DNA of 64,000 nt from NCBI GenBank assembly GCA_943354605.1, contig CALRCK010000002.1, forward strand, positions 135,186-199,185. The letters are read 5' to 3'. Source of the DNA: Candidatus Uhrbacteria bacterium (GTDB taxonomy: Bacteria > Patescibacteriota > Patescibacteriia > UBA9934). Both the position numbers and the translations under genes were made by a program. Under the pieces are notes generated by a model. The model ran no database searches and was not told where the DNA came from. It saw only the letters and a list, made by a program, of their open reading frames with translations. Position 1 is the first letter of the stretch, and each line of letters opens with the position of its first letter. Shown here piece by piece: positions 1-64,000 of the stretch.

Positions 1-10
1 GACTCGGTGA

Positions 11-985
11 TCATAGTTGCGGCCACGTAAAGGTATTGAACGCCCACACCGCAAGCGCCTTTGCGTCGTTGAATCGGTCGAGTTTCGAGTGCGCGCCCAA
101 CACCGCAACAAACACTTCGTCTCCATCGTGATCGATCGTGGTAATAAAACAATATCCTGCTTCGGGAATATACCCAGTTTTTCCACCAGTGATTTCGTAC
201 GGCTTCTGATTGAGTAACGAATCAAAAAGCATGTCGGTTGATTGAACGCTGAATACATCGCCACTGACGTGACGAATGGAAAGATGGTCTGACGTCATGA
301 ATTTCGTGAGCACATCTGATTGCTCGGCCTCGCGAAGCAACGGCATCAAATCGCGAGCCGTCGAAACATTACCACTATCAATTCCCGTCACCTCAACAAA
401 CGCGCTCGACGTCATTCCCAGTGCCTTCGCCTTCGTATTCATCGCTGAAATAAAATCGCTATACGACAACCCCGACAATCGCGAGAGCGCCTTCGTTGCC
501 GTGTTATCCGATCCAACAATACTTGCGCCGAGAACATCACGAAGTCTTATACCATCGTTAAAATTCAAATGGACGACCGCTCCCCCAACATAGTCGTCGT
601 CCACAATTTTGACCCACGAATCCAGATCGGGCTTTGTATCAAGGAACACAATCGCCGTCATCAACTTCGTGATACTTCCGATTGACCGAACGTCGTCCGC
701 GTTCTTTGCGAACAACGCGGTACCGCTTTGCGTGTCGGCAACAAATACGCTTTGCGCGTCGGTCACTACGCCGTAGCTGGAAAGATCGGTCTTTTTTGGA
801 GGAAGGAATCGATTCTCCGCAACTGGCAAGGAAATTGGGGTCGATGTCAGCGAAAGCAATGGCGCAGCAAGCGCTTCTGGCGCAGTCGGAATACCGATTT
901 TCCATTCAAGATTCGCCGCATCAACCGGAAGAATCCGCAGGACGGTAAACGCGAGAAGCATTTGTGCGACAACGCGAGAAATCAT
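11..985 (-). CDS. D-alanyl-D-alanine carboxypeptidase (peptidase S11, PBP5/6-like)
   Basis: SxxK (SITK), SDN and KTG active-site motifs in order. N-terminal signal-like segment. ATG at 983-985. Confidence 0.8.
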   Translation of the reverse strand: MISRVVAQMLLAFTVLRILPVDAANLEWKIGIPTAPEALAAPLLSLTSTPISLPVAENRFLPPKKTDLSSYGVVTDAQSVFVADTQSGTALFAKNADDVRSIGSITKLMTAIVFLDTKPDLDSWVKIVDDDYVGGAVVHLNFNDGIRLRDVLGASIVGSDNTATKALSRLSGLSYSDFISAMNTKAKALGMTSSAFVEVTGIDSGNVSTARDLMPLLREAEQSDVLTKFMTSDHLSIRHVSGDVFSVQSTDMLFDSLLNQKPYEITGGKTGYIPEAGYCFITTIDHDGDEVFVAVLGAHSKLDRFNDAKALAVWAFNTFTWPQL

Positions 986-1542
986 ACGGTAGAGGATTCG
1001 GTGGTGAGCGCAGAAAGCAACGCGTCGATCTTTGTATTGCCATGCAGTTCTGCGTAATCGGCAAGCTCGCTCACATTGTGCAAACCGAGATGTCGCAACG
1101 CATCATTCGTAATGCTGTACACCGGCTGAAGCCTCACCTCGTCCTCACTCTCGTCGACCAGTCCTCGCATGAGGAGATTCCGAAGAATCAACGTGCAGTT
1201 GATACCGCGAATCGCCTCAATCTCTGGCTTCGTGATCGGCCCACGATACGCAACAATCGTAAGCGTTTCGAGAGAAGGTCGGGTGAGCTCGGGTTCAATA
1301 TCTTCTTTCGACAAGTTCTCGATTGTTGACGCGAACGACGGATTCGTTGCAAGCGTGATTCCTTCGTCACCGACAACAACATGAATGCCCGACAATTCAT
1401 CGTTGCGCACTGTTGCGAGCTCGTCGACCGCAGCGGCTGCCTCGTCAATCTGACACGAACACGCGTTCGCTAAAAACTTCATCGAGATGGGCTTCGAGCT
1501 TACAAAGAGAATCGCTTCAATTTTTGCCGCCAATTCGGTCAT
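982..1542 (-). CDS. scpB: segregation and condensation protein B
   Basis: ScpB-like winged-helix sequence (EAILFVS...PSLETLTIVAYRGPITKPEIEAIRG). Directly downstream of scpA. Confidence 0.8.
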   Translation of the reverse strand: MTELAAKIEAILFVSSKPISMKFLANACSCQIDEAAAAVDELATVRNDELSGIHVVVGDEGITLATNPSFASTIENLSKEDIEPELTRPSLETLTIVAYRGPITKPEIEAIRGINCTLILRNLLMRGLVDESEDEVRLQPVYSITNDALRHLGLHNVSELADYAELHGNTKIDALLSALTTESSTV

Positions 1543-1544
1543 AT

Positions 1545-1595
1545 GACACTAACTACGTTAGTCGCTAACTTAGTTTGAGGCTAACGAAGTTTGTT
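1545..1595. repeat. tandem array of 13-bp palindrome CTAACTnnGTTAG (3 units, 16-nt period) at -3 to -53 of the scpB start
   Basis: ctaactacgttag-tcg-ctaacttagtttg-agg-ctaacgaagtttg. Confidence 0.75.
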
Positions 1596-2292
1596 CTATT
1601 CGCTCTAAATGAATTTCCGTGCCGTGCGACTCCTGTTTTGCGGTAAGATGACGACGACGGAGCAACTCTAACAACGCCAAAAAGCTTACCACAACTTCAC
1701 GCTTCGTTCCGGCGCCAGCAATCACGTCGCGGAAACGGAGATTCGCCCGGGTCTCGAGCACCGATTTCAATTCATCGATCCGTTCCTCCACCGACTTCGT
1801 GCGTTCCATCGATGTTTCTTGCAACGTAAAGAACGGTTCGAGTCGTTTCAGAATCGAACCGAATGCGTCGCGTAATGCATCGATCGAAATGTTCTTCGCA
1901 GGGTTGAACGATCGCGCGGTTTCACGATTCTTCGTCGCCCGTCGCACAAACATCGCCTTCGCAACGTATCGCTCTTCAAGTTTCACCGCCGCAGCAACAA
2001 ACTCTTGATACAAACGAAGCTGATCTTCGAGTTTTGCAGCGGCCGCGTCCTCTTCATCGATCCGAAGATACGGCATCAGCTCGCAACTCTTCAAATAAAT
2101 CAGACGCGAAGCAATAAGTAAAAAGTCCGCAAGCTCGTCGCTCGGCACGTCGTGCGCTTCAAGATATGCCAAATATTCGTCGGCGACTTTTGCGAGCGAG
2201 ACGGTGGTGATCGGCAAGTTCTTTTCCTCGATAACCTCAAGCAACAGCGCCAACGGCCCAGAAAACCCCTCCTGCTCCACCGAAAATGACAT
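1570..2292 (-). CDS. scpA: segregation and condensation protein A
   Basis: ScpA-like sequence (FSGPLALLLEVIEEKNLPITTVSLAKVADEYL). Track ORF extends to 2406 across a palindromic repeat, so the start was trimmed to the internal ATG at 2290-2292 (MSFSVEQ). Confidence 0.75.
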   Translation of the reverse strand: MSFSVEQEGFSGPLALLLEVIEEKNLPITTVSLAKVADEYLAYLEAHDVPSDELADFLLIASRLIYLKSCELMPYLRIDEEDAAAAKLEDQLRLYQEFVAAAVKLEERYVAKAMFVRRATKNRETARSFNPAKNISIDALRDAFGSILKRLEPFFTLQETSMERTKSVEERIDELKSVLETRANLRFRDVIAGAGTKREVVVSFLALLELLRRRHLTAKQESHGTEIHLERIEQTSLASN

Positions 2293-2316
2293 ATACGGGA
2301 TTGTACATGATTTCTT

Positions 2317-2360
2317 CATCTTCAACCCTAAGGGTTGCCCAACCCTTAGGGTTGAAGATG
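2317..2360. repeat. REP-like paired palindrome CAACCCTTAGGGTTG, copy 1 (perfect 21-bp inverted repeat)
   Basis: catcttcaaccctaagggttg-cc-caacccttagggttgaagatg. Intergenic, between scpA and the cupredoxin gene. Confidence 0.85.
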
Positions 2361-2370
2361 TCATTAGACC

Positions 2371-2400
2371 AAAAACAGGGCTAAAAAGCCCTGTTTTTTC
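2371..2400. terminator. bidirectional rho-independent terminator hairpin
   Basis: aacagggc-taaaaa-gccctgtt flanked by T/A tracts. Sits right after the cupredoxin gene stop. Confidence 0.6.
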
Positions 2401-2417
2401 TTTCAACCCCTAGCGTC

Positions 2418-3248
2418 CTACATCGTCTCTGCGGCGGTAACGACGATTGTTCCGGTCATGTCCGGATGATAGCTACAGTGAAACGTATAAGTTCCCGACG
2501 TACTGAAGCGACGAACAAAGCTCTGTCCCTCCTTCATCGTTCCTGTGCCCCAACTATCGTCGTCTGCCGTAGCAGTATGGCTCACAGCGTCATTATTGAT
2601 GAACTTCATGGTCTGACCAGCGGCAATCGTAAATTGATCACTGTCTCCCCCACCGAACATCATGTTTTCAATGGAGACTTCCGCAAATGCAGTCAACCCC
2701 TTGTCGTCAGTAATCGATGGCGTACCTAATTGAGTTGCCGATGGAACCGACGCTGGTCCAGAAGTGACTGTGGAAAGATCAAGAACATCTCCGATAGTGT
2801 AATTCCCAAAGAATCCATCCGGGACATCGTCAATCATCGTATTCCACTGTGCCCCATACATCCCTTCAGCATCAGTCTCTGTGGAAACCCATCGAAGCAC
2901 CCCGCCTGCCGTCACGAAATATACCTTTGGATCAGAATTGATTTTAATCATCTTCACTCCAGGACGATACGTCACATTTCCACCCATTTGAATTGTTGCG
3001 AGATCCGCATCGCTCAACATTTTTACTGCGGAAAAATCGCTGTACCACGTGAAGTATGTCTTGTCGTTTGGGAATACATACCGGAATCCATCCTCGCCCA
3101 TGTAGTACACCGCAGAGAATGTTGTTCCACGGATCAAATCCCCAGGACTCGCAGCCACTGTCTCTGCGCGAACAAACGCTGAAGGAACAAAGTTCGTAAG
3201 CAGACCAACCATCGCGAATACCGCAAGTGAACGTGATCGAAGATTCAT
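2418..3248 (-). CDS. secreted protein with C-terminal cupredoxin (type-1 copper) domain
   Basis: N-terminal signal peptide (MNLRSRSLAVFAMVGLL). C-terminal H...C-x2-H-x2-M ligand pattern (FHCSYHPDMTG). Track start at 3275 is TTG, so the ATG at 3246-3248 was used. Confidence 0.55.
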   Translation of the reverse strand: MNLRSRSLAVFAMVGLLTNFVPSAFVRAETVAASPGDLIRGTTFSAVYYMGEDGFRYVFPNDKTYFTWYSDFSAVKMLSDADLATIQMGGNVTYRPGVKMIKINSDPKVYFVTAGGVLRWVSTETDAEGMYGAQWNTMIDDVPDGFFGNYTIGDVLDLSTVTSGPASVPSATQLGTPSITDDKGLTAFAEVSIENMMFGGGDSDQFTIAAGQTMKFINNDAVSHTATADDDSWGTGTMKEGQSFVRRFSTSGTYTFHCSYHPDMTGTIVVTAAETM

Positions 3249-3300
3249 ATTAGGGTTAAGCTTAGTTAGTAACAAACTTAGTTAGTCACTAACGTAGTTT
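3249..3300. repeat. tandem 13-bp palindrome array (3 units) upstream of the cupredoxin gene start
   Basis: aagcttagttag-taa-caaacttagttag-tca-ctaacgtagtttg. Confidence 0.75.
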
Positions 3301-3308
3301 GTATGATA

Positions 3309-4622
3309 CTACGGACGCAGTCGCTGCACATCACGCGGGAAGATGGTTGCCTCTTTGACGTTCGCAAGGCCGAGAACGTTTTGCGTCAATCGCTGCAAGC
3401 CAATCGCGAATCCGCCTTCTGGCGGAATGCCGTACTTGTGCATCATCAAGTAGTCCTCAAAATCTGCAACGTTCAATCCTTTATCCACGATGCGCCCCAT
3501 CTGCTCGTCGTACCGATTGATACGCATACCGCCGGACGTAATCTCGCTGCCGAATCCGATGACGTCAAACGTAAGCGTGTTCTCCGGGTTTGCCGGATCA
3601 ACCTTTGCATAGAATGGTCGCTTTGCTGGCGGCCAATCAGTCACGAACACGAATCCGCAGTTGTGGTGCTTCACCGACCACACAGTGGACAACCAGCGTT
3701 CAGCGGCTGGCGAGAGGTCTGGTTCCGATGTCTCATCGACTCCCCCCTCATCACGATACGCCTCGAGCGCCTGTTTCAAGCTTATGCGAGGAAACTTTTC
3801 GCCAAGTGGCGGCAACGTTACTTCAAGAAGTTTGAGCTCGACCGCGCATTCGCGCTCAACCGTTGCGAGCATCTCGCGAATTGCACCCTCTTCAACATCC
3901 ATCACCTCACTCATGTCAGAAACGAAGCCCATTTCAAACTCAAGCTGGTTGAATTCCGTTAAGTGACGCGACGTGGCAAACTTTTCTGCGCGGAACGAAT
4001 ACGACACGCCGTACACGCCCTCATACACGCCCATCGTAATCTGCTTGTAGAGCTGTGCAGACTGCGTAAGTGTTGCTTCGCGGCCGTAATAATCGACCTT
4101 AAAGAATTCCGCACCGCCTTCGCTCGCAGCTCCTGCGAGAACCGGGAAGAAAATTTCTGTGAAGCCCTGCTTTTCCATGAACGAGCGGTAGCCATGAACA
4201 AGCGCGGCCTGCACGCGAAAAATTGCGCGCTGTTTTGGATGACGAAGCGTCACGACGCGATTGTCGAGTAACGTATCAAGATTCGCATCAAGAACCGGCT
4301 TGCCGATTTCGACGGGAACGACATCGACGACCGGCGAAAGCACCTCGAGGCTCTCGACCTGCATTTCGACTTCTTTCACCGACGGATCCTTCGATTTCTT
4401 TTCAACAATCTTTCCAGTCACCGACAGCACTGTTTCGACCTGAAGCCCCTTCAACTGTTCGAGCTGTTCCGCATTCAACACGGTTTGTGCGAGCCCACTC
4501 CGATCTCGGATAATAGCAAAGCCAAACTTGCTCATGTCGCGAAGTGCGTTGAGCCAGCCGGCGATAGTGACGGTTTCGCCGAGCTTTGATGAGAGATCTT
4601 TGATGAGAATTCTATTTTTCAT
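3309..4622 (-). CDS. aspS: aspartyl-tRNA synthetase, archaeal/eukaryotic type (class IIb)
   Basis: Class II motifs (FRAEK..TSRHLTEF). C-terminal GGMRI...YGIPPEGGFAIGLQRL...FPRDVQRLRP matches archaeal-type AspRS. Confidence 0.8.
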   Translation of the reverse strand: MKNRILIKDLSSKLGETVTIAGWLNALRDMSKFGFAIIRDRSGLAQTVLNAEQLEQLKGLQVETVLSVTGKIVEKKSKDPSVKEVEMQVESLEVLSPVVDVVPVEIGKPVLDANLDTLLDNRVVTLRHPKQRAIFRVQAALVHGYRSFMEKQGFTEIFFPVLAGAASEGGAEFFKVDYYGREATLTQSAQLYKQITMGVYEGVYGVSYSFRAEKFATSRHLTEFNQLEFEMGFVSDMSEVMDVEEGAIREMLATVERECAVELKLLEVTLPPLGEKFPRISLKQALEAYRDEGGVDETSEPDLSPAAERWLSTVWSVKHHNCGFVFVTDWPPAKRPFYAKVDPANPENTLTFDVIGFGSEITSGGMRINRYDEQMGRIVDKGLNVADFEDYLMMHKYGIPPEGGFAIGLQRLTQNVLGLANVKEATIFPRDVQRLRP

Positions 4623-4660
4623 AATGAGTAACTTAGTTAGTCAGTAACTTAGTTTCTTTT
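4623..4660. repeat. tandem 13-bp palindrome array (2 units) abutting the aspS ATG
   Basis: gagtaacttagttag-tca-gtaacttagtttc. Starts 1 nt from the aspS start codon. Confidence 0.75.
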
Positions 4661-4663
4661 TCA

Positions 4664-4730
4664 GTCATCCCCGCGCAGGCGGGGATCCAGACCGTTCTGA
4701 ATGATGGATCCCCGCCTGCGCGGGGATGAC
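4664..4730. other. perfect 25-bp GC-rich inverted repeat with a 17-nt loop
   Basis: gtcatccccgcgcaggcggggatcc...ggatccccgcctgcgcggggatgac. Lies between the asnS stop and the aspS start. Confidence 0.85.
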
Positions 4731-4740
4731 CAGAAGTGAA

Positions 4741-6048
4741 TTATGGAGTTGAGCGGCTGAGCATGCGTGGGAAGGCAATGGTTTCGCGAATGTGGTGCAC
4801 GCCAGTGATCCATCGGACCGTTCGCTCAAGACCGATGCCGAAACCGGAGTGTGGCACGCTTCCGTACTTTCGTGTGTTCAAGTACCACTCGTACTCGGCT
4901 AATGGATAATTCCGATCGATAATCTCTTTCTTAAGCGCCTCGTAACTCTCTTCACGCTGACTGCCGCCGATAATCTCGCGGCCTTCTTCTGGTGCAATAA
5001 GATCGGCGCACCTGGCGCGAAGCACGCCGGCGTCGTCCGTGTATCGCTTCATGTAGAACGATTTAATCTCCGCAGGGTAATCTTCGATAAATACCGGAAG
5101 CTGATACTTGTCGCCAAGCGCGATTTCTTCCTCCGTCGACATGTCGCCGAGGAGATCGACGGGCTCGACGGTCAGCTTCTCGTTGTGAAGAATCTTCTTC
5201 GCCTCAGAGTGCTTCAAGTGAACGAATGGTTCGTTGACGATGCGCTCCAAGATCGTCGTATCGCGCTCCAAAATCGCGAGCTCTTGTTTGCAGTTATCAA
5301 GCACGTCTTTGACGATGCGCTTCACCATCTTTTCCTGTACATCCATGTTCATCACTTGGTCGAAGTACGCCATCTCGGCGTCCATCATCCAAAGCTCGCT
5401 CAAGTGATGGCGCGTCTTGCTCTTCTCTGCGCGGAACACTGGACCAAAGTCGTACACTTTTCCAAAGCCCATAATTCCCGCTTCGCTGTAGAGCTGACCA
5501 GACTGCGAGAGATACTTTGGTTCTCCGTAGTAATCCACCTGGAACAACTGCGTGGTATCTTCGCAGCTTGTTGGCTGAATGATTGGGGTATCGAAACGAA
5601 TGAATCCTTCTTCGTGGAAAAACTGTTCGATGGAGAAAAAGACGCGATCACGAATGCGCAGCACAGCCCATGGGGTTTGCGATCGGAGATACAGATCGCG
5701 GTTGTCGAAAAGGAATTCTGGACCGTGCTCTTTCTTTCCGATTGGATAATCCTCTGGTGCAACGTGCACCATCGTGAATCCCGTTCCTTGAATTTCAAAT
5801 CCTGATGGCGAGCGCGGTTCGGCCTTTACGATTCCCTTCACAATGACAGACGACTCAAGACGAACGCCCTGCAACGACTCCCACGATGCCGCGTCGATGT
5901 CGCTTGGCGAGTACACAACCTGAACTCGCCCCGATCCATCACGGAACTGGAGGAAGTAAATTTTGCCGCTGCTTCGAAAATTGTACGCCCAGCCCTTGAG
6001 CTCAACTTCTTGCCCGACCATGGATGCTAACTGTGAAATGTAGGTCAT
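4741..6048 (-). CDS. asnS: asparaginyl-tRNA synthetase
   Basis: Class IIb. C-terminal GGSQREESYEAL...EYEWYLNTRKYGSVPHSGFGIGLER, which is AsnRS-specific. Confidence 0.8.
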   Translation of the reverse strand: MTYISQLASMVGQEVELKGWAYNFRSSGKIYFLQFRDGSGRVQVVYSPSDIDAASWESLQGVRLESSVIVKGIVKAEPRSPSGFEIQGTGFTMVHVAPEDYPIGKKEHGPEFLFDNRDLYLRSQTPWAVLRIRDRVFFSIEQFFHEEGFIRFDTPIIQPTSCEDTTQLFQVDYYGEPKYLSQSGQLYSEAGIMGFGKVYDFGPVFRAEKSKTRHHLSELWMMDAEMAYFDQVMNMDVQEKMVKRIVKDVLDNCKQELAILERDTTILERIVNEPFVHLKHSEAKKILHNEKLTVEPVDLLGDMSTEEEIALGDKYQLPVFIEDYPAEIKSFYMKRYTDDAGVLRARCADLIAPEEGREIIGGSQREESYEALKKEIIDRNYPLAEYEWYLNTRKYGSVPHSGFGIGLERTVRWITGVHHIRETIAFPRMLSRSTP

Positions 6049-6146
6049 AAAAAGAAAATTCGCCTGTACAACGTCACGATTGAATAATCATGAAGCTGTA
6101 CGGGCGAAGTTACTCGCGGTGCCACCGTACTTTTCCGCCAACAGCT

Positions 6147-6245
6147 TTTGGCCGATTTTCGACTCACTCGTCAGAAATTCGCTCACCGTACCGATACGTA
6201 CGCCTCGCGAACGTTCTTCCTCATTCATCGAAACTCTTCGCAAAA
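6147..6245. repeat. structured about 110-nt dispersed repeat, copy F (opposite orientation, between asnS and doc)
   Basis: Contains ttttggccgattttcgact...ccgtaccgatacgtacgcc...catcgaaactcttcgcaaaa, matching the reverse complement of the family consensus. Confidence 0.7.
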
Positions 6246-6373
6246 TCTGTCGCCGAACTCGTTTCTGTTGTATCGATCACTGAATCTAGAAGTTGTTTGC
6301 TCCTAGCGCTCGCTGTCACCACGAACATCAGTGAAATGAGTGTAGCACGAGGGCGAGAACCATTCAAACTTCT

Positions 6374-6784
6374 TTATTCTTGGACAAAAATGATGATTTT
6401 CGCAAATCTCGCCGCAAGATCGATGATGACAGTTTCGGGATCCTGTTTTGTTGACGCGATTTCTTTTGCGAGACGATAGAGCTGACGCCAACCGATCCGA
6501 AGTTCCGCTCGATTCATGTCAAGAAAAATATACAAAATCAGCAGCGCTGAGCGCTTGTTCCCGTCAACAAAATGATGATTCTTGATCACACGATGGAAGA
6601 GTCGCGCGGAAGTAGCAAAGATGTTTCGTCCATCTGGATGCATCGCACACAGTGCGAGATCGGATTCAATAGTAGAGACCCAAACATCATCAATTACCGG
6701 GAGATACGCCTCTAAATTCGAATTCCTTTGAGCGATCTCAATCCAGAGCAACAAATCTCCTGCGCTCGGAAACAGCAACGTCAC
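6374..6784 (-). CDS. doc: Doc (death-on-curing) toxin, Fic family
   Basis: Fic/Doc motif HHFVDGNKRSALL. GTG start at 6782-6784. Confidence 0.75.
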   Translation of the reverse strand: MTLLFPSAGDLLLWIEIAQRNSNLEAYLPVIDDVWVSTIESDLALCAMHPDGRNIFATSARLFHRVIKNHHFVDGNKRSALLILYIFLDMNRAELRIGWRQLYRLAKEIASTKQDPETVIIDLAARFAKIIIFVQE

Positions 6785-6785
6785 A

Positions 6786-6929
6786 TTATTCCTGAGAAAG
6801 TTTCTTCATGGCAGGCCCAAATTTTTTAGCAAATCTCTCCGTGCTTTCACGGAAACGTTTTGTACGAGGGTCTTCGTCAGTTTTTTTCAAAGAAAATACA
6901 GAGAAAATTTTGCCGATAATCTTTTTCAT
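6786..6929 (-). CDS. small ORF (47 aa) immediately upstream of doc; candidate antitoxin
   Basis: ATG at 6927-6929. Translation is MKKIIGKIFSVFSLKKTDEDPRTKRFRESTERFAKKFGPAMKKLSQE. Its stop lies 1 nt before the doc GTG. Not in the ORF track (under 60 aa) and no recognisable Phd/YefM similarity. Confidence 0.3.
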   Translation of the reverse strand: MKKIIGKIFSVFSLKKTDEDPRTKRFRESTERFAKKFGPAMKKLSQE

Positions 6930-6970
6930 ACATTTTCATCCTAACACGATTCACGTCCTATCCAAAATCT

Positions 6971-7639
6971 CTACTTCACCTTCCCCACTCTCTGCATTTT
7001 ATCGATCAACGAAAGCTCTTCAAAACGAACGTGTTTCTTTGCCGCAAATCGCCAGTGGTGTATTGCGACCGCCCAGGCCAGGAGCGTTACCAAGAGCATT
7101 CCAAGAACCTGCTGCCAATGAAATAGCGGATATATTGCCGCATAAATTCCAAGCTCTGCATACGTTCCGTTCCAATACACAAGACCATCAGCAACATCAC
7201 CTTCATGAATCGTGAACCATATCGGAACAATCGTCCACCGATCCTGAACGACAGCTCCATTAACCTCCGCGGAAAGCAGAAGGTCGTCGTACCCAACAGA
7301 CTTTTTCGTGTGAACGTATGTAAGATCAACGACAGTTACCTGAACCTTTTCTGTTGGATGAACCAAAAACGGATATCGCGGAAGCATCGTTACCGTGAAC
7401 ACTGCCGCCATTCCAAAGCCCCATATCACAATCGCCGCCACAGCAACCAGTCGATAAAATCTTCGCTCGCCATCCTTCATCGTCACCATCGTCGATGCAG
7501 GAATTTTTTTGTATAGCGCGTTCAAACGCTCGTTGTGCCGCGCATGACGGCGTTTCAATTGCTGATACCGTACATACGGCAGAATAACGCAGAAGGCAAC
7601 GATAAAAAGCAGAATAACGACGAGGAAAAACTCCTTCAT
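6971..7639 (-). CDS. hypothetical membrane protein
   Basis: Three hydrophobic segments. No recognisable motifs. Start trimmed to MKEFFLVV. Confidence 0.45.
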   Translation of the reverse strand: MKEFFLVVILLFIVAFCVILPYVRYQQLKRRHARHNERLNALYKKIPASTMVTMKDGERRFYRLVAVAAIVIWGFGMAAVFTVTMLPRYPFLVHPTEKVQVTVVDLTYVHTKKSVGYDDLLLSAEVNGAVVQDRWTIVPIWFTIHEGDVADGLVYWNGTYAELGIYAAIYPLFHWQQVLGMLLVTLLAWAVAIHHWRFAAKKHVRFEELSLIDKMQRVGKVK

Positions 7640-7684
7640 ATTGAGCGAGTATATCAAAACTCGACAACAAACGACCTGACCCCT

Positions 7685-8461
7685 TTAGGGTCTCACCGGC
7701 ACCGCCAAGACGCCCGTCCAAAATGGCATGACGATTTCGCCGGGGACGTGGTAGACGTACACGTCGTGGACACATTGGACGAAATCTTCCACCTGCTGAC
7801 CGAGGAGCGGCATGCGCATGAGGGATTCGTACGATTCGTCGCGGCCAATGCGCATCAACGTCACGATTTCCTCGTCCATCGGACGAGCCGAGAACCAATC
7901 TTCAGGATTCTTCTGTACACAATCAGAACACACCAGTCCCCCACGTCCGCCGTGCCAGCGGAATGAAAGTGGGAGAACATTTTTCCGACACGCTAAACAA
8001 TCGTGAAGCTCGACGCCATAGCCGAGGCGGCCAAGCAGTCGAAGAATCGTTGCGCCGAGGACGAAAGCGCTTCTGGTATTTTGAAGTGTGATCTGCGAGT
8101 TTAAAAATCGAACAAGATCAATCACTTCATCGAACAGTTCGGGATCAGCCAAGTCCGGTCGAATCGCCTTGGCCAACATCGCGAATAATGTTTGCGTAAA
8201 CATTCGGTGTTCGAGATTCGTTTGAATCCGATCGAATACTTCGCGTCGTTCCACGCCGATAACAGTCGTCGATCGTGCGCCTTTCACGATTTCGAGCTCC
8301 ACGATCGCGAACGGTTCAAGATGTGCAGCAAGCTTTGCGCGCGGCTTTTGCGCACCACGCCCCACGAATTCAATCAACCCAAATTCCGGCGTTAAGGCGC
8401 TGTACCACCGATCGGATTCTCTCCACGCCGATGAAGTTAATACGATCGCCGTCGTTTTCAT
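7685..8461 (-). CDS. recO: DNA repair protein RecO
   Basis: OB-fold N-terminus and C-terminal Cys4 zinc motif (CLACRKN...CSDC). Confidence 0.75.
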   Translation of the reverse strand: MKTTAIVLTSSAWRESDRWYSALTPEFGLIEFVGRGAQKPRAKLAAHLEPFAIVELEIVKGARSTTVIGVERREVFDRIQTNLEHRMFTQTLFAMLAKAIRPDLADPELFDEVIDLVRFLNSQITLQNTRSAFVLGATILRLLGRLGYGVELHDCLACRKNVLPLSFRWHGGRGGLVCSDCVQKNPEDWFSARPMDEEIVTLMRIGRDESYESLMRMPLLGQQVEDFVQCVHDVYVYHVPGEIVMPFWTGVLAVPVRP

Positions 8462-8475
8462 CGTGCTCCACATAC

Positions 8476-8901
8476 TTATTCCTCCCGTCGCTTTGCGTCG
8501 TCAATCGTGAGCTCAACGTCGCCATCCAGAAATGCTTGGAGAATAATCTGCGCCGCAATCGCGTCTTCCGGCATCTCACTTCCGTATTCCTGTTGCAACC
8601 GACGAGCTTCGGCTGATGTGAATTGTTCGTCAACGACGAATACCGGCATCGATGTCGCGGTCTGTACATCGCGAACAAATTGCTTCGTCAATTCTAGCTG
8701 CGCATCAGACTGATGTGCGTCTGGAATCGGCAAACCGATGACAAGTGCCTCGGCGCCCTCGTCTCGAGCGCGGTTCATGATGGTCGAGATCGCCTTCACT
8801 CCCCCGTCGATATTGCCCATCGGAAACGCCAACCCCGTCTCGTCGTCGCCCGACGCAAGACCGATTTTCTTGAGGCCGAAGTCAATTCCTAAATATTTCA
8901 T
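8476..8901 (-). CDS. ruvX: Holliday junction resolvase-like YqgF/RuvX
   Basis: N-terminal YLGIDFGLKKIGLA motif. Start trimmed to MKYLGIDFG. Confidence 0.8.
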   Translation of the reverse strand: MKYLGIDFGLKKIGLASGDDETGLAFPMGNIDGGVKAISTIMNRARDEGAEALVIGLPIPDAHQSDAQLELTKQFVRDVQTATSMPVFVVDEQFTSAEARRLQQEYGSEMPEDAIAAQIILQAFLDGDVELTIDDAKRREE

Positions 8902-8914
8902 ATTCACAGCTCCG

Positions 8915-8993
8915 TCTTTGCGAGCGTAGCGAAGCAATCTCGGTTCACCCGGATTGCCGCGTCGCGATTACGCTCCTCGCAATGACGGAGTAT
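8915..8993. mobile_element. MITE-like element, copy M3
   Basis: Left arm tttgcgagcgtagcgaagcaatctcgg, right arm cgctcctcgcaatgacgg. Lies between ruvX and the upstream hypothetical gene. Confidence 0.55.
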
Positions 8994-8994
8994 G

Positions 8995-9438
8995 TTATTT
9001 CGCTTCTGGTGACGAAGTGAAATCTGCACGAACCGAAACGCTATTCGATGTAACCGGCATATCTTGTGAGATCACGAGTTTTCCGTCGCCGTTGTCCACA
9101 TGCAGCAGTGCGACGTACGTCAGTCCATCCTCCATTGGTTCCGACGTCAAAATCGTTACCGTCGCATTCTCGCTCGCGGCAATCAATCCGGATGAACCGA
9201 TGATTGGCCCAGGAGCACTCCCAATCGATTTGTGAATCGTCACGAATCCTGGCTTGAGGAGCGTTGCCGTGATATCGGCTTCGCCATTGCCTGGCGCGGT
9301 CGCGGCAATCGAGCTCCCCGTGATTTCAACAGGCCCATAGCTCAACTCTGGCGCAGGCTTGGCGAGATACAAAAACAGACCGATCGCCGCGATGACGATG
9401 AGGAGAATCACGCCGCCAAAAATATCGTCTTTTTTCAT
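8995..9438 (-). CDS. hypothetical membrane-anchored protein
   Basis: One N-terminal transmembrane segment followed by a Gly/Ser/Thr-rich domain. No recognisable motifs. Confidence 0.4.
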   Translation of the reverse strand: MKKDDIFGGVILLIVIAAIGLFLYLAKPAPELSYGPVEITGSSIAATAPGNGEADITATLLKPGFVTIHKSIGSAPGPIIGSSGLIAASENATVTILTSEPMEDGLTYVALLHVDNGDGKLVISQDMPVTSNSVSVRADFTSSPEAK

Positions 9439-9461
9439 AAAAAATTCGAATCGACTTACAG

Positions 9462-9556
9462 ATTCAGTCATCCTGAACGAAGTGAAGGATCTCTCGTATG
9501 TGATCCGGAATTCCCTACGAAGATTCTTCGCTACGCTCAGAATGACTGAGTGAATA
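9462..9556. mobile_element. MITE-like element with about 32-bp imperfect terminal inverted repeats, copy M1
   Basis: Left arm ttcagtcatcctgaacgaagtgaaggatctc and right arm gaagattcttcgctacgctcagaatgactgag flank a 25-bp core. No ORF of its own. Confidence 0.6.
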
Positions 9557-10342
9557 TTACATTGTGACTCCTCGGACTTTCGGTACAGGCGTGAGAATCT
9601 CTGGTCCGCTTGGCAAAATCGCGACAGTCACTTCGAAATGCGCCGCGTCGCTGTTGTCGGCGGTCACAATCGTCCACTCGTCATCAGAAACCTCCACCTC
9701 GTGCGTTCCCGTGGTCACCATCGGTTCGATAGCAATACACATTCCGTCCACGAGCGGCGCTTTTGGAAAATGCTTTCCGCGGAAATTTGGAACATTTGGT
9801 GCCTCGTGCACCTGATGCCCAACGCCATGACCAACGAGTGATTCTACGATACCGTAGCCCTTCGGCACCGCGTCTTCAACGGCCCCAGCGATATCCATGA
9901 CGGTGTTTCCGATGACTGCAGCATCGACGCCAGCCATCATCGAATCGTATGTGATACGAAGCAACGTTGCACGCTCCTTGGTAATCGATCCAATTGGTAC
10001 CGTTACCGCCATGTCTGTACAAAGCCCCTTATACCAGCATCCAATGTCGAGGCCGACGATATCGCCCTCGTCGAGAACGATTTCGCGATTGCCCAAACCG
10101 TGAACCACCTCCTCGTTTCTGGAGATACACACGGTTGCCGGGAAAGGCCGACTCTTTGATCCGTATCCAAGAAACGACGGCGTGCCACCACCAGCCTCAA
10201 TAACGCCGCGAGCAATGTCGTCCAGCTGTTTCATCGTCACGCCCGGCTTTGCGGCGTCAACCGCAGCCTGTAACGCCCTTGAAAGCAGTGCGCCGCCTTC
10301 ACGCATCGCCTGAATTTCTTCTTTCGTCTTAATATTCGCCAT
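9557..10342 (-). CDS. map: methionine aminopeptidase type I
   Basis: MetAP fold with metal ligands D..D..H..E..E. Sits at the end of the r-protein cluster together with adk, as is typical. Confidence 0.9.
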   Translation of the reverse strand: MANIKTKEEIQAMREGGALLSRALQAAVDAAKPGVTMKQLDDIARGVIEAGGGTPSFLGYGSKSRPFPATVCISRNEEVVHGLGNREIVLDEGDIVGLDIGCWYKGLCTDMAVTVPIGSITKERATLLRITYDSMMAGVDAAVIGNTVMDIAGAVEDAVPKGYGIVESLVGHGVGHQVHEAPNVPNFRGKHFPKAPLVDGMCIAIEPMVTTGTHEVEVSDDEWTIVTADNSDAAHFEVTVAILPSGPEILTPVPKVRGVTM

Positions 10343-10361
10343 ATTTTTTTCTTTCTTCCCA

Positions 10362-10447
10362 ATCCGTCATTGCGAGGAGAATGTAATCATTCAACGCGGC
10401 AATCTTGGCTCACCTAGATTGCTTCGCTACGCTCGCAATGACTGAAG
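10362..10447. mobile_element. MITE-like element, copy M2 (degenerate)
   Basis: Ends gtcattgcgag...ctcgcaatgac. Right arm gattgcttcgctacgctcgcaatgactga. Lies between map and adk. Confidence 0.55.
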
Positions 10448-10452
10448 TCTCA

Positions 10453-11019
10453 TTAACACCCGCCCTGTAGTGTACAAATTCCGTAAATACGATCAGCAAC
10501 TTCCTCAACCGTGCCAACGCCGTCAACTTCGCGAACCAATCCTAGCGAACGGTAATTGTTAATCATTGGTTCCGTATCCTGATCATAAATCTCGAGACGA
10601 CGGCGAATCGCTTCTGGCGTGTCGTCCGTTCGATGCTCGGTGCGGGATCGGTGCGCAATACGCTCGATGGAGACTTCACGAGGAACTTCGATGACGATAA
10701 CCGCAGTTGGCTTGTCGTGTTCAGCATACGCCTCGTATTGATCCTGGTTCCGAGGGAAACCATCCAGAATGTATCCATCCGCACAATCTGGTTTATCAAG
10801 ACGAGCACGAAGCACTTCCGCGACAACTTTTCCTGGCACAAGCTCCCCCTTTGCCTGGATGGCACGGATACGCTCCGCGAGATCGTCTGTTCCGGCTGCA
10901 GCGTCACGAAGCAGTTGCCCCATGGAAAACTGCGGGATTCCAAGACGCGCCGCCAAAATCACCGCCTGTGTTCCCTTCCCGCATCCCTGTGGTCCGAGCA
11001 GAAAGATTCTATGAATCAT
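10453..11019 (-). CDS. adk: adenylate kinase
   Basis: P-loop LLGPQGCGKGTQA and GYILDGFPRN. Start trimmed to MIHRIFLLG. Confidence 0.9.
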   Translation of the reverse strand: MIHRIFLLGPQGCGKGTQAVILAARLGIPQFSMGQLLRDAAAGTDDLAERIRAIQAKGELVPGKVVAEVLRARLDKPDCADGYILDGFPRNQDQYEAYAEHDKPTAVIVIEVPREVSIERIAHRSRTEHRTDDTPEAIRRRLEIYDQDTEPMINNYRSLGLVREVDGVGTVEEVADRIYGICTLQGGC

Positions 11020-11073
11020 AGGACTAATACAGGGGAAAGCGTACAGGATTTCACCCAAGCTCGCAACGACATT

Positions 11074-11108
11074 TCAACCCTTAGCGTTGACCGACCCTTA
11101 GGGTTGAA
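11074..11108. repeat. REP-like paired palindrome, copy 2 (opposite orientation)
   Basis: tcaacccttagcgttgaccgacccttagggttgaa. Between secY and adk, followed by a terminator hairpin. Confidence 0.8.
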
Positions 11109-11112
11109 AAAA

Positions 11113-11142
11113 GAAAAACACCGAATTCCCTCGGTGTTTTTC
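11113..11142. terminator. terminator hairpin after secY
   Basis: aacaccga-attccc-tcggtgtt followed by ttttc. Confidence 0.55.
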
Positions 11143-11169
11143 AAAAATGATTCTCGACCCTCAGCTTTC

Positions 11170-12426
11170 TTACACGTCGTACGCTCTCATGGTTAATTGA
11201 GATTGGACCTGCTTGACGATGTCGATCACCACGGAGACAACGATGATCATGGACGATCCGCCGACCGCGAGGTTCTGGTTGCCAGTGAAGCCCTGAACAA
11301 CGTTTGGAAGAATGGCGATCGTTGCAAGGAAGAATGCGCCGGAGAGCAACAAGCGGTTCATCACCCACTGCAAATACTTCGTGGTCTGTTCACCGGGGCG
11401 AACGCCTGGAATAAATCCACCCTGCTTCTGCAAGTTCTCCGAAATCTGTTCTGGACGGAACACAATCGAAGCGTAGAAGAAGGTAAAGGCGAACACGAGG
11501 ACGAAGTAAAGCACTGCGTGAACGGTGTTATTTTGGAACGTCACCACCATCCATTGTGCAATGTCGCGGATCACCTGCGTGCGAGCCTGGGTGAAGAACT
11601 GCGCCAACAATGGAGGAAGGACGACAATGGAAAGCGCGAAGAGAATTGGAATCATTCCACCAATGTTCAAACGAAGCGGCAATGACGACTGCACCTTGCC
11701 CGACATCTGTCCGCCGCCTCGAGCGTACTGAACCACAATGTTTCGCTGACCCTCGGTCACGATAACCACACCAACGATCGTAATCACCGCGAGTGCAACA
11801 AAGAGCGCAATGCTCAGCATGTCACCAGAGTTGTATGTTGCGGCAGCCTGTGCAATAGCGCCAGGAAGGCCGGCCATAATACCTGCAAAGATGAGGAGCG
11901 AAATACCATTTCCCATTTTACGTTCCGTCGCCAATTCACCAAGCCACATGAGGAAAATGGTTCCTGCAGCCATGGAAATCAACGCGAAAATCAATTGCAA
12001 TCCGGTCAAATGAATACCAAGCTGTTGCTGAGTTTCAATCAAGCGCAACACACCGTATCCCTGCAAAAACGCGAGAGGAACCGTGGCGAAACGTGTGTAA
12101 CGATTGATGCGCTGGCGGCCCTGCTCTTCTTTCTGCATTTCTTCCAAACTTGGGAAGATCATTCCCAGCAACTGGAAGATAATTGACGACGTAATATACG
12201 GAGAGACGCCGAGTGCAACAACGGAGAAGTTCTTCAGCGTGCCTCCCGAAAACATGTTCAAGATGCCCAAAAACTGGTTTCCTTCCAAAATGGAAGACAA
12301 CCCCGACGCATCAATACCCGGAACCGGAATGTGCGCCGCCACGCGGAACACCACAACCACAAAGACGATGAACAGGAGCGCATTACGGAGTTCCGGAATG
12401 CGGAAGATGCGTTTCAGGGTTTCCAT
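11170..12426 (-). CDS. secY: preprotein translocase subunit SecY
   Basis: Ten transmembrane segments with typical SecY N-terminus. Follows rplO. Confidence 0.9.
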   Translation of the reverse strand: METLKRIFRIPELRNALLFIVFVVVVFRVAAHIPVPGIDASGLSSILEGNQFLGILNMFSGGTLKNFSVVALGVSPYITSSIIFQLLGMIFPSLEEMQKEEQGRQRINRYTRFATVPLAFLQGYGVLRLIETQQQLGIHLTGLQLIFALISMAAGTIFLMWLGELATERKMGNGISLLIFAGIMAGLPGAIAQAAATYNSGDMLSIALFVALAVITIVGVVIVTEGQRNIVVQYARGGGQMSGKVQSSLPLRLNIGGMIPILFALSIVVLPPLLAQFFTQARTQVIRDIAQWMVVTFQNNTVHAVLYFVLVFAFTFFYASIVFRPEQISENLQKQGGFIPGVRPGEQTTKYLQWVMNRLLLSGAFFLATIAILPNVVQGFTGNQNLAVGGSSMIIVVSVVIDIVKQVQSQLTMRAYDV

Positions 12427-12439
12427 ATTTGGGAAGAAA

Positions 12440-12877
12440 CTATGCGTTAACAGTACCGCCGGCCTTGGTGATCTTTTCCGCAGCTGATGCAGAAACGGTG
12501 CAGTTCTTTACGGTAACCGCGACAGTGATCTCTCCGTTTCCGAGAATCTTCACTGGAGCGGACTTGCTCAACACCAACCCCTTCTTTGCAAGAGTGACCG
12601 GTGTGACGTATTCGCCCGCAATGTACTTTGAGGCAATAGACTGAAGATTCACCGCCTGTACCTTTGCCGCAAGCGACGTGAATCCGCGCATCTTTGGCGT
12701 TGCGAGCATGAGGCTTCGCATACCAAGGCGCTTCAAGCCACCAACACCAGAACGAGCGCTCTGACCTTTTTGTCCGCGGCCAGCCGTGGTGCCACGCGAT
12801 CCCAAGCCGCGACCAACGCGACGCTTGTTCCGCTTTGCGCCAAGTGCTGGGCGAAGGGTTGAAAGAGAAATACTCAT
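12440..12877 (-). CDS. rplO: 50S ribosomal protein L15
   Basis: Gly/Arg-rich L15 sequence. Directly after rpsE with no rpmD between them. Confidence 0.9.
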   Translation of the reverse strand: MSISLSTLRPALGAKRNKRRVGRGLGSRGTTAGRGQKGQSARSGVGGLKRLGMRSLMLATPKMRGFTSLAAKVQAVNLQSIASKYIAGEYVTPVTLAKKGLVLSKSAPVKILGNGEITVAVTVKNCTVSASAAEKITKAGGTVNA

Positions 12878-12878
12878 A

Positions 12879-13514
12879 TTAGGCGGTAATCACTGGAGCA
12901 GCTTCTGGCTTGCGCAATGCGACAAGAGCCAAGAACGTTGCCTTTGCGTTGTTAATTTTGTTGCTTGAACCCATCAGCTTCGAAACAGCGTTTGGTACAC
13001 CAGCAAGTTCCAAGACCATACGCGCAGGACCGCCGCACTTGAGTCCAGTACCCTGTGGAGCTGGCTTCAAGAGCACGATTGCCGCAGCGAACTTCCGCTG
13101 AATTTCGTGTGGAATGGTTTCCTTCACCAATGGAACGGTCACCATATTCTTCTTTGCCTGACGGAATGCCTTTTCGACAGCCATCGCGACGTCGGCACCC
13201 TTTGCAACGCCGAATCCCACGCGGCCACGGCGATCACCGATGACCAAGCTTGCGCGGAAACGCATGCGCTTTCCACCTTTTGTCACACGAGTGACGCGAG
13301 CAAGTTCGAGAATTTTCTGCTCGAATTCGCGTGGCTCACGGTCGTCACGACGACCGCCACGTGCCCCACCCTTACCGCGAGCGTCTCCGCCGCGATTCCC
13401 GCCTTGGCCTGGACGACCACCACGACCTGCTGCTGCACCGCGATTGGCGCCGAATGCTGGTCGTGCAGCTCCGGTTGCTGCTCCTGGCACTGTTGTTTTT
13501 GGAGAGTCGGTCAT
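12879..13514 (-). CDS. rpsE: 30S ribosomal protein S5 with Gly/Arg-rich N-terminal extension
   Basis: S5 dsRBD and C-terminal domain, preceded by about 60 aa of G/R-rich low-complexity sequence. Confidence 0.9.
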   Translation of the reverse strand: MTDSPKTTVPGAATGAARPAFGANRGAAAGRGGRPGQGGNRGGDARGKGGARGGRRDDREPREFEQKILELARVTRVTKGGKRMRFRASLVIGDRRGRVGFGVAKGADVAMAVEKAFRQAKKNMVTVPLVKETIPHEIQRKFAAAIVLLKPAPQGTGLKCGGPARMVLELAGVPNAVSKLMGSSNKINNAKATFLALVALRKPEAAPVITA

Positions 13515-13517
13515 AGG

Positions 13518-13877
13518 TTAGAACTGAAGTCCGTTCGTGCGACATGCATCCGCAATCGCAGCGACACGACCGTGATAAAGATACGAACCGCGATCAAAGG
13601 TGACCGAAGTGATTCCGAGCGCCTTTGCTGCTGCCGCAAGAGCGACACCAACGTTTGCTGCTCGAACCAGAGGCTTGTCGGCCTTTGGCATCTTCACGTC
13701 CGACGCCGAGCACAACGTCTTTCCGATATCGTCGTTCACCAACTGGGCACTAATGTGCTTGCTGGAACGGAAGACGGTGAGACGAGGTCGCTCCGCAGTG
13801 CCATGAATTTTTGCGCGAGTCCGGAGAGCGCGGCGCGCTTTTCCGTGACGTTTCGCGAGGATATTCTTTCGCAACAT
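13518..13877 (-). CDS. rplR: 50S ribosomal protein L18
   Basis: L18 family by sequence and by position in the operon. Confidence 0.9.
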   Translation of the reverse strand: MLRKNILAKRHGKARRALRTRAKIHGTAERPRLTVFRSSKHISAQLVNDDIGKTLCSASDVKMPKADKPLVRAANVGVALAAAAKALGITSVTFDRGSYLYHGRVAAIADACRTNGLQF

Positions 13878-13886
13878 AGAGAGGGA

Positions 13887-14438
13887 TTATTCGCTCTTCG
13901 ACGCCTTACCAGCCTTACGACGAATAATTTCGTCGGTATAGCGGAAACCCTTGCCCTTGTATGGCTCAGGCTTTTTCTGTGAACGGATCTCTGCGGCGAT
14001 CTTTCCCACAAGCGCAGCATCTGCTCCGCTGATGGTCAGAACGTTCGCGTCAATCTTTGCGGTGATTCCTGCTGGCAACACGAATTTTACATCGTGAGAG
14101 AAGCCAAGAGAAAGCACAAGTGTCGTTCCCTGCACGTTCATTTTGAATCCGACACCGTTCAATTCCAGGGCTTTGACGTATCCTTCGGATACTCCCTTCA
14201 CCATCTGCGCAATGAGTGCGCGCATGGTTCCCCAAATTGCACGATCGTCGCGATCTGGATCGACGACGGTAACGTTAATCTGCGAAACACCTTCTTCGGT
14301 GGAAAGCGTTGCGGCGGCATGTGGGTGAAGCACGAGCGAAAGCTCGCCCTTTGGTCCTTTTGCGGAGACGGTGTTTCCTGCGATGGTCGCAGTCACACCG
14401 GCTGGCAAGAAGACTGGTTTTTTTCCAATGCGAGACAT
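13887..14438 (-). CDS. rplF: 50S ribosomal protein L6
   Basis: Starts MSRIGKKPV. Two repeated L6 domains. Confidence 0.9.
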   Translation of the reverse strand: MSRIGKKPVFLPAGVTATIAGNTVSAKGPKGELSLVLHPHAAATLSTEEGVSQINVTVVDPDRDDRAIWGTMRALIAQMVKGVSEGYVKALELNGVGFKMNVQGTTLVLSLGFSHDVKFVLPAGITAKIDANVLTISGADAALVGKIAAEIRSQKKPEPYKGKGFRYTDEIIRRKAGKASKSE

Positions 14439-14439
14439 A

Positions 14440-14835
14440 TTAGTAGATTTCGCAGATAAGTTCACCGCCCAAGCGACGCTTGTGCGCTTCTTTGTTCGTC
14501 ATCAATCCGTTTGGTGTCGAGAGAATCGAGCAACCCTGTCCGGATCGGACGCTACGCAAGTTGTCTGCCTTCACGTACACGCGAAGACTCGGCTTGCTCT
14601 TTCGAACGATAGATGCAATTGCTGGCTCGCCGCTCTCGCGATACGCAAGGCGAACACGCAGCATTGGTTTTGCACCATCCTGGAACGTTTCAACAGCTAC
14701 AAGATATCCCTCCTTTTCGAGGATCTTCGCCATTGCGAACTTCATTTTAGACATCGGCATCTCAACGGTCACCGCACGCGTCATGGATGCGTTACGGATT
14801 CGGGTGAGCATGTCGGAAATTGGATCGGTCATCAT
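14440..14835 (-). CDS. rpsH: 30S ribosomal protein S8
   Basis: Starts MMTDPISDMLTRIRNA. Confidence 0.9.
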   Translation of the reverse strand: MMTDPISDMLTRIRNASMTRAVTVEMPMSKMKFAMAKILEKEGYLVAVETFQDGAKPMLRVRLAYRESGEPAIASIVRKSKPSLRVYVKADNLRSVRSGQGCSILSTPNGLMTNKEAHKRRLGGELICEIY

Positions 14836-14839
14836 AGGA

Positions 14840-15025
14840 TTACCAGCTTGCTTTTCGTACGCCCGGGATCTCACCTACGTTCGCAAGTTCACGGAAACAG
14901 ATACGGCACAGGCCAAAGGCTCGCATGAAGAAGCGCTTACGGCCGCAGCGCCAGCATCGATGGACGACGCGTGTGCTGAACTTTGGCGTCTTCGCCGACT
15001 TTGCGATTTGATTCGTCGTTGCCAT
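14840..15025 (-). CDS. rpsZ: 30S ribosomal protein S14 type Z (zinc-binding, 61 aa)
   Basis: Short S14 with a C-x2-C...C-x2-C zinc motif. Confidence 0.85.
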
Positions 15026-15028
15026 AGC

Positions 15029-15577
15029 TTATTTCTGTTGCTTGGAAGCGAACGGGAATCCGATCGCTTTGAGAAGGGCGATGCCTTCTTCGTGGTTCTT
15101 TGCAGTCGTAGTGATCGTCACCTGGAGTCCGTGGAGCGACTCCACTTCATCTGGATGAATTTCCGGGAACGCGATGTGTTCCGTAAATCCATAGTTGAAG
15201 TTGCCCTGGCTGTCGACGGCAGACTCAGGAATACCGCGGAAGTCACGGATACGCGCGAAGGCGATGTTCGTGAGCTTCGTGAGGAAGTCCCACATACGCT
15301 TGCCGCGAAGCGTCGCCATCACTCCAACCACCATACCCTCACGAACCTTGAATCCTGCAATGGACTTCTTCGCTTTCGTGCGGACAGGTTGCTGACCAGT
15401 GATGCGACGGAAGGTTTCAACCACTACGTCAGCGAACTTGGCATCCTTTCCTTTCCCGAGTCCAGCGTTGATCGTCACTTTCGTGATGACTGGTGTCTCG
15501 TGAACGTTCGTGTAGCCAAATTCCTTTCGGAGCGCCGGTCCAACGGTCGTCTTCATTTGTTCTTGGATATTCTGCAT
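15029..15577 (-). CDS. rplE: 50S ribosomal protein L5
   Basis: L5 family by sequence and operon position. Confidence 0.9.
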   Translation of the reverse strand: MQNIQEQMKTTVGPALRKEFGYTNVHETPVITKVTINAGLGKGKDAKFADVVVETFRRITGQQPVRTKAKKSIAGFKVREGMVVGVMATLRGKRMWDFLTKLTNIAFARIRDFRGIPESAVDSQGNFNYGFTEHIAFPEIHPDEVESLHGLQVTITTTAKNHEEGIALLKAIGFPFASKQQK

Positions 15578-15578
15578 A

Positions 15579-15902
15579 CTAATCGATTTGTGTCACGCCC
15601 TTCTTGGTTCGAAGAACGCGCACTTTTTGCTGCCGTCCATCTTTGGTGATGAACGAATAGCCCACACGACCTTTTTTTCCACCTTCACCGATCACCGCAA
15701 CTCGCGATGCTGGAAGTGGTGCGTTGAACGTGACGCGCTGACCAGCAGCAGTCTTTCCCTTCGCCTTGATGTGCTTCACCGCTTGGTTCACACCATCAAC
15801 GACGACGAGTTCACGTGCTGGGAACGTCTGAATGACCTTTCCCTCTTTTCCTTTATGTTTGCCCGCAATGACGCGGACATTGTCTCCGGTTTTGATTTTC
15901 AT
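15579..15902 (-). CDS. rplX: 50S ribosomal protein L24
   Basis: KOW motif (MKIKTGDNVRVIAGKHKGKEG). Start trimmed to that internal ATG. Confidence 0.85.
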   Translation of the reverse strand: MKIKTGDNVRVIAGKHKGKEGKVIQTFPARELVVVDGVNQAVKHIKAKGKTAAGQRVTFNAPLPASRVAVIGEGGKKGRVGYSFITKDGRQQKVRVLRTKKGVTQID

Positions 15903-15912
15903 AGGAGAGGAT

Positions 15913-16284
15913 TTAGAGGACTTCAGGAGCGAGAGACACAATCTTTGTGAACCCTTCTGCACGCAACTCGCGGGCAATTGGTCCAAAGATACGTGTTCCC
16001 TTCGGCTCTTTTGAAACGCGGTTAATGATGACGCCCGCATTTTCGTCGAAACGAATGTAGGAGCCGTCCTTTCGGCGAACTTCCTTTCGTGTACGGACGA
16101 TAACGGCGTGAACCACGTCGCTCTTTTTGACCATTGTGTGTGGAGCAGCCTGCTTCACAACGGCAGTCACGACGTCGCCCAAACGAGCGTACCGCTTTTT
16201 GTAGCCGCCGAGGACACGAATGACTTGGAGTTGTTTTGCGCCGGTGTTATCGGCGACACTCATCATGGATCGATGTTGCAACAT
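15913..16284 (-). CDS. rplN: 50S ribosomal protein L14
   Basis: L14 sequence (VADNTGAK...). Confidence 0.9.
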
Positions 16285-16295
16285 ACAAAGTCAGG

Positions 16296-16592
16296 TTACG
16301 CTTTTGGCGTTGAAACAACGCGGAAACGCTTTCGTGCCGAAAGCGGACGCGTCTCTTCAATAGTCACCGTGTCACCCTCGTTTGCGGTCATCGCTTCATC
16401 GTGCGCCATGAACTTGGTGCTGACGATGTAGCGCTTTCCGTATTTTGGATGAACCTCTGTACGGTCAATCCGAACGACAACCGTTTTTGGCGTTTTGTGC
16501 GCCGAAACAACCACGCCAGTAAAACGGCGGTGCATTGTTGTTTTGGAAGCTGTTGGTTGTTCAGCTTTTGGTGATGGGGTTTTAGTTGCCAT
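16296..16592 (-). CDS. rpsQ: 30S ribosomal protein S17
   Basis: S17 OB fold with a short N-terminal extension. Confidence 0.85.
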   Translation of the reverse strand: MATKTPSPKAEQPTASKTTMHRRFTGVVVSAHKTPKTVVVRIDRTEVHPKYGKRYIVSTKFMAHDEAMTANEGDTVTIEETRPLSARKRFRVVSTPKA

Positions 16593-16595
16593 ACG

Positions 16596-16763
16596 TTAGA
16601 GGCTTGTGATCGCGGAGCGCTGTGTCTCCAAGCGAGCGATACGTTTCTTGGTCTCACGAACGGTGCGAACTGCGCGCAACTGACCAACGGAAAGTTTGAG
16701 TGTCATGTCACGGAGCTTGGCGCGTTCCTCAGCAATCATTGCCAAGAGCTCTTTTGCGTTCAT
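16596..16763 (-). CDS. rpmC: 50S ribosomal protein L29
   Basis: Starts MNAKELLAM...LRDMTLKL. Start is uncertain; the track ORF extends to 16811 and would overlap rplP. Confidence 0.7.
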   Translation of the reverse strand: MNAKELLAMIAEERAKLRDMTLKLSVGQLRAVRTVRETKKRIARLETQRSAITSL

Positions 16764-16794
16764 ACCCGCGAATTCGTTCTTTGGAGGCATATGC

Positions 16795-17208
16795 TTAGGT
16801 TCGAGTGACAATCTTCGTCTTTACTGGAAGTTTGTATGCTGCGAGACGGAATGCTTCTTGAGCAATTTCCGGAGTCACACCATCCATCTCGAACATCACG
16901 GTGCCGGCGCGAACTGGTGTCATGTAGTAATCGACACCACCCTTTCCCTTACCCATTGGCGCTTCAGCACCATGGTTGGTGACTGGGTGATCTGGGAAAA
17001 TGCGGATCCAGATTTTTCCACCACGTTTGATAGCACGGGTCATTGCACGACGCGCGGCCTCAATTTGTCGGGCAGTAACCCATGCCTCGGTGATGGCCTT
17101 GAGTCCGAATGAGCCAAAGGCCACATCCGTTTTTTGCGTCGCCAAGCGGTCGCCGGTTGTTCGGCGCTTGTGCCACTTGCGGTATTTCATTTTTTTCGGA
17201 AGCAACAT
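16795..17208 (-). CDS. rplP: 50S ribosomal protein L16
   Basis: L16 family by sequence and operon position. Confidence 0.9.
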
Positions 17209-17224
17209 ACGAGGATATCAATTC

Positions 17225-17938
17225 CTATGACCGTGCGCCGCGGCTTGGCGCGGGACGATGCTCTGCGGACTCAGTTTGTGCCTGTGCCTCTACCGCTGCG
17301 CCGAACACGTCGCCGCGATAGATCCAAACCTTCACACCAATCACTCCGAAAATCGTGTTTGCGCGCACGCGAGCAAAGTCGATGTCGGCACGAAGGTTGT
17401 GCAAAGGAATGCTGCCGTTCGCAATCGTTTCCGTTCGTGCGATTTCCGAACCGTTCAAACGGCCAGAAAGCGTGAGTTTCACACCTCGCGCGCCGCCCTT
17501 CATGACGCGCTCGATTGCCATTTTCATGGATCGGCGGAATGGAAGACGTTGCTCAATTTCACGAGCGATCTGGTCGCCAATGATCTGCGCAGACATTGTT
17601 GGACGAGAAACTTCTTCGACGTTGATATTCAACGTCACGCGCTGTCCGCGGTAGAACTCCTTCGAAAGCTTCTTCTTCAACTCCTCGATTCCTGCACCAG
17701 CGCGGCCGATGATGACACCAGGCTTTGCGGCACGAATCGTGATCGTAACGCGCTTTGGTGTGCGATCGATACCGATCGAGTCCAAACCGACGTCACGAAG
17801 CGCTTTGCGCAAGTATTCACGGATGTTCACGTCCTCTTTCAACGAAGACACGAACTGCTTTCCACGAGCGAACCACTTCGAGTCCCACGTGTAAATCGTG
17901 GAAAGACGGAAGACTTTTGGATTGACTTTATGACCCAT
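17225..17938 (-). CDS. rpsC: 30S ribosomal protein S3
   Basis: KH and S3 C-terminal domains. Confidence 0.9.
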   Translation of the reverse strand: MGHKVNPKVFRLSTIYTWDSKWFARGKQFVSSLKEDVNIREYLRKALRDVGLDSIGIDRTPKRVTITIRAAKPGVIIGRAGAGIEELKKKLSKEFYRGQRVTLNINVEEVSRPTMSAQIIGDQIAREIEQRLPFRRSMKMAIERVMKGGARGVKLTLSGRLNGSEIARTETIANGSIPLHNLRADIDFARVRANTIFGVIGVKVWIYRGDVFGAAVEAQAQTESAEHRPAPSRGARS

Positions 17939-17941
17939 AGG

Positions 17942-18283
17942 TTAGGTGGTGATTTTTGGCGAGACCACAACGTGGATGTGCGACATTCGATGACGAATTG
18001 GCGTCGCGCGACCCTGTGCACGTGGAGCAAACCGTTTAATCTTTGGGCCTTCGTCGACCCAGGTCTTCACAACAACGAGCGTTGAAGGATCAAGCTTTGC
18101 GTTGTTCGTTGCGTTTGCAACGGCAGAGTTCAATGCCTTCAAAACCGTTCGTGCTGCGAGCTTTGGGGACACCATGAGCTGGCGACGAGCTTCGTTCACC
18201 GACTTGCCACGAATCAACCCCACGACAAGACGAGTCTTGCGAGGTGCGATTCGGATAAATTTTGCGACCGCTTTGACTTCCAT
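17942..18283 (-). CDS. rplV: 50S ribosomal protein L22
   Basis: Starts MEVKAVAKFIRIAPRKTRL. The track ORF is extended upstream across rpsS and was trimmed. Confidence 0.8.
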   Translation of the reverse strand: MEVKAVAKFIRIAPRKTRLVVGLIRGKSVNEARRQLMVSPKLAARTVLKALNSAVANATNNAKLDPSTLVVVKTWVDEGPKIKRFAPRAQGRATPIRHRMSHIHVVVSPKITT

Positions 18284-18293
18284 AATATTTGGA

Positions 18294-18623
18294 CTAGCGA
18301 GCAAGTTTCTTTGCAGCCGGTGCTGCGGCTGCTGGAGCCGGTGCTGCCGCAGGAGCAGCTGCTGCAGCCTTTCCTGCGTGACGAACGAACTTTCGCGTGA
18401 GCGAGAATTCTCCAAGCTTGTGACCAACCATGTTTTCCACCACACGGACCTGAACAAATTCGCGTCCGTTGTGTACACCGAAGGTGAATCCCACCATTTC
18501 CGGAGTAATTGTTGAGGCACGCGCCCATGTCTTGATGACTGTTTTGTCGCCAGCGCGAAGATTCGACACCTTCTTTGCGAGCTTTGGATCAACGAAAGGA
18601 CCCTTTTTGAGACTTCGTGGCAT
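18294..18623 (-). CDS. rpsS: 30S ribosomal protein S19 with Ala/Pro-rich C-terminal tail
   Basis: Starts [12 protein letters not shown]. Carries about 25 aa of poly-Ala/Pro at the C-terminus. Confidence 0.9.
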
Positions 18624-18627
18624 AGGA

Positions 18628-19476
18628 TTACGCGTTACGCTTCACGTGCTGTCGGCGGCGAACAATGAACGCATTCGATGGCTTCTTGCTCTTGCGGGTC
18701 TTCACACCGAGCGCCTTCTTTCCCGTTGGCGTCTTTGGCGATGGCATACCGATCGAGTTTCGTGCCTCTCCACCTCCGTGTGGGTGATCCACTGGGTTCA
18801 TCGCCTTTCCACGAACGGTTGGACGAACGCTTCGGTGGCGCATACGGCCAGCCTTTCCCCATCGCACCAAGCGCCAATCTGGATTGGACACGGTTCCGAT
18901 GGTTGCGAAGCATGCCTTTAACACCATGCGGACTTCACCGGATGGAAGACGAAGCGTTGCGCGCTCACCTTCAATTGCGAGAAGTTCTGCTGCAACACCC
19001 GCGCCGCGAACCATCTTTCCACCGCGACCTGGTTCAAGTTCGATATTGTGAACTTGCATACCAACCGGAATCTTTTCGAGTGGGAATCGGTTTCCCATTG
19101 CTGGCTCACCGCGCTCCTTTGAGGAAACGATAGTCATGCCAACTGTGAGACCGAGTGGAGCAAGAACGTAGCGCTTTTCTCCGTCTGCGTAGGCAAGGAG
19201 AGCAATACGTGCACCGCGGTTTGGATCGTATTCAATCGTCTGAACCTTCGCTGGAATGTCGTACTTCTCGCGCTTCCAATCGATGAGACGAATGTGGCGC
19301 TTTGCACCACCTCCACGATGACGAACGGAAATATGGCCAGACGCGCCACGACCCGCCATCTGCTTCTGGGAAACCAAAAGCGATTTTTCTGGCGATGTCG
19401 ATGTGACGTCGGCGAACGACTGAACGCTCGACGTGCGGCGTCCTGCAGTTGTTGGTTTGTATTGGATGATTGGCAT
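18628..19476 (-). CDS. rplB: 50S ribosomal protein L2
   Basis: Starts [14 protein letters not shown]. Confidence 0.9.
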
Positions 19477-19480
19477 ACGC

Positions 19481-19879
19481 TTAGACAACAGGTGCAAAGA
19501 CGTCGATCGTCGTTCCTGCTGGCAACGAGATCATCGCTTTCTTGAAACTCTTGAGGTGTCCATTGGACTTTCCAAAGTGCATTGCACGTGGGCGAACGGT
19601 GATGACGTTTACCTTCACCGGGGTGACTCCGTACAACTCCTTAAATGCCTGCTTTACCGCAACACGAGTTGCAGAAAGTGCGACGCGGAAAACCATAACG
19701 TTGCTGCTTGAAAGCATCGCGGTCTTTTCCGTAACCATTGGTGCAAGAAGTGTGTCGGTTGCAAAACGGGAAAGCGACTTCAATGCAGGTGCAGCTGATA
19801 CTTCAGCAACAGCCTTCTTTGTCGTCTTCTTCGCCGGCTTTGCGACAACCTCAACTTCAGTTGTTGATTTCTTTGGCAT
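19481..19879 (-). CDS. rplW: 50S ribosomal protein L23 with Lys/Ala-rich N-terminal extension
   Basis: L23 core ([12 protein letters not shown]...) preceded by about 35 aa of K/A-rich sequence. Confidence 0.8.
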
Positions 19880-19882
19880 ACG

Positions 19883-20515
19883 TTACGCGCTAAACGTTTG
19901 AACCATCGATGCGATGGCAGCTTGCGAAGCGACGATTGTTCGGTACTTTGCCGCATCGCGAACGTTCAAGCTCTGAGCGTGAATGGTGGTGGTCTTTGGC
20001 AAGTTCTTCGCTGCGCGCTTCATGAGAATGTCATCAGCGGTCACCACGATAAGCGCAGAGCCACGAGCACCAGGAAGTGCTGCGCGCATTTGCGCAACAA
20101 ACTTTGTTTTTGCTTCTGGGAAACCAAAGTCTTCCACCGCAATAAACGCACCGTCCTGAAGCTTGTCGGTGAGCACCATCGCAAGCGCCGTGCGCTTCGT
20201 CTTTTTGTTGAGTTTCACTGAGAAATTGCGCTCAGCAAGCGGGCCGTGCGTGACACCTCCACCCACCCAAATTGGTGAACGGGAAGATCCATGACGTGCA
20301 CGACCGGTTCCTTTCTGCTTCCATGGCTTCTTTCCACCACCGGAAACCTGGCTTCGGTCTTTGGTATGTGCCAAGACAACGCGAGAGTTTGCTTCTTGCG
20401 CGACGATCACGTCGTGAATAAGGTTGCTATTTGGCTGCACCGCAAACAATGCGTCGGGCAACGTGACCGTGCCGGCATCCGCACCTTTCCAATTGTAGAG
20501 TTTTACTTGAGCCAT
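19883..20515 (-). CDS. rplD: 50S ribosomal protein L4
   Basis: L4 family by sequence and operon position. Confidence 0.9.
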   Translation of the reverse strand: MAQVKLYNWKGADAGTVTLPDALFAVQPNSNLIHDVIVAQEANSRVVLAHTKDRSQVSGGGKKPWKQKGTGRARHGSSRSPIWVGGGVTHGPLAERNFSVKLNKKTKRTALAMVLTDKLQDGAFIAVEDFGFPEAKTKFVAQMRAALPGARGSALIVVTADDILMKRAAKNLPKTTTIHAQSLNVRDAAKYRTIVASQAAIASMVQTFSA

Positions 20516-21126
20516 ACATTTCCTTCAGTTGCGAGAATAGTCACGAGGCTTCCACGGCTCCCAGGGACTGCGCCCTTAATTCCGATCATGTTCTTCTCCG
20601 TATCAATCGTCATCACCTCGAGGTTCTTGACCGTGACACGATCGCTTCCCATTCGGCCGGCCATGCGCATGCCCTTGAACACACGCTGGATACCACCGGC
20701 TCCGATGGAACCCGACTTACGCTCTTGGTCCTTATGACCGTGAGTTCGTGGGTGACCATGGAATCCGTGGCGCTTCACGACACCCTGGAAACCGCGGCCC
20801 TTTGAAGTGCCGACGATGTTCACGGTGTCACCGACTGCGAATGCCGAAACCGTGATTGCGGTGCCGCGCTCTGCGGTTTCACCGTCTGCAAGAGGAAACT
20901 CTCGCAACGTTCGGAATGTTCCAAGGTCTCCCGTCACTCCAGCTTCCGCTTTGGTGACGTTGGTGGTTTTGTCGAAACCGACAACCATCACGGAACGACC
21001 CTGAACGTTGTTTCGAACGGCGACGACCACCGAAGGCTCTGCTTCGATCAGCGTCACTGGCACCACCGACCCATCTGGTCGGAAGACCTGTGTCATGGCG
21101 ATTTTCTTTCCGAGAAGAACTTTCAT
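20503..21126 (-). CDS. rplC: 50S ribosomal protein L3
   Basis: L3 family by sequence and operon position. Confidence 0.9.
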   Translation of the reverse strand: MKVLLGKKIAMTQVFRPDGSVVPVTLIEAEPSVVVAVRNNVQGRSVMVVGFDKTTNVTKAEAGVTGDLGTFRTLREFPLADGETAERGTAITVSAFAVGDTVNIVGTSKGRGFQGVVKRHGFHGHPRTHGHKDQERKSGSIGAGGIQRVFKGMRMAGRMGSDRVTVKNLEVMTIDTEKNMIGIKGAVPGSRGSLVTILATEGNVWLK

Positions 21127-21440
21127 AGAATCTTTCGTTCATGCGCGAGGCAGCGGAACGGTATTAAGTAAGGGCCCTTTGAACGAAAAAACCAGAAGCT
21201 TCGCGATACGGCGAAAAACTTCTAGCTCAAAACAACGAACGGATACGCATAGGAGATGCGCGAGTGTTGATTGAGTTTTTTTATCGTTGAAAAGAGGTCT
21301 CCTGAACTCCTCACGAAGCATCAAGAAGGTTTTTCGCAAGCGAATCTTTCTTCTCGGTTCGATGTTGGAGTGTGTGCAGTGGGAACTGCGATGAAACCGT
21401 CTGTGAGAGATGATCTCGTCGCAGTTTCCACTGCAGTGAA

Positions 21441-21776
21441 TTACATTTTGATTTCGATGTCGACGCCAGCCGGAAGGTTCAAGCTCATGAGCGCATCAAT
21501 CGTCCGTTCCGTTGGACTCACAATGTCGATCAGGCGTTTGTGGACACGCATCTCGTACTGATCGCGAGACTGCTTGTCAATAAACGTTGAGCGGTTCACC
21601 GTGAAGCGACGAACCTCTGTTGGCAAGGGAACCGGGCCAAGAACCTCTGCTCCACTGCGCTCAGCCGTCTTGATGATGGTCTGTGTTGCGGTGTCGATCA
21701 CCTTGTGATCGTACGCACGAATCTTGATACGAATTCTCTGCTTCACGTCTTCTTTTGTTTTTGCTGCGTCGGTCAT
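21441..21776 (-). CDS. rpsJ: 30S ribosomal protein S10
   Basis: S10 family by sequence. Separated from rplC by about 315 bp of non-coding DNA. Confidence 0.9.
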
Positions 21777-21803
21777 AGTGAAAAGGGCGATGTCTGAAAC
21801 AGA

Positions 21804-21845
21804 GGAAGGCAGACGTTGTTGCGTTCTGCCTTCATGTTCTTTTTC
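21804..21845. terminator. hairpin between tuf and rpsJ (attenuator/terminator-like)
   Basis: gaaggcaga-cgttgttgcgt-tctgccttc followed by a T-rich run. Confidence 0.45.
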
Positions 21846-21850
21846 AAGAA

Positions 21851-23038
21851 TTATTCAATAATTTTTACCACGATACCTGCGCCAACCGTGCGGCCACCCT
21901 CGCGGATAGCAAAGCGCATCTTCTCTTCGAGTGCGACTGGGTTGATGAGCGTCACGATGCCGTTCACCTTGTCTCCTGGCATCACCATCTCTGTGCCTTC
22001 TGGCAAGACGATTTCACCAGTCACGTCGGTGGTACGGATGTAGAACTGTGGCTTGTAGCCCTTGAAGAATGGCTTGTGGCGTCCACCCTCTTCCTTGGTC
22101 AAGGCGTAAATTTCAGCCTCGAACTTGGTGTGTGGCTTCACGGTTCCTGGCTTTGCAAGCACCTGACCGCGCTCAACATCTTCCTTCTTCACACCGCGGA
22201 GAAGAACTCCAGCGTTGTCGCCAGCCATACCCTTATCAAGCGACTTGTTGAACATTTCGATACCAGTCACCGTGGACTTGATAGTGTCCTTGATACCGAC
22301 GATTTCGACTTCGTCACCAACAGTACAGACACCGCGCTCGATACGACCGGTCACGACAGTTCCACGTCCTTCAATAGAGAAGACGTCTTCCACTGGCATG
22401 AGGAATGGCTTGTCGAGTTCGCGCACCGGCTGTGGGATGTAGCTGTCCAATGCTGCGAGCAAGTCGCGGATTGGCTGTGCTTCTGGACCGGTTGGGTTTT
22501 CAAGTGCTTTCACGGAAGATCCGCGGATCACTGGAACGGCGTCGCCAGGGAAATCGTACTTCTTCAAAAGGTCGCGAACTTCCTGCTCAACGAGGTCGAT
22601 GAGTTCTGGATCGTCAACCATGTCAACTTTGTTCAAGTAGACGATGATCGAAGGAACACCAACCTGCTTTGCGAGAAGAATGTGCTCGCGCGTCTGTGGC
22701 ATTGGACCGTCAGCAGCGGAAACGACGAGAATCGCGCCGTCCATCTGTGCAGCACCCGTGATCATGTTCTTCACGTAGTCTGCGTGTCCTGGACAGTCCA
22801 CGTGTGCGTAGTGACGGTTTGCCGTCTCATACTCACAGTGTGCGGTCGAAATGGTGATACCACGTGCCTTGGATTCTGGCGCCTTGTCGAGGTCGTTAAT
22901 ACCCTTCTTTTGCGCGGTGTTTCCCATTGCAGCAGCCACTGCCAAAATTGCAGCGGTTGTGGTGGTCTTCCCGTGGTCGACGTGACCAATGGTGCCGACG
23001 TTCACGTGCGGCTTTGTGCGGTCAAACTGTTCTGCCAT
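21851..23038 (-). CDS. tuf: elongation factor Tu
   Basis: GHVDHGKTT and DCPGHADY G-domain motifs. Full-length EF-Tu. Confidence 0.95.
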
Positions 23039-23165
23039 ACGAAGAAATTATGCGGGCATTCCGTGTGCGGAATACTCAGCGAGTGAGTGAGAGTTTCGGT
23101 AAATAAATGTGGCGAGAGTGTAGCAAAACCAGGAAAATCACGCAAGTCCGCTTATGCACGGCGGG

Positions 23166-23645
23166 CTAATCGATCTGTTCAAGGTAGAACTCTTCCTCCC
23201 CTCCTTCGCTCCGACTTGACTTCTTTTTGACGACTTCCCGAGGCTTTTCGACATTTTTCTCTTGCTCCTGTGTTTTGGGCACCTCTACCGGCGCCTGCCA
23301 AAGACTCTTCAGCGCCTCCTCGTCGATATCCGCCTCGTCGAAAGCCTCATCCGTAACCTCAGCGGCGATTTCTTCGGACAGCTCGATCATCGCCTCAGCC
23401 TCCTCCTCAACCCCACTCATAGGCGCCCCCGACCTCGCCCGACCATCGCCATACACCGGCAAATCAATCCCCTCATCGCTAAATGTCCCCTCCCCAGGCC
23501 CAAACGCCTGATCGATAAGCGCTTCGTACTCCTCCAGCGGCAAAATCACCATTGGCTCGCCTCCCCCAGCCTCGTCCGTCACAATCAGCCGATCGCCCGT
23601 TCTCCGGGCCAACCGCAACAGTCGAGGAATGTGATTGATCGCCAT
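23166..23645 (-). CDS. hypothetical acidic protein
   Basis: About 160 aa with a very D/E-rich C-terminal half. The N-terminus (RLIVTDE...PMVILPLEEYEAL) weakly resembles Phd/YefM-like folds. No adjacent toxin gene. Confidence 0.4.
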   Translation of the reverse strand: MAINHIPRLLRLARRTGDRLIVTDEAGGGEPMVILPLEEYEALIDQAFGPGEGTFSDEGIDLPVYGDGRARSGAPMSGVEEEAEAMIELSEEIAAEVTDEAFDEADIDEEALKSLWQAPVEVPKTQEQEKNVEKPREVVKKKSSRSEGGEEEFYLEQID

Positions 23646-23791
23646 ATGCAGCCATCTTAGGAAGTGTGGGAGCAAAGGGCAAGGGGCGTTAGAGCTTTTT
23701 TGGACTTTTCTTCTAGAAAATGCTAAAATGTTTGGTCCGATCTCAAACCGGCCTCAGGCCAAGGAAGTGACTCGTGCGTTTTCCTCAAATC

Positions 23792-24037
23792 ATGAACCTC
23801 CTCGTGGCCATCGCCGGCTTCCTGAACGCCGGCGGGATCGCCCTACAGGCCGCGCAGATCCTCTAAACCCGGGACGTCAGCGGGATCTCGCTTCCGATGT
23901 TCTGCATGTTCCTATTCATCCAGATCATTTACGCCATCCGGGGAATGCAGAACAAGGACATGATGATGGCACTCGGGATGTGCGCATCTGCGATCGCGAA
24001 CATCACGGTCATGCTCCTCGTCCTCACCTACCGCTAG
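23792..24037 (+). pseudogene. SemiSWEET/PQ-loop-like small membrane protein interrupted by an in-frame TAA
   Basis: Reads MNLLVAIAGFLNAGGIALQAAQIL*TRDVSGISLPMF...VMLLVLTYR. That is three hydrophobic helices with an (L/P)Q-loop motif, typical of SemiSWEET, with a TAA at 23864-23866 where a Lys or Gln codon would be expected. Confidence 0.35.
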
Positions 24038-24157
24038 CTCGCCCCGCGCGAAATCGACAAGCCCCAACTCGGGAGCCCGTCGTCTCGACGCGGGGTTTGT
24101 CGTTGACGCACAGCGCCGAACCTCCGTAAGAGATTCGGCGCGCGTCGGACGTCGTGA

Positions 24158-24193
24158 TTCAACCCTTAGGGTTGGTCAACGCTAAGGGTTGAC
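24158..24193. repeat. REP-like paired palindrome, copy 3
   Basis: ttcaacccttagggttggtcaacgctaagggttgacc. Intergenic. Confidence 0.8.
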
Positions 24194-24197
24194 CAAT

Positions 24198-24530
24198 CTA
24201 GATCAGCCCGAGGAGGTGCTCGGCCACGGTGCAGACATAGTGGCAGAGCTGGTCCTGCCAGATGGTCTTGATCACCTGCTTGCCCTTCAGCTCGTCCACC
24301 GTGGCGTGGAGCGCCATGTGGATGAGAAGTCCGTACCACGTGATGTGGAACCCGGGCACCGCCGCGAGGAGCATGAACGGGCTCGCCTGCGTCACGACGT
24401 GGTAGAACAGCACTTCCTTGCTCTTCGCCTTCTCCATCGCCATCCACGCGCTCTGGAACGCGAAGTCGCCGATGTTGTGGCACGCGAAAAGGACTGTGAG
24501 GTACTGCCAGAGTTCGAGCGGACTGGTCAT
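24198..24530 (-). CDS. hypothetical small membrane protein
   Basis: About 110 aa with three hydrophobic segments and a conserved-looking HNIGDF...HxxxH pattern. Start trimmed to the ATG at 24528-24530. Confidence 0.4.
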   Translation of the reverse strand: MTSPLELWQYLTVLFACHNIGDFAFQSAWMAMEKAKSKEVLFYHVVTQASPFMLLAAVPGFHITWYGLLIHMALHATVDELKGKQVIKTIWQDQLCHYVCTVAEHLLGLI

Positions 24531-24688
24531 GGAACACCTCCTGTGTTGAGTGTCCGCTGTGAGTATCTGTCCACAACCACAATGTGCCGAGAGCATCTGT
24601 CGTCATGCACGACGACAGTAATTGCGCATCTGTCGTCCATCACGACAACACATTGACTTCTGCTCTCTGCACGCTATCGTAATGATGT

Positions 24689-25450
24689 ATGCATATGTCC
24701 TCTTCAAAGGAACTCAATCGCGCACTCGTCGCGTTTGGATTTGACGAGAAGGAAGCGCATCTGTACCTCGCCGGCATTGAGCTTGGCGAAGCAACGGTGC
24801 TTGAGCTTTCGCGGCTCACAAAACTTCCGCGCACAACGCTGTATCCAGTTCTTGAAAGTTTGTGCCGGCGTGGATATTTCCGATTAAAAAATTTGCAAGG
24901 ACGAAAAAAGTTCGTCGCAAACCCTCCTGATTTGTTCATCAAGCATCTCGCCGACCGCCAAGAAAAATTTCGTGAAATTCTTCCGCTCTTCGAAGCGATC
25001 AAAGCAAACGATCCCGAATCCGTCGGCGTCACCATCTACGAAGGCACTGAGGGATTCAAACAATTCTGGCAACAAATCTTCCGCTCCGGCGTAAAGGAAT
25101 ATTGTTTGCTCACCACCGGCGTGCACATGCTCGACTACGTCAAAGAACCGTATCTCATGAAGCAAATTATTGCCGAGCGCATGAAACGCGGAATCCGCAG
25201 CCGTCAACTCATCATCGAAACCGCAGAATCAAGAAAATTTATTCGACGTGATTCCATCGAGCTTCGCGAATCACGGTTCCTCCCACCAAATATCAATATC
25301 CCTGCAACAATGTTACTGTTCGGCAACGACGTCGCATTCGTCACCACCCGTAAAGAAAACTCCGTGATCCTTGTCACGAGTGGTGATGTTTCGGTGACAC
25401 TTCGCACGATGTTCGAACTTCTGTGGAGCTGCGCAAAATCGACGACATAA
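24689..25450 (+). CDS. TrmB-family transcriptional regulator
   Basis: N-terminal winged HTH (LYLAGIELGEATVLELSRLTKLPRTTLYPVLESL) followed by a TrmB-like C-terminal domain. Confidence 0.65.
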   Translation: MHMSSSKELNRALVAFGFDEKEAHLYLAGIELGEATVLELSRLTKLPRTTLYPVLESLCRRGYFRLKNLQGRKKFVANPPDLFIKHLADRQEKFREILPLFEAIKANDPESVGVTIYEGTEGFKQFWQQIFRSGVKEYCLLTTGVHMLDYVKEPYLMKQIIAERMKRGIRSRQLIIETAESRKFIRRDSIELRESRFLPPNINIPATMLLFGNDVAFVTTRKENSVILVTSGDVSVTLRTMFELLWSCAKSTT

Positions 25451-25491
25451 CAAAAACAAAATCGACGCCGAAGTCGATATTTGTAGAAAAC

Positions 25492-26331
25492 TTACAACAA
25501 AGATCGCTTAATAGCTGCCGCTTCCTCTTCCTCTTCTCTCAGCTTTGCGACCCGAATCGCCTCTCGCCGAGCCTTCTCCGTATGAATCTTTTCATCATTT
25601 TCTTGCGCGACTTCGGCAGCAAGCCGTTGTTGTGTTATTGGATTCTCAAGAATATTAGCGGAAACATCAAACTTAGCTTTATTCAAAATTTGGATAGTTT
25701 TTGAAGATTCTTCAATCAACTTTTCTGAATATTCGATATCAAGCTGATTTGAAGGTGTTCCCTTGAAATTTTTTTGTTCGCTTAAAATACTACGAGTTCT
25801 TGTTAAGTTTTCAGTCGCCGCTTCTAATGCAACGTTTATCATTGGCAAAAGTTCTGCTCCAAAAGTTTTATAGACCTCTTCATAATCAAGCTCCACAAAC
25901 GCTTCAGCAAGTATGTACCCGCCTTGGCTCGTTTCAAGCGCTCGTTCCGCACGATCCATATCAGCGCCCCGTCCATGTAAGCCTTTATCAAAATTGTCTA
26001 CCATGTTCTGAACGACTTCGCTCAAGTCATAATATCTTTCACCCCTCCACGAAGATCCATCCTCCCGTCCTTCAATTGCCTTCTTTTTCGCAGCCTTCTG
26101 AGCAAGCTCAGTCCAACCCGTAAGTAAAAAACCATCACGAAGTGCCCTGCCTACCTCTTGCATATTCTTATCTTGTTTCGCCTTCATGCCTTCCTGTCGC
26201 GCTCTCACAATACCCCCAACTAGTGAACCCTGCTCCTCAATTTCAGCGCTAGAAAGTGGAACCTTCCTTCCTACAAATGTATTTCCAGTCTCCGTTTCGA
26301 TTTTGTCGATAACGATTTTGTCAAACTTCAT
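25492..26331 (-). CDS. hypothetical protein (AT-rich, about 279 aa)
   Basis: Coherent ORF ending in a coiled-coil-like K/E-rich C-terminus. No recognisable motifs. GC clearly below the local average. Confidence 0.5.
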   Translation of the reverse strand: MKFDKIVIDKIETETGNTFVGRKVPLSSAEIEEQGSLVGGIVRARQEGMKAKQDKNMQEVGRALRDGFLLTGWTELAQKAAKKKAIEGREDGSSWRGERYYDLSEVVQNMVDNFDKGLHGRGADMDRAERALETSQGGYILAEAFVELDYEEVYKTFGAELLPMINVALEAATENLTRTRSILSEQKNFKGTPSNQLDIEYSEKLIEESSKTIQILNKAKFDVSANILENPITQQRLAAEVAQENDEKIHTEKARREAIRVAKLREEEEEAAAIKRSLL

Positions 26332-26457
26332 AAATACAATCAAAATACTTCGACTTATCTTTCATCAATTATCATCCATGTAAGCCTTTGCAGCAAAAGG
26401 GATTGGGGATAACAAAACGAGCTCAATGCGAGCTCGTTTTGTATTGGAACGATGTAT

Positions 26458-28545
26458 TTATTTTCCCTGACGCGCTTCGACGATGGTCTTTTGCACGTTC
26501 GTTGGCACTTCCATGTACTGACCGAACTCCATGGAGTAGCTTGCGCGTCCTTGGGTCATCGATCGGAGCGATGTGGAGTAGCCAAACATTTCTGCAAGTG
26601 GAACAAGAGCTTTCACGAACTTGATATTTCCGCGGTCGCCCATTTCCTGAATCTGTCCGCGCTTTCCGTTCAAGTCGCCGACGACGGATCCCATGAATTC
26701 GTCTGGAGTAACCGCTTCCACCTTCATCATTGGCTCAAGCAACACTGGTTTTGCGTTCTTGACGGCTTCCTGGAATGCCATGCTTCCTGCCATCTTGAAG
26801 GCTGCTTCGTTGGAGTCCACATCGTGGTAGCTTCCGTCGAACACCGTCACCTTGATGTTGATGAGTGGGAATCCAGCAATCGCACCGCGATCCATGGATT
26901 CACGCGCACCTTTTTCAATGGCTGGAATGTATTCGCGAGGAATGGATCCACCCTTTGTTTCTTCAAAGAACTCGAAGTTCTTTGCGTCTTCGCCGGTGTT
27001 TGGCTCCACACGCAACCAGCAGTGTCCGTACTGACCACGTCCACCAGACTGCTTGATGTACTTTCCTTCGCCTTCTGCCGCAGCACGAATCGTTTCGCGG
27101 TACGCAACTTGTGGGCGACCCACGTTTGCTTCCACGCCGTATTCGCGCTTCATGCGGTCCACCATAATTTCCAAGTGGAGTTCTCCCATACCAGCGATAA
27201 TCGTCTGGTTGGAATCGGCATCCGTGTGCACGTGGAATGTTGGATCTTCTTCCTTAAGCTTCTGCAGCGCAACACCCATCTTTTCCTGGTCAGCCTTTGT
27301 CTTTGGCTCAAGTGCTTGAGAGATAACCGGCTCTGGGAAGGTAATGGATTCAAGAATCACTGGATGATCCGCGTCGCACAACGTGTTTCCCGTTGTGGTA
27401 CTCTTCAAACCAACGGCTGCGGCGATTTCTCCAGCAAACACCTCCTCAACGTCCTCGCGGCTGTTTGCGTGCAAACGGACGATACGAGAAATACGCTCCT
27501 TGTCTCCAGTGGTGGTGTTCAACACGTATGTTCCCGCCTTGATCGATCCTGAGTACACACGGAAAAACGCGAGCTTTCCAACGAATGGATCTGCCGCAAT
27601 CTTGAAGGCGAGTGCCGCAAACGGTGCGTCGTCCTTTGGTGGGCAGGCGATGAGCTCTTCGTGATCGTCTGGATTGAATCCGGTGATTGGTGGGACGTCG
27701 AGTGGCGATGGCAAGTAGTCCACAACTGCGTCGAGCATCTGCTGAACGCCTTTATTCTTCAAGGCAGAGCCGCAAAGAATTGGGAAGATTTTCAACGAGA
27801 CCACCCCCTTACGAAGCGCAACCTTCAGTTCTGGAACAGGAATTTCTTCGCCGGCAAAGAAGCGGTCGAGCAATGCCTCGTCTTCTGCGACGATCGCCTC
27901 AACCAAGTTCTTGCGATATTCGTCTGCCTTTTCTTTGTACTCGTCTGGAATTTCGATTTCGTCGACCACCTTGCCCATGTCGTCCTTATAGATGAACGCC
28001 TTGCGCAAGAGCAGGTCGATGATTCCGACGAAATTACTCTCGGTTCCGATTGGCAACTGAATTGGATATGCGTTTGGTGCCAAGCGCTTCCGGATGGAAT
28101 CAACGTCTTTGTAGAAGTCGGCACCGGTACGATCGAGCTTGTTGATGAAACACACGCGAGGAACTTTGTACTTGTCGGCCTGATGCCAAACCGTCTCAGA
28201 CTGTGGCTCCACGCCAGCAACGCCGTCGAACACGGTTACGCCGCCGTCGAGCACACGAAGCGAGCGCTCCACTTCCACGGTAAAGTCCACGTGGCCAGGG
28301 GTGTCGATGATATTAATACGGTGATCCTTCCAGAAACACGTGGTCGCAGCAGCCGTAATGGTGATACCGCGCTCCTGTTCCTGCTCCATCCAGTCCATGG
28401 TTGCTTCACCTTCATGCACTTCACCGATCTTGTGCTTCTTACCAGTGTAGTACAACACGCGCTCCGTTGTGGTGGTCTTTCCCGCATCGATGTGCGCAAT
28501 GATTCCGATGTTCCGAACCCGTTCCAATGGATAATCACGTTGCAT
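26458..28545 (-). CDS. fusA: elongation factor G
   Basis: Starts [35 protein letters not shown]. Five-domain EF-G. The track's N-terminal extension was trimmed because it reads across a repeat element. Confidence 0.95.
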
Positions 28546-28591
28546 AAGAAAAAAATGTAGACGTTTGAGAAGAATGACAAAGAGTTTTCTG

Positions 28592-28700
28592 TTTGCGACG
28601 AGTTTCGATGCGCGGCGAGCGAAGCTTCCGAGACGTACTTCTCGGTACGTTGAGGAAGTTCGCGATGGCGCAAGTCGAAAATCGGCCAAACAGGAAAGCC
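28592..28700. repeat. structured about 110-nt dispersed repeat, copy A (between rpsG and fusA)
   Basis: Shares ...AGTTTCGATG...GAGACGTAC-loop-GGTACGTTGAG...AAGTCGAAAATCGGCCAAA with five other loci. Outer stem gcgaagcttcc/ggaagttcgc. Confidence 0.8.
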
Positions 28701-28702
28701 GT

Positions 28703-29170
28703 CTATCGGGCCAAGTGAGCGAACGCACGGTTAGCCTCAGCCATACGCTGCACATCGAGTTTCTTCTTCACTGCATCGCCTTCGTTCTTGCTTGCTGCAA
28801 TCAATTCTTCCGCAAGCTTCTCGCACATTGGGCGACCCTTCTTTCCGCGAGCCGCCACGAGAATCCAGCGATACGCCAACGCATACCGACGATCGCCACG
28901 CACTGGCATTGGCACCTGGTAGTTTGCACCACCAACGCGCTTCGATTTTACCTCAACTGCTGGAGTGACGTTCTTGATTGCGGTGTCGAAGACTTCCAAT
29001 GGATCTGCCTTTGTTTCTTCCGCAATAATGTCGAATGCATCGTACACAATGCCGCGAGCGATGCTCTTCTTTCCACTTTCCATGACGTAATTGACTAACT
29101 TGGCAACCAAAACGCTCCCGTATTTTGCATCAGGAGCGAGATTGCGCTTTGGAGCGGCTTTACCACGCAT
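28703..29170 (-). CDS. rpsG: 30S ribosomal protein S7
   Basis: Starts [18 protein letters not shown]. Confidence 0.9.
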
Positions 29171-29261
29171 ATTATATTTCTTTTGGCGACACCGTTTTGC
29201 TTCCCACGTGGATGTGGTACTCGGCATCTTTGATTAAATTGGACCGAACTGAAGTGACGAG

Positions 29262-29378
29262 GCTTTTGCATTTGAGCCTAGTTTCGATGCAGGACGAGCA
29301 AAGGTCGCGAGGCGTACTTCATGTGTACGTTGAGCGACTTTGCGATGTCCTAAGTCGAAAATAGGCCAAATGCAAAAG
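29262..29378. repeat. structured about 110-nt dispersed repeat, copy C (between rpsL and rpsG)
   Basis: Same family. Inner hairpin GCGTAC-TTCATGT-GTACGT. Outer stem caaaggtcgc/gcgactttg differs from copy A but stays complementary. Confidence 0.75.
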
Positions 29379-29384
29379 TCTCAA

Positions 29385-29822
29385 TTATTTCTTTTTTACG
29401 GCGCCTTTCTTTGGGCGCTTGGTTCCGTACACCGAACGGCTGCGGTTGCGACCTTCAACGCCGGAAGCGTCGTACCGACCGCGGACGATGTGGTAGCGAA
29501 CACCTGGCAAGTCCTTCACACGTCCGCCACGGATCATGACGATAGAGTGCTCCTGAAGGTTGTGACCTTCACCTGGAATATATGCGGTGACTTCCGTACC
29601 GTTCGAAAGACGGACACGAGCCACTTTACGCAAAGCCGAGTTTGGCTTTTTTGGAGTCATGGTAGTGACCTTCACACAAACGCCACGCTTGAATGGTGCG
29701 CCCTTGCGAAGGATGGTTTTCTTGCGGTGCAAGGAATCCAACGTGTACTGCATCGCAGGCGAAGCACTCTTGTTCTTCGCTTTTGTGCGACCCTTTCGGA
29801 GAAGTTGATTGATTGTTGGCAT
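29385..29822 (-). CDS. rpsL: 30S ribosomal protein S12
   Basis: Starts [12 protein letters not shown] and contains KKPNSALRK, with a C-terminal basic tail. Confidence 0.95.
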
Positions 29823-29979
29823 AGTTCAGCGCCTTCTCACATCGAGAACGCCCTATTTAAAAGTGACAAAAGCCTACCACAAGCCAAAAAATGGGTCAAC
29901 GAAATCGCCTGGACAACGCCGGGAATCTTTGACAAAACCCCCTTCCGCCCACAGAATCCTCAGCACACAGGAGTTTCTC

Positions 29980-30411
29980 ATGCCCGATCATAACCCCGTT
30001 CACGTCGCCGTCGAAACCATGATGGCGGCCCAAAAGCTCTCCCAGAGCGCTGTCGCACAAAAAACCGGCATCCATCGGAACTTCATCATCGATATCCTCA
30101 GGGGGAAGGTTCCGAGGGTACGCGATGGCGCGAAGTTCGCCGACGAGGACCCGCGCTATGCCAAGCTCGCAGCCGGCCTCGGCCTGGATGTCGCGCCATT
30201 CGTGGCAATGGCCAAACGCGAACAACAACGCCGTGCCCGGGCGACGCCAGAAAGCGAAGAATCTCGGGAAACGGGAGTGAAGCGAACACGGACGGGCGGG
30301 ATCTCGGTGCATATCTCCGGTTCAACACTCGAGTTGACAAACGTCGTCCTCGCCTTCGATATCCCCGAGGGCCGGGTGACGATCAGCATCCAGCCTCATC
30401 CGAAGCCATGA
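29980..30411 (+). CDS. putative HTH (XRE-like) DNA-binding protein
   Basis: HTH-like segment LSQSAVAQKTGIHRNFIIDILRGK. GC-rich. Start trimmed to MPDHNPVH. Confidence 0.4.
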   Translation: MPDHNPVHVAVETMMAAQKLSQSAVAQKTGIHRNFIIDILRGKVPRVRDGAKFADEDPRYAKLAAGLGLDVAPFVAMAKREQQRRARATPESEESRETGVKRTRTGGISVHISGSTLELTNVVLAFDIPEGRVTISIQPHPKP

Positions 30412-30468
30412 CCCCACGCAGCCGCCAACCGATCGCTCACAGAGAGCCGTCGCAAGGCGGCTTTTCTG

Positions 30469-30506
30469 TTTCAACCCTTAGGGTTGGTCAACGCTAAGGG
30501 TTGGCC
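30469..30506. repeat. REP-like paired palindrome, copy 4
   Basis: ttcaacccttagggttggtcaacgctaagggttggcc. Between the HTH gene and the M50 protease gene. Confidence 0.8.
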
Positions 30507-30509
30507 GAC

Positions 30510-31190
30510 CTACCCTCCAAAATACATCCCCAATAATCCCCCGCAAGAGGATCCGATCAGGTGGTCGCAGCCGAGGAAGGATGCGATTTGGATGAAATAG
30601 AATGGATCATATGGCGTCATGAGGGCGATCATGACGAGAACGAGCATGATGCGGGAACCATTGATTTGTAACCAGCGCGCGATCCATTCGTAGCCAGTTC
30701 GATAGGTGATGACGTCCACGAGCTTCGATCCGTCGAGGGGATGCACCGGAATCAGGTTGAACACCAAAAGTAAAAGATTCACCAATACGGACAACACAAG
30801 GAACGCGCCAAGCATCGTATCCATGCGAACAATCTCAGTTTCAAGGAAAATTCGGAACAGCATCGCAGCAATCGTAGCCATGATAAGGTTCGCGATTGGA
30901 CCAGCAAGCGCGATCAACAATCCATCCTTCAGGGGCGACTTCAAATTTCGCGGATCAAACGGCACTGGTTTTGCCCAACCGAATCCGATGGTGACGAGCA
31001 TCAGAAACCCAAGTGGGTCGATATGCGACAACGGGTTGAGCGAAAGTCTGCCGAATTTTTCCGCCGTATCGTCACCCCGCCACTTCCCCACAATGGCATG
31101 CGCAAACTCGTGCACCGTTAACGCAATAATCAGCGCCGTCAACCAGACGAACGCGAGCATTGGAGTAGTGAAAAAAAGTTGTAACAACAT
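30510..31190 (-). CDS. peptidase M50 family membrane zinc metalloprotease
   Basis: HEFAHA (HExxH) inside a transmembrane helix, LNPLSHIDPLG, NLIPVHPLDG. Start may be at the internal ATG near 31160. Confidence 0.65.
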   Translation of the reverse strand: MLLQLFFTTPMLAFVWLTALIIALTVHEFAHAIVGKWRGDDTAEKFGRLSLNPLSHIDPLGFLMLVTIGFGWAKPVPFDPRNLKSPLKDGLLIALAGPIANLIMATIAAMLFRIFLETEIVRMDTMLGAFLVLSVLVNLLLLVFNLIPVHPLDGSKLVDVITYRTGYEWIARWLQINGSRIMLVLVMIALMTPYDPFYFIQIASFLGCDHLIGSSCGGLLGMYFGG

Positions 31191-31235
31191 ATATTTGTAG
31201 AGACGACCCGGCGAGTCGTCTCAAAATCACATCAA

Positions 31236-32531
31236 TCACGACGCAGTCACATTCGCACCGACCGCCTTCAGCTTCCCGTAAAGATCTTCATATCCACGCT
31301 CGAGATGTTCAAATCCGCTGAGCGTCGATTCGCCGTCGGCGACCAATGCGGCAATCACGCACGCCAATCCGGCGCGAATATCGAGGAGCTCCGTGGTGAC
31401 TCCGTGGAGCGGCGTCGGACCTTTAATAATCGCGGAGTGCTTGTGGTTGTGATCCTTAAAGCGACACGCAACCTCGCCAAGACACGTATCGAACAACGTG
31501 ATATCTGCGCCCATCTCTTTCAACACATCGGTATACCCGAATCGCTCCTCGTACACGGTTTCGTGAATCACCGATGTTCCTTCGGCCTGCGTCATCGCCA
31601 CAAGGAACGGTTGCTGCCAATCAGTCATAAAGCCCGGATGGGTATCGGTTTCAATCTGAATTCCTTTGTACTTCGCAGCTCCTTTGAAAAGAATTCCGTT
31701 CTCGCGAACTTCGTAGTCGCCGCCAATGAGACGAACCGCATTCAAAAACGTCACCATGTCGCGATGCACGGCACCTTCGCAAAAAATCTCACCACGTGTC
31801 GCCAGCGCCATACTCGCAAAGCTCGCAGCCTCCATTCTGTCTGCAACCACAGTGTGCTCGCAGCCATGAAGCTTCTCTACGCCAATAATTTCGATGTGAC
31901 GACCAGCGCCAAGCTCGATGATGGCGCCCATCTTTTGGAGCATCATAATGAGCTCAATAATCTCTGGTTCGATCGCGGCATTCTTAATGACGGTTCGGCC
32001 CTTTGCGAGCACGCCAGCAAACAGTGCGGTCTCCGTGGAACCGACCGACGGATACGGTAAATCGATCACCGCACCTTTCAATCCATTCGGCGCTTTGGCG
32101 TGATAGCCCTCAGCATCAATTTCGATGATGGCGCCCATGGCCTCAAGCGTATCGATATGAAAATTCACCGGACGTGGACCGATCTTGTCTCCCCCAAGTG
32201 AGGGCACAAATGCCTCGCCAGTGCGATGAAGCAAGGGGGCAAGCGCCAAAATCGACAGACGATTCTTCCGCGACAACGACATCGCCGACGACGACGCGAT
32301 CGTTGCAACACGAATCTTCAGCGTGTGATCAACGAGATCGGTTGTCGCACCGAGCGTCGTCACCAACTCACGCGCGATCTCCGACTCCTTCTGCAGTGGA
32401 ATATTGTGTAACATCACCTCCCCATCCGTTAACACACTCGCAATAATCATTTTTGATGCCGCATTTTTTGCCCCCGCAATCTTCACCGATCCTTTCAAAG
32501 GCTTCCCACCAACAATTTTCATCATGTTCAT
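31236..32531 (-). CDS. murA: UDP-N-acetylglucosamine 1-carboxyvinyltransferase
   Basis: Contains KIVGGKPLKGSVKIAGAKNAA. Full-length EPT fold. Confidence 0.9.
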   Translation of the reverse strand: MNMMKIVGGKPLKGSVKIAGAKNAASKMIIASVLTDGEVMLHNIPLQKESEIARELVTTLGATTDLVDHTLKIRVATIASSSAMSLSRKNRLSILALAPLLHRTGEAFVPSLGGDKIGPRPVNFHIDTLEAMGAIIEIDAEGYHAKAPNGLKGAVIDLPYPSVGSTETALFAGVLAKGRTVIKNAAIEPEIIELIMMLQKMGAIIELGAGRHIEIIGVEKLHGCEHTVVADRMEAASFASMALATRGEIFCEGAVHRDMVTFLNAVRLIGGDYEVRENGILFKGAAKYKGIQIETDTHPGFMTDWQQPFLVAMTQAEGTSVIHETVYEERFGYTDVLKEMGADITLFDTCLGEVACRFKDHNHKHSAIIKGPTPLHGVTTELLDIRAGLACVIAALVADGESTLSGFEHLERGYEDLYGKLKAVGANVTAS

Positions 32532-32615
32532 AGATGAAAGAAGTGTAAAGCGAAAAGTAAAAAGTTGAAAGTCAAACACAAAACCGCTCCTGCACGGAGC
32601 GGTTTTGATGTGGAA

Positions 32616-33083
32616 CTAGACTCCTTCACCAAAGTGGAAACGATCGGTAAGCTTTTCGTACGTGAAGAGCTCCTCATCCTTGAAGAAGCGCTTAATTTCG
32701 ACAGCAGACGCCTCAAGAGAATCCGATGCGTGCACCATGTTACTTGGCATGTTCATGGAGAGGTCTGCGCGGATGGTTCCGGCGTCGGCCTTCCGTGGGT
32801 TTGTTGCGCCAACAACCTTGCGAACCTCCTCAATAATCTCGATGCCTTCGTACACGATTGCGACCACCGGGGTTGAACGCATGTACTGTACCAATGACGG
32901 GAAGAATGGCTTATCCTTGATGTGGTTGTAGTGCTCAGTGAGCGTCACTTCGTCCAAGTGCGCCATCTTCATGGCCACCATTTTCAAGCCCTTTCGCTCA
33001 AAACGGGAAAGAATTTCGCCAACAAGCTCGCGTTGCAATGCATCTGGCTTAATGAGCACCAGCGTTCGCTGAATATCTGCCAT
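32616..33083 (-). CDS. ndk: nucleoside diphosphate kinase
   Basis: Contains RTLVLIKPDALQRELVGEILSRFERKGLKMVAMK and the active-site NMVHASDS. Confidence 0.9.
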   Translation of the reverse strand: MADIQRTLVLIKPDALQRELVGEILSRFERKGLKMVAMKMAHLDEVTLTEHYNHIKDKPFFPSLVQYMRSTPVVAIVYEGIEIIEEVRKVVGATNPRKADAGTIRADLSMNMPSNMVHASDSLEASAVEIKRFFKDEELFTYEKLTDRFHFGEGV

Positions 33084-33188
33084 AGAATTTGGGCTAAGAT
33101 TTGCGGAGAGTGTACGGGAAAGTTCAAAAACAGGCAAGAACGAACAGAAGACCCGCCGCGCGTAGCGACAGGTCTCCCGGGCGTCGTG

Positions 33189-33836
33189 TCATGAACCGAC
33201 AACGGTGAGCGGAACAACGTGATACCTGGCCACGAAGGCGCGAAGGGCCGCGAGAGCAGGCCGGCCCACAGCGCTCACATGCTTCGTCTCTGCCGCGATC
33301 TCCCTGCACGACTGAACGAATTCAGAGAACGAGCTCTCGCGAATGCTCGAGTTGGGGATGGACGCGATCGCTGCGGCAGCGAAATCGAACCGACCGATGC
33401 GAAGGAAGTAATTCTTCCACAGCACCGCAACCTCCGCACGCTGTTCGTGGCCACCAAGTTGGTACCGCGGGTTAGCCATGAGCATGCCCATCGCGGAGAG
33501 ATGACTCTCAACCTCGGCGCGCTCTTCGGCAGAGGCTGCGCCAAGAAATCCGACGATTGCTGCACGAGTATGGAACACCATTGCCGCAGTCTTCCGTACA
33601 TCCGCTCCCCCATCACGACTTCCGTCACGCTCCAGCCGTGCGAGACGGTCGATGAAGATATCGAGAATCTGCAGATTGGAGGCCAGCCCTGGCATCTCGA
33701 AATCCTGGAGGAAGTTCGACATCCGAACGAACTCCTGAACTTCTGCCGGCGTCAGTTGCAAACGCCGCATATGCCAGTGCACACGCGCCAACCAGAGAAC
33801 AGAACACAGCAGCATCAGACCAGCGAAGAATGTCAT
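33189..33836 (-). CDS. hypothetical protein (GC-rich, N-terminal transmembrane segment)
   Basis: Coherent ORF of about 215 aa with GC near 60 percent. No recognisable motifs. Confidence 0.4.
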   Translation of the reverse strand: MTFFAGLMLLCSVLWLARVHWHMRRLQLTPAEVQEFVRMSNFLQDFEMPGLASNLQILDIFIDRLARLERDGSRDGGADVRKTAAMVFHTRAAIVGFLGAASAEERAEVESHLSAMGMLMANPRYQLGGHEQRAEVAVLWKNYFLRIGRFDFAAAAIASIPNSSIRESSFSEFVQSCREIAAETKHVSAVGRPALAALRAFVARYHVVPLTVVGS

Positions 33837-33902
33837 TGGGAACCCCCAGAAGTGATGGTATTGCCTTGAGCAACGTATCAAAAATCTTAAAAACTGTAAA
33901 AA

Positions 33903-36257
33903 TTACTGGTGTATCTCAACAACAGAATCCGTCACGGCAACACAAATATCGCCCATCTGATCCGTGCGGAAGATCTTTGCCCCGACCGATTCCAATCGAC
34001 CGATCGTAAACGGACTTGGATGGCCGTAATGGTTATCGGCTCCCACCGAAATAATCGCGTATTCCGGCTTCAGCATTTCCAGAAAATCGAGACTCGACGA
34101 CGTGTCGCTGCCGTGGTGGCCAACCTTGAGGACGTCGACGTGACCGATGTCGCCGAGTTGTGCCTCGACCTCGGCTTCTGCATCGCCAGTAAAGAGCATT
34201 TTCTTTTCGCCAACGGTGAGAAGCGCGACAACAGATCGAGCATGGACGTTCTCAGCGGTGAGGTCGGTGGTGGCGTCGGGAGGCCAGAGCATGCTCAACG
34301 TCGAGTCCGAACCGAGCAACCAAGATTGCTTCGCTGCGCTCGCAATGACGGAATTCGATTCCGATTTCGCAGAATCGAACGCCTCGGCCGAAGCCGCGGA
34401 GTACGCCATGCCGTTGTCCACGATCTCATTAACGGAATGTGTTGCGATGAGATCAATGAGTCCGTTGATGTGATCGGCGTGCGGATGCGTGGCAATAATC
34501 GCATCGAGGTGCCGCTCCCATGGAAATCGCACCGTCGAAAGTTTCTCCACCATACCAAAACGCGTTGGCCCGCCGTCGATGACGATGTCGCGATCCGCGC
34601 CGTCCAAATAGATGCCGTCGCCTTGTCCAACGTCAAACACCCACACATGAACACCGTTCGTGTTCCATCGTTCGCCGTGAATTCCGATGATGCCGATGTT
34701 TACGATGAATAACAGGATGAAGGCACCAACCATGAATCGAATATGTTCCCAATGCCAGGAATCGAGGCTGCGTTCGAATGCTGGATGAAGCTTGCGAATC
34801 ATCGATGCGGCGGTGGCTAGTCCGATCATTGAAACAATCACTGCGATCGATGGCGGAATCGGCACAGAGGCAAATGGGATTCGGGCAAAAGCTCCGATAA
34901 TGCCAGTCATCGAAACCAAAGCAGTCCATGCGGGAAGCGCGACCCAGACTCCGATCTGCGGAATGATCGACGAGACCAGAATCGATCCCGCACCAAATGC
35001 CATAGCAAACGGAATAAACGGCAGCACGAGCATGTTCACGAATGGCGCGACAACGGAGAGCGAGCCGAATGAAACAAGTGTAATCGGAAGAGTTGAGATC
35101 GTTGCAGCAAGCGTTGACGCGAGTGACTCACGAACGCCGAACGATGATGGAATCCTTTTCAAGAACGGAGCAATCCGATCGGTGAGCACAATCAAGCCGA
35201 TTGTCGCAGCAACCGAAAGCTGAAACCCAACATCATCTCGCAACAATCGTGGTTCGACGAGAAGCATGACGGCAACGGTGAGCGCGATGATATTTCGCGG
35301 CGACGTGTGGCGGCCAATATGTCGTGATGTCAGCGCAAGAACACCCATCACTCCAGCACGAATTACCGCAGCACCGGCGCCGGCGATGATGACGAATCCG
35401 CCGATCATCAACACGATGATTGGAAACGCTTGTCGTCGATACAATCCCAGCGTCACGAGAAGAATCAACGCGAGGTCGGCAACAACGGCCACGTTGTATC
35501 CGCTTGCCGCAACAATGTGACTCGTCCCCGTCTCACGAAACGCCGTCTTCCACGTTTCCGAAAACGAATTCTCCCCCATCAATAAACCGAGGAGAAGCGT
35601 TGCCTGTGGCTCCGGAAGCATTGATCGAACGCGTTGGTCGATTAACTCGTGAATCGCACCGATCGTCATGTAAAATTCGTCGCCAATCGACGGCCCAGCT
35701 GGCGCAAACGTAAATGGTGCGCTTGATACTCGACAAATCGCGTAAATCGATTTCGCCGCAAGGAACCGATCGTATGCAAAGCCATCGAACGGCTGCGGCT
35801 CCTCCAAAACACATGACGCGCGGATTCTTTCACCGATCTTCCCCACCGACGATATCGGTGCGTCGATAAGAATGCGATCGGATCTTGCCGGATTCGATGG
35901 CGCCTCAATCGATAGCAGATCGACCGTATACGTCACGCCGTCATCTTTCAGATCGGCGCCGATGATACGGCCCTCAACCACAACAATCTTCCCCACCTCG
36001 TTCGCAATCGAATTCGTCCCAGGCCCAACGCTCCAATATCGTCCAACACCGATGAGGATCCCAGTCGCGAACATGCCAACCAAAAGCGCCCGATCCCTTT
36101 GCGGAATCGAACGCGTCAACCAAAACACTATTCCAAGGAATCCAATCGCGGCGATCACGATCGGCGCAATTGGCAACCAGGACGCGAAAGCAATTCCCAC
36201 GCCAATCCCAACACAAACAAGAAACAGGATCAAACTTAGCGACGATCCGATCTTCAT
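33903..36257 (-). CDS. comEC: DNA internalization-related competence protein ComEC/Rec2
   Basis: Polytopic membrane domain plus a C-terminal metallo-beta-lactamase domain (ATHPHADHINGL, VGHHGSD). Confidence 0.85.
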   Translation of the reverse strand: MKIGSSLSLILFLVCVGIGVGIAFASWLPIAPIVIAAIGFLGIVFWLTRSIPQRDRALLVGMFATGILIGVGRYWSVGPGTNSIANEVGKIVVVEGRIIGADLKDDGVTYTVDLLSIEAPSNPARSDRILIDAPISSVGKIGERIRASCVLEEPQPFDGFAYDRFLAAKSIYAICRVSSAPFTFAPAGPSIGDEFYMTIGAIHELIDQRVRSMLPEPQATLLLGLLMGENSFSETWKTAFRETGTSHIVAASGYNVAVVADLALILLVTLGLYRRQAFPIIVLMIGGFVIIAGAGAAVIRAGVMGVLALTSRHIGRHTSPRNIIALTVAVMLLVEPRLLRDDVGFQLSVAATIGLIVLTDRIAPFLKRIPSSFGVRESLASTLAATISTLPITLVSFGSLSVVAPFVNMLVLPFIPFAMAFGAGSILVSSIIPQIGVWVALPAWTALVSMTGIIGAFARIPFASVPIPPSIAVIVSMIGLATAASMIRKLHPAFERSLDSWHWEHIRFMVGAFILLFIVNIGIIGIHGERWNTNGVHVWVFDVGQGDGIYLDGADRDIVIDGGPTRFGMVEKLSTVRFPWERHLDAIIATHPHADHINGLIDLIATHSVNEIVDNGMAYSAASAEAFDSAKSESNSVIASAAKQSWLLGSDSTLSMLWPPDATTDLTAENVHARSVVALLTVGEKKMLFTGDAEAEVEAQLGDIGHVDVLKVGHHGSDTSSSLDFLEMLKPEYAIISVGADNHYGHPSPFTIGRLESVGAKIFRTDQMGDICVAVTDSVVEIHQ

Positions 36258-36261
36258 AAGA

Positions 36262-36307
36262 CTAACTTAGTTTGTCGCGAACTAAGTTAGTCACAAACTT
36301 AGTTCGT
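36262..36307. repeat. tandem 13-bp palindrome array (3 units) between the leuS stop and the comEC start
   Basis: ctaacttagtttg-tcg-cgaactaagttag-tca-caaacttagttcg. Overlaps the leuS stop codon. Confidence 0.75.
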
Positions 36308-38623
36308 TGATGCTACAACAAAATTCACCAACTTCCCCTTCACCACAATCGTCTTTTTCGGTTCGTCGATGACGTACTTCGCCACATTCTCGTCAGCACG
36401 CGCCATCCTCACAATCGTCTCTTCAGCTTCATCAGCCGCAATCACGATCGTCCCACGCAACTTTCCGTTCACCTGCACCGCGATTTCAATAGTGTCGTCC
36501 TTCAGCATCAACGGATCAGCGACCGGCCATTCCTGTTCTTCCACGAATCCTGTTCCGCCAAGCTGCTCCCACATTTCGTTTGCGACGTGTGGCGCGAATG
36601 GAACAAGTACACGCAAGAACGTTTTCAACGATTCCTTGGTAATCGCACCCTTTTCCTGCACCACATTCACAAACATCATAAGTTGCGCAACGGCGGTATT
36701 GAATCCAAATCCCTCAATGTCACCCGAAACTTTCGCGATCGTCTTGTGCAACATCTTCGTCACCTCAGCGTCTTCAGCGTCGGCAACCTTCTCGCTCATG
36801 CGAATCGCCTTGTCCAAGAATCGTCGCACGCCGATCACACCATTTGTATTCCATGGTACAGGCTCCTCAAACGGGCCCATAAACATTTCATACACCCGAA
36901 GCGTGTCAGCACCGTGCTCGTTCACAATTTCGTCAGGATTCACCACATTCCCCTTCGATTTCGACATCTTCGTTCCGTCCTCGGCCATAATGAGGCCATG
37001 GCTATGACGACGTGCATATGGCTCACTTGTTGGAACGTACCCGCGATCGAACAAAAACTTATTCCAGAAACGTGAATACAATAAATGGAGAGTGGTGTGC
37101 TCCATGCCGCCGTTGTAGATATCGATCGGCATCCACTGCTTTAATGCCTCTTTTGACGCGAATTCCTTGTCGTTGTGCGGATCGGTGTATCGGAGGAAAT
37201 ACCAACTCGATCCCGCCCAGTTTGGCATCGTGTCCGTTTCGCGTTTCGCTGGCCCGCCACACTGAGGACATTTCGTGTTCACGAAGCTCTCAATATTCGC
37301 CAGTGGCGATTCACCATTCTCCGTTGGCTGATAATTCTCAACAGTTGGTAAAATAACTGGAAGCTCTTCCGTTGGCACCGCAACCCAACCGTCCTTCTCG
37401 CAGTGCACCAACGGAATCGGCTCCCCCCAATAGCGCTGTCGGGAGAAGACCCAATCGCGAAGTTTATATTGCACTTTCTTTCGACCACCGGCCTTCTCAA
37501 CGGCCTCATCAAACGAAACGAGAGGTCGATCAACGCTTGGCAAGTTCATCACCTCAGCAAATGCACGATCGCGCTCATCGTGTTGCGGCACTGCCATAAC
37601 CGCGCCAGTTCCGTAGTGACCGAGGACATAATCCGCAATCCACAATGGAACCTTCTCGTTGTTCACTGGATTGATGACGAACGCGCCGGTGAATACTCCT
37701 GTCTTCTCTTTCGTTTCGTCGCCACGCTCAATATCGGTTTTCGATTTCACCGATGCGATGTATGCGTCAACCGCACTTCGCTGTTCCGTTGAAACAATCG
37801 ACGCAACCAGCGGATGTTCCGGCGCAAGCACAACGTATGTCACACCAAAAATCGTATCGGGGCGCGTTGTAAAAACAGTAATAATTCCCGACGGAGATTC
37901 TTCGCTTTGCTCAGAATGACTAATCCGGAAATCAATCTCCGCGCCTTCGCTGCGCCCAATCCATTCTTCCTGCTGTTTCTTGATTTTCGGTAAATAGTTC
38001 ACGCTGTCGAGATCGGAGAGCAAGCGGTCTGCGTATTTGGTAATCGCGATCATCCACTGCGACTTCATCTTCTTTTCCACCGTCGTTCCACAGCGCTCGC
38101 ACTTTCCCGCAATCACTTCCTCGTTCGCGAGTCCGCACAAATCTTTTGGACACCAATTGATCGCCATTTCCGCTTTGTATGCGAGTCCGGCCTTAAAGAA
38201 TTCCAAAAACATCCACTGCGTCCATTTGTAGTACGCAGGATCTGTCGTGTTCACCTCGCGGCTCCAGTCAAAACTAAAGCCCATGGACTGGAGTTGGCGA
38301 CGAAACGTATCAATGTTTGTCTGCGTAAAGGTTCCGGGATGATTTCCGGTTTTGATCGCGTAGTTTTCTGCTGGCAAACCGAATGCATCCCAACCCATTG
38401 GGAACAACACGTTCTTGCCCTCCATACGGCGCTTTCGCGCAAGAATGTCCATCGCGGTGTAGCTTCGTGGGTGACCAACGTGAAGCCCGGCACCCGATGG
38501 ATACGGGAATTCCACGAGCAAATAGCACTTTTCCTTCGGCGAATCATTCTTTGCTTCAAAAACACCCTCGTCTATCCACCGCTTCTGCCACTTTCCATCG
38601 ATACTCTTGTGGTCGTACGACAT
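36299..38623 (-). CDS. leuS: leucyl-tRNA synthetase
   Basis: HVGHPRSY (HIGH) and KMSKSKGN (KMSKS) motifs. Confidence 0.95.
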   Translation of the reverse strand: MSYDHKSIDGKWQKRWIDEGVFEAKNDSPKEKCYLLVEFPYPSGAGLHVGHPRSYTAMDILARKRRMEGKNVLFPMGWDAFGLPAENYAIKTGNHPGTFTQTNIDTFRRQLQSMGFSFDWSREVNTTDPAYYKWTQWMFLEFFKAGLAYKAEMAINWCPKDLCGLANEEVIAGKCERCGTTVEKKMKSQWMIAITKYADRLLSDLDSVNYLPKIKKQQEEWIGRSEGAEIDFRISHSEQSEESPSGIITVFTTRPDTIFGVTYVVLAPEHPLVASIVSTEQRSAVDAYIASVKSKTDIERGDETKEKTGVFTGAFVINPVNNEKVPLWIADYVLGHYGTGAVMAVPQHDERDRAFAEVMNLPSVDRPLVSFDEAVEKAGGRKKVQYKLRDWVFSRQRYWGEPIPLVHCEKDGWVAVPTEELPVILPTVENYQPTENGESPLANIESFVNTKCPQCGGPAKRETDTMPNWAGSSWYFLRYTDPHNDKEFASKEALKQWMPIDIYNGGMEHTTLHLLYSRFWNKFLFDRGYVPTSEPYARRHSHGLIMAEDGTKMSKSKGNVVNPDEIVNEHGADTLRVYEMFMGPFEEPVPWNTNGVIGVRRFLDKAIRMSEKVADAEDAEVTKMLHKTIAKVSGDIEGFGFNTAVAQLMMFVNVVQEKGAITKESLKTFLRVLVPFAPHVANEMWEQLGGTGFVEEQEWPVADPLMLKDDTIEIAVQVNGKLRGTIVIAADEAEETIVRMARADENVAKYVIDEPKKTIVVKGKLVNFVVASTN

Positions 38624-38683
38624 ATGCCGCACATCGTATCGAATTGTAAGCAATGTGGGAAGAAACATGTACAATGCAGGAAT

Positions 38684-39265
38684 ATGGACGTCGTGAAGTC
38701 ACTCCACAAGCTCCAAACCGCCCTGAACATCATTCTCGTCATCTGGGCAACGGTCATCATCGGGTTCGCATTACCGATCGATCATAAATATCACGGTGGA
38801 TGGATCTTCGGCTTAGCGTGGTTCCCGATTGTGCTTTTCGCAACCATCGAAATTGTGACGACGGCAAGGCTCCCAAAACGATTTTTTCCGGCATTCATCA
38901 CCTTCGTAGTGCCATTCATTTTCATCGGTATCAACGTCTTCCGGGGAACAAACGTCAGTATTGAAAACTTCGTCGTACAAACCGCAATGTTGCAATTCAC
39001 CGCAAGCATGCTTGCATTCGCTCTCCAAGCCGCCGTCTTTCCGTTCGTTTACGGAACCGCACAACACACGAAGAACTTTTTCCAAGAAGAAGCGCTCCCC
39101 CAACTCTTCGGTGCCGCGCTTGGACTGGGAGTGTGTTGGTTTGCGTTCAGCTTCCTTCTCACGTACAGCGTCATTACTCCAGCCGATCTTCCACTGATCA
39201 TCGTCGGAATCCTCCAGGGCGGAATCAATCTCGGACAAACACTTTACAAATCTCGCTACGAATAG
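38684..39265 (+). CDS. hypothetical membrane protein
   Basis: Five to six hydrophobic segments. Divergent from leuS. The track ORF starts inside leuS and was trimmed to the ATG at 38684. Confidence 0.5.
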   Translation: MDVVKSLHKLQTALNIILVIWATVIIGFALPIDHKYHGGWIFGLAWFPIVLFATIEIVTTARLPKRFFPAFITFVVPFIFIGINVFRGTNVSIENFVVQTAMLQFTASMLAFALQAAVFPFVYGTAQHTKNFFQEEALPQLFGAALGLGVCWFAFSFLLTYSVITPADLPLIIVGILQGGINLGQTLYKSRYE

Positions 39266-39281
39266 AGGTCCAAAAACACGT

Positions 39282-39313
39282 GTGCCCGCCTGCTCTCATC
39301 GAGCTGGCGGGCA
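39282..39313. terminator. hairpin between convergent gene ends
   Basis: gtgcccgcc...ggcgggcac. Confidence 0.45.
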
Positions 39314-39357
39314 CCGTTCGTCCGTGTCAGTCACCGATTCTCGACAGAGTGCCCCGT

Positions 39358-39888
39358 TCAAAATCGACCGGAGAGTCGTCGGATCACCGCAGCGTCGCTC
39401 GACGCACGAATCGTCGAGATAGCGAAACCGATCGCGAAATCGACAACCGCCTCGCTCCGGTGAATCAGCAGGCCGATCTGCTCATGGGTCATCGTGCCCA
39501 CGGAACCGTCAGCAAAGCCGAAGCGCAACCCCAGGTAGTGCCAGGCAGCAGGGTCCGCCACATGCCGACGAAGAAGCGCGAACGCCGCCGCACGAGAAGA
39601 CTCGGTCCACGCCGACCGCAACACGCCCCCGTAGCGCTCGGCCACGAATGCCGGGAAGTGGTCCCAGTAGCCCGCGACGATGTCTTCCGCGATTCCTGCC
39701 GTAGACACCTGGTCGGCAAACATTGCCCACAGCGCATCCGCCGACGGAATCTCCGGAAGAACGTCGGTCCGAGGGCCGAAGATCTCGGTGAGGCAGCGTT
39801 CGAGCGGATCGTCGGGGCGAACAGCGCTCGCAAGAAGAAGGGCGCGAACGCCCTCCACGTAGGGACGGAAATTCGTATCCAGGGCCAT
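39358..39888 (-). CDS. hypothetical protein in GC-rich islet
   Basis: About 176 aa from the ATG at 39886-39888. GC near 65 percent. No recognisable motifs. Confidence 0.35.
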   Translation of the reverse strand: MALDTNFRPYVEGVRALLLASAVRPDDPLERCLTEIFGPRTDVLPEIPSADALWAMFADQVSTAGIAEDIVAGYWDHFPAFVAERYGGVLRSAWTESSRAAAFALLRRHVADPAAWHYLGLRFGFADGSVGTMTHEQIGLLIHRSEAVVDFAIGFAISTIRASSDAAVIRRLSGRF

Positions 39889-39968
39889 TGGGAAAACCTC
39901 GAAACCGCGGGGAAGGAAATGCGGCCCGCTATTATTAGCCGAAATATAGCGTTTTGTCCAAAATCTGC

Positions 39969-40911
39969 TATGCTCCGCACCATGTCCTTCTCCCTCCCCC
40001 AAGACCTGATTGATCGGCTCGAAGACCAGTTTGGCGCCGCAAAAGCACGCCAAGCCGTCATGGGAATGACGAGCCGCTACGTGACGCTTCGCGTGAACAC
40101 GCTTAAATCCAACGACGCGGAGATTATGGAAATCTTCCGCCAAGAGCTCATTCAGTTCGAACGCGCGAAGAGGTTACCGCATGCGTTCATCGTCAAAAAC
40201 CGAAAGGCGAAGGAACTCCTCAACCACCAGATGTGCCTGAGCGGCCTCGTGTATTTGCAGGGCCTCACATCGATGCTGCCACCGATCGTCCTCGATCCAA
40301 AACCAAACGAATCGATTGCGGATTTTTGCGCAGCGCCGGGGAGTAAAACGAGTCAGATGGCGGCGATGATGGAAGGGAATAGGCAGTTGGAAGTAGGCAG
40401 TAGGCCGAACATTTCCGCGTTTGAACCAAACTTTGTTCGCTATCAAAAACTCCACAACACGCTGAAGATCCAGGGGGCTGAATTCGTCAAAACGCAACAA
40501 ATCGACTCCACAAAACTTGGCGCAATGATGCCGGAAGCGTTCGATAAAATCCTCCTCGACGTTCCCTGCTCTGCCGAAGGACGTATCGATGCGGACGACG
40601 ATCGTTCTTTCGAGACGTGGGGCGACGCAACACACCAAGCGTACCCCGAGCTTCAACGCCGACTCTTTTCCTCGGCCGTTGCAGCGCTCAAACCCGGCGG
40701 CACACTTGTGTATTCCACCTGTACCCTCGACCCGAACGAAAACGAACGCATGATCAACTGGGCGCTCAGCGAGTTTCCCAATCTCACCGCCGAGTCGATC
40801 AATCTCCCATTCCCCGGCATCGTCCACAAAAGTACAAAATCCACCACCCTTTTGCCAACCAAACTGTACGAGGGATTTTTCGTGGCGAAGATGATGAAAA
40901 CGAACCGATAA
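39969..40911 (+). CDS. rRNA cytosine-C5 methyltransferase (RsmB/F, NOL1/NOP2/Sun family)
   Basis: SAM-binding FCAAPGSKT, catalytic LLDVPCSAEG and TLVYSTCTL. Confidence 0.8.
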
Positions 40912-40939
40912 GCTACAGTACACATGCCCAGGAGTTCCC

Positions 40940-41446
40940 GTGACCATGCTCTTCGTTCCGATCGCGCCAACCACTCAGATCGCGCTCAATACCGATCGAG
41001 AAACCGTTACGATCGTTCACATCTTCCCGCTCAGCTTGGACGTCGCCAATGTCGTATCGAGCTTCGCAAACAAGGCCCAGGGTCTTGTGATCACTCGCGT
41101 CACTCTTCCGACGGTGGATCTCCTCGCGCTCGCGTCGCTCATCAACGAACACGTTCCTCGATCGGAACGCTACGGTCCGCGAGGGCCGTTCCAGCAAACG
41201 GGCGTGACGATGGACATCGACCTCCTCAAGTGTACCCTCGGCCTGATGCGGGGCCTCACCGCAGATGAACGCCATGGCACAGACGAGGTCCGAACGTTCA
41301 CCCACGCTGTCAGAGAAGACTGTCAGATCGTTGCCTTCGTAGTGACGTTCGCACGAGCGCACGACATCGCGGTCACGATCGACATGGTGGCGCCAAAGAT
41401 CCTTCAGACTCTCGCCGAACAGCTTCCGGACGTTCAGCCGGGCTAG
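40940..41446 (+). CDS. hypothetical protein in GC-rich islet
   Basis: Balanced composition, in contrast to the R/E/D-rich antisense frame. Followed by a GC hairpin at 41481-41508. Confidence 0.35.
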   Translation: MTMLFVPIAPTTQIALNTDRETVTIVHIFPLSLDVANVVSSFANKAQGLVITRVTLPTVDLLALASLINEHVPRSERYGPRGPFQQTGVTMDIDLLKCTLGLMRGLTADERHGTDEVRTFTHAVREDCQIVAFVVTFARAHDIAVTIDMVAPKILQTLAEQLPDVQPG

Positions 41447-41480
41447 CAGTCCGCGGCCCCTACGCACGCCACAACGAGAC

Positions 41481-41520
41481 GCCGCCGGCCCCTGTGGGCT
41501 GGCGGCGTTCCTGTTTCCGG
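41481..41520 (+). terminator. GC hairpin plus T-rich tail after the GC-islet ORF
   Basis: cgccgccggccc-ctgt-gggctggcggcg followed by ttcctgtttcc. Confidence 0.5.
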
Positions 41521-41557
41521 AGAATCGCGTACACTTGGATTATTACAAATCCAATCT

Positions 41558-42097
41558 ATGGAAACGTATCTTCGTCAAAGCACCGTCGACCCGCTCCGGG
41601 AAGGAAAGTTGCTTGGGATCTTCTACGGTCTTTTTGGCCTTATTTTTGCAAGCATCGTGTTGTGGTTCATCCATCGCGGCGACATTCCCCTCGAATTCGC
41701 CACTCCAATTGATAAAGTTGCCGGCGCGTTTGGACTCATGACATTATGCGTACCGTTTCTTTTTGCAAAAATATGTCTTTCCATTCAACCGGTCATAAAA
41801 ATCACCATCGCCGATGACACGATCTCCTTTGAAAAAACCGATAAAACGATAACAACAATTCCCTGGAACACGATTCTTGATGTATCGAAAACCATATCCA
41901 TGGGACGTTATTCCAGGGGAAACATCGTACAGAATTCAATCCTGGTCGTCTATCGAGACCCACAAGGGAAAAAGTGCAGAATTGGCGGATCTGAACCTGC
42001 GTGGATACAGCAAGAAAATCACCGTGTCGTTACCGGAGAAGCATTACGAGAAACCCTTCGAAAACTCTGGCGAACAAAAATAAGGAAAACACCATAA
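41558..42097 (+). CDS. hypothetical membrane protein
   Basis: Two N-terminal transmembrane segments plus a soluble domain. Immediately upstream of rarA. Confidence 0.5.
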   Translation: METYLRQSTVDPLREGKLLGIFYGLFGLIFASIVLWFIHRGDIPLEFATPIDKVAGAFGLMTLCVPFLFAKICLSIQPVIKITIADDTISFEKTDKTITTIPWNTILDVSKTISMGRYSRGNIVQNSILVVYRDPQGKKCRIGGSEPAWIQQENHRVVTGEALRETLRKLWRTKIRKTP

Positions 42098-42098
42098 C

Positions 42099-43346
42099 AT
42101 GGACCTTTTCGATTCCATCCTCACCCAACCATCCGCAAACACGCCGCTCGCGGAGCGGATGCGGCCAAAAACGCTCGAGGAATTCGAGGGGCAGCAGGAT
42201 GTGATTGGGCCGGGTTCGCCGCTCTACACGGCGATCGTTTCCGATGACGTTCCGAGTCTGATGCTTTGGGGGCCGCCGGGAACAGGAAAGACGACGCTCG
42301 CACACATTGTTGCGACGATGACGAAGGCACGATTTGTTCCCTTCTCTGCCGTTGGCGGAAGCGTCAAAGATGTCCGAACCATCATCGACCAGGCGGAAAC
42401 CGATCGAAAATATTACAAACGGAAAACAATCCTTTTTGTTGACGAGATTCATCGGTTTAACAAAGCGCAACAAGACGCGTTTTTGCCGTCGGTAGAAAAC
42501 GGAACGATTATTCTCATTGGTGCAACCACTGAGAACCCATCCTTCGCCGTGAACGGCGCGCTGCTTTCGCGTTCTCGCGTCATCGTCCTCAAACAACTGG
42601 AGCCGGAATCGATCATAAAGATTCTCAAACGCGCGATCACCGACAAAGAACTCGGCCTCGGCACAGAAAACATCGTGATCGACGAGGACGCGATCGGCAT
42701 GCTTGCGAATTTTGCGAACGGCGATGCACGATCGGCGCTCAACACACTCGATCTTGCGGTGAAGACATCAAGGGGCGCACCAATCACCACCGATCTCATT
42801 AAAACCGCGCTCACAAAAAGCCATTTGCATTACGACAAAGACGGCGAAGAGCATTACAACATCATCTCCGCGCTCCACAAATCCATGCGGGGGAACAATG
42901 CGAACGCGGCACTGTATTGGATGGGACGAATGCTGCTTTCCGGGGAAGATCCTCGATACGTCACGCGTCGACTCATTCGGTTCGCGAGCGAAGACATCGG
43001 ACTTGCCGATCCGAATGCGCTGGTTCAGGCCATTGCCGCACACGATGCCGCACAAATGATCGGCATGCCGGAATGCTCGGTTAATATTGCGCAATGTGTG
43101 GCGTACTTATCGAAAGCGCCAAAATCGAATGCGCTTTACACCGCGTGGCAGTCCATTTCCGACGACATCCAAAACCTTCCGAACGAACCGGTTCCAATTC
43201 ACCTTCGGAATGCTCCAACCAAACTCATGAAGGATCTCGGCTACGGCAAAAACTACAAATACACGCCAAATTTCAAAAACGCAGAGGATGCGAGGCAGGA
43301 GTATTTACCAAAGTCGCTCAAGGCAAAAAAGTATTTTTTAGACTAA
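42099..43346 (+). CDS. rarA: replication-associated recombination protein A (AAA+ ATPase)
   Basis: Walker A LWGPPGTGKTTLA, Walker B LFVDEIHRFN, and the MgsA C-terminal domain. Confidence 0.9.
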   Translation: MDLFDSILTQPSANTPLAERMRPKTLEEFEGQQDVIGPGSPLYTAIVSDDVPSLMLWGPPGTGKTTLAHIVATMTKARFVPFSAVGGSVKDVRTIIDQAETDRKYYKRKTILFVDEIHRFNKAQQDAFLPSVENGTIILIGATTENPSFAVNGALLSRSRVIVLKQLEPESIIKILKRAITDKELGLGTENIVIDEDAIGMLANFANGDARSALNTLDLAVKTSRGAPITTDLIKTALTKSHLHYDKDGEEHYNIISALHKSMRGNNANAALYWMGRMLLSGEDPRYVTRRLIRFASEDIGLADPNALVQAIAAHDAAQMIGMPECSVNIAQCVAYLSKAPKSNALYTAWQSISDDIQNLPNEPVPIHLRNAPTKLMKDLGYGKNYKYTPNFKNAEDARQEYLPKSLKAKKYFLD

Positions 43347-43372
43347 CTAAGTTAGTCCCAAACTTAGTTTAA
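43340..43372. repeat. tandem 13-bp palindrome array (2 units) between the convergent rarA and ABC exporter stops
   Basis: gactaactaagttag-tcc-caaacttagttta. Overlaps the rarA TAA. Confidence 0.7.
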
Positions 43373-45139
43373 TTTCTGTTTTTCCCAAAGCTCGAAGAAC
43401 CGACCGCGTTTGTTGTACAGATCGGTAAATGATCCCGATTCGATGATGCGGCCACCTTCAAGCACAAGAATGCGATCCATTTCCTTAATTGTCGTGAGTC
43501 GATGAGCAATAACAAGAGCGGTGACATTCTTAAAGAAGACATGAAGTGAATCCTGGATCTTTTCTTCGGATTCTACATCGAGATGCGACGTTGCTTCGTC
43601 GAGGAACAGCACGTCCGGCTCTTTGAACACGGCTCGAGCGATTCCGACGCGCTGGCGCTCACCACCAGAAAGCTTTACCCCCTTCTCACCAATCGCAGTC
43701 TCGACACCATAGGGTAATCGATAGAGGAACGAGGTGACGTGCGCGATGTTTAACGCCTTCTCGAGCGCTGCGTCGTCGTTCTTCTTTGGATTTGCGAGAA
43801 GAATATTCTCACGCAGTGAAAGGTTGAACACTTCGGTTTCCTGCAACACGACCGTCGCCTTTTGGTAATACGAGCTCTTCTTAATCGATCGCAAAGGCAC
43901 GTCATCTACGAGAATCTCACCAGTGTAATTTTCGTTTTCTTTCAGCAACAACTTAAACAGCGTCGATTTCCCTGCGCCAGATAATCCAACGAGCCCAAGA
44001 CGCTCGCCGCGATGCAGATCAAACGAAATATTGTGCAGTACCTCATCTCCGCCGTAGGAAAACGAAAGATTCCGCACGGAAATTATTTTCCAATCTTTGG
44101 GAAAATTCCGCGTTGCGTCGCGACCATCGAGGAACGATTCAATACTCAACAATTCTTGCATGCGCGCAACAGCAAGCTTTTGCATAATAAAGTCCTGAAC
44201 GGTGTCTGAAAAACTTGATGCACAGTCAATAACACGCCCAAAATAAAAGTTGAAGATAATGAGGAAACCTACGCCATACGTACCGCGGAGAATTCCAAGC
44301 GCAATCACAAGAACCACAACCATGCGGAAGGTAATAGAGTACGCGCTCAGCACAACAGCCTGACTCTGAAAACGATAAATCCGCTCTTGTACACGGTTAA
44401 AAACATCGTTCGCGGCTCCCTGAACGCGGCCCATCAATCCAGCGCTCATATTCAACACCTTGACGGTACGAATGTTATTCACCCCCTCAAACATCACACC
44501 ATTGAGCTCTTCTTCCTTCGCATTGACCTGCTGCGCAGCAATGCGCGCCTTCTTGATTAATTTTTGATTGATTGCAATGTACGACAACAAAAATATTGCT
44601 GTCACAGCGGCGATAAATCGATCGGTGATACCAATCATCACCACGGTTCCAATAAAAATGACGATCATCTCAATGGTGCCATTAATCCAAATCCGCATGA
44701 GTCGATCGATGGCGTCACCACCACGATCGAGACGCTTCAATTTATTCCCCGCATTTTCACGCTCGTGCCACGCCATGTCGAGCGCAAAAAGCTTTGTCAT
44801 CGACGCATTCTTTGCATCCAACGCAGCACGCTCTCCAGCTCCAAAACCATACTTTCGTGCAAAATACTGACCGAATATTTTGAGAATCATTGACACCACC
44901 CAACCCGCAAACAACCACCAAAGCATCGTCAATGGCTCCCCCGCCTTCCACGACACGCAAAAGGTGAGAATCGTCGCAAGAACCCATGCGGGATACAACC
45001 ACGCAACATCTGAGATAAAACGTGATGCTGTTCCAAGAATCACTTTACCTTTATACGGCGAAAGAAAATGCCACACATCTCGAAAGAGCTGTGTGGTGGT
45101 GTAGTTTTTCTCGAAGACCTGTTCTTTTGTATCGGTCAT
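43364..45139 (-). CDS. ABC transporter, fused permease/ATP-binding (MsbA-like exporter)
   Basis: Six-helix transmembrane domain, Walker A GLSGAGKST, LSGGERQR signature, Walker B LFLDEATS. Start trimmed to MTDTKEQ because upstream track sequence crosses a repeat. Confidence 0.85.
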   Translation of the reverse strand: MTDTKEQVFEKNYTTTQLFRDVWHFLSPYKGKVILGTASRFISDVAWLYPAWVLATILTFCVSWKAGEPLTMLWWLFAGWVVSMILKIFGQYFARKYGFGAGERAALDAKNASMTKLFALDMAWHERENAGNKLKRLDRGGDAIDRLMRIWINGTIEMIVIFIGTVVMIGITDRFIAAVTAIFLLSYIAINQKLIKKARIAAQQVNAKEEELNGVMFEGVNNIRTVKVLNMSAGLMGRVQGAANDVFNRVQERIYRFQSQAVVLSAYSITFRMVVVLVIALGILRGTYGVGFLIIFNFYFGRVIDCASSFSDTVQDFIMQKLAVARMQELLSIESFLDGRDATRNFPKDWKIISVRNLSFSYGGDEVLHNISFDLHRGERLGLVGLSGAGKSTLFKLLLKENENYTGEILVDDVPLRSIKKSSYYQKATVVLQETEVFNLSLRENILLANPKKNDDAALEKALNIAHVTSFLYRLPYGVETAIGEKGVKLSGGERQRVGIARAVFKEPDVLFLDEATSHLDVESEEKIQDSLHVFFKNVTALVIAHRLTTIKEMDRILVLEGGRIIESGSFTDLYNKRGRFFELWEKQKLN

Positions 45140-45175
45140 AGAAGAAATGATATCAGAAATGACTTTGGCGCTTTT

Positions 45176-45300
45176 ATTCGCGACCAGTTTCGATGAAGAT
45201 CGAGGAAAGCTTCTGAGACGTACTTCTTGGTACGTTGAAGAAGTTTCCGATGATCTGAATCGAAAATGGGCCGAAGAAATGCGCCAAAAGGAAAGCCGGC
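45176..45300. repeat. structured about 110-nt dispersed repeat, copy B (upstream of the ABC exporter)
   Basis: Same family. Outer stem ggaaagcttct/agaagtttcc is compensatory relative to copy A. Confidence 0.8.
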
Positions 45301-45620
45301 CGAGCTCTAGATGCAACTGACACCCCTTCGTAAGAGGTCGCCATCTGGTGTTGCAACGAACTCGGCCGGACAGTACCGCGCGTGATGCCATGAGACCGCT
45401 CCCCAGTGGTCTGTACATTCGACGCCGCGCGCGACGTGGTAGCCCATTACTGACTGGGCAAAAAGGACGGGTCCTTCAATCGTCTCGGAACCTGAGGTTG
45501 AAAGGAAGTTCAAAGCCGCAACGAGAGACCCGCTCGTTGAGCCTATCAAATATCGCCAATCCCCTCAAACCGCAAGCCCCGAGGTTTTCCCCCGGGGCTC
45601 CGTAGCGTTTGTGCTGCCTG

Positions 45621-46160
45621 TCAACGGTCCCGATACTCCGCGAGGAGCACCGCCGCCGCCCCCACAGCGTCTACCATGGTGTATGCCTCGTGAAGGCTCC
45701 CGTAGCCGAAGCCGCGGCGGACGACGTCCTCCAGGAGCACGCGAAGTGCTGCGAACTCCACGCGGTCCACCAGGATGATGGGCCGATCCGCGGGAATCTG
45801 CCCAAGAAGCTTCCGTGAAATCACGTCGAGCACCTCGAACATCGTTCCGATGCCGCCGGGCAGCGCCACGTAGGCGTCGCCCAGGTCGATGAGCATCTTC
45901 TGCCGAAGCGCGAGTTCGTCGAACTCCACGCGTTCCGTGAACGCGTTGTGCCCGGGCGGGTAGCGCTCCGCATTTAGGAGCACGCCGTGCACCTGACCGC
46001 CAGCTTCCATGGCGCCCTCGCACAGCGCACGCATCATGCCAGGGCCACCACCGTTCACGCAGGTGAATCCAGCGCCGGCAAGGATGCCGCCGAAGTGTCG
46101 CGCAGTCCGAAGGTGGAAGGGACTAGAGGGAGAAGATCCGCAGAACACCGTTACACGCAT
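45621..46160 (-). CDS. LOG family protein (cytokinin riboside 5-prime-monophosphate phosphoribohydrolase-like)
   Basis: Contains GGGPGMM and PGGIGTMFE motifs. GC-rich. Confidence 0.7.
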   Translation of the reverse strand: MRVTVFCGSSPSSPFHLRTARHFGGILAGAGFTCVNGGGPGMMRALCEGAMEAGGQVHGVLLNAERYPPGHNAFTERVEFDELALRQKMLIDLGDAYVALPGGIGTMFEVLDVISRKLLGQIPADRPIILVDRVEFAALRVLLEDVVRRGFGYGSLHEAYTMVDAVGAAAVLLAEYRDR

Positions 46161-46496
46161 GGATCACCGAATGTTGAAGGAACCGAACAGAAAAAGGGAG
46201 CTGACGGGAAGGGCACTAGTGGGATACACAACAATCGTCGTCGGTACACCAGCACTATTACCCTCCCCGCCAGCAGCACGCCGCTAGAACAGCGCGCCCG
46301 ACACTGAACAAACCGCTTACGAGGAGGAACGTTCAGTGGCAGAGGAATTGCGAGGCCTTGTATGCGTCCTGGCCGCAAGAGTCGTCGGAGCGGTGCCCAT
46401 GAGAGCCCGCGAGGAGACGCGACGGTCTTTTCCAAAACGCACGAAGGCCAAGCAATGGGAGATACGGTATACGAAAATATGAAAATTCGCCAGGAG

Positions 46497-47414
46497 TTAC
46501 TCCTGAGCCTCGATCCACCGCTCCGCATCAAGCGCGGCCATACAGCCGGTTCCGGCGGCGGTTACGGCTTGGCGATACACGTGGTCTGCAACGTCGCCAC
46601 ACGCAAAAATGCCCGGGATATTCGTCGCGGTGGATTTGGACGGGAGCATAATGTAGCCTTTTTCGTCGAGATCGATGAGGCCTTTAAACATTGCGGTGTT
46701 CGGCTTGTGGCCAATCGCCATAAAAATTCCGTCGCACGCGATAGACCCATCTTCGCCACTGACGACATTTCGTGTTCGCAGGCTCGTCACGTGGTCGTCG
46801 CCAAGAATTTCCTCGATCGTCGTGTTCATAACAAACGCGATCTTTGGGTTGTTCTTCGCCTTGTCGATCATGATTTTCGATGCGCGAAAATCTTCGCGAC
46901 GATGAACGATGGTTACTTTGTTCGCAAAACGCGTGAGGAATGTCGCCTCCTCCATTGCCGTGTCTCCCCCACCAACCACCACAATCTCTTTTCCACGGAA
47001 GAAAAATCCGTCACACGTTGCACACGCGGAAACACCCTTGCCCTGTAATCGCTCTTCGCCGGGAACGCCAAGCCACATCGCCGATGCGCCAGTGGCGATG
47101 ATAACCGTTTTCGTTTCAATCGAGCGTGTTGCGGTTTTTATCGTGAACGGCGATGAGGTTCCGATCACCTCTGTCACAACATCGTCGATGAACTCCGTAC
47201 CGAATCGCAAAGCCTGCTTCTTGAGCTTCTCCATCAGCTCTGGACCAAGCACGCCATCAGCCTCGCCCGGCCAATTCTCAACATCGGACGTGAGCGTTAA
47301 TTGCCCACCGGGCTGCAACCCCGCAATCATCATTGGGGAAAGATTGGCGCGTGCTGCATAAATCGCCGCAGTATAGCCCGCAGGACCAGAACCGATAATG
47401 ACGACATTTTTCAT
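46497..47414 (-). CDS. trxB: thioredoxin-disulfide reductase
   Basis: Redox-active CATC, two Rossmann motifs (GSGPAG, GGGDTA). Confidence 0.9.
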   Translation of the reverse strand: MKNVVIIGSGPAGYTAAIYAARANLSPMMIAGLQPGGQLTLTSDVENWPGEADGVLGPELMEKLKKQALRFGTEFIDDVVTEVIGTSSPFTIKTATRSIETKTVIIATGASAMWLGVPGEERLQGKGVSACATCDGFFFRGKEIVVVGGGDTAMEEATFLTRFANKVTIVHRREDFRASKIMIDKAKNNPKIAFVMNTTIEEILGDDHVTSLRTRNVVSGEDGSIACDGIFMAIGHKPNTAMFKGLIDLDEKGYIMLPSKSTATNIPGIFACGDVADHVYRQAVTAAGTGCMAALDAERWIEAQE

Positions 47415-47441
47415 AAAACCGATAGGTCGAATAAGGCCTAT

Positions 47442-47753
47442 TTACAGGTGTCGTGCAACGCGTTCCGCAAGAACGTCTTTCGTCATTGCTCCAGCAAACT
47501 GCTCCACCACTGCTCCACCTTTCATGACCATAAATGTTGGAATGGAGAGCACATTGTATCGCTGCGCCAAATCTGGTGCTTCGTCCACATTCACCTTTAC
47601 CACGAGAACTTCTGGATGCTCGTTGCCGTATGCTGCGATTGTTGGTTCCATCATCTTGCACGGTCCACACCACGGCGCCCAAAAATCAATCAATACCGGG
47701 GACGACGACTGCAACACGACCGCATCAAAATTCGATGAATTGAGTTCTTGCAT
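47442..47753 (-). CDS. trxA: thioredoxin
   Basis: Contains WAPWCGPCK. Confidence 0.9.
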   Translation of the reverse strand: MQELNSSNFDAVVLQSSSPVLIDFWAPWCGPCKMMEPTIAAYGNEHPEVLVVKVNVDEAPDLAQRYNVLSIPTFMVMKGGAVVEQFAGAMTKDVLAERVARHL

Positions 47754-47839
47754 ATGAAGGAAAGGTTATAGGTTATAGGGGTTAGGTTTTAGTGAGGCGA
47801 CAACTAAAACCTAAAAACTATCCACTAAAACCTTTATAT

Positions 47840-49873
47840 TTATTTCGCTCCCTCTACACTGAGCGTTCGAGCATGAAGCTCTTCGGTGTAGGCTTCAAGA
47901 ATATCCCCGATTTCAATTTTTGTCTTGCCCACAAAACTCAATCCACAATCTTGGCCCGCAAGCACATCCTTTACCGCAGATTTTCCGCTTTGGAGCGCCT
48001 CAATCTTTCCTTCTCCCACAATCTTTCCATCGCGAAGCACGCGAACAATCGCGTTCGGAATAAGCTTCCCTTTCTTCACCTTTGCACCAACAATGTGGCC
48101 TTTGTCGGTTTTCTTAAACAGCGCGAGCACTTCGGCAACACCAACTTCCGTGTGGATCTTTTCAGACGGAATGAGCTTTTTCAAGCGCTCGACCGTGTTT
48201 TCGAAAAGCTTATAAATGACCGAGTATTCCTCCACAGCAATGTGCTTATCGCGAGCAAGTTCGTGTGCGGCTGGCGTTGGCTTCACGTTGAACGCAAGGA
48301 CGACGGCGTTTGCCGCTTCTGCACGCAATACTTCAGCATCCGTAACATTTCCAAGTCCTTTCCCGACAATGGTCAGCCCAACATATGGGTTATCGACCTT
48401 CTCGAGCATACCGATAATCGCTTCGAGCGATCCAAGCATGTCGGCCTTCACAAACACGTTGAGCACGGCCTTGCTGCCGTCTTCCTTCACCTCTTCTTCC
48501 GTTTGATTCGTCGCCTTCACCGTCATCTGGCCAACCGCACTCTTCTTTGTGGCCTGCGACTTAATGGTTTCAAGTTCTGCTGGGTTCTCTGGCACCTCCA
48601 AAATATCACCAACCGAAGGTGCCTCTTTGAATCCAAGAATCATCACTGGCGTGGACGGAGGAGCTTCCTTCATCGCTTTGCCGTCGAACGCCTTCATAGC
48701 GCGAACGCGACCGTAATTGACGCCGCGAACCGACAACGTGTCTGAAGCACGAAGCGTTCCCGCCTGAACAATAATCGTCGCAACAGGGCCCTGGCCCTTG
48801 TCCACGTGCGATTCAATGATGGTTCCGATGGCTTTGCGATTTGGGTTTGCAACAATGTGTTCCTTTTCCAAATCGGCAACAAGCAACACCATGTCGAGGA
48901 GCTGATCGATGTTTGCACCCGTTTTTGCGGACACTGGCACACAAATCGTTTTGCCACCCCAGTCTTCTGGCGTTAATCCAAGTTCGCCAAGCTGGCTCTT
49001 CACGAGCTCGATGTTTGCGCCCGGCTTATCCATCTTGTTGATAGCAACGACGAACGGAAGCTTCGCGGCCTTAATGATATCGATTGCTTCGCGAGTTTGC
49101 GGACGCATACCGTCGTCTGCAGCAATGACGAGAATCGCCACGTCGGCAACCTTTGCACCACGCGAACGCATCACGGTGAACGCTTCGTGACCAGGAGTGT
49201 CGATGAACGTGAGCATCTTTCCATTCTTTTCCACCTGATATGCACCAATATGCTGCGTGATGCCTCCAGCTTCCGTGTCGATAACACGAGTCTTACGGAT
49301 GGTGTCCAAAATAAGCGTCTTCCCATGGTCAACGTGTCCCATGACAACGATAACCGGCGGACGAGCAACCTGGTCTTCCGCGTGCTGCGATTCCTGTTCC
49401 TTCACTTCGGCCATGCGGTCAGCCGCGTGAGCATCTACAGATTCGTCGGCCGATTCCATCGGCTCGGTGATGAATCCAAGATCCTCCGACACGATCGACG
49501 CCGTCTCGTAATCGATGCGCTCGTTCAAGCTAGCCAAAATACCCGCCTTCATCAGCTCCTGCATGACTTTCGCCACCGGCATGTTGAGCGCAACCGCAAA
49601 TTCGCGCACGGAAAGCGTTGGGGGAATTTTCACCTTTGGCGCGTCGCCAGACTTCACTTTCTCCTTGAGAAGCATCTGCGCCTTTTGGTTCTCCATCTTT
49701 TGCTGGAGGTATTGGCGTTTCTTGTATTCCTGCCACGCGTTCATGATGCGGCCAGCGTCGCGATCGGGAATTTTGATAGCCTTACCACCAATATCAAAAC
49801 CAAGCTCCGGCAGCTTGGAACGTAATTCCTCAGTAGAAACCCGCAACCGGCGGGCAAGTTCAGAGATGTTCAT
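47840..49873 (-). CDS. infB: translation initiation factor IF-2
   Basis: G-domain ([17 protein letters not shown]) and C-terminal beta-barrels. Start trimmed to MNISELARRL. No nusA or rbfA adjacent. Confidence 0.95.
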   Translation of the reverse strand: MNISELARRLRVSTEELRSKLPELGFDIGGKAIKIPDRDAGRIMNAWQEYKKRQYLQQKMENQKAQMLLKEKVKSGDAPKVKIPPTLSVREFAVALNMPVAKVMQELMKAGILASLNERIDYETASIVSEDLGFITEPMESADESVDAHAADRMAEVKEQESQHAEDQVARPPVIVVMGHVDHGKTLILDTIRKTRVIDTEAGGITQHIGAYQVEKNGKMLTFIDTPGHEAFTVMRSRGAKVADVAILVIAADDGMRPQTREAIDIIKAAKLPFVVAINKMDKPGANIELVKSQLGELGLTPEDWGGKTICVPVSAKTGANIDQLLDMVLLVADLEKEHIVANPNRKAIGTIIESHVDKGQGPVATIIVQAGTLRASDTLSVRGVNYGRVRAMKAFDGKAMKEAPPSTPVMILGFKEAPSVGDILEVPENPAELETIKSQATKKSAVGQMTVKATNQTEEEVKEDGSKAVLNVFVKADMLGSLEAIIGMLEKVDNPYVGLTIVGKGLGNVTDAEVLRAEAANAVVLAFNVKPTPAAHELARDKHIAVEEYSVIYKLFENTVERLKKLIPSEKIHTEVGVAEVLALFKKTDKGHIVGAKVKKGKLIPNAIVRVLRDGKIVGEGKIEALQSGKSAVKDVLAGQDCGLSFVGKTKIEIGDILEAYTEELHARTLSVEGAK

Positions 49874-49952
49874 GGCCAAGAGTGTACTGTACGAACGGCT
49901 TTGGAGCAAGAAATGGCTGAGGATTGCAAGAAAGTGTATTTGCATCTACCGC

Positions 49953-50216
49953 ATGAACACACATGGTGACGGCATGCCTCACGACTGTACCTGCACTCAC
50001 GGCGCCTCTGATCGCTACTGTTCTCTCCACGGCGAAGACCCGCACACCGATCGTCTCAACCGCGAGCGGCGCCTTCTCGACACTCTCGGTCCGGAGCAGC
50101 GAGCGGAGGCGATCGAGGCCCTCTACGGCAAACGGCCGCAGGAGCCTGCTCGAGCGCCGGACTGCCCGAACTGCCGTCCTGGCAATCCGTGCGAGGCACA
50201 CGCTGGGTCCTTCTGA
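49953..50216 (+). CDS. small Cys/His-rich hypothetical protein
   Basis: 87 aa, GC-rich. Contains DCTCTH...YCSLH...CPNCRPGNPCEAH. Confidence 0.3.
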   Translation: MNTHGDGMPHDCTCTHGASDRYCSLHGEDPHTDRLNRERRLLDTLGPEQRAEAIEALYGKRPQEPARAPDCPNCRPGNPCEAHAGSF

Positions 50217-50283
50217 CCCCTGAACCAGGCGTTGTCATCGCCCACGCGCCGCGATCCTACGCCAAGGGTCGCGGTCGTTCGTT

Positions 50284-50478
50284 TTATCCAGTAAAACTCT
50301 CGACCGACAATCCACTCTGTTTAATGATGTGGTGCAGGGTCCCAATTCGGAAATCCTTCGTATGATACGGAACAACGAGGACAATCGATTCCCGAACGTA
50401 CTTTCGATGGCTGCCTTTTTGAGAAATCAAACGGAATCCTGCTTTTTCTAAAATACGGATCACGTCTTTTGGCTTCAT
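50284..50478 (-). CDS. hicA: HicA-family mRNA interferase toxin
   Basis: Reads MKPKDVIRILEKAGFRLISQKGSHRKY...VPYH..KDFRIGTLHHIIKQSGL. Track ORF extends upstream; trimmed. Confidence 0.65.
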   Translation of the reverse strand: MKPKDVIRILEKAGFRLISQKGSHRKYVRESIVLVVPYHTKDFRIGTLHHIIKQSGLSVESFTG

Positions 50479-50500
50479 CGGGAGAAGATGAACCATACAC

Positions 50501-50743
50501 TTATGCAACAACACTGACACCAGCAAGAATGACACGCGGTGAAATTTTCTTCTGCAACCGTTTTGGCGCGCCTTCAAGATAGAGTCCCGCGGCTTCCTGA
50601 ATATTCTCAAGCGCCTCCTCGAAGGAGTCGCCCTCTGAAACACAGCCTGGCAATTCAGGAATGGTGACTGTATATCCGCCAACGTTCCCGTCCTCCTCGA
50701 AAACCGCGGTAAATTGACGAACGGCTTGGATACGTTTCTTCAT
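50501..50743 (-). CDS. hicB: HicB-family antitoxin (UPF0150)
   Basis: Contains YTVTIPELPGCVSEGDSFEEALENIQEA. Directly upstream of hicA. Confidence 0.6.
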   Translation of the reverse strand: MKKRIQAVRQFTAVFEEDGNVGGYTVTIPELPGCVSEGDSFEEALENIQEAAGLYLEGAPKRLQKKISPRVILAGVSVVA

Positions 50744-50787
50744 ACGCTCCTAACAATATCAGGAATCGATTTGAGCGAAAAGTAGGG

Positions 50788-51372
50788 CTATTTCGTAAAC
50801 CGATTCTGCATGTGCATCGAGGCGTGCATGAAATCGATAATATCTTTCGTGATGTCGATCGGTACGCGGTTCGTCCAAATTTCTTTGTACCACACCGACG
50901 AATCGTTCTTCCAAAATTCGCACACGGGTGTTTCCGACTCGTGATACAGTTTTAATCGCGCATCAACAACGTGAGCTTGGTCGTCGTGCCTGCCACGAAC
51001 TTTCAAACGGTCGCGAACGTCGTCGTCGGAAAGCATCAAGTGCACAACGTGAGTTGGATGATCGAACGAAAGATAGGTCTCGAGCTTGTCGAGTGATCGC
51101 GTATATCCGTTCAGGATGTAGCCATTCTTGCAGCTCTCGTCTGCCAAGCGTTCCTTCACCAACCGCGTCACAATCTCCTCCGGAACCATTTCGCCCCGCG
51201 ACATGTAGCCAGCCGCGGTAATACCGTCTGGCGTCTGTTTCACAATTTCTGATCGGAGCAACCCACCCATCGAGATCGATGGAATGCCGAACGTTGCCGA
51301 AAGCACTGCGGCGTGGGTATCCTTGCCTGATCCTGGTGGGCCACACAACACAATTTTGACGGGAGAATTCAT
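50788..51372 (-). CDS. adenylate kinase-like nucleoside monophosphate kinase (divergent second paralogue)
   Basis: P-loop VLCGPPGSGKDTHA and an Adk-like core. The NMP-binding motif is altered (GYILNGYTRS in place of G(F/Y)xLDGFPRT). Short LID of the RGRHDD type. Confidence 0.65.
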   Translation of the reverse strand: MNSPVKIVLCGPPGSGKDTHAAVLSATFGIPSISMGGLLRSEIVKQTPDGITAAGYMSRGEMVPEEIVTRLVKERLADESCKNGYILNGYTRSLDKLETYLSFDHPTHVVHLMLSDDDVRDRLKVRGRHDDQAHVVDARLKLYHESETPVCEFWKNDSSVWYKEIWTNRVPIDITKDIIDFMHASMHMQNRFTK

Positions 51373-51386
51373 ACGCCACGTATTCT

Positions 51387-51830
51387 ATGCCAGAACCGCA
51401 ATCTGAAAAAGCAATGGTCGTTGTTGGCGTCATCGTCAAAGACCGCAACGTCCTTCTTGTCCAACGACAAACCATCGAATCTGGTGAAAATCATGCCTTG
51501 CTCCATTGGGTGTTTCCTGGCGGAACGATCGAAGCTGGAGAAACCGAAGAAGACGCGCTCTGGCGAGAAGTTCTGGAGGAAACCGGATGCGTCGTGGAAA
51601 CCGCAACACACATCGACACGCGTCGGCATCCAGAATTTCCTGTTGTTATCAGTTACTTTCTGTGTGCAGCAAAAAACGATGAGCACTACACATTCAAGAC
51701 GGACGAAATTCGAGAACTCCGCTGGGTGCCCATCGACGACATCAAAGAATACTTCACCAGTAGCCTCAATCCCGCGGTTGAGTCGGTACTTCAAACCCTC
51801 AAAGAACATGCCCTTCCTCCTCATCGATAA
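51387..51830 (+). CDS. NUDIX hydrolase
   Basis: Nudix box GGTIEAGETEEDALWREVLEETGC. Confidence 0.75.
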   Translation: MPEPQSEKAMVVVGVIVKDRNVLLVQRQTIESGENHALLHWVFPGGTIEAGETEEDALWREVLEETGCVVETATHIDTRRHPEFPVVISYFLCAAKNDEHYTFKTDEIRELRWVPIDDIKEYFTSSLNPAVESVLQTLKEHALPPHR

Positions 51831-52515
51831 ACCCGCAAGCATCACCAGCCACGATGTTGTAGACCGCGTCCGCAACATTACCGGCGAGCGCACCGTTGGC
51901 CACGCCGGCACCTTGGATCCGTTTGCAACGGGGATGTTGATTCTTGGCGTTGGGCGAGACTCGACGAAGCACTTGAATACATTTCTTGGCATGGGAAAGA
52001 CGTATGAGGCGATTATTCGACTTGGCGAAAGCTCGACAACGCTCGACCCCGAAGGGGAGATCACGATGGTCGGCGGCACAGATCTGACCCCGGCCGCGAT
52101 CGAAGAGGCGATGAAAAATCTTACGGGCGACATCCTTCAAATCCCGCCGATGCATTCCGCAATCAAAATCGGTGGCCAAAAACTCTACGATCTCGCGCGA
52201 AAAGGAATCGAGATCGATCGCCCACCACGGCCGGTGACGATTTCGCGGTTCGAGGTAATGGGATCGGCGAATTCAAAGACGGCCCAGCGGGCCGTCTCTA
52301 CGGTACCGTTCGACCTCCACGTCGTCATCGACTGCTCCTCGGGAACCTATATTCGCGCCATCGCTCGAGATCTTGGGGAGAAGCTCGGCACCGCCGGGTA
52401 CCTTACCCAGCTCCGCCGAACCGCAATCGGACCGTATGGAATCGATGCCGCAACCCCACTCAACGAGATTACCCCTGAAAACTGGGGATCGTTGGCGAAA
52501 AAGCTGGTGCCGTGA
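51808..52515 (+). CDS. truB: tRNA pseudouridine(55) synthase
   Basis: Contains LLIDKPASITSHDVV and GHAGTLDP, with the catalytic Asp. Start trimmed to MPFLLIDKP; overlaps the NUDIX gene by 23 nt. Confidence 0.85.
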   Translation: MPFLLIDKPASITSHDVVDRVRNITGERTVGHAGTLDPFATGMLILGVGRDSTKHLNTFLGMGKTYEAIIRLGESSTTLDPEGEITMVGGTDLTPAAIEEAMKNLTGDILQIPPMHSAIKIGGQKLYDLARKGIEIDRPPRPVTISRFEVMGSANSKTAQRAVSTVPFDLHVVIDCSSGTYIRAIARDLGEKLGTAGYLTQLRRTAIGPYGIDAATPLNEITPENWGSLAKKLVP

Positions 52516-52665
52516 TACGCTCAAAACGTAAATCTTGATGACCTTGTCCGATTCCAACCGCACACGAACTCTGGGTATGATCTCGACGTTGCTGAATACA
52601 TCCTTGAACCATCGCACAAGCAAAGGCTAGGGCCTTTGTTTTGGAATTCGGCTGGGTGACTCCGT

Positions 52666-54222
52666 ATGCCTATCGTTCTTACCGCTATCCTCGCGATTGT
52701 CGCAGGAGGCGCCATTGGATACTTCGTTCGTGACGTTCGTGGAAAACAGATTGCTGGGAGCGCAGAAGCCCGTGCGGAAGAAATCTTGAAGAAGGCTCGC
52801 GCCGAAGAGGATCGCATCGCGCAAGAAGCAAAAAATCGTGAGCAGCAACTACTGCTTGATGCGAAGGAACGCGCGATGAAGATCATTGAGGACGGCAAGC
52901 GCGAGCTCGCCTTCCATGAAACCGGGCTCAAGGAAGCACAGAGTCGAATCGCCGACCGCGAACGTCGTTTTGATGAAACATTGCTCGACTTTGAAAACAA
53001 GAAGACAAAACTCGAGGAAGACAAGGAGAACCTCGCACTCGCAAAAACTGATGTCGCAAAGCTCCACGACGAGGCGTTCGCAAAACTCCAATCGGTTGCC
53101 GAAATGACGAAAGAGGCTGCAGCAGAAGTCCTCTTCAAGCGCATTGAGGAAACCGAAACTGACGCGATGCTTTCACGGATCCGCAAAATGGATCAGATCA
53201 GTGAAGACGCGGTGGAAGCAAAGGCGCGCAACGTGCTTTCCTTGGCCATCAGCAAGTTTGCGAGCAGCCAGGTGGTTGATGCCACCACAACATTCGTGGA
53301 TCTTCCGAGCGACGACATGAAGGGCCGCATCATTGGAAAAGAAGGCCGCAACATCAAGACCCTCGAGCACCTTACGGGCTGCGAACTCATCATCGACGAC
53401 ACGCCAAACTCCATCACGATCAGCGGATTTTCCCCTGTACGGAGACAGGTTGCGAAGCGTGCACTGGAAGCATTGTTGAAGGACGGCCGCATTCAGCCTG
53501 CAAAGATCGAAGAAGCGATCAACGCCGCAAAACAGGAACTCGCGAAGGACATGCGCAAGGCCGGTGAAGACGCGTTGTACGAACTTGGCATTCCCGTCCC
53601 AAGCATCGATCCAAAACTCGTCGCGATTCTCGGTCGTTTGAAGTTCCGCACAAGCTACGGACAAAACGTTCTCCAGCACTCCATTGAAGTCGCCCGCCTC
53701 TCCGGCATGATGGCGGAAGAGCTTGGTGCGGATGTGTTCATCTGTAAAAAAGGTGGACTCTTCCACGATATTGGAAAGGCCGTGGATCATGACATGCAGG
53801 GTGCACACCCACAGATTGGCTACAACATCATGAAAAAGTTCGGGTTCGCAGAGGAGCTGTGCTATCAATCGATCGCTCACCACGAGGACAAGCCGCGAAC
53901 TCTGGAAGGCGTCATCGTGAAAGCGGCCGATGCGATCAGCGGCGCTCGCCCTGGCGCACGTCGCAACAGCCTTGAGGAATACCTCCAGCGCTTGCAAGAC
54001 CTTGAAATGACGGCATCCGGGTTCCCTGGCGTGGAAAAGGTATACGCCATTCAGGCTGGCCGCGAAGTTCGCGTGTTTGTGCAGCCAGGAGTCGTTGACG
54101 ACCTCGCGGCACACAATCTTGCCCGCGATATTGCCAAGAAGATTGAGGCAGACCTTACCTACCCTGGCGAAGTTCGCGTGACGATTATCCGCGAAACCCG
54201 AGTCACCGAATACGCCCGATAA
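52666..54222 (+). CDS. rny: ribonuclease Y
   Basis: N-terminal transmembrane segment, coiled coil, KH domain (GRIIGKEGRNIK) and HD domain (HxxxD...H). Confidence 0.9.
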   Translation: MPIVLTAILAIVAGGAIGYFVRDVRGKQIAGSAEARAEEILKKARAEEDRIAQEAKNREQQLLLDAKERAMKIIEDGKRELAFHETGLKEAQSRIADRERRFDETLLDFENKKTKLEEDKENLALAKTDVAKLHDEAFAKLQSVAEMTKEAAAEVLFKRIEETETDAMLSRIRKMDQISEDAVEAKARNVLSLAISKFASSQVVDATTTFVDLPSDDMKGRIIGKEGRNIKTLEHLTGCELIIDDTPNSITISGFSPVRRQVAKRALEALLKDGRIQPAKIEEAINAAKQELAKDMRKAGEDALYELGIPVPSIDPKLVAILGRLKFRTSYGQNVLQHSIEVARLSGMMAEELGADVFICKKGGLFHDIGKAVDHDMQGAHPQIGYNIMKKFGFAEELCYQSIAHHEDKPRTLEGVIVKAADAISGARPGARRNSLEEYLQRLQDLEMTASGFPGVEKVYAIQAGREVRVFVQPGVVDDLAAHNLARDIAKKIEADLTYPGEVRVTIIRETRVTEYAR

Positions 54223-54289
54223 ATGAAATGCTTGACGCTCCTCAGAAATTCCGCTAAGATAAGCGCATTCATTTGACCTTACGTTTTCT

Positions 54290-54580
54290 ATGAATAAGGC
54301 AGAACTCGCGCTTCGTCTTTCAGAAAAGCTTGGGGTGCCAAAGAAATCCGCTGAGGATATTGTGGAAGCCTTCGAGGCCATTGTGACGGCGGCCCTCTTG
54401 AATGGCGACGAAGTCACCATCGCAGGGTTTGGCACATTCTCGGCCCGAACACGCTCGGCTCGCATGGGAGTGAATCCACGAAACCCAAGCGAAAAGATCC
54501 AAGTTCCTGCGGTTCGCGTGCCAAAGTTCAAGGCCGGAAAGGCCCTGAAGGACGCGCTCAAGGGCAAATTGGTGAGCTAA
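54290..54580 (+). CDS. hup: DNA-binding protein HU
   Basis: HU/IHF fold, including GFGTF...R..R.G.NP. Confidence 0.9.
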   Translation: MNKAELALRLSEKLGVPKKSAEDIVEAFEAIVTAALLNGDEVTIAGFGTFSARTRSARMGVNPRNPSEKIQVPAVRVPKFKAGKALKDALKGKLVS

Positions 54581-54651
54581 TCCCGAAAATACAATGCCGA
54601 TCGTCCATAATCTGGACGATCGGCATTGTATTTAACCCTCCTGCACTCGGG

Positions 54652-55755
54652 CTAGAGCCCTGGAAAAACATCCATATACTTGGGAAGATCAATTATTCGG
54701 AGACCGGATGGTGGAATATTCTTCTGAATTTGCAAATCTGGATACCGCGAGCTGAGAAGCATGGAAACACACTCTCCAAGCGTCCCCTCCTTTTTCCAAG
54801 AGGCTTCACGAAAATCTGTATAAGATTGAATTCCAGTCTTCTCCTGATGTACCAAAATCCTTGGAATTAATACCATCTTTGGATCACTTTCCTTTCCTCC
54901 AAACTTCATCCAATACTTTTCAAAAAAGCTCAAAATTTCAGTACATTCCTCGTCCGTAAGATTCCGATACGACTTGTGTTCCGCAATGAAAGATTCATCT
55001 TTGGTTCTATTCTTCTGAATCCAGGCTTCAAGATTTCTCCGAGCTGAAATGTGGTCACGTTTATGAAATGCTTTTTTATCGTATGGCGGAGTAAGTCCGA
55101 TATGCCAACCTTCACAAACAAACTGAGCAAACCACTCCGGCGATACAACGCCGTAACGATATATGGAATCTACGTTATCGCCGATCGATGTTTTTCCTTC
55201 GCTATTAATATCTCCCCACCCTAAGAGCATCGGTGTACCAACGGCTCGGCCGATATCCATGATCCGTCGTAATTCACCCCAATCCCATGCCCTGGTCTGT
55301 GGATCAAGCCCGTGCTCACGAATAGATTCGGTAAAAAAACCGTTGAACGAATGAAATACGAAGCCGTTCCTAAAAAATCTCTCATGAATATATGAGACGA
55401 TCGCATTCGACGAATCATCATCTCGAACTCCCTGAATGCCGATCTCTTGGGCTATCAGCTGAACAAGTAAGGGGCTCGTCTGTTTTCGTCGTTCGTAGTC
55501 ATTTTGAAGAGACGACTCAGCCTTCTTCAATTCCTGGAGATATGAGGAAACGCTGGTTGCATTTGGAAAAAGAATCCAAAATTCAACAATCAATCCAATC
55601 AAAAGCTCGCGAAACTTTTCGGGAAATTCACGAATAATCTCAAGTGTTTCGGGCGAGTTGAGGAGCGCGGTGAGTTGGCGCTCCTGAACTTCCCTTTCTG
55701 AAACGGTTTCTTCGCGAAGATCTCCAGCAGCTTCAAAAGTCATAGAACTGATCAT
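54652..55755 (-). CDS. hypothetical protein (AT-rich islet next to tRNA-Lys)
   Basis: 367 aa coherent ORF with GC near 42 percent. No recognisable motifs. Confidence 0.5.
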   Translation of the reverse strand: MISSMTFEAAGDLREETVSEREVQERQLTALLNSPETLEIIREFPEKFRELLIGLIVEFWILFPNATSVSSYLQELKKAESSLQNDYERRKQTSPLLVQLIAQEIGIQGVRDDDSSNAIVSYIHERFFRNGFVFHSFNGFFTESIREHGLDPQTRAWDWGELRRIMDIGRAVGTPMLLGWGDINSEGKTSIGDNVDSIYRYGVVSPEWFAQFVCEGWHIGLTPPYDKKAFHKRDHISARRNLEAWIQKNRTKDESFIAEHKSYRNLTDEECTEILSFFEKYWMKFGGKESDPKMVLIPRILVHQEKTGIQSYTDFREASWKKEGTLGECVSMLLSSRYPDLQIQKNIPPSGLRIIDLPKYMDVFPGL

Positions 55756-55764
55756 CAGGAAATT

Positions 55765-55971
55765 CTACGGCGTGAGAACGAAAATCTTTGTGGCAAAGTA
55801 GGTGATAATAAGCGCAATACCAATACCCATCACTGCAAGAACCACATTCAAAACAGCTCGCGCATCTTTGTCGTCGTTAATGAAGCCGAAGAAGATATAC
55901 GCCGCGAAGCCGATGATCAAGAGAAGTGGAAAGCCGGTCAACACAATGCCGGCAAGAAGAAGCATGGACAT
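55765..55971 (-). CDS. small two-transmembrane hypothetical protein
   Basis: 68 aa from the ATG at 55969-55971. The track ORF runs into the tRNA and was trimmed. Confidence 0.35.
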   Translation of the reverse strand: MSMLLLAGIVLTGFPLLLIIGFAAYIFFGFINDDKDARAVLNVVLAVMGIGIALIITYFATKIFVLTP

Positions 55972-56027
55972 ATTGCGTATAGTATAGCAAAAAAGAAAAC
56001 GACCTCCAAAAAGAGAGATCGTGTTCT

Positions 56028-56102
56028 GGTGCACCGGGCGGGATTCGAACCCACGACCAAGTGATTAAGAGTCACCTGCTCTACCGCTGAGCTACCGATG
56101 CA
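56028..56102 (-). tRNA. tRNA-Lys (anticodon CTT)
   Basis: Manual fold of GCATCGG acceptor, GCTC/GAGC D-stem, GGTGA-CTCTTAA-TCACT anticodon arm, TTCGAAT T-loop and encoded CCA. Confidence 0.8.
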
Positions 56103-56109
56103 TGGTTGA

Positions 56110-56215
56110 ACTTCCTCATTTCGCCCATTTTCGACTTGCTCCTCGACGATATCGACGACGTACCGAGAAGTACGTCTTGACGATCCCGTCTTCGTCGCGC
56201 ACCGAAACTGGTCTG
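56110..56215. repeat. structured about 110-nt dispersed repeat, copy D (opposite orientation, between the two tRNAs)
   Basis: Reverse complement matches the family (ttcgcccattttcgacttgc...cgtaccgagaagtacgtct...gcgcaccgaaactgg). Confidence 0.7.
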
Positions 56216-56302
56216 AAATGAGAGCGTTCAACGCCAGCAATGATGCACAATTTTTTGACCCGGGTCAAGAAAACGAGTACTATTGCGTCGTTCAGTGGAT
56301 AT

Positions 56303-56379
56303 GCGGGCATAGCTCAGTTGGATAGAGCATTTGGCTTCGAACCAAAGGGTCGGGGGTTCGAGTCCCTCTGCTCGCACCA
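56303..56379 (+). tRNA. tRNA-Arg (anticodon TCG)
   Basis: Manual fold of GCGGGCA acceptor, D-arm GCTCAGTTGGATAGAGC, anticodon loop CTTCGAA, T-loop GGTTCGAGTCC and encoded CCA. Followed by a terminator hairpin. Confidence 0.8.
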
Positions 56380-56380
56380 T

Positions 56381-56415
56381 AAAACGAGGAACCACATCGG
56401 TTCCTCGTTTTATTT
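56381..56415 (+). terminator. rho-independent terminator after tRNA-Arg
   Basis: aaaacgaggaacc-acatc-ggttcctcgtttta-ttt. Confidence 0.7.
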
Positions 56416-56426
56416 GAATCCTTCGC

Positions 56427-57119
56427 CTACCACCCCTTCTCCTTCAGTGCATTCGCGGCGGCGGAAATTTGGGCTTCTTGTTTGCTGGTTCCTTCGCCCT
56501 TTGCAACAAGATCTTTGCCAAGGTACGCGCCCATAATGAACGTCTTTTGATGATCTGGTCCGGACTCCTCGAGAACCTTGTAACTTGGCGTGATCGACAA
56601 TCGGGACTGCGCCGCTTCTTGGAACTTACTCTTTGGATCGATATACGAACGCTCCGCAATGATGTCGCCGAGCTTAGAGACAACGTGTTTCAAGATGAAT
56701 TCTTTCGACAAGTCCCAACCAAAGTCTAAGTAGATCGCACCGATAATCGCCTCCATCGCGTTCGCAAGAATGTATCGGCGCGCCTTGCTGTTGGAATCCT
56801 TCTCCTCGCCGCGCGACAGATACAAATACGGCTCGATGCCGATGTTCTGACCAATCACCGCAAGGCTGTCGCCATTCACGATGGACGACCGCCATGTTGT
56901 CAGCTCGCCTTCTGGATTCTCGTACGTGGTGTACAAATATTCTGTCACGACAAGCTCGAGAACAGCATCGCCAAGGAACTCCAAGCGTTCGTTATGCGCC
57001 AATGGAAAGTCGGGATGCTCGTTCAAATACGAACGATGCACCACGGCCTGTTCAAGATGCCCGCCGGGTTTCAAAGGAATGTTCAAAATTTTTGCGAGTG
57101 CGGCAATGTCTTTCTGCAT
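56427..57119 (-). CDS. rnc: ribonuclease III
   Basis: RNase III signature ERLEFLGDAVLELVVTEYLY plus a C-terminal dsRBD. Confidence 0.9.
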   Translation of the reverse strand: MQKDIAALAKILNIPLKPGGHLEQAVVHRSYLNEHPDFPLAHNERLEFLGDAVLELVVTEYLYTTYENPEGELTTWRSSIVNGDSLAVIGQNIGIEPYLYLSRGEEKDSNSKARRYILANAMEAIIGAIYLDFGWDLSKEFILKHVVSKLGDIIAERSYIDPKSKFQEAAQSRLSITPSYKVLEESGPDHQKTFIMGAYLGKDLVAKGEGTSKQEAQISAAANALKEKGW

Positions 57120-57121
57120 AC

Positions 57122-57619
57122 TTATTCAACATCAGTCTGAGACGCGGCAGCGCCGGCGTCTCTACGAGTTTCTCGTTCCACGTCGGCCTGTTTCTTTTCC
57201 CCCTTTGCAGCCATGTCCTTCAAAATTGCTCCAAGCACGCCGTTCACAAACTTTCCGGACGCCTCTCCGCCAAACTTCTTCCCCAGCTCAATCGCTTCAT
57301 TAATCGCCACCTTCGACGGGATGGATTGATCGAAGCGCAGCTCATACACACCAAGTCGGAGAATGTTTCGATCGATGATGGTGATCGAATCCACGGTCCA
57401 GTTCGGCATGAAGGTATTGATCGTGGTGTCAATCTCGGGCAGACGGTTGATAATCTCGCCAACCTGTTGCTCAACGTATCCCCCGTCGTCGAACTTGGGT
57501 GCGAATTCTTCGCGAACCAACGCAACAACTTCCGGAAGCCGTATCGCCTCCTTTCCGCGAAAATCCCATTCGTAAAGAACTTGCATGGCCATTGTACGAG
57601 CCAGGTGGCGATTCGACAT
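57122..57619 (-). CDS. nusB: transcription antitermination factor NusB
   Basis: Contains RHLARTMAMQVLYEWDF. Start trimmed to MSNRHLAR. Confidence 0.8.
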   Translation of the reverse strand: MSNRHLARTMAMQVLYEWDFRGKEAIRLPEVVALVREEFAPKFDDGGYVEQQVGEIINRLPEIDTTINTFMPNWTVDSITIIDRNILRLGVYELRFDQSIPSKVAINEAIELGKKFGGEASGKFVNGVLGAILKDMAAKGEKKQADVERETRRDAGAAASQTDVE

Positions 57620-57681
57620 AGATTGCTGAGAGTATACCGAAAACACCAAGGCCCGCCAAACGGCAGGCCTTGTGTTGAAAT

Positions 57682-57945
57682 TTACTCGTGGTTGTGACCT
57701 TCGTGACCCTTCATTTTCTTTGCTGGAGCCTTCTTGACCGTCTTGGCAATAGCCTTCTTTACCTCTGCAGCGCCCTGCTTTGCGACGTTGCGATCGCCGT
57801 ACGCTCCGCAGTTCTTACATGCGCGGTGTGGCAAGAGAATCGCCTCACACTTTGCACATACTGCAACCTGCTGTGGTTTGAGAGCGTGGTGGGAGCGGCG
57901 TCGGCGAACCTTGGAACGTGAGCTTCGGAATGACGGCAATGGCAT
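57682..57945 (-). CDS. rpmF: 50S ribosomal protein L32 with Lys/His-rich C-terminal extension
   Basis: L32 core with C-x2-C...C-x2-C, followed by a KKAIAKTVKKAPAKKMKGHEGHNHE tail. Confidence 0.85.
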   Translation of the reverse strand: MPLPSFRSSRSKVRRRRSHHALKPQQVAVCAKCEAILLPHRACKNCGAYGDRNVAKQGAAEVKKAIAKTVKKAPAKKMKGHEGHNHE

Positions 57946-57971
57946 AAACGATATTTATAGGATTTCTTTAT

Positions 57972-58072
57972 TTGCGACAAATTTGGGTGCGCGACGAGAA
58001 AAGCTTTCGAGACGTACGTATTGGTACGTTGAGAAAGTTTTCGATGTCGCAAGGCCAAAGTTGGCCAAATAA
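57972..58072. repeat. structured about 110-nt dispersed repeat, copy E (upstream of rpmF, bordering the GC-rich islet)
   Basis: Same family. Outer stem gaaaagctttc/gaaagttttc is compensatory. Confidence 0.8.
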
Positions 58073-58142
58073 AGGAATCCGTGAATGCGCAAAGAGTAGC
58101 CAAATATCCAATTGACGTCAAGCCAGAAATAGGGCTATTCTC

Positions 58143-59483
58143 TTGCACCGGCGCAACCGCGCAGGCAGCAAGAAACCCAGAAACCCGGACATTCCCGTGA
58201 TCGACCCGACCGAACGCCGTTCCCCGCTCTTCACCACACTCCTCCCCACCTCGCTCTACGCGGTTCTCGCCAACGTCGATGCGAACGGCAATCTGCCGTC
58301 CGCAGACAGCGGCGGCACCCAGGGCGGCGTCATCTTCCTCCCGGACGGGAACTGCGAGGCCCTCGGGACGAACCTCTGGATCGTCCGCCACGGCACGCGC
58401 CACGTTCCGGAAGGGAAAACGCTCCAGATCTACGCGCCGGGCAACCACCTGGCGAAGGAGATCGGCGGGAACGCGGAGCAGAACCCGTGGTTCGACCAGT
58501 ACGGGGCGCCCTCGCTCGTGGTGTCCGCATTCGAATCCGGTATCACCGGCGCGGACCGCGCCATGGCGCAGGCCATGGCGGACGAGCTCAGCGACATCGA
58601 ATACATGCACGCACTCGACGCGTGCAGCAACGAGATGCTGGCGCATGCGCTCTACACCGACCTACGCGAGCACGTGTCGCTCGAGGAACACCTCGCGAAC
58701 ATCCACGAACTCGAAGGGTTCGCGGACGCGAGCAGTGGCACGATGGGCGACGAGATCCGCGAGTTTCTCGTCGCGATGCGCAATCCGCGCGACAAGATCG
58801 GCCGCTACAACGTGTACCGCAAGGTGCTCATCGTGCGCGCCGTTCAGCGTCGGGCCAAGGGCATCGTGACGGACAAACTCGATCGCGTGCAAGAAATCGT
58901 CGCGGCCCAGAACGCCACGGCGATGTACATCGGCGACGTGGAGCGTTTGGCCGGACGTGCCGCAAGCGTGCTCACCGACAAGCAGCCGTGGTGGACGAGC
59001 AACGGCATCCTGCCGAGCGTCGATCAACACATGCGCCGCAAGTTCGCGAACCGCCTGCGGGGCTACGTGGCCAGTCTCGAATGCATCTACGCCAACCCGT
59101 TCCGTCCGTGGGCAGCCCTCGCGGCGTACCGCATGAACGCGATGGTGATGGGGCTGGAGACGGACCGCTTCCAGGACATCGGCTCCAACTCCGATCACGC
59201 CCGGGGGTACCTGCAGGCGATGCGCGTCCAGGAACGCGTGTCGCGGGGGGTCATGTCGGTTCGGCAAGACGGTGGCATGAGCGCGGCGCATGACGCGCTC
59301 GCTCACGCCATCGACTGGTCGCTGCAGACAGCACCTCGCCTGCGCATCTCCACCGCGAACGTGCGAGAGATCGTTCATGAGAGCCAGGTTGGGCAGCGTA
59401 CCGGGTCCAAGGCGCGGCGGATCGAGGCCTTGCGCAACGTAGAGTGGAACCTGATGGCCGTTGGCGTCGCGCACGCGGCGTAG
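58143..59483 (+). CDS. hypothetical protein encoded in a very GC-rich islet (about 67 percent GC)
   Basis: It is the only frame with protein-like composition across 58.1-59.5 kb. No recognisable motifs. The listed start is TTG; the true start is uncertain (GTG at 58197 or later). Confidence 0.45.
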   Translation: MHRRNRAGSKKPRNPDIPVIDPTERRSPLFTTLLPTSLYAVLANVDANGNLPSADSGGTQGGVIFLPDGNCEALGTNLWIVRHGTRHVPEGKTLQIYAPGNHLAKEIGGNAEQNPWFDQYGAPSLVVSAFESGITGADRAMAQAMADELSDIEYMHALDACSNEMLAHALYTDLREHVSLEEHLANIHELEGFADASSGTMGDEIREFLVAMRNPRDKIGRYNVYRKVLIVRAVQRRAKGIVTDKLDRVQEIVAAQNATAMYIGDVERLAGRAASVLTDKQPWWTSNGILPSVDQHMRRKFANRLRGYVASLECIYANPFRPWAALAAYRMNAMVMGLETDRFQDIGSNSDHARGYLQAMRVQERVSRGVMSVRQDGGMSAAHDALAHAIDWSLQTAPRLRISTANVREIVHESQVGQRTGSKARRIEALRNVEWNLMAVGVAHAA

Positions 59484-59504
59484 ACGGAACACGACGACAA
59501 CACG

Positions 59505-59545
59505 GACGGCCAGGCAACCCTCGGGAAGCCTGGCCGTCATGCGTT
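59505..59545. terminator. bidirectional terminator between the GC-islet ORF and the LysM protein gene
   Basis: acggccaggc-aaccctcgggaag-cctggccgt followed by a T-tract. Confidence 0.6.
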
Positions 59546-59546
59546 T

Positions 59547-62003
59547 CTATTTCTTTTTTTCCTTTTCTTTCGCAGCCTTCATCGCCTGAATCTCCCGCAT
59601 CGCACTATCGAAGGAAACAATCGCGCCAACCGGAATCTTCTTCGCTTGGTCCTCGGAAAGTCCGTTTTCCTGCAGCGTCATGTTTTTCAATCGCGTAATG
59701 CGCGGCGTGCTCCAATTGAGTCCGTTCTCACGCAACATGTGGTGAAGAATCTTATAAATCCATTCCCCCTTTGCCATCACGTGCTGCGTATTGCCTTCTC
59801 GAGGAATATCCTCGTAGGCTTTTGCTGGAACAGATTCGTACCCTGGTCCTGTCGATCCCGCAATCCAGCTTGGTGCGGATTCCGCATGCTGCTGAGCAAT
59901 AGACTGCGAAACATCGTGAGGCTGGTGCTCCACTGAACTAGGAGCTCCGTATGCCGGATGCTGCAATGTCGGCGGCATTTTTCCTTCCATCGCATCCAAC
60001 ATTGAATCCACCGACGCGAGATGAATCGTTTGCCCAATCTGAAGGGTGTCCCAATCCACGCCAGGATTTTCCAAATCGGCGTAATGTTTTAACGTCATGA
60101 TCTTCTCGTGCGTCGGCCGCAATCCCCGATCGTGAATCTTTTCACTGAGCACTTTCCACAACGTTTCACGAGGTGCGACAATATGATCGGTGTTCGGCGC
60201 TTCGGCATGCGTCGCGATTGCTGGTCCCGCGCCCTCTGTGTCTTTGTCGCCTTCACGATCAACGCCAAACGATTCCGACGATCCGTCGTCGATCGTTGGG
60301 TTTTCAAGTGCGCCAGCCACGATATGCGAAGGGTCCGAGTCATTCTCACCGAGCTCGTGAAGTGCAATTGCACCAGCGCCCGCAACAGCACCAAGCCCGG
60401 CAACACCAGCAAACAGTGCGCGAATCTTTGCGCCTGGTGTACGAAGCTGCTTGGACCACCACCCCTCAGGCGCTTCCGAAATAGGTTCTCGTGGAGCATC
60501 CGATGCCGGATGAAGCGCCTCGTGGAGGTTTCGCAAACGTTCCGCATCTCGTTCGCGCTGTTCAGCACGTTGAAGGAGACGTTCACGAGCGCCCTGTATT
60601 GCCACAATGTGCGAACGATCCGCGTTGTTCTCGTAATCCAATCCCTGCATCACTTTCGCAAATGCGTGTTCAACATCTTCCGCAGTAGCGTCGAACGCAA
60701 CGCCAAGCCATTCCTCTGGAGTCTGTTCTCGCACCGATGCTCGTTCAGGGAGAACGTTTGCCATTCGGCCGTGATGCGTTGGAATATCCGAAAAGTCCTC
60801 TTCAGGAGTCGCGACCAGAGGCTTGTGCTCTGGATGCGCCGCGAACCACGCATTCAAGGCTTCAATCCGCGCTTTCACGATAATGAGTTGCGGAATCTCG
60901 TCCGCAACATCGGATTGACTGTCCTCCGACTGCAACGTATCCATCGCGGCAATCACCTCGGGAGACAACGGTCCACGCAACGACTCCACTGAATGCCCCG
61001 TCATCAACGCCAACGACTCAAGAACATCTTCCTCAACTTGGTGGAGCATTTCCAAAATCTCCTGACGATTTTCTCGGGTTTCATTTACGTCGTGTTCTGC
61101 TGCCCTACGACGAGCAACGTCCACACGGTCCTGGAAGCTTTTTTGGATGATGGGGAGTTGCTCGGCAATAATACCGAGCCCTTGCGGATTACCTTCGTAT
61201 GTTTCAACTGTTGCAGGGGGCACATGAGACGATGCCGGAGTTGTCCCAGGATCAGAATGAAAAATATCGCTTTTTTCACCTTTATCATCTGGAACAATAA
61301 ATTCTGAATCCAAATCTCTTGCATCACGAGCATTGCTGTGCGATGGCATGTCCTCTAATTCAGATAACGCACGCGAAGGCGCCTTCGGGGGCTCAAGAGG
61401 TACCGACAATATCTGAACATGCTCCTCAAGCTCGGCACTTCGTTCAGAAGAGATACCCTTTTTCTGCTTTTCACGCTTGTACCACGCCAAAATCTGTTCC
61501 CAAGTCATTGTCCTATTTCGTTGAGCGTTTCCCAACGCTAAACGTTCGAGCATGCGCGAGGTTCGATCCACGCCGGGCGCCTGTCCATGAATACTTTTTG
61601 GGAGAAGCCGAAGAACTGTTTCCAATCGCTCAGAACGTCGTCCAAACTTTTTCTGCGCTTGCGTGATGAGATGCTCAAGAAATCCAAGAACAGCCAATTC
61701 GTGTTCATGCTCTGGTGTTGATTCCCAATGTCCATCCGGACCATGTCCGGCTTCCTGCCTGTCACGCATCAAAAAATACCGCTGACGAGCTCTTCCCCAA
61801 ATAGGATCCGCAAACGAAGGGTGTTCCTTGACCATTCGATCAAATCGGCGCTGTGCTTCACCGTTGCGTCGTTCTGCCTCGGTCATTCCTTTATGAAACT
61901 CCGCGTCTAATCGCAAAAACACCTCTGGAGCATCGCGCCTCGATCTCCCCCCAGGAGGCGTGTTCCCAGGAGTGAGTAATTCTTTCATGGACATATTGCA
62001 CAC
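59547..62003 (-). CDS. large hypothetical membrane-anchored protein with two C-terminal LysM-like domains
   Basis: 818 aa. Acidic, low-complexity N-terminal half, one transmembrane segment (IRALFAGVAGLGAVAGAGAIAL), then two about 50-aa segments matching the LysM pattern (...TLWKVLSEK...LQIGQTIHL and ...EWIYKILHHM...IPVGAIVSF). Confidence 0.5.
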   Translation of the reverse strand: MCNMSMKELLTPGNTPPGGRSRRDAPEVFLRLDAEFHKGMTEAERRNGEAQRRFDRMVKEHPSFADPIWGRARQRYFLMRDRQEAGHGPDGHWESTPEHEHELAVLGFLEHLITQAQKKFGRRSERLETVLRLLPKSIHGQAPGVDRTSRMLERLALGNAQRNRTMTWEQILAWYKREKQKKGISSERSAELEEHVQILSVPLEPPKAPSRALSELEDMPSHSNARDARDLDSEFIVPDDKGEKSDIFHSDPGTTPASSHVPPATVETYEGNPQGLGIIAEQLPIIQKSFQDRVDVARRRAAEHDVNETRENRQEILEMLHQVEEDVLESLALMTGHSVESLRGPLSPEVIAAMDTLQSEDSQSDVADEIPQLIIVKARIEALNAWFAAHPEHKPLVATPEEDFSDIPTHHGRMANVLPERASVREQTPEEWLGVAFDATAEDVEHAFAKVMQGLDYENNADRSHIVAIQGARERLLQRAEQRERDAERLRNLHEALHPASDAPREPISEAPEGWWSKQLRTPGAKIRALFAGVAGLGAVAGAGAIALHELGENDSDPSHIVAGALENPTIDDGSSESFGVDREGDKDTEGAGPAIATHAEAPNTDHIVAPRETLWKVLSEKIHDRGLRPTHEKIMTLKHYADLENPGVDWDTLQIGQTIHLASVDSMLDAMEGKMPPTLQHPAYGAPSSVEHQPHDVSQSIAQQHAESAPSWIAGSTGPGYESVPAKAYEDIPREGNTQHVMAKGEWIYKILHHMLRENGLNWSTPRITRLKNMTLQENGLSEDQAKKIPVGAIVSFDSAMREIQAMKAAKEKEKKK

Positions 62004-62065
62004 ATTTTATCACAAGAAAACTTCCCCATCATGAGGAAGCTTTCTATACACACCCGCCCAACAAT

Positions 62066-64000
62066 TTACTTTTCATTCTGCTCCGCTGTCGCCCCCGCAA
62101 CCACGGTTGCCGTAGCAACCATGTCGCCTGCTTGCTTGAAGCGCATCACTCGTACTCCTTGCGTTGCACGACCGATAACAGACACGGATGTCACCGACGT
62201 GCGAATGATCTGTCCGCCTTGCGACATGATGAGTAAGTCGCGCGAGTCTTCCATTTCTGTAACGTACGCACACACGAGCTTTCCTGTTTTTGCGGTAATT
62301 TGTGCCGTCTTGATTCCGGATCCGCCACGGCCCTGAATGCCGTATTCCTCGATATCCGTTCGCTTTCCGTACCCATTTCCCATAATCGTGAGAAGCTGCC
62401 GACCTTCTTTCTGCGCTTCGGCAGTGATCACTTCCATGCCGATAATCTCGTCGTCGCCCTTCAGCTTCATGCCACGAACGCCAGCTGCAACACGGCCCAT
62501 CGCACGAACGTCATCCTCGTCAAAACGAATAGACATTCCATTCATCGTCGCCAACATCACCTGGTCCTTGCCGGTGGATGTTCGGACCCACTGCAAGTTG
62601 TCACCGTCATTCAGCTTGATCGCTATCAACCCCGACTTTCGCACGTTCTCAAAATCTTCAAGTTTTGTTTTCTTAATGGTTCCGCGATTCGTCACCATCA
62701 TGATGTACTTTGCACCAAGTTGCTTTTTGAGATTGCCAACGAGCACCGATGTGACCTTCTCACCTGGTCCAAGCTCGAGGAAGTTCACGATCGCCTGACC
62801 CTTTGCCGTACGCGATGCTTCTGGAATATCGTACGCCTTCAAACGGAACACCCGGCCACGAGACGTGAAGAACATCATATCTTCATGCGTCGTCGCAGAG
62901 TAGATTGCTTCGATCGCATCTTCTTCTTTCGTGGTAAGACCGATAACGCCTTTTCCGCCACGAACTTGCTGCGTGAATGTGTCTGGCGGAAGGCGCTTGA
63001 TGTATCCGTCTTTCGTCATCATAACGACCGCTGGAACGTCTGCGATAATGTCTTCCATCGAAAATTCCTTCACGCCACTCTTCACAATCTTTGTTCTACG
63101 TTCGTCACCAAACTTTTCTGCAAGCTCGACAAGCTCACCACGCAACACAGCGAGCAATTTCTTTTCGCTCTTCAAAATAGCCTCAAGAGCTTCCTTAATT
63201 TTCATCTTCTCTGCGTACTCTTGTTCAATTCGTAATTGCTCCAGGTTTGCCAATGCCTGCAAGCGCATTTCCAAAATCGCGATCGCCTGACGTTCGCTCA
63301 TGGAGAATTGCTTCATGAGGTTTACGCGTGCTTCATCCTTGTCCTTCGATTTCTTAATGGTGGCAATCACCTTGTCGATGTTCGCAAGCGCAATACGTAA
63401 ACCATCCAAAATATGCAGACGATCGTCGATGCGAGCAAGGTCGTATTCCGTACGACGTCGTACAACCACCTTTCGATGCTTGATGTGCTCTTCCAAAATT
63501 TGCTTCACGTTCAACACGCGAGGCTGAATGCCGTCCACTAGTGCGAGCATGTTGTAGTGGAACGTGGTTTGCAGCTGCGTCGCCTGATACAACCGGTTGA
63601 GCACCTTTCGTGGATATGCATCTTTTTTCAACTCGATAACGATGCGAACGCCTTCTTTGTTGCTCTCGTCGCGAATGTCCTTAATACCCTCAAGCTTCTT
63701 TTCACGAACAAGATCGGCAATCTTTTCAATAAGCGAGCTCTTATTCACCAGATACGGAATTTCCGAAACAATAATGGACGACGCATCCTTTTTGCCTTCC
63801 ACAATATCCACCTTTGCGCGGACGACGACTCCCCCACGGCCCGTGGCATATGCTGCGCGCAAATCGTTTGCGCCGTACACAATGCCGCCGGTTGGAAAAT
63901 CTGGACCAGGCATCACTTCCACAATCTCGTCGATGGACGTGTCGGGATTATCGATGAGCTTCAAAATTGCCGTGCTGATTTCCTTCACGTTGTGCGGAGG
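62066..64000 (-). CDS. gyrA: DNA gyrase subunit A (C-terminal part; the 5' end of the gene is beyond the window)
   Basis: Contains EVMPGPDFPTGG and a GyrA-box-like QQVRGGKG in the beta-pinwheel C-terminal domain. The ORF continues past position 64000. Confidence 0.9.
   Translation of the reverse strand, partial: PPHNVKEISTAILKLIDNPDTSIDEIVEVMPGPDFPTGGIVYGANDLRAAYATGRGGVVVRAKVDIVEGKKDASSIIVSEIPYLVNKSSLIEKIADLVREKKLEGIKDIRDESNKEGVRIVIELKKDAYPRKVLNRLYQATQLQTTFHYNMLALVDGIQPRVLNVKQILEEHIKHRKVVVRRRTEYDLARIDDRLHILDGLRIALANIDKVIATIKKSKDKDEARVNLMKQFSMSERQAIAILEMRLQALANLEQLRIEQEYAEKMKIKEALEAILKSEKKLLAVLRGELVELAEKFGDERRTKIVKSGVKEFSMEDIIADVPAVVMMTKDGYIKRLPPDTFTQQVRGGKGVIGLTTKEEDAIEAIYSATTHEDMMFFTSRGRVFRLKAYDIPEASRTAKGQAIVNFLELGPGEKVTSVLVGNLKKQLGAKYIMMVTNRGTIKKTKLEDFENVRKSGLIAIKLNDGDNLQWVRTSTGKDQVMLATMNGMSIRFDEDDVRAMGRVAAGVRGMKLKGDDEIIGMEVITAEAQKEGRQLLTIMGNGYGKRTDIEEYGIQGRGGSGIKTAQITAKTGKLVCAYVTEMEDSRDLLIMSQGGQIIRTSVTSVSVIGRATQGVRVMRFKQAGDMVATATVVAGATAEQNEK

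Follow-up and report, generated by a model that had tools for sequence, protein, structure and literature searches.

A GC-rich orphan gene family beside the rpmF operon in a sub-clade of Candidatus Uhrbacteria

A GC-rich block of a Candidatus Uhrbacteria contig, located between rpmF and the gene for a large membrane-anchored protein, was analyzed within its 64-kb sequence context (hereafter, the window). The block carries one gene, referred to as the orphan, and the observations as a whole are likely best explained by an old single-gene unit that has been inherited mostly vertically and belongs to a family featuring high GC content throughout.

Composition and architecture of the GC-rich block

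The segment 58100–59545, with 64–69% GC, is the longest and most GC-rich one within the window, for which 300-nt intervals gave a mean GC content of 0.524 (sd 0.047). The abrupt jump in GC described for it in the original prediction was confirmed by profiles calculated for 300-nt and 60-nt intervals, with values of 0.45–0.49 at 57900–58199, 0.59–0.69 across 58100–59599, and about 0.50–0.53 past 59500. The orphan gene has a GC content of 0.66 versus the window mean of 0.52. The claim that only one frame is protein-like also held, since the coding signature (GC of 0.66, 0.45, and 0.87 at the first, second, and third codon positions) appeared in the plus-strand frame of 58143–59483 alone. Its third-position value (GC3) lies about four sd above that of the window's other genes (mean 0.57, sd 0.074 for 66 other long ORFs).

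Furthermore, the codon usage of the orphan is not the host-optimal set. Its codon adaptation index (CAI) is 0.62 compared to 0.83 for EF-Tu, and the codons CCG, GGC, and GCG are preferred where ribosomal genes prefer CCA, GGT, and GCA. The protein composition is likewise GC-shifted, with 8.4% arginine and 2.1% lysine (Arg:Lys about 4:1). High expression was rejected as the cause of the GC3 bias, because the CAI is average and the preferences at four-fold codons run contrary to those of the ribosomal and EF genes. A search for avoided short motifs, following the idea of a self-targeting nuclease, yielded no clear target motif in comparison with synonymous shuffles; depletion was limited to words containing TAA out of frame and to some runs of G/C. 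Other GC-rich islets of the window had been described as each carrying one orphan ORF. The ORFs at 40913–41467 and 49963–50223 have no Pfam match. The description fails, however, for 39280–39960, which falls within a 592-aa ORF encoding an RsmB/F methyltransferase in its C-terminal half, and for 45621–46160 (minus strand), which is a gene of the LOG/'lysine decarboxylase' family.

The features of the locus are compiled in Table 1. As originally stated, the orphan ORF has no ATG start; its product was corrected from 446 to 428 aa, with the start at GTG 58197 instead of TTG 58143, because every homologue opens with V/M-I-x-P at this position (ATG being used in three). The −35 element of the putative orphan promoter represents half of the palindrome TTGACGTCAA (58112–58121), which is common to the back-to-back rpmF promoter. 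The promoter block GAATGCGC..GTAGC.AAAT..TTGACGTCAAG is almost invariant among orthologues with only 31–67% protein identity, and its predicted function is deduced from consensus match and conservation rather than from an observed transcription start. The promoter of the rpmF operon is similarly a prediction; a TTGACG-17-TACTAT/TAACAT arrangement is also present upstream of rpmF in two lineages devoid of the orphan (L021 and L019). Within the leader, the Shine-Dalgarno-like element is weak (CGGA, compared to AGGA in most orthologues), and the fold is no more stable than that of shuffles (z = −0.4).

Table 1. Features of the orphan locus (positions refer to the window).
Feature	Position	Strand	Basis and remarks
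rpmF (ribosomal protein L32)	57682–57945	−	Pfam PF01783 (L32p), E 2e-16; same gene order in orthologous loci extending that far
116-nt near-perfect hairpin repeat ('copy E'), MITE/REP-like	57960–58075		MFE −48.7 kcal/mol, z = −7.0
Putative rpmF-operon promoter	58093–58121	−	−35 TTGACG (58121–58116), 17-nt spacer, −10 TACTCT (58098–58093); read from sequence
Putative orphan promoter, sigma-70-like	58112–58141	+	−35 TTGACG, 18-nt spacer, −10 TATTCT; consensus scan and conservation
GC-rich 5' leader, about 50 nt	58142–58196	+	sequence
Orphan CDS, 428 aa	58197–59483	+	GTG start, TAG stop; GC by codon position, dN/dS <1 in all pairs, homologues P0001–P0023, AlphaFold2 model
Bidirectional intrinsic terminator	59503–59560	both	hairpin 59503–59541; common to orphan and convergent 818-aa gene
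818-aa membrane-anchored protein gene	59547–62003	−	convergent with orphan

The terminator predicted at the end of the islet proved to be a real hairpin according to folding z-scores on both strands (−4.3 for plus, −5.7 for minus). Its 11-bp GC stem (59505–59515 paired with 59528–59538) is followed by a T-run on the plus strand. A strong hairpin with differing stem sequence was found directly 3' of the stop codon in 10 out of 10 orthologues examined, eight of them featuring a subsequent T-rich tract (weak in L014 and L017). It is thus largely established that the GC-rich block constitutes one monocistronic transcription unit with its own promoter and terminator.

Upstream of the block, the identity of rpmF was verified by its Pfam match. 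It is the first gene of an rpmF-nusB-rnc operon transcribed away from the orphan. The copy-E repeat had been regarded as an islet boundary at 57972–58072. It is, however, longer than proposed and was not found in the rpmF-orphan spacer of any orthologous locus examined, so that it is a later insertion into the rpmF leader and spacer, upstream of the orphan promoter and specific for this lineage, and neither delimits the islet nor belongs to the orphan unit. Further copies are located at 28592–28690, 29270–29371, and 45173–45252. The 818-aa gene on the other side is host-like in composition (GC 0.52, GC3 0.49) and fast-evolving, its product being 29–59% identical to its counterparts where gyrA is 94–96% identical. 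No Pfam domain was identified in this protein at E ≤ 0.01, and its designation as a LysM protein was not upheld: Pfam gives no LysM at E ≤ 0.1, and LysM-like repeats are seen by eye only. The 818-aa gene is missing between gyrA and rpmF in the 'empty-site' P0043 lineage. Downstream of the distant orphan member L013 there is likewise a convergent gene for a large membrane protein. Its product bears no relation to the 818-aa protein (BLASTP E > 6), and a functional link between the latter and the orphan was discarded.

The encoded protein, its distribution, and its inheritance

The orphan protein had no match in Pfam, NCBIfam, PHROGs, or PADLOC, and the 23 family members compared to the same collections gave scattered chance matches, none of them consistent. 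In the case of PADLOC, the protein of the window remained without a match, and two of the 23 members received one chance-level match each. A sequence profile search of the PDB up to E = 10 was also negative. The AlphaFold2 model computed from 23 sequences reached a pLDDT of 87.4 and a pTM of 0.81, superseding a poor model based on 5 sequences only (pLDDT 57.7). It predicts an N-terminal beta domain (residues ~1–112) and an all-helical domain (115–427) forming a long helical bundle. Foldseek searches against PDB and BFVD returned generic helical-bundle matches with E > 0.2 and TM < 0.26. The best of these, the spectrin-like or generic helical-repeat bundles 3kbt, 1u4q, and 5j1i, share long antiparallel helices with the model, but with E ≥ 0.35, TM ≤ 0.26, and an rmsd of about 30 angstroms they are not meaningful matches, and nothing in them corresponds to the N-terminal beta domain. 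For the most part, the evidence demonstrates that the protein is soluble, has two domains, and is the founding member of a very small family.

An invariant cluster in the helical domain comprises D199, R203, N205, R208, R214, R218, R219, W265, W266, and P301. It is conceivable, albeit rather unlikely, that the protein is non-enzymatic and that the Arg/Asn/Trp cluster would bind an anionic partner (for instance, a nucleic acid or some phosphorylated precursor of the envelope), while the fast-evolving beta domain and the C-terminal helices would track a variable partner.

Only 5 matches to the orphan were obtained among 5.8 billion clusters, and a profile HMM recovered 20 relatives among 1.84 billion representative proteins. 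Confinement of the family to one sub-clade of Candidatus Uhrbacteria (CPR/Patescibacteria) is well supported overall. In all 10 distinct relatives whose contigs reach past the gene, all of them Candidatus Uhrbacteria assemblies, the orphan occupies the same locus, with the shared gene order rnc-nusB-rpmF, orphan, large membrane protein-gyrA; gyrA is 85–97% identical in the syntenic relatives where the contig includes it. The distant member L013 resides in a different genomic context. Nothing bearing on this locus was found in the Uhrbacteria literature.

In one sister lineage, gyrA, rpmF, nusB, and rnc are directly adjacent, with an 82-nt gap and no orphan; the orphan therefore represents an old insertion. 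Another lineage has PAP2 and bPH_2 genes at the gyrA-rpmF junction. The lineages without the orphan are more distant (nusB 68–72% identical). By and large, the comparison shows that the orphan, with or beside the 818-aa gene, entered the tight gyrA-rpmF junction in the ancestor of the sub-clade, and to a similar degree that the orphan promoter arose in back-to-back arrangement on the rpmF promoter already present there, whose −35 element was extended into the palindrome.

The originally proposed horizontal acquisition is thus retained in one respect: for a gene at this variable junction, an origin that is foreign, or non-ancestral at the least, is plausible because of the insertion relative to sister lineages and the codon usage, which is not the host's optimal set. 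The notion of recent cargo, however, disagrees with the fixed locus and with a divergence that tracks that of gyrA. The donor lineage that was to be found via homologues did not emerge, since neither the 1.84 billion representatives nor the phage and plasmid collections (tblastn) nor the IMG/VR scans contained donor-lineage relatives of the orphan. Neither integrase nor transposase genes were found around the orphan in the ORF list or Pfam results, a repeat search detected no direct repeat flanking it, and the nearest tRNAs are 1.7 kb off, beyond rnc. The opposite possibility considered in the original prediction, namely a common core gene with naturally high GC, is correct as to composition, which is high in every lineage, and incorrect as to commonness: the family amounts to about 20 clusters in 1.84 billion, is absent from sister Uhrbacteria-like lineages, and shows dN/dS values of 0.26–0.55.

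These dN/dS values compare to 0.02 for the neighbouring genes, and the orphan protein is 43–85% identical where rnc and gyrA are 94–97% identical. It can largely be taken as shown that the protein changes at about ten times the rate of its housekeeping neighbours and that purifying selection on it is weak but real. The divergence of the orphan is correlated with that of gyrA (Spearman 0.83), and mostly vertical inheritance since the insertion is likewise well documented in the main. For L009 and L010, the orphan dS is 0.21, with flanks over 1; this suggests either that vertical inheritance was not pure or that synonymous sites are constrained.

The family-wide GC excess and its possible causes

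Every family member examined exceeds its flanks by 8–19 GC points (GC3 about +0.17 to +0.4), the values for gene versus flanks being 0.61 versus 0.52 (L001), 0.61 versus 0.49 (L004), 0.64 versus 0.52 (L005), 0.61 versus 0.51 (L010), 0.53 versus 0.45 (L011), 0.64 versus 0.41–0.47 (L013), 0.63 versus 0.52 (L014), 0.64 versus about 0.5 (L016), and 0.65 versus about 0.5 (L017). This includes one member with another genomic context and a genome of 45% GC. High GC is therefore, to a large extent demonstrably, a property of the gene family and not of a recent donor.

It is quite possible, if somewhat short of an even chance, that the gene is old and that a gene-specific force actively sustains its GC excess, which would then not be a fading donor signature. 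Two candidate forces come into consideration, namely GC-biased gene conversion acting at a recombination hot spot and selection favouring a very stable mRNA. GC3 amounts to 0.60–0.87 in every lineage despite saturated synonymous sites in the flanks (dS over 1), the excess recurs in a second genomic context, and the values of 0.87, 0.82, and 0.74 for the close relatives window, L005, and L001 suggest a dynamic equilibrium. Recombination is suggested by mosaic identity and by the low dS of the orphan in the L009/L010 pair; however, the adjacent, equally variable 818-aa gene, which shares the same conserved flanks, has host-like GC3, arguing against a simple regional conversion hot spot.

As to the mRNA, the orphan transcript folds with −47 kcal/mol per 120 nt, compared to −30 to −35 for host genes. 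It also surpasses its synonymous shuffles in stability, with z-scores of −4.1 for the window gene and −2.2 to −3.1 for five out of six orthologues. These z-scores are only modestly past those of control genes of the window, which also beat their shuffles (mean z about −1.3, EF-Tu −2.9), and L011 shows no folding excess (z +0.4); selection on mRNA structure is for these reasons only suggestive. An mRNA folded about 50% more stably than host mRNAs may be the trait that is maintained. Slow amelioration could also account for some of the excess in lineages where it is less extreme, provided that the ancestral gene had a very high GC content. Polarising substitutions as a test of amelioration gave third-position GC to AT ratios of 25:1 to 44:3; these counts were set aside as dominated by parsimony bias, which results from outgroups that are both saturated and rich in GC. 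A more far-reaching proposal, which we consider doubtful, is that the family combines a previously unseen fold with a heritable gene-specific GC state lying 8–19 points over any host genome in at least two unrelated contexts and persisting despite saturated synonymous divergence. If true, a force would act on this one transcription unit, for example selection for extreme stability of the mRNA or DNA segment, or conversion at a local hot spot.

That the orphan is instead recently acquired cargo from a high-GC donor, such as the toxin, abortive-infection, or defence factor originally suggested, is improbable. Its atypical GC and non-host codon usage, its absence from some sister lineages, its fast evolution, and the different context of L013 would all fit such an acquisition. 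They are opposed by the fixed locus with gyrA-like divergence in all ten relatives with extending contigs, by the highly conserved fusion of the promoter with that of rpmF, and by the lack of donor-lineage homologues in the protein, phage/plasmid, and IMG/VR data. The defence-type role itself found no support, as PADLOC, PHROG, and Pfam matches in the 23 members do not exceed chance and integrase, flanking direct repeats, and an operon partner are missing, rpmF being divergent and the 818-aa gene convergent.

Still less probable is a real product encoded antisense or in another frame kept open by GC richness. A codon-aligned antisense frame with only 0–4 stops exists in 12 out of 12 members (fully open in L010 and L016), the sense frame has an elevated dN/dS, and one pair shows low synonymous divergence. 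However, such an open frame is the expected by-product of low A at third positions, since antisense stops correspond to the sense codons TTA, CTA, and TCA (one in the window versus about three expected, as estimated from counts). Moreover, stop positions differ between orthologues, changes at third positions are about twice as frequent as those at first and second ones, and the sense gene is the one that matches the conserved promoter and terminator. An assembly chimera, in which a contaminant high-GC fragment was joined into a 52%-GC contig, would account for the abrupt compositional step at both ends but has a negligible probability, given that independent NCBI MAG, ENA, JGI, and Logan assemblies, derived from different samples and pipelines, share these junctions along with the conserved promoter and terminator, and that an identical orphan protein occurs on two contigs.

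Relation to known systems and significance

Lawrence and Ochman reportedly provided the framework of genomic islets and amelioration for compositionally atypical, laterally acquired ORFan islets. Like these, the orphan is a single accessory gene with non-host GC and codon usage at a variable junction and is absent from some relatives. Unlike them, it is not recent, being syntenic and GC-rich over a sub-clade with saturated synonymous sites in the flanks, and it features neither mobility genes nor a tRNA target nor flanking direct repeats; its promoter is fused with that of a ribosomal-protein gene.

GC-biased conversion in bacteria is usually credited with a few GC points. Lassalle et al. 2015 are said to have attributed GC3 elevation in recombining bacterial genes to this process. 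The orphan resembles such cases in its gene-specific GC3 rise and signs of recombination but differs by a far larger effect that extends to GC-shifted amino acids and leaves the hypervariable neighbour unaffected. Many CPR genes have no assigned function, and as a lineage-restricted protein in a small CPR genome, the orphan is comparable to CPR-specific hypothetical families. It differs from other CPR hypotheticals in its conserved compositional anomaly, its likewise conserved divergent-promoter architecture with rpmF, and its roughly tenfold faster evolution relative to its neighbours.

Atypical GC is routinely taken as a mark of recent horizontal transfer. As the GC anomaly of the orphan is clade-wide at a fixed locus and recurs in a second context, this usual conclusion is wrong in the present case, and the composition of the orphan may be kept in place by a factor other than donor ancestry. 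Even if the orphan were merely another hypothetical CPR protein, compositional islets need a comparative check before being labelled as cargo. The orphan thus represents a compact test case for the maintenance of gene-specific base composition in tiny CPR genomes, as well as for the role of a fast-evolving, clade-specific protein of unmatched fold beside the rpmF operon.

A stand-alone GC-rich gene between conserved promoter-like and terminator elements

The abrupt rise in GC content described in the original prediction was found to be real. In 200-nt windows, GC was 0.45-0.49 at 57900-58199, 0.59-0.69 at 58100-59599 and ~0.50-0.53 past 59500, and a 60-nt profile placed the climb at ~58110 and the drop at ~59520. 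Compared to a mean of 0.524 (sd 0.047; 300-nt windows), the orphan block represents the longest and richest GC segment of the 64-kb window. An assembly error behind it was excluded by independent assemblies. Likewise, the plus-strand frame at 58143-59483, proposed as the only protein-like one, featured GC1/2/3 values of 0.66/0.45/0.87, the textbook signature of a GC-rich coding gene, the remaining long ORFs of the block being its frame-shifted shadows. Since the 66 other long ORFs of the window averaged a GC3 of 0.57 (sd 0.074), the orphan lies ~4 sd out; a LOG-family gene (see the table) ranks second, with no further clear outlier. However, the start assumed previously (446 aa from 58143) was wrong: all homologues open with V/M-I-x-P at the position matching GTG 58197, which is ATG in three distant homologues, and the gene therefore spans 58197-59483 and encodes 428 aa.

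Upstream of the gene, the opposite strand of the palindrome TTGACGTCAA supplies the -35 for a putative promoter directed at rpmF (TTGACG-17-TACTCT), and an rpmF promoter (TTGACG-17-TACTAT/TAACAT) was also found in lineages without the orphan. In the window and the orthologous loci, TTGACGTCAA can act as -35 for two back-to-back promoters, those of the orphan and the rpmF operon; where the orphan is absent, only the rpmF half TTGACG is found. The 60-nt promoter block is almost unchanged among orthologues with proteins only 31-67% identical. The predicted bidirectional terminator, common to the orphan and the convergent 818-aa gene, was confirmed (fold stability relative to shuffles, z = -4.3 on the plus and -5.7 on the minus strand). 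Comparable hairpins with differing stem sequences follow the stop codon in all ten orthologues examined, in eight of them with a subsequent T-rich tract. Having promoter-like and terminator elements of its own, both conserved, the GC-rich block is therefore one self-contained monocistronic unit, i.e., a stand-alone gene.

Coordinates of features in the window and, where stated, at L010, a locus carrying an orphan relative
Feature	Position	Strand	Description
Putative orphan promoter	58112-58141	+	Sigma-70-like TTGACG-18-TATTCT; sequence match
Palindrome TTGACGTCAA	58112-58121		One half is the -35 of the putative orphan promoter
Terminator	59505-59515 paired with 59528-59538	both	11-bp GC stem and T-run; strong hairpin
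818-aa gene	59547-62003	-	N-terminal cytoplasmic region, one transmembrane segment, two LysM-like C-terminal repeats by eye
LOG / 'possible lysine decarboxylase' family gene (PF03641)	45621-46160	-	GC 0.65, GC3 0.77
592-aa ORF	39133-40911	+	RsmB/F-type rRNA methyltransferase domain, residues 288-587
Hairpin repeat ('copy-E')	57960-58075		116 nt; z = -7
Further hairpin-repeat copies (n=3)	28592-28690, 29270-29371, 45173-45252		
Hairpin-repeat copy at L010	4192-4274 (L010)		
Short palindromic repeats, CTAACTTAGTTAG-type	1549-1594, 3273-3302, 4628-4657, 36262-36307, 43327-43372		Tandem pairs common; mostly at or near gene ends
Palindromes TTCAACCCTTAGGGTTGA	2321, 11073, 24158, 30470		Second palindrome family

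Insertion history of the gyrA-rpmF junction

Relatives of the orphan numbered five among 5.8 billion protein clusters and, using a profile HMM, 20 among 1.84 billion representatives; genome records give Candidatus Uhrbacteria as the organism. All ten distinct relatives whose contigs run past the orphan gene share the order rnc-nusB-rpmF, orphan (opposite strand), large membrane protein and gyrA. The distant member P0022 (locus L013) is located in a glycosyltransferase cluster and not at this junction. One syntenic locus, L009 (CAYROW010000011.1), is labelled 'uncultured Gammaproteobacteria bacterium' MAG; its RNase III is 96% identical to that of the window, and the contig has probably been mislabelled or binned as a contaminant.

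In a sister lineage (NusB 72% identical) lacking both the orphan and the 818-aa gene, gyrA, rpmF, nusB and rnc are directly adjacent, with a gap of 82 nt, and in another Uhrbacteria lineage, PAP2 and bPH_2 genes of normal GC occupy the gyrA-rpmF junction. This junction thus varies between lineages, with the orphan and the 818-aa gene representing a derived insertion. The proposed horizontally acquired cargo holds in part: compared with sister lineages, the gene is an insertion of foreign appearance, but within the clade it is old and fixed and has been passed on mostly by vertical descent. Nothing supports the suggested toxin, abortive-infection or defence role.

Contrary to what had been assumed, the 'copy-E' hairpin does not bound the islet: none of the orthologous loci has it in the rpmF-orphan spacer, which makes it a later insertion into the rpmF leader of this lineage and the element a currently or formerly mobile one (MITE/REP-like). 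All copies, ~100-116 nt long, are intergenic (rpmF leader, rpsG-fusA and rpsL-rpsG spacers, 5' of an ABC transporter), one of them ~350 nt from the LOG-family gene, and no Rfam family matched at the gathering threshold. The CTAACTTAGTTAG-type and TTCAACCCTTAGGGTTGA palindromes probably represent terminators or REP-like elements specific to the species.

Contrary to the original prediction, the smaller GC-rich islets do not all carry an orphan: one corresponds to the LOG-family gene, and 39280-39960 lies within the N-terminal 270-residue extension (putative start codon; no Pfam match) of the 592-aa ORF. The label 'LysM protein' for the 818-aa product found no support from a LysM domain in Pfam; one homologue showed a faint DnaJ match. 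This protein is only 29-59% identical between genomes with gyrA 94-96% identical.

Within the clade, orphan identity follows gyrA identity (Spearman 0.83), being only 43-85% where gyrA and rnc are 94-97% identical. Its dN/dS of 0.26-0.55 (neighbours ~0.02) indicates a frame under weak purifying selection. Between L009 and L010, synonymous divergence was 0.21 in the orphan and >1 in the flanks, pointing either to some between-lineage recombination or to synonymous-site constraint. Nucleotide identity of this pair is mosaic at ~1100-2950 (L009 coordinates): rnc and nusB reach only ~0.80-0.85, but rpmF, the spacer and both orphan ends 0.91-0.97, which suggests recombination tracts at the orphan locus.

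The orphan protein and its family-wide GC excess

The window protein had no match in Pfam, NCBIfam, PHROGs, PADLOC or PDB sequences, and 23 family members yielded only scattered chance-level matches in the first four. An AlphaFold2 model built from the 23-sequence alignment was confident (pLDDT 87.4, pTM 0.81) and comprises a beta domain (~residues 1-112) followed by long helices (115-427). Neither a catalytic motif nor a signal peptide nor a transmembrane segment could be recognised, the hydrophobic N-terminal stretch being modelled as a beta strand with high confidence. The gene encodes a cytoplasmic protein folded into two domains, with a conserved core and a fast-evolving periphery, (near-)invariant residues concentrating in R.N.YR.VLIVRAVQRRA, QPWW and ANPFRPWA. 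Tentatively, the conserved Arg/Asn/Trp cluster would bind an anionic partner, and the variable regions might follow a changing partner.

Every family member examined exceeds its own flanks in GC (gene/flank): L001 0.61/0.52, L004 0.61/0.49, L005 0.64/0.52, L010 0.61/0.51, L011 0.53/0.45, L014 0.63/0.52, L016 0.64/about 0.5, L017 0.65/about 0.5 and, in its different context, L013 0.64/0.41-0.47. GC3 ranges from 0.60 to 0.87 in the family, and the amino-acid composition shows a parallel shift: the orphan protein contains 8.4% Arg and 2.1% Lys, whereas both are roughly equal in host proteins.

This excess may reflect a gene-specific force or an extreme ancestral composition that has decayed very slowly; an attempt at substitution polarisation was compromised by parsimony bias. 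Suggestive in this respect is the orphan mRNA, whose fold is ~50% more stable than those of host mRNAs. It is also more stable than synonymous shuffles of the same gene, with z = -4.1 for the window copy and values between -2.2 and -3.1 for five of six orthologues, control genes being negative as well (mean z ~-1.3). Possibly, the GC-rich, strongly structured transcript would itself be under selection. A simple regional conversion hot spot is argued against by the 818-aa neighbour, which is as variable as the orphan but host-like in GC. A simple reading as a recent transfer, not yet ameliorated, does not fit: flanking synonymous sites are saturated, yet all lineages, and also a second genomic context, retain the excess. 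High expression was ruled out, since the orphan (CAI 0.62; EF-Tu 0.83) uses CCG/GGC/GCG where ribosomal genes take CCA/GGT/GCA and thus departs from the translationally preferred set of the host.

CPR genomes commonly contain orphan genes, and an atypical GC content is likewise a well-known signal. The unusual feature here is a family without detectable sequence or fold relatives, whose GC anomaly has been kept clade-wide and in two genomic contexts.
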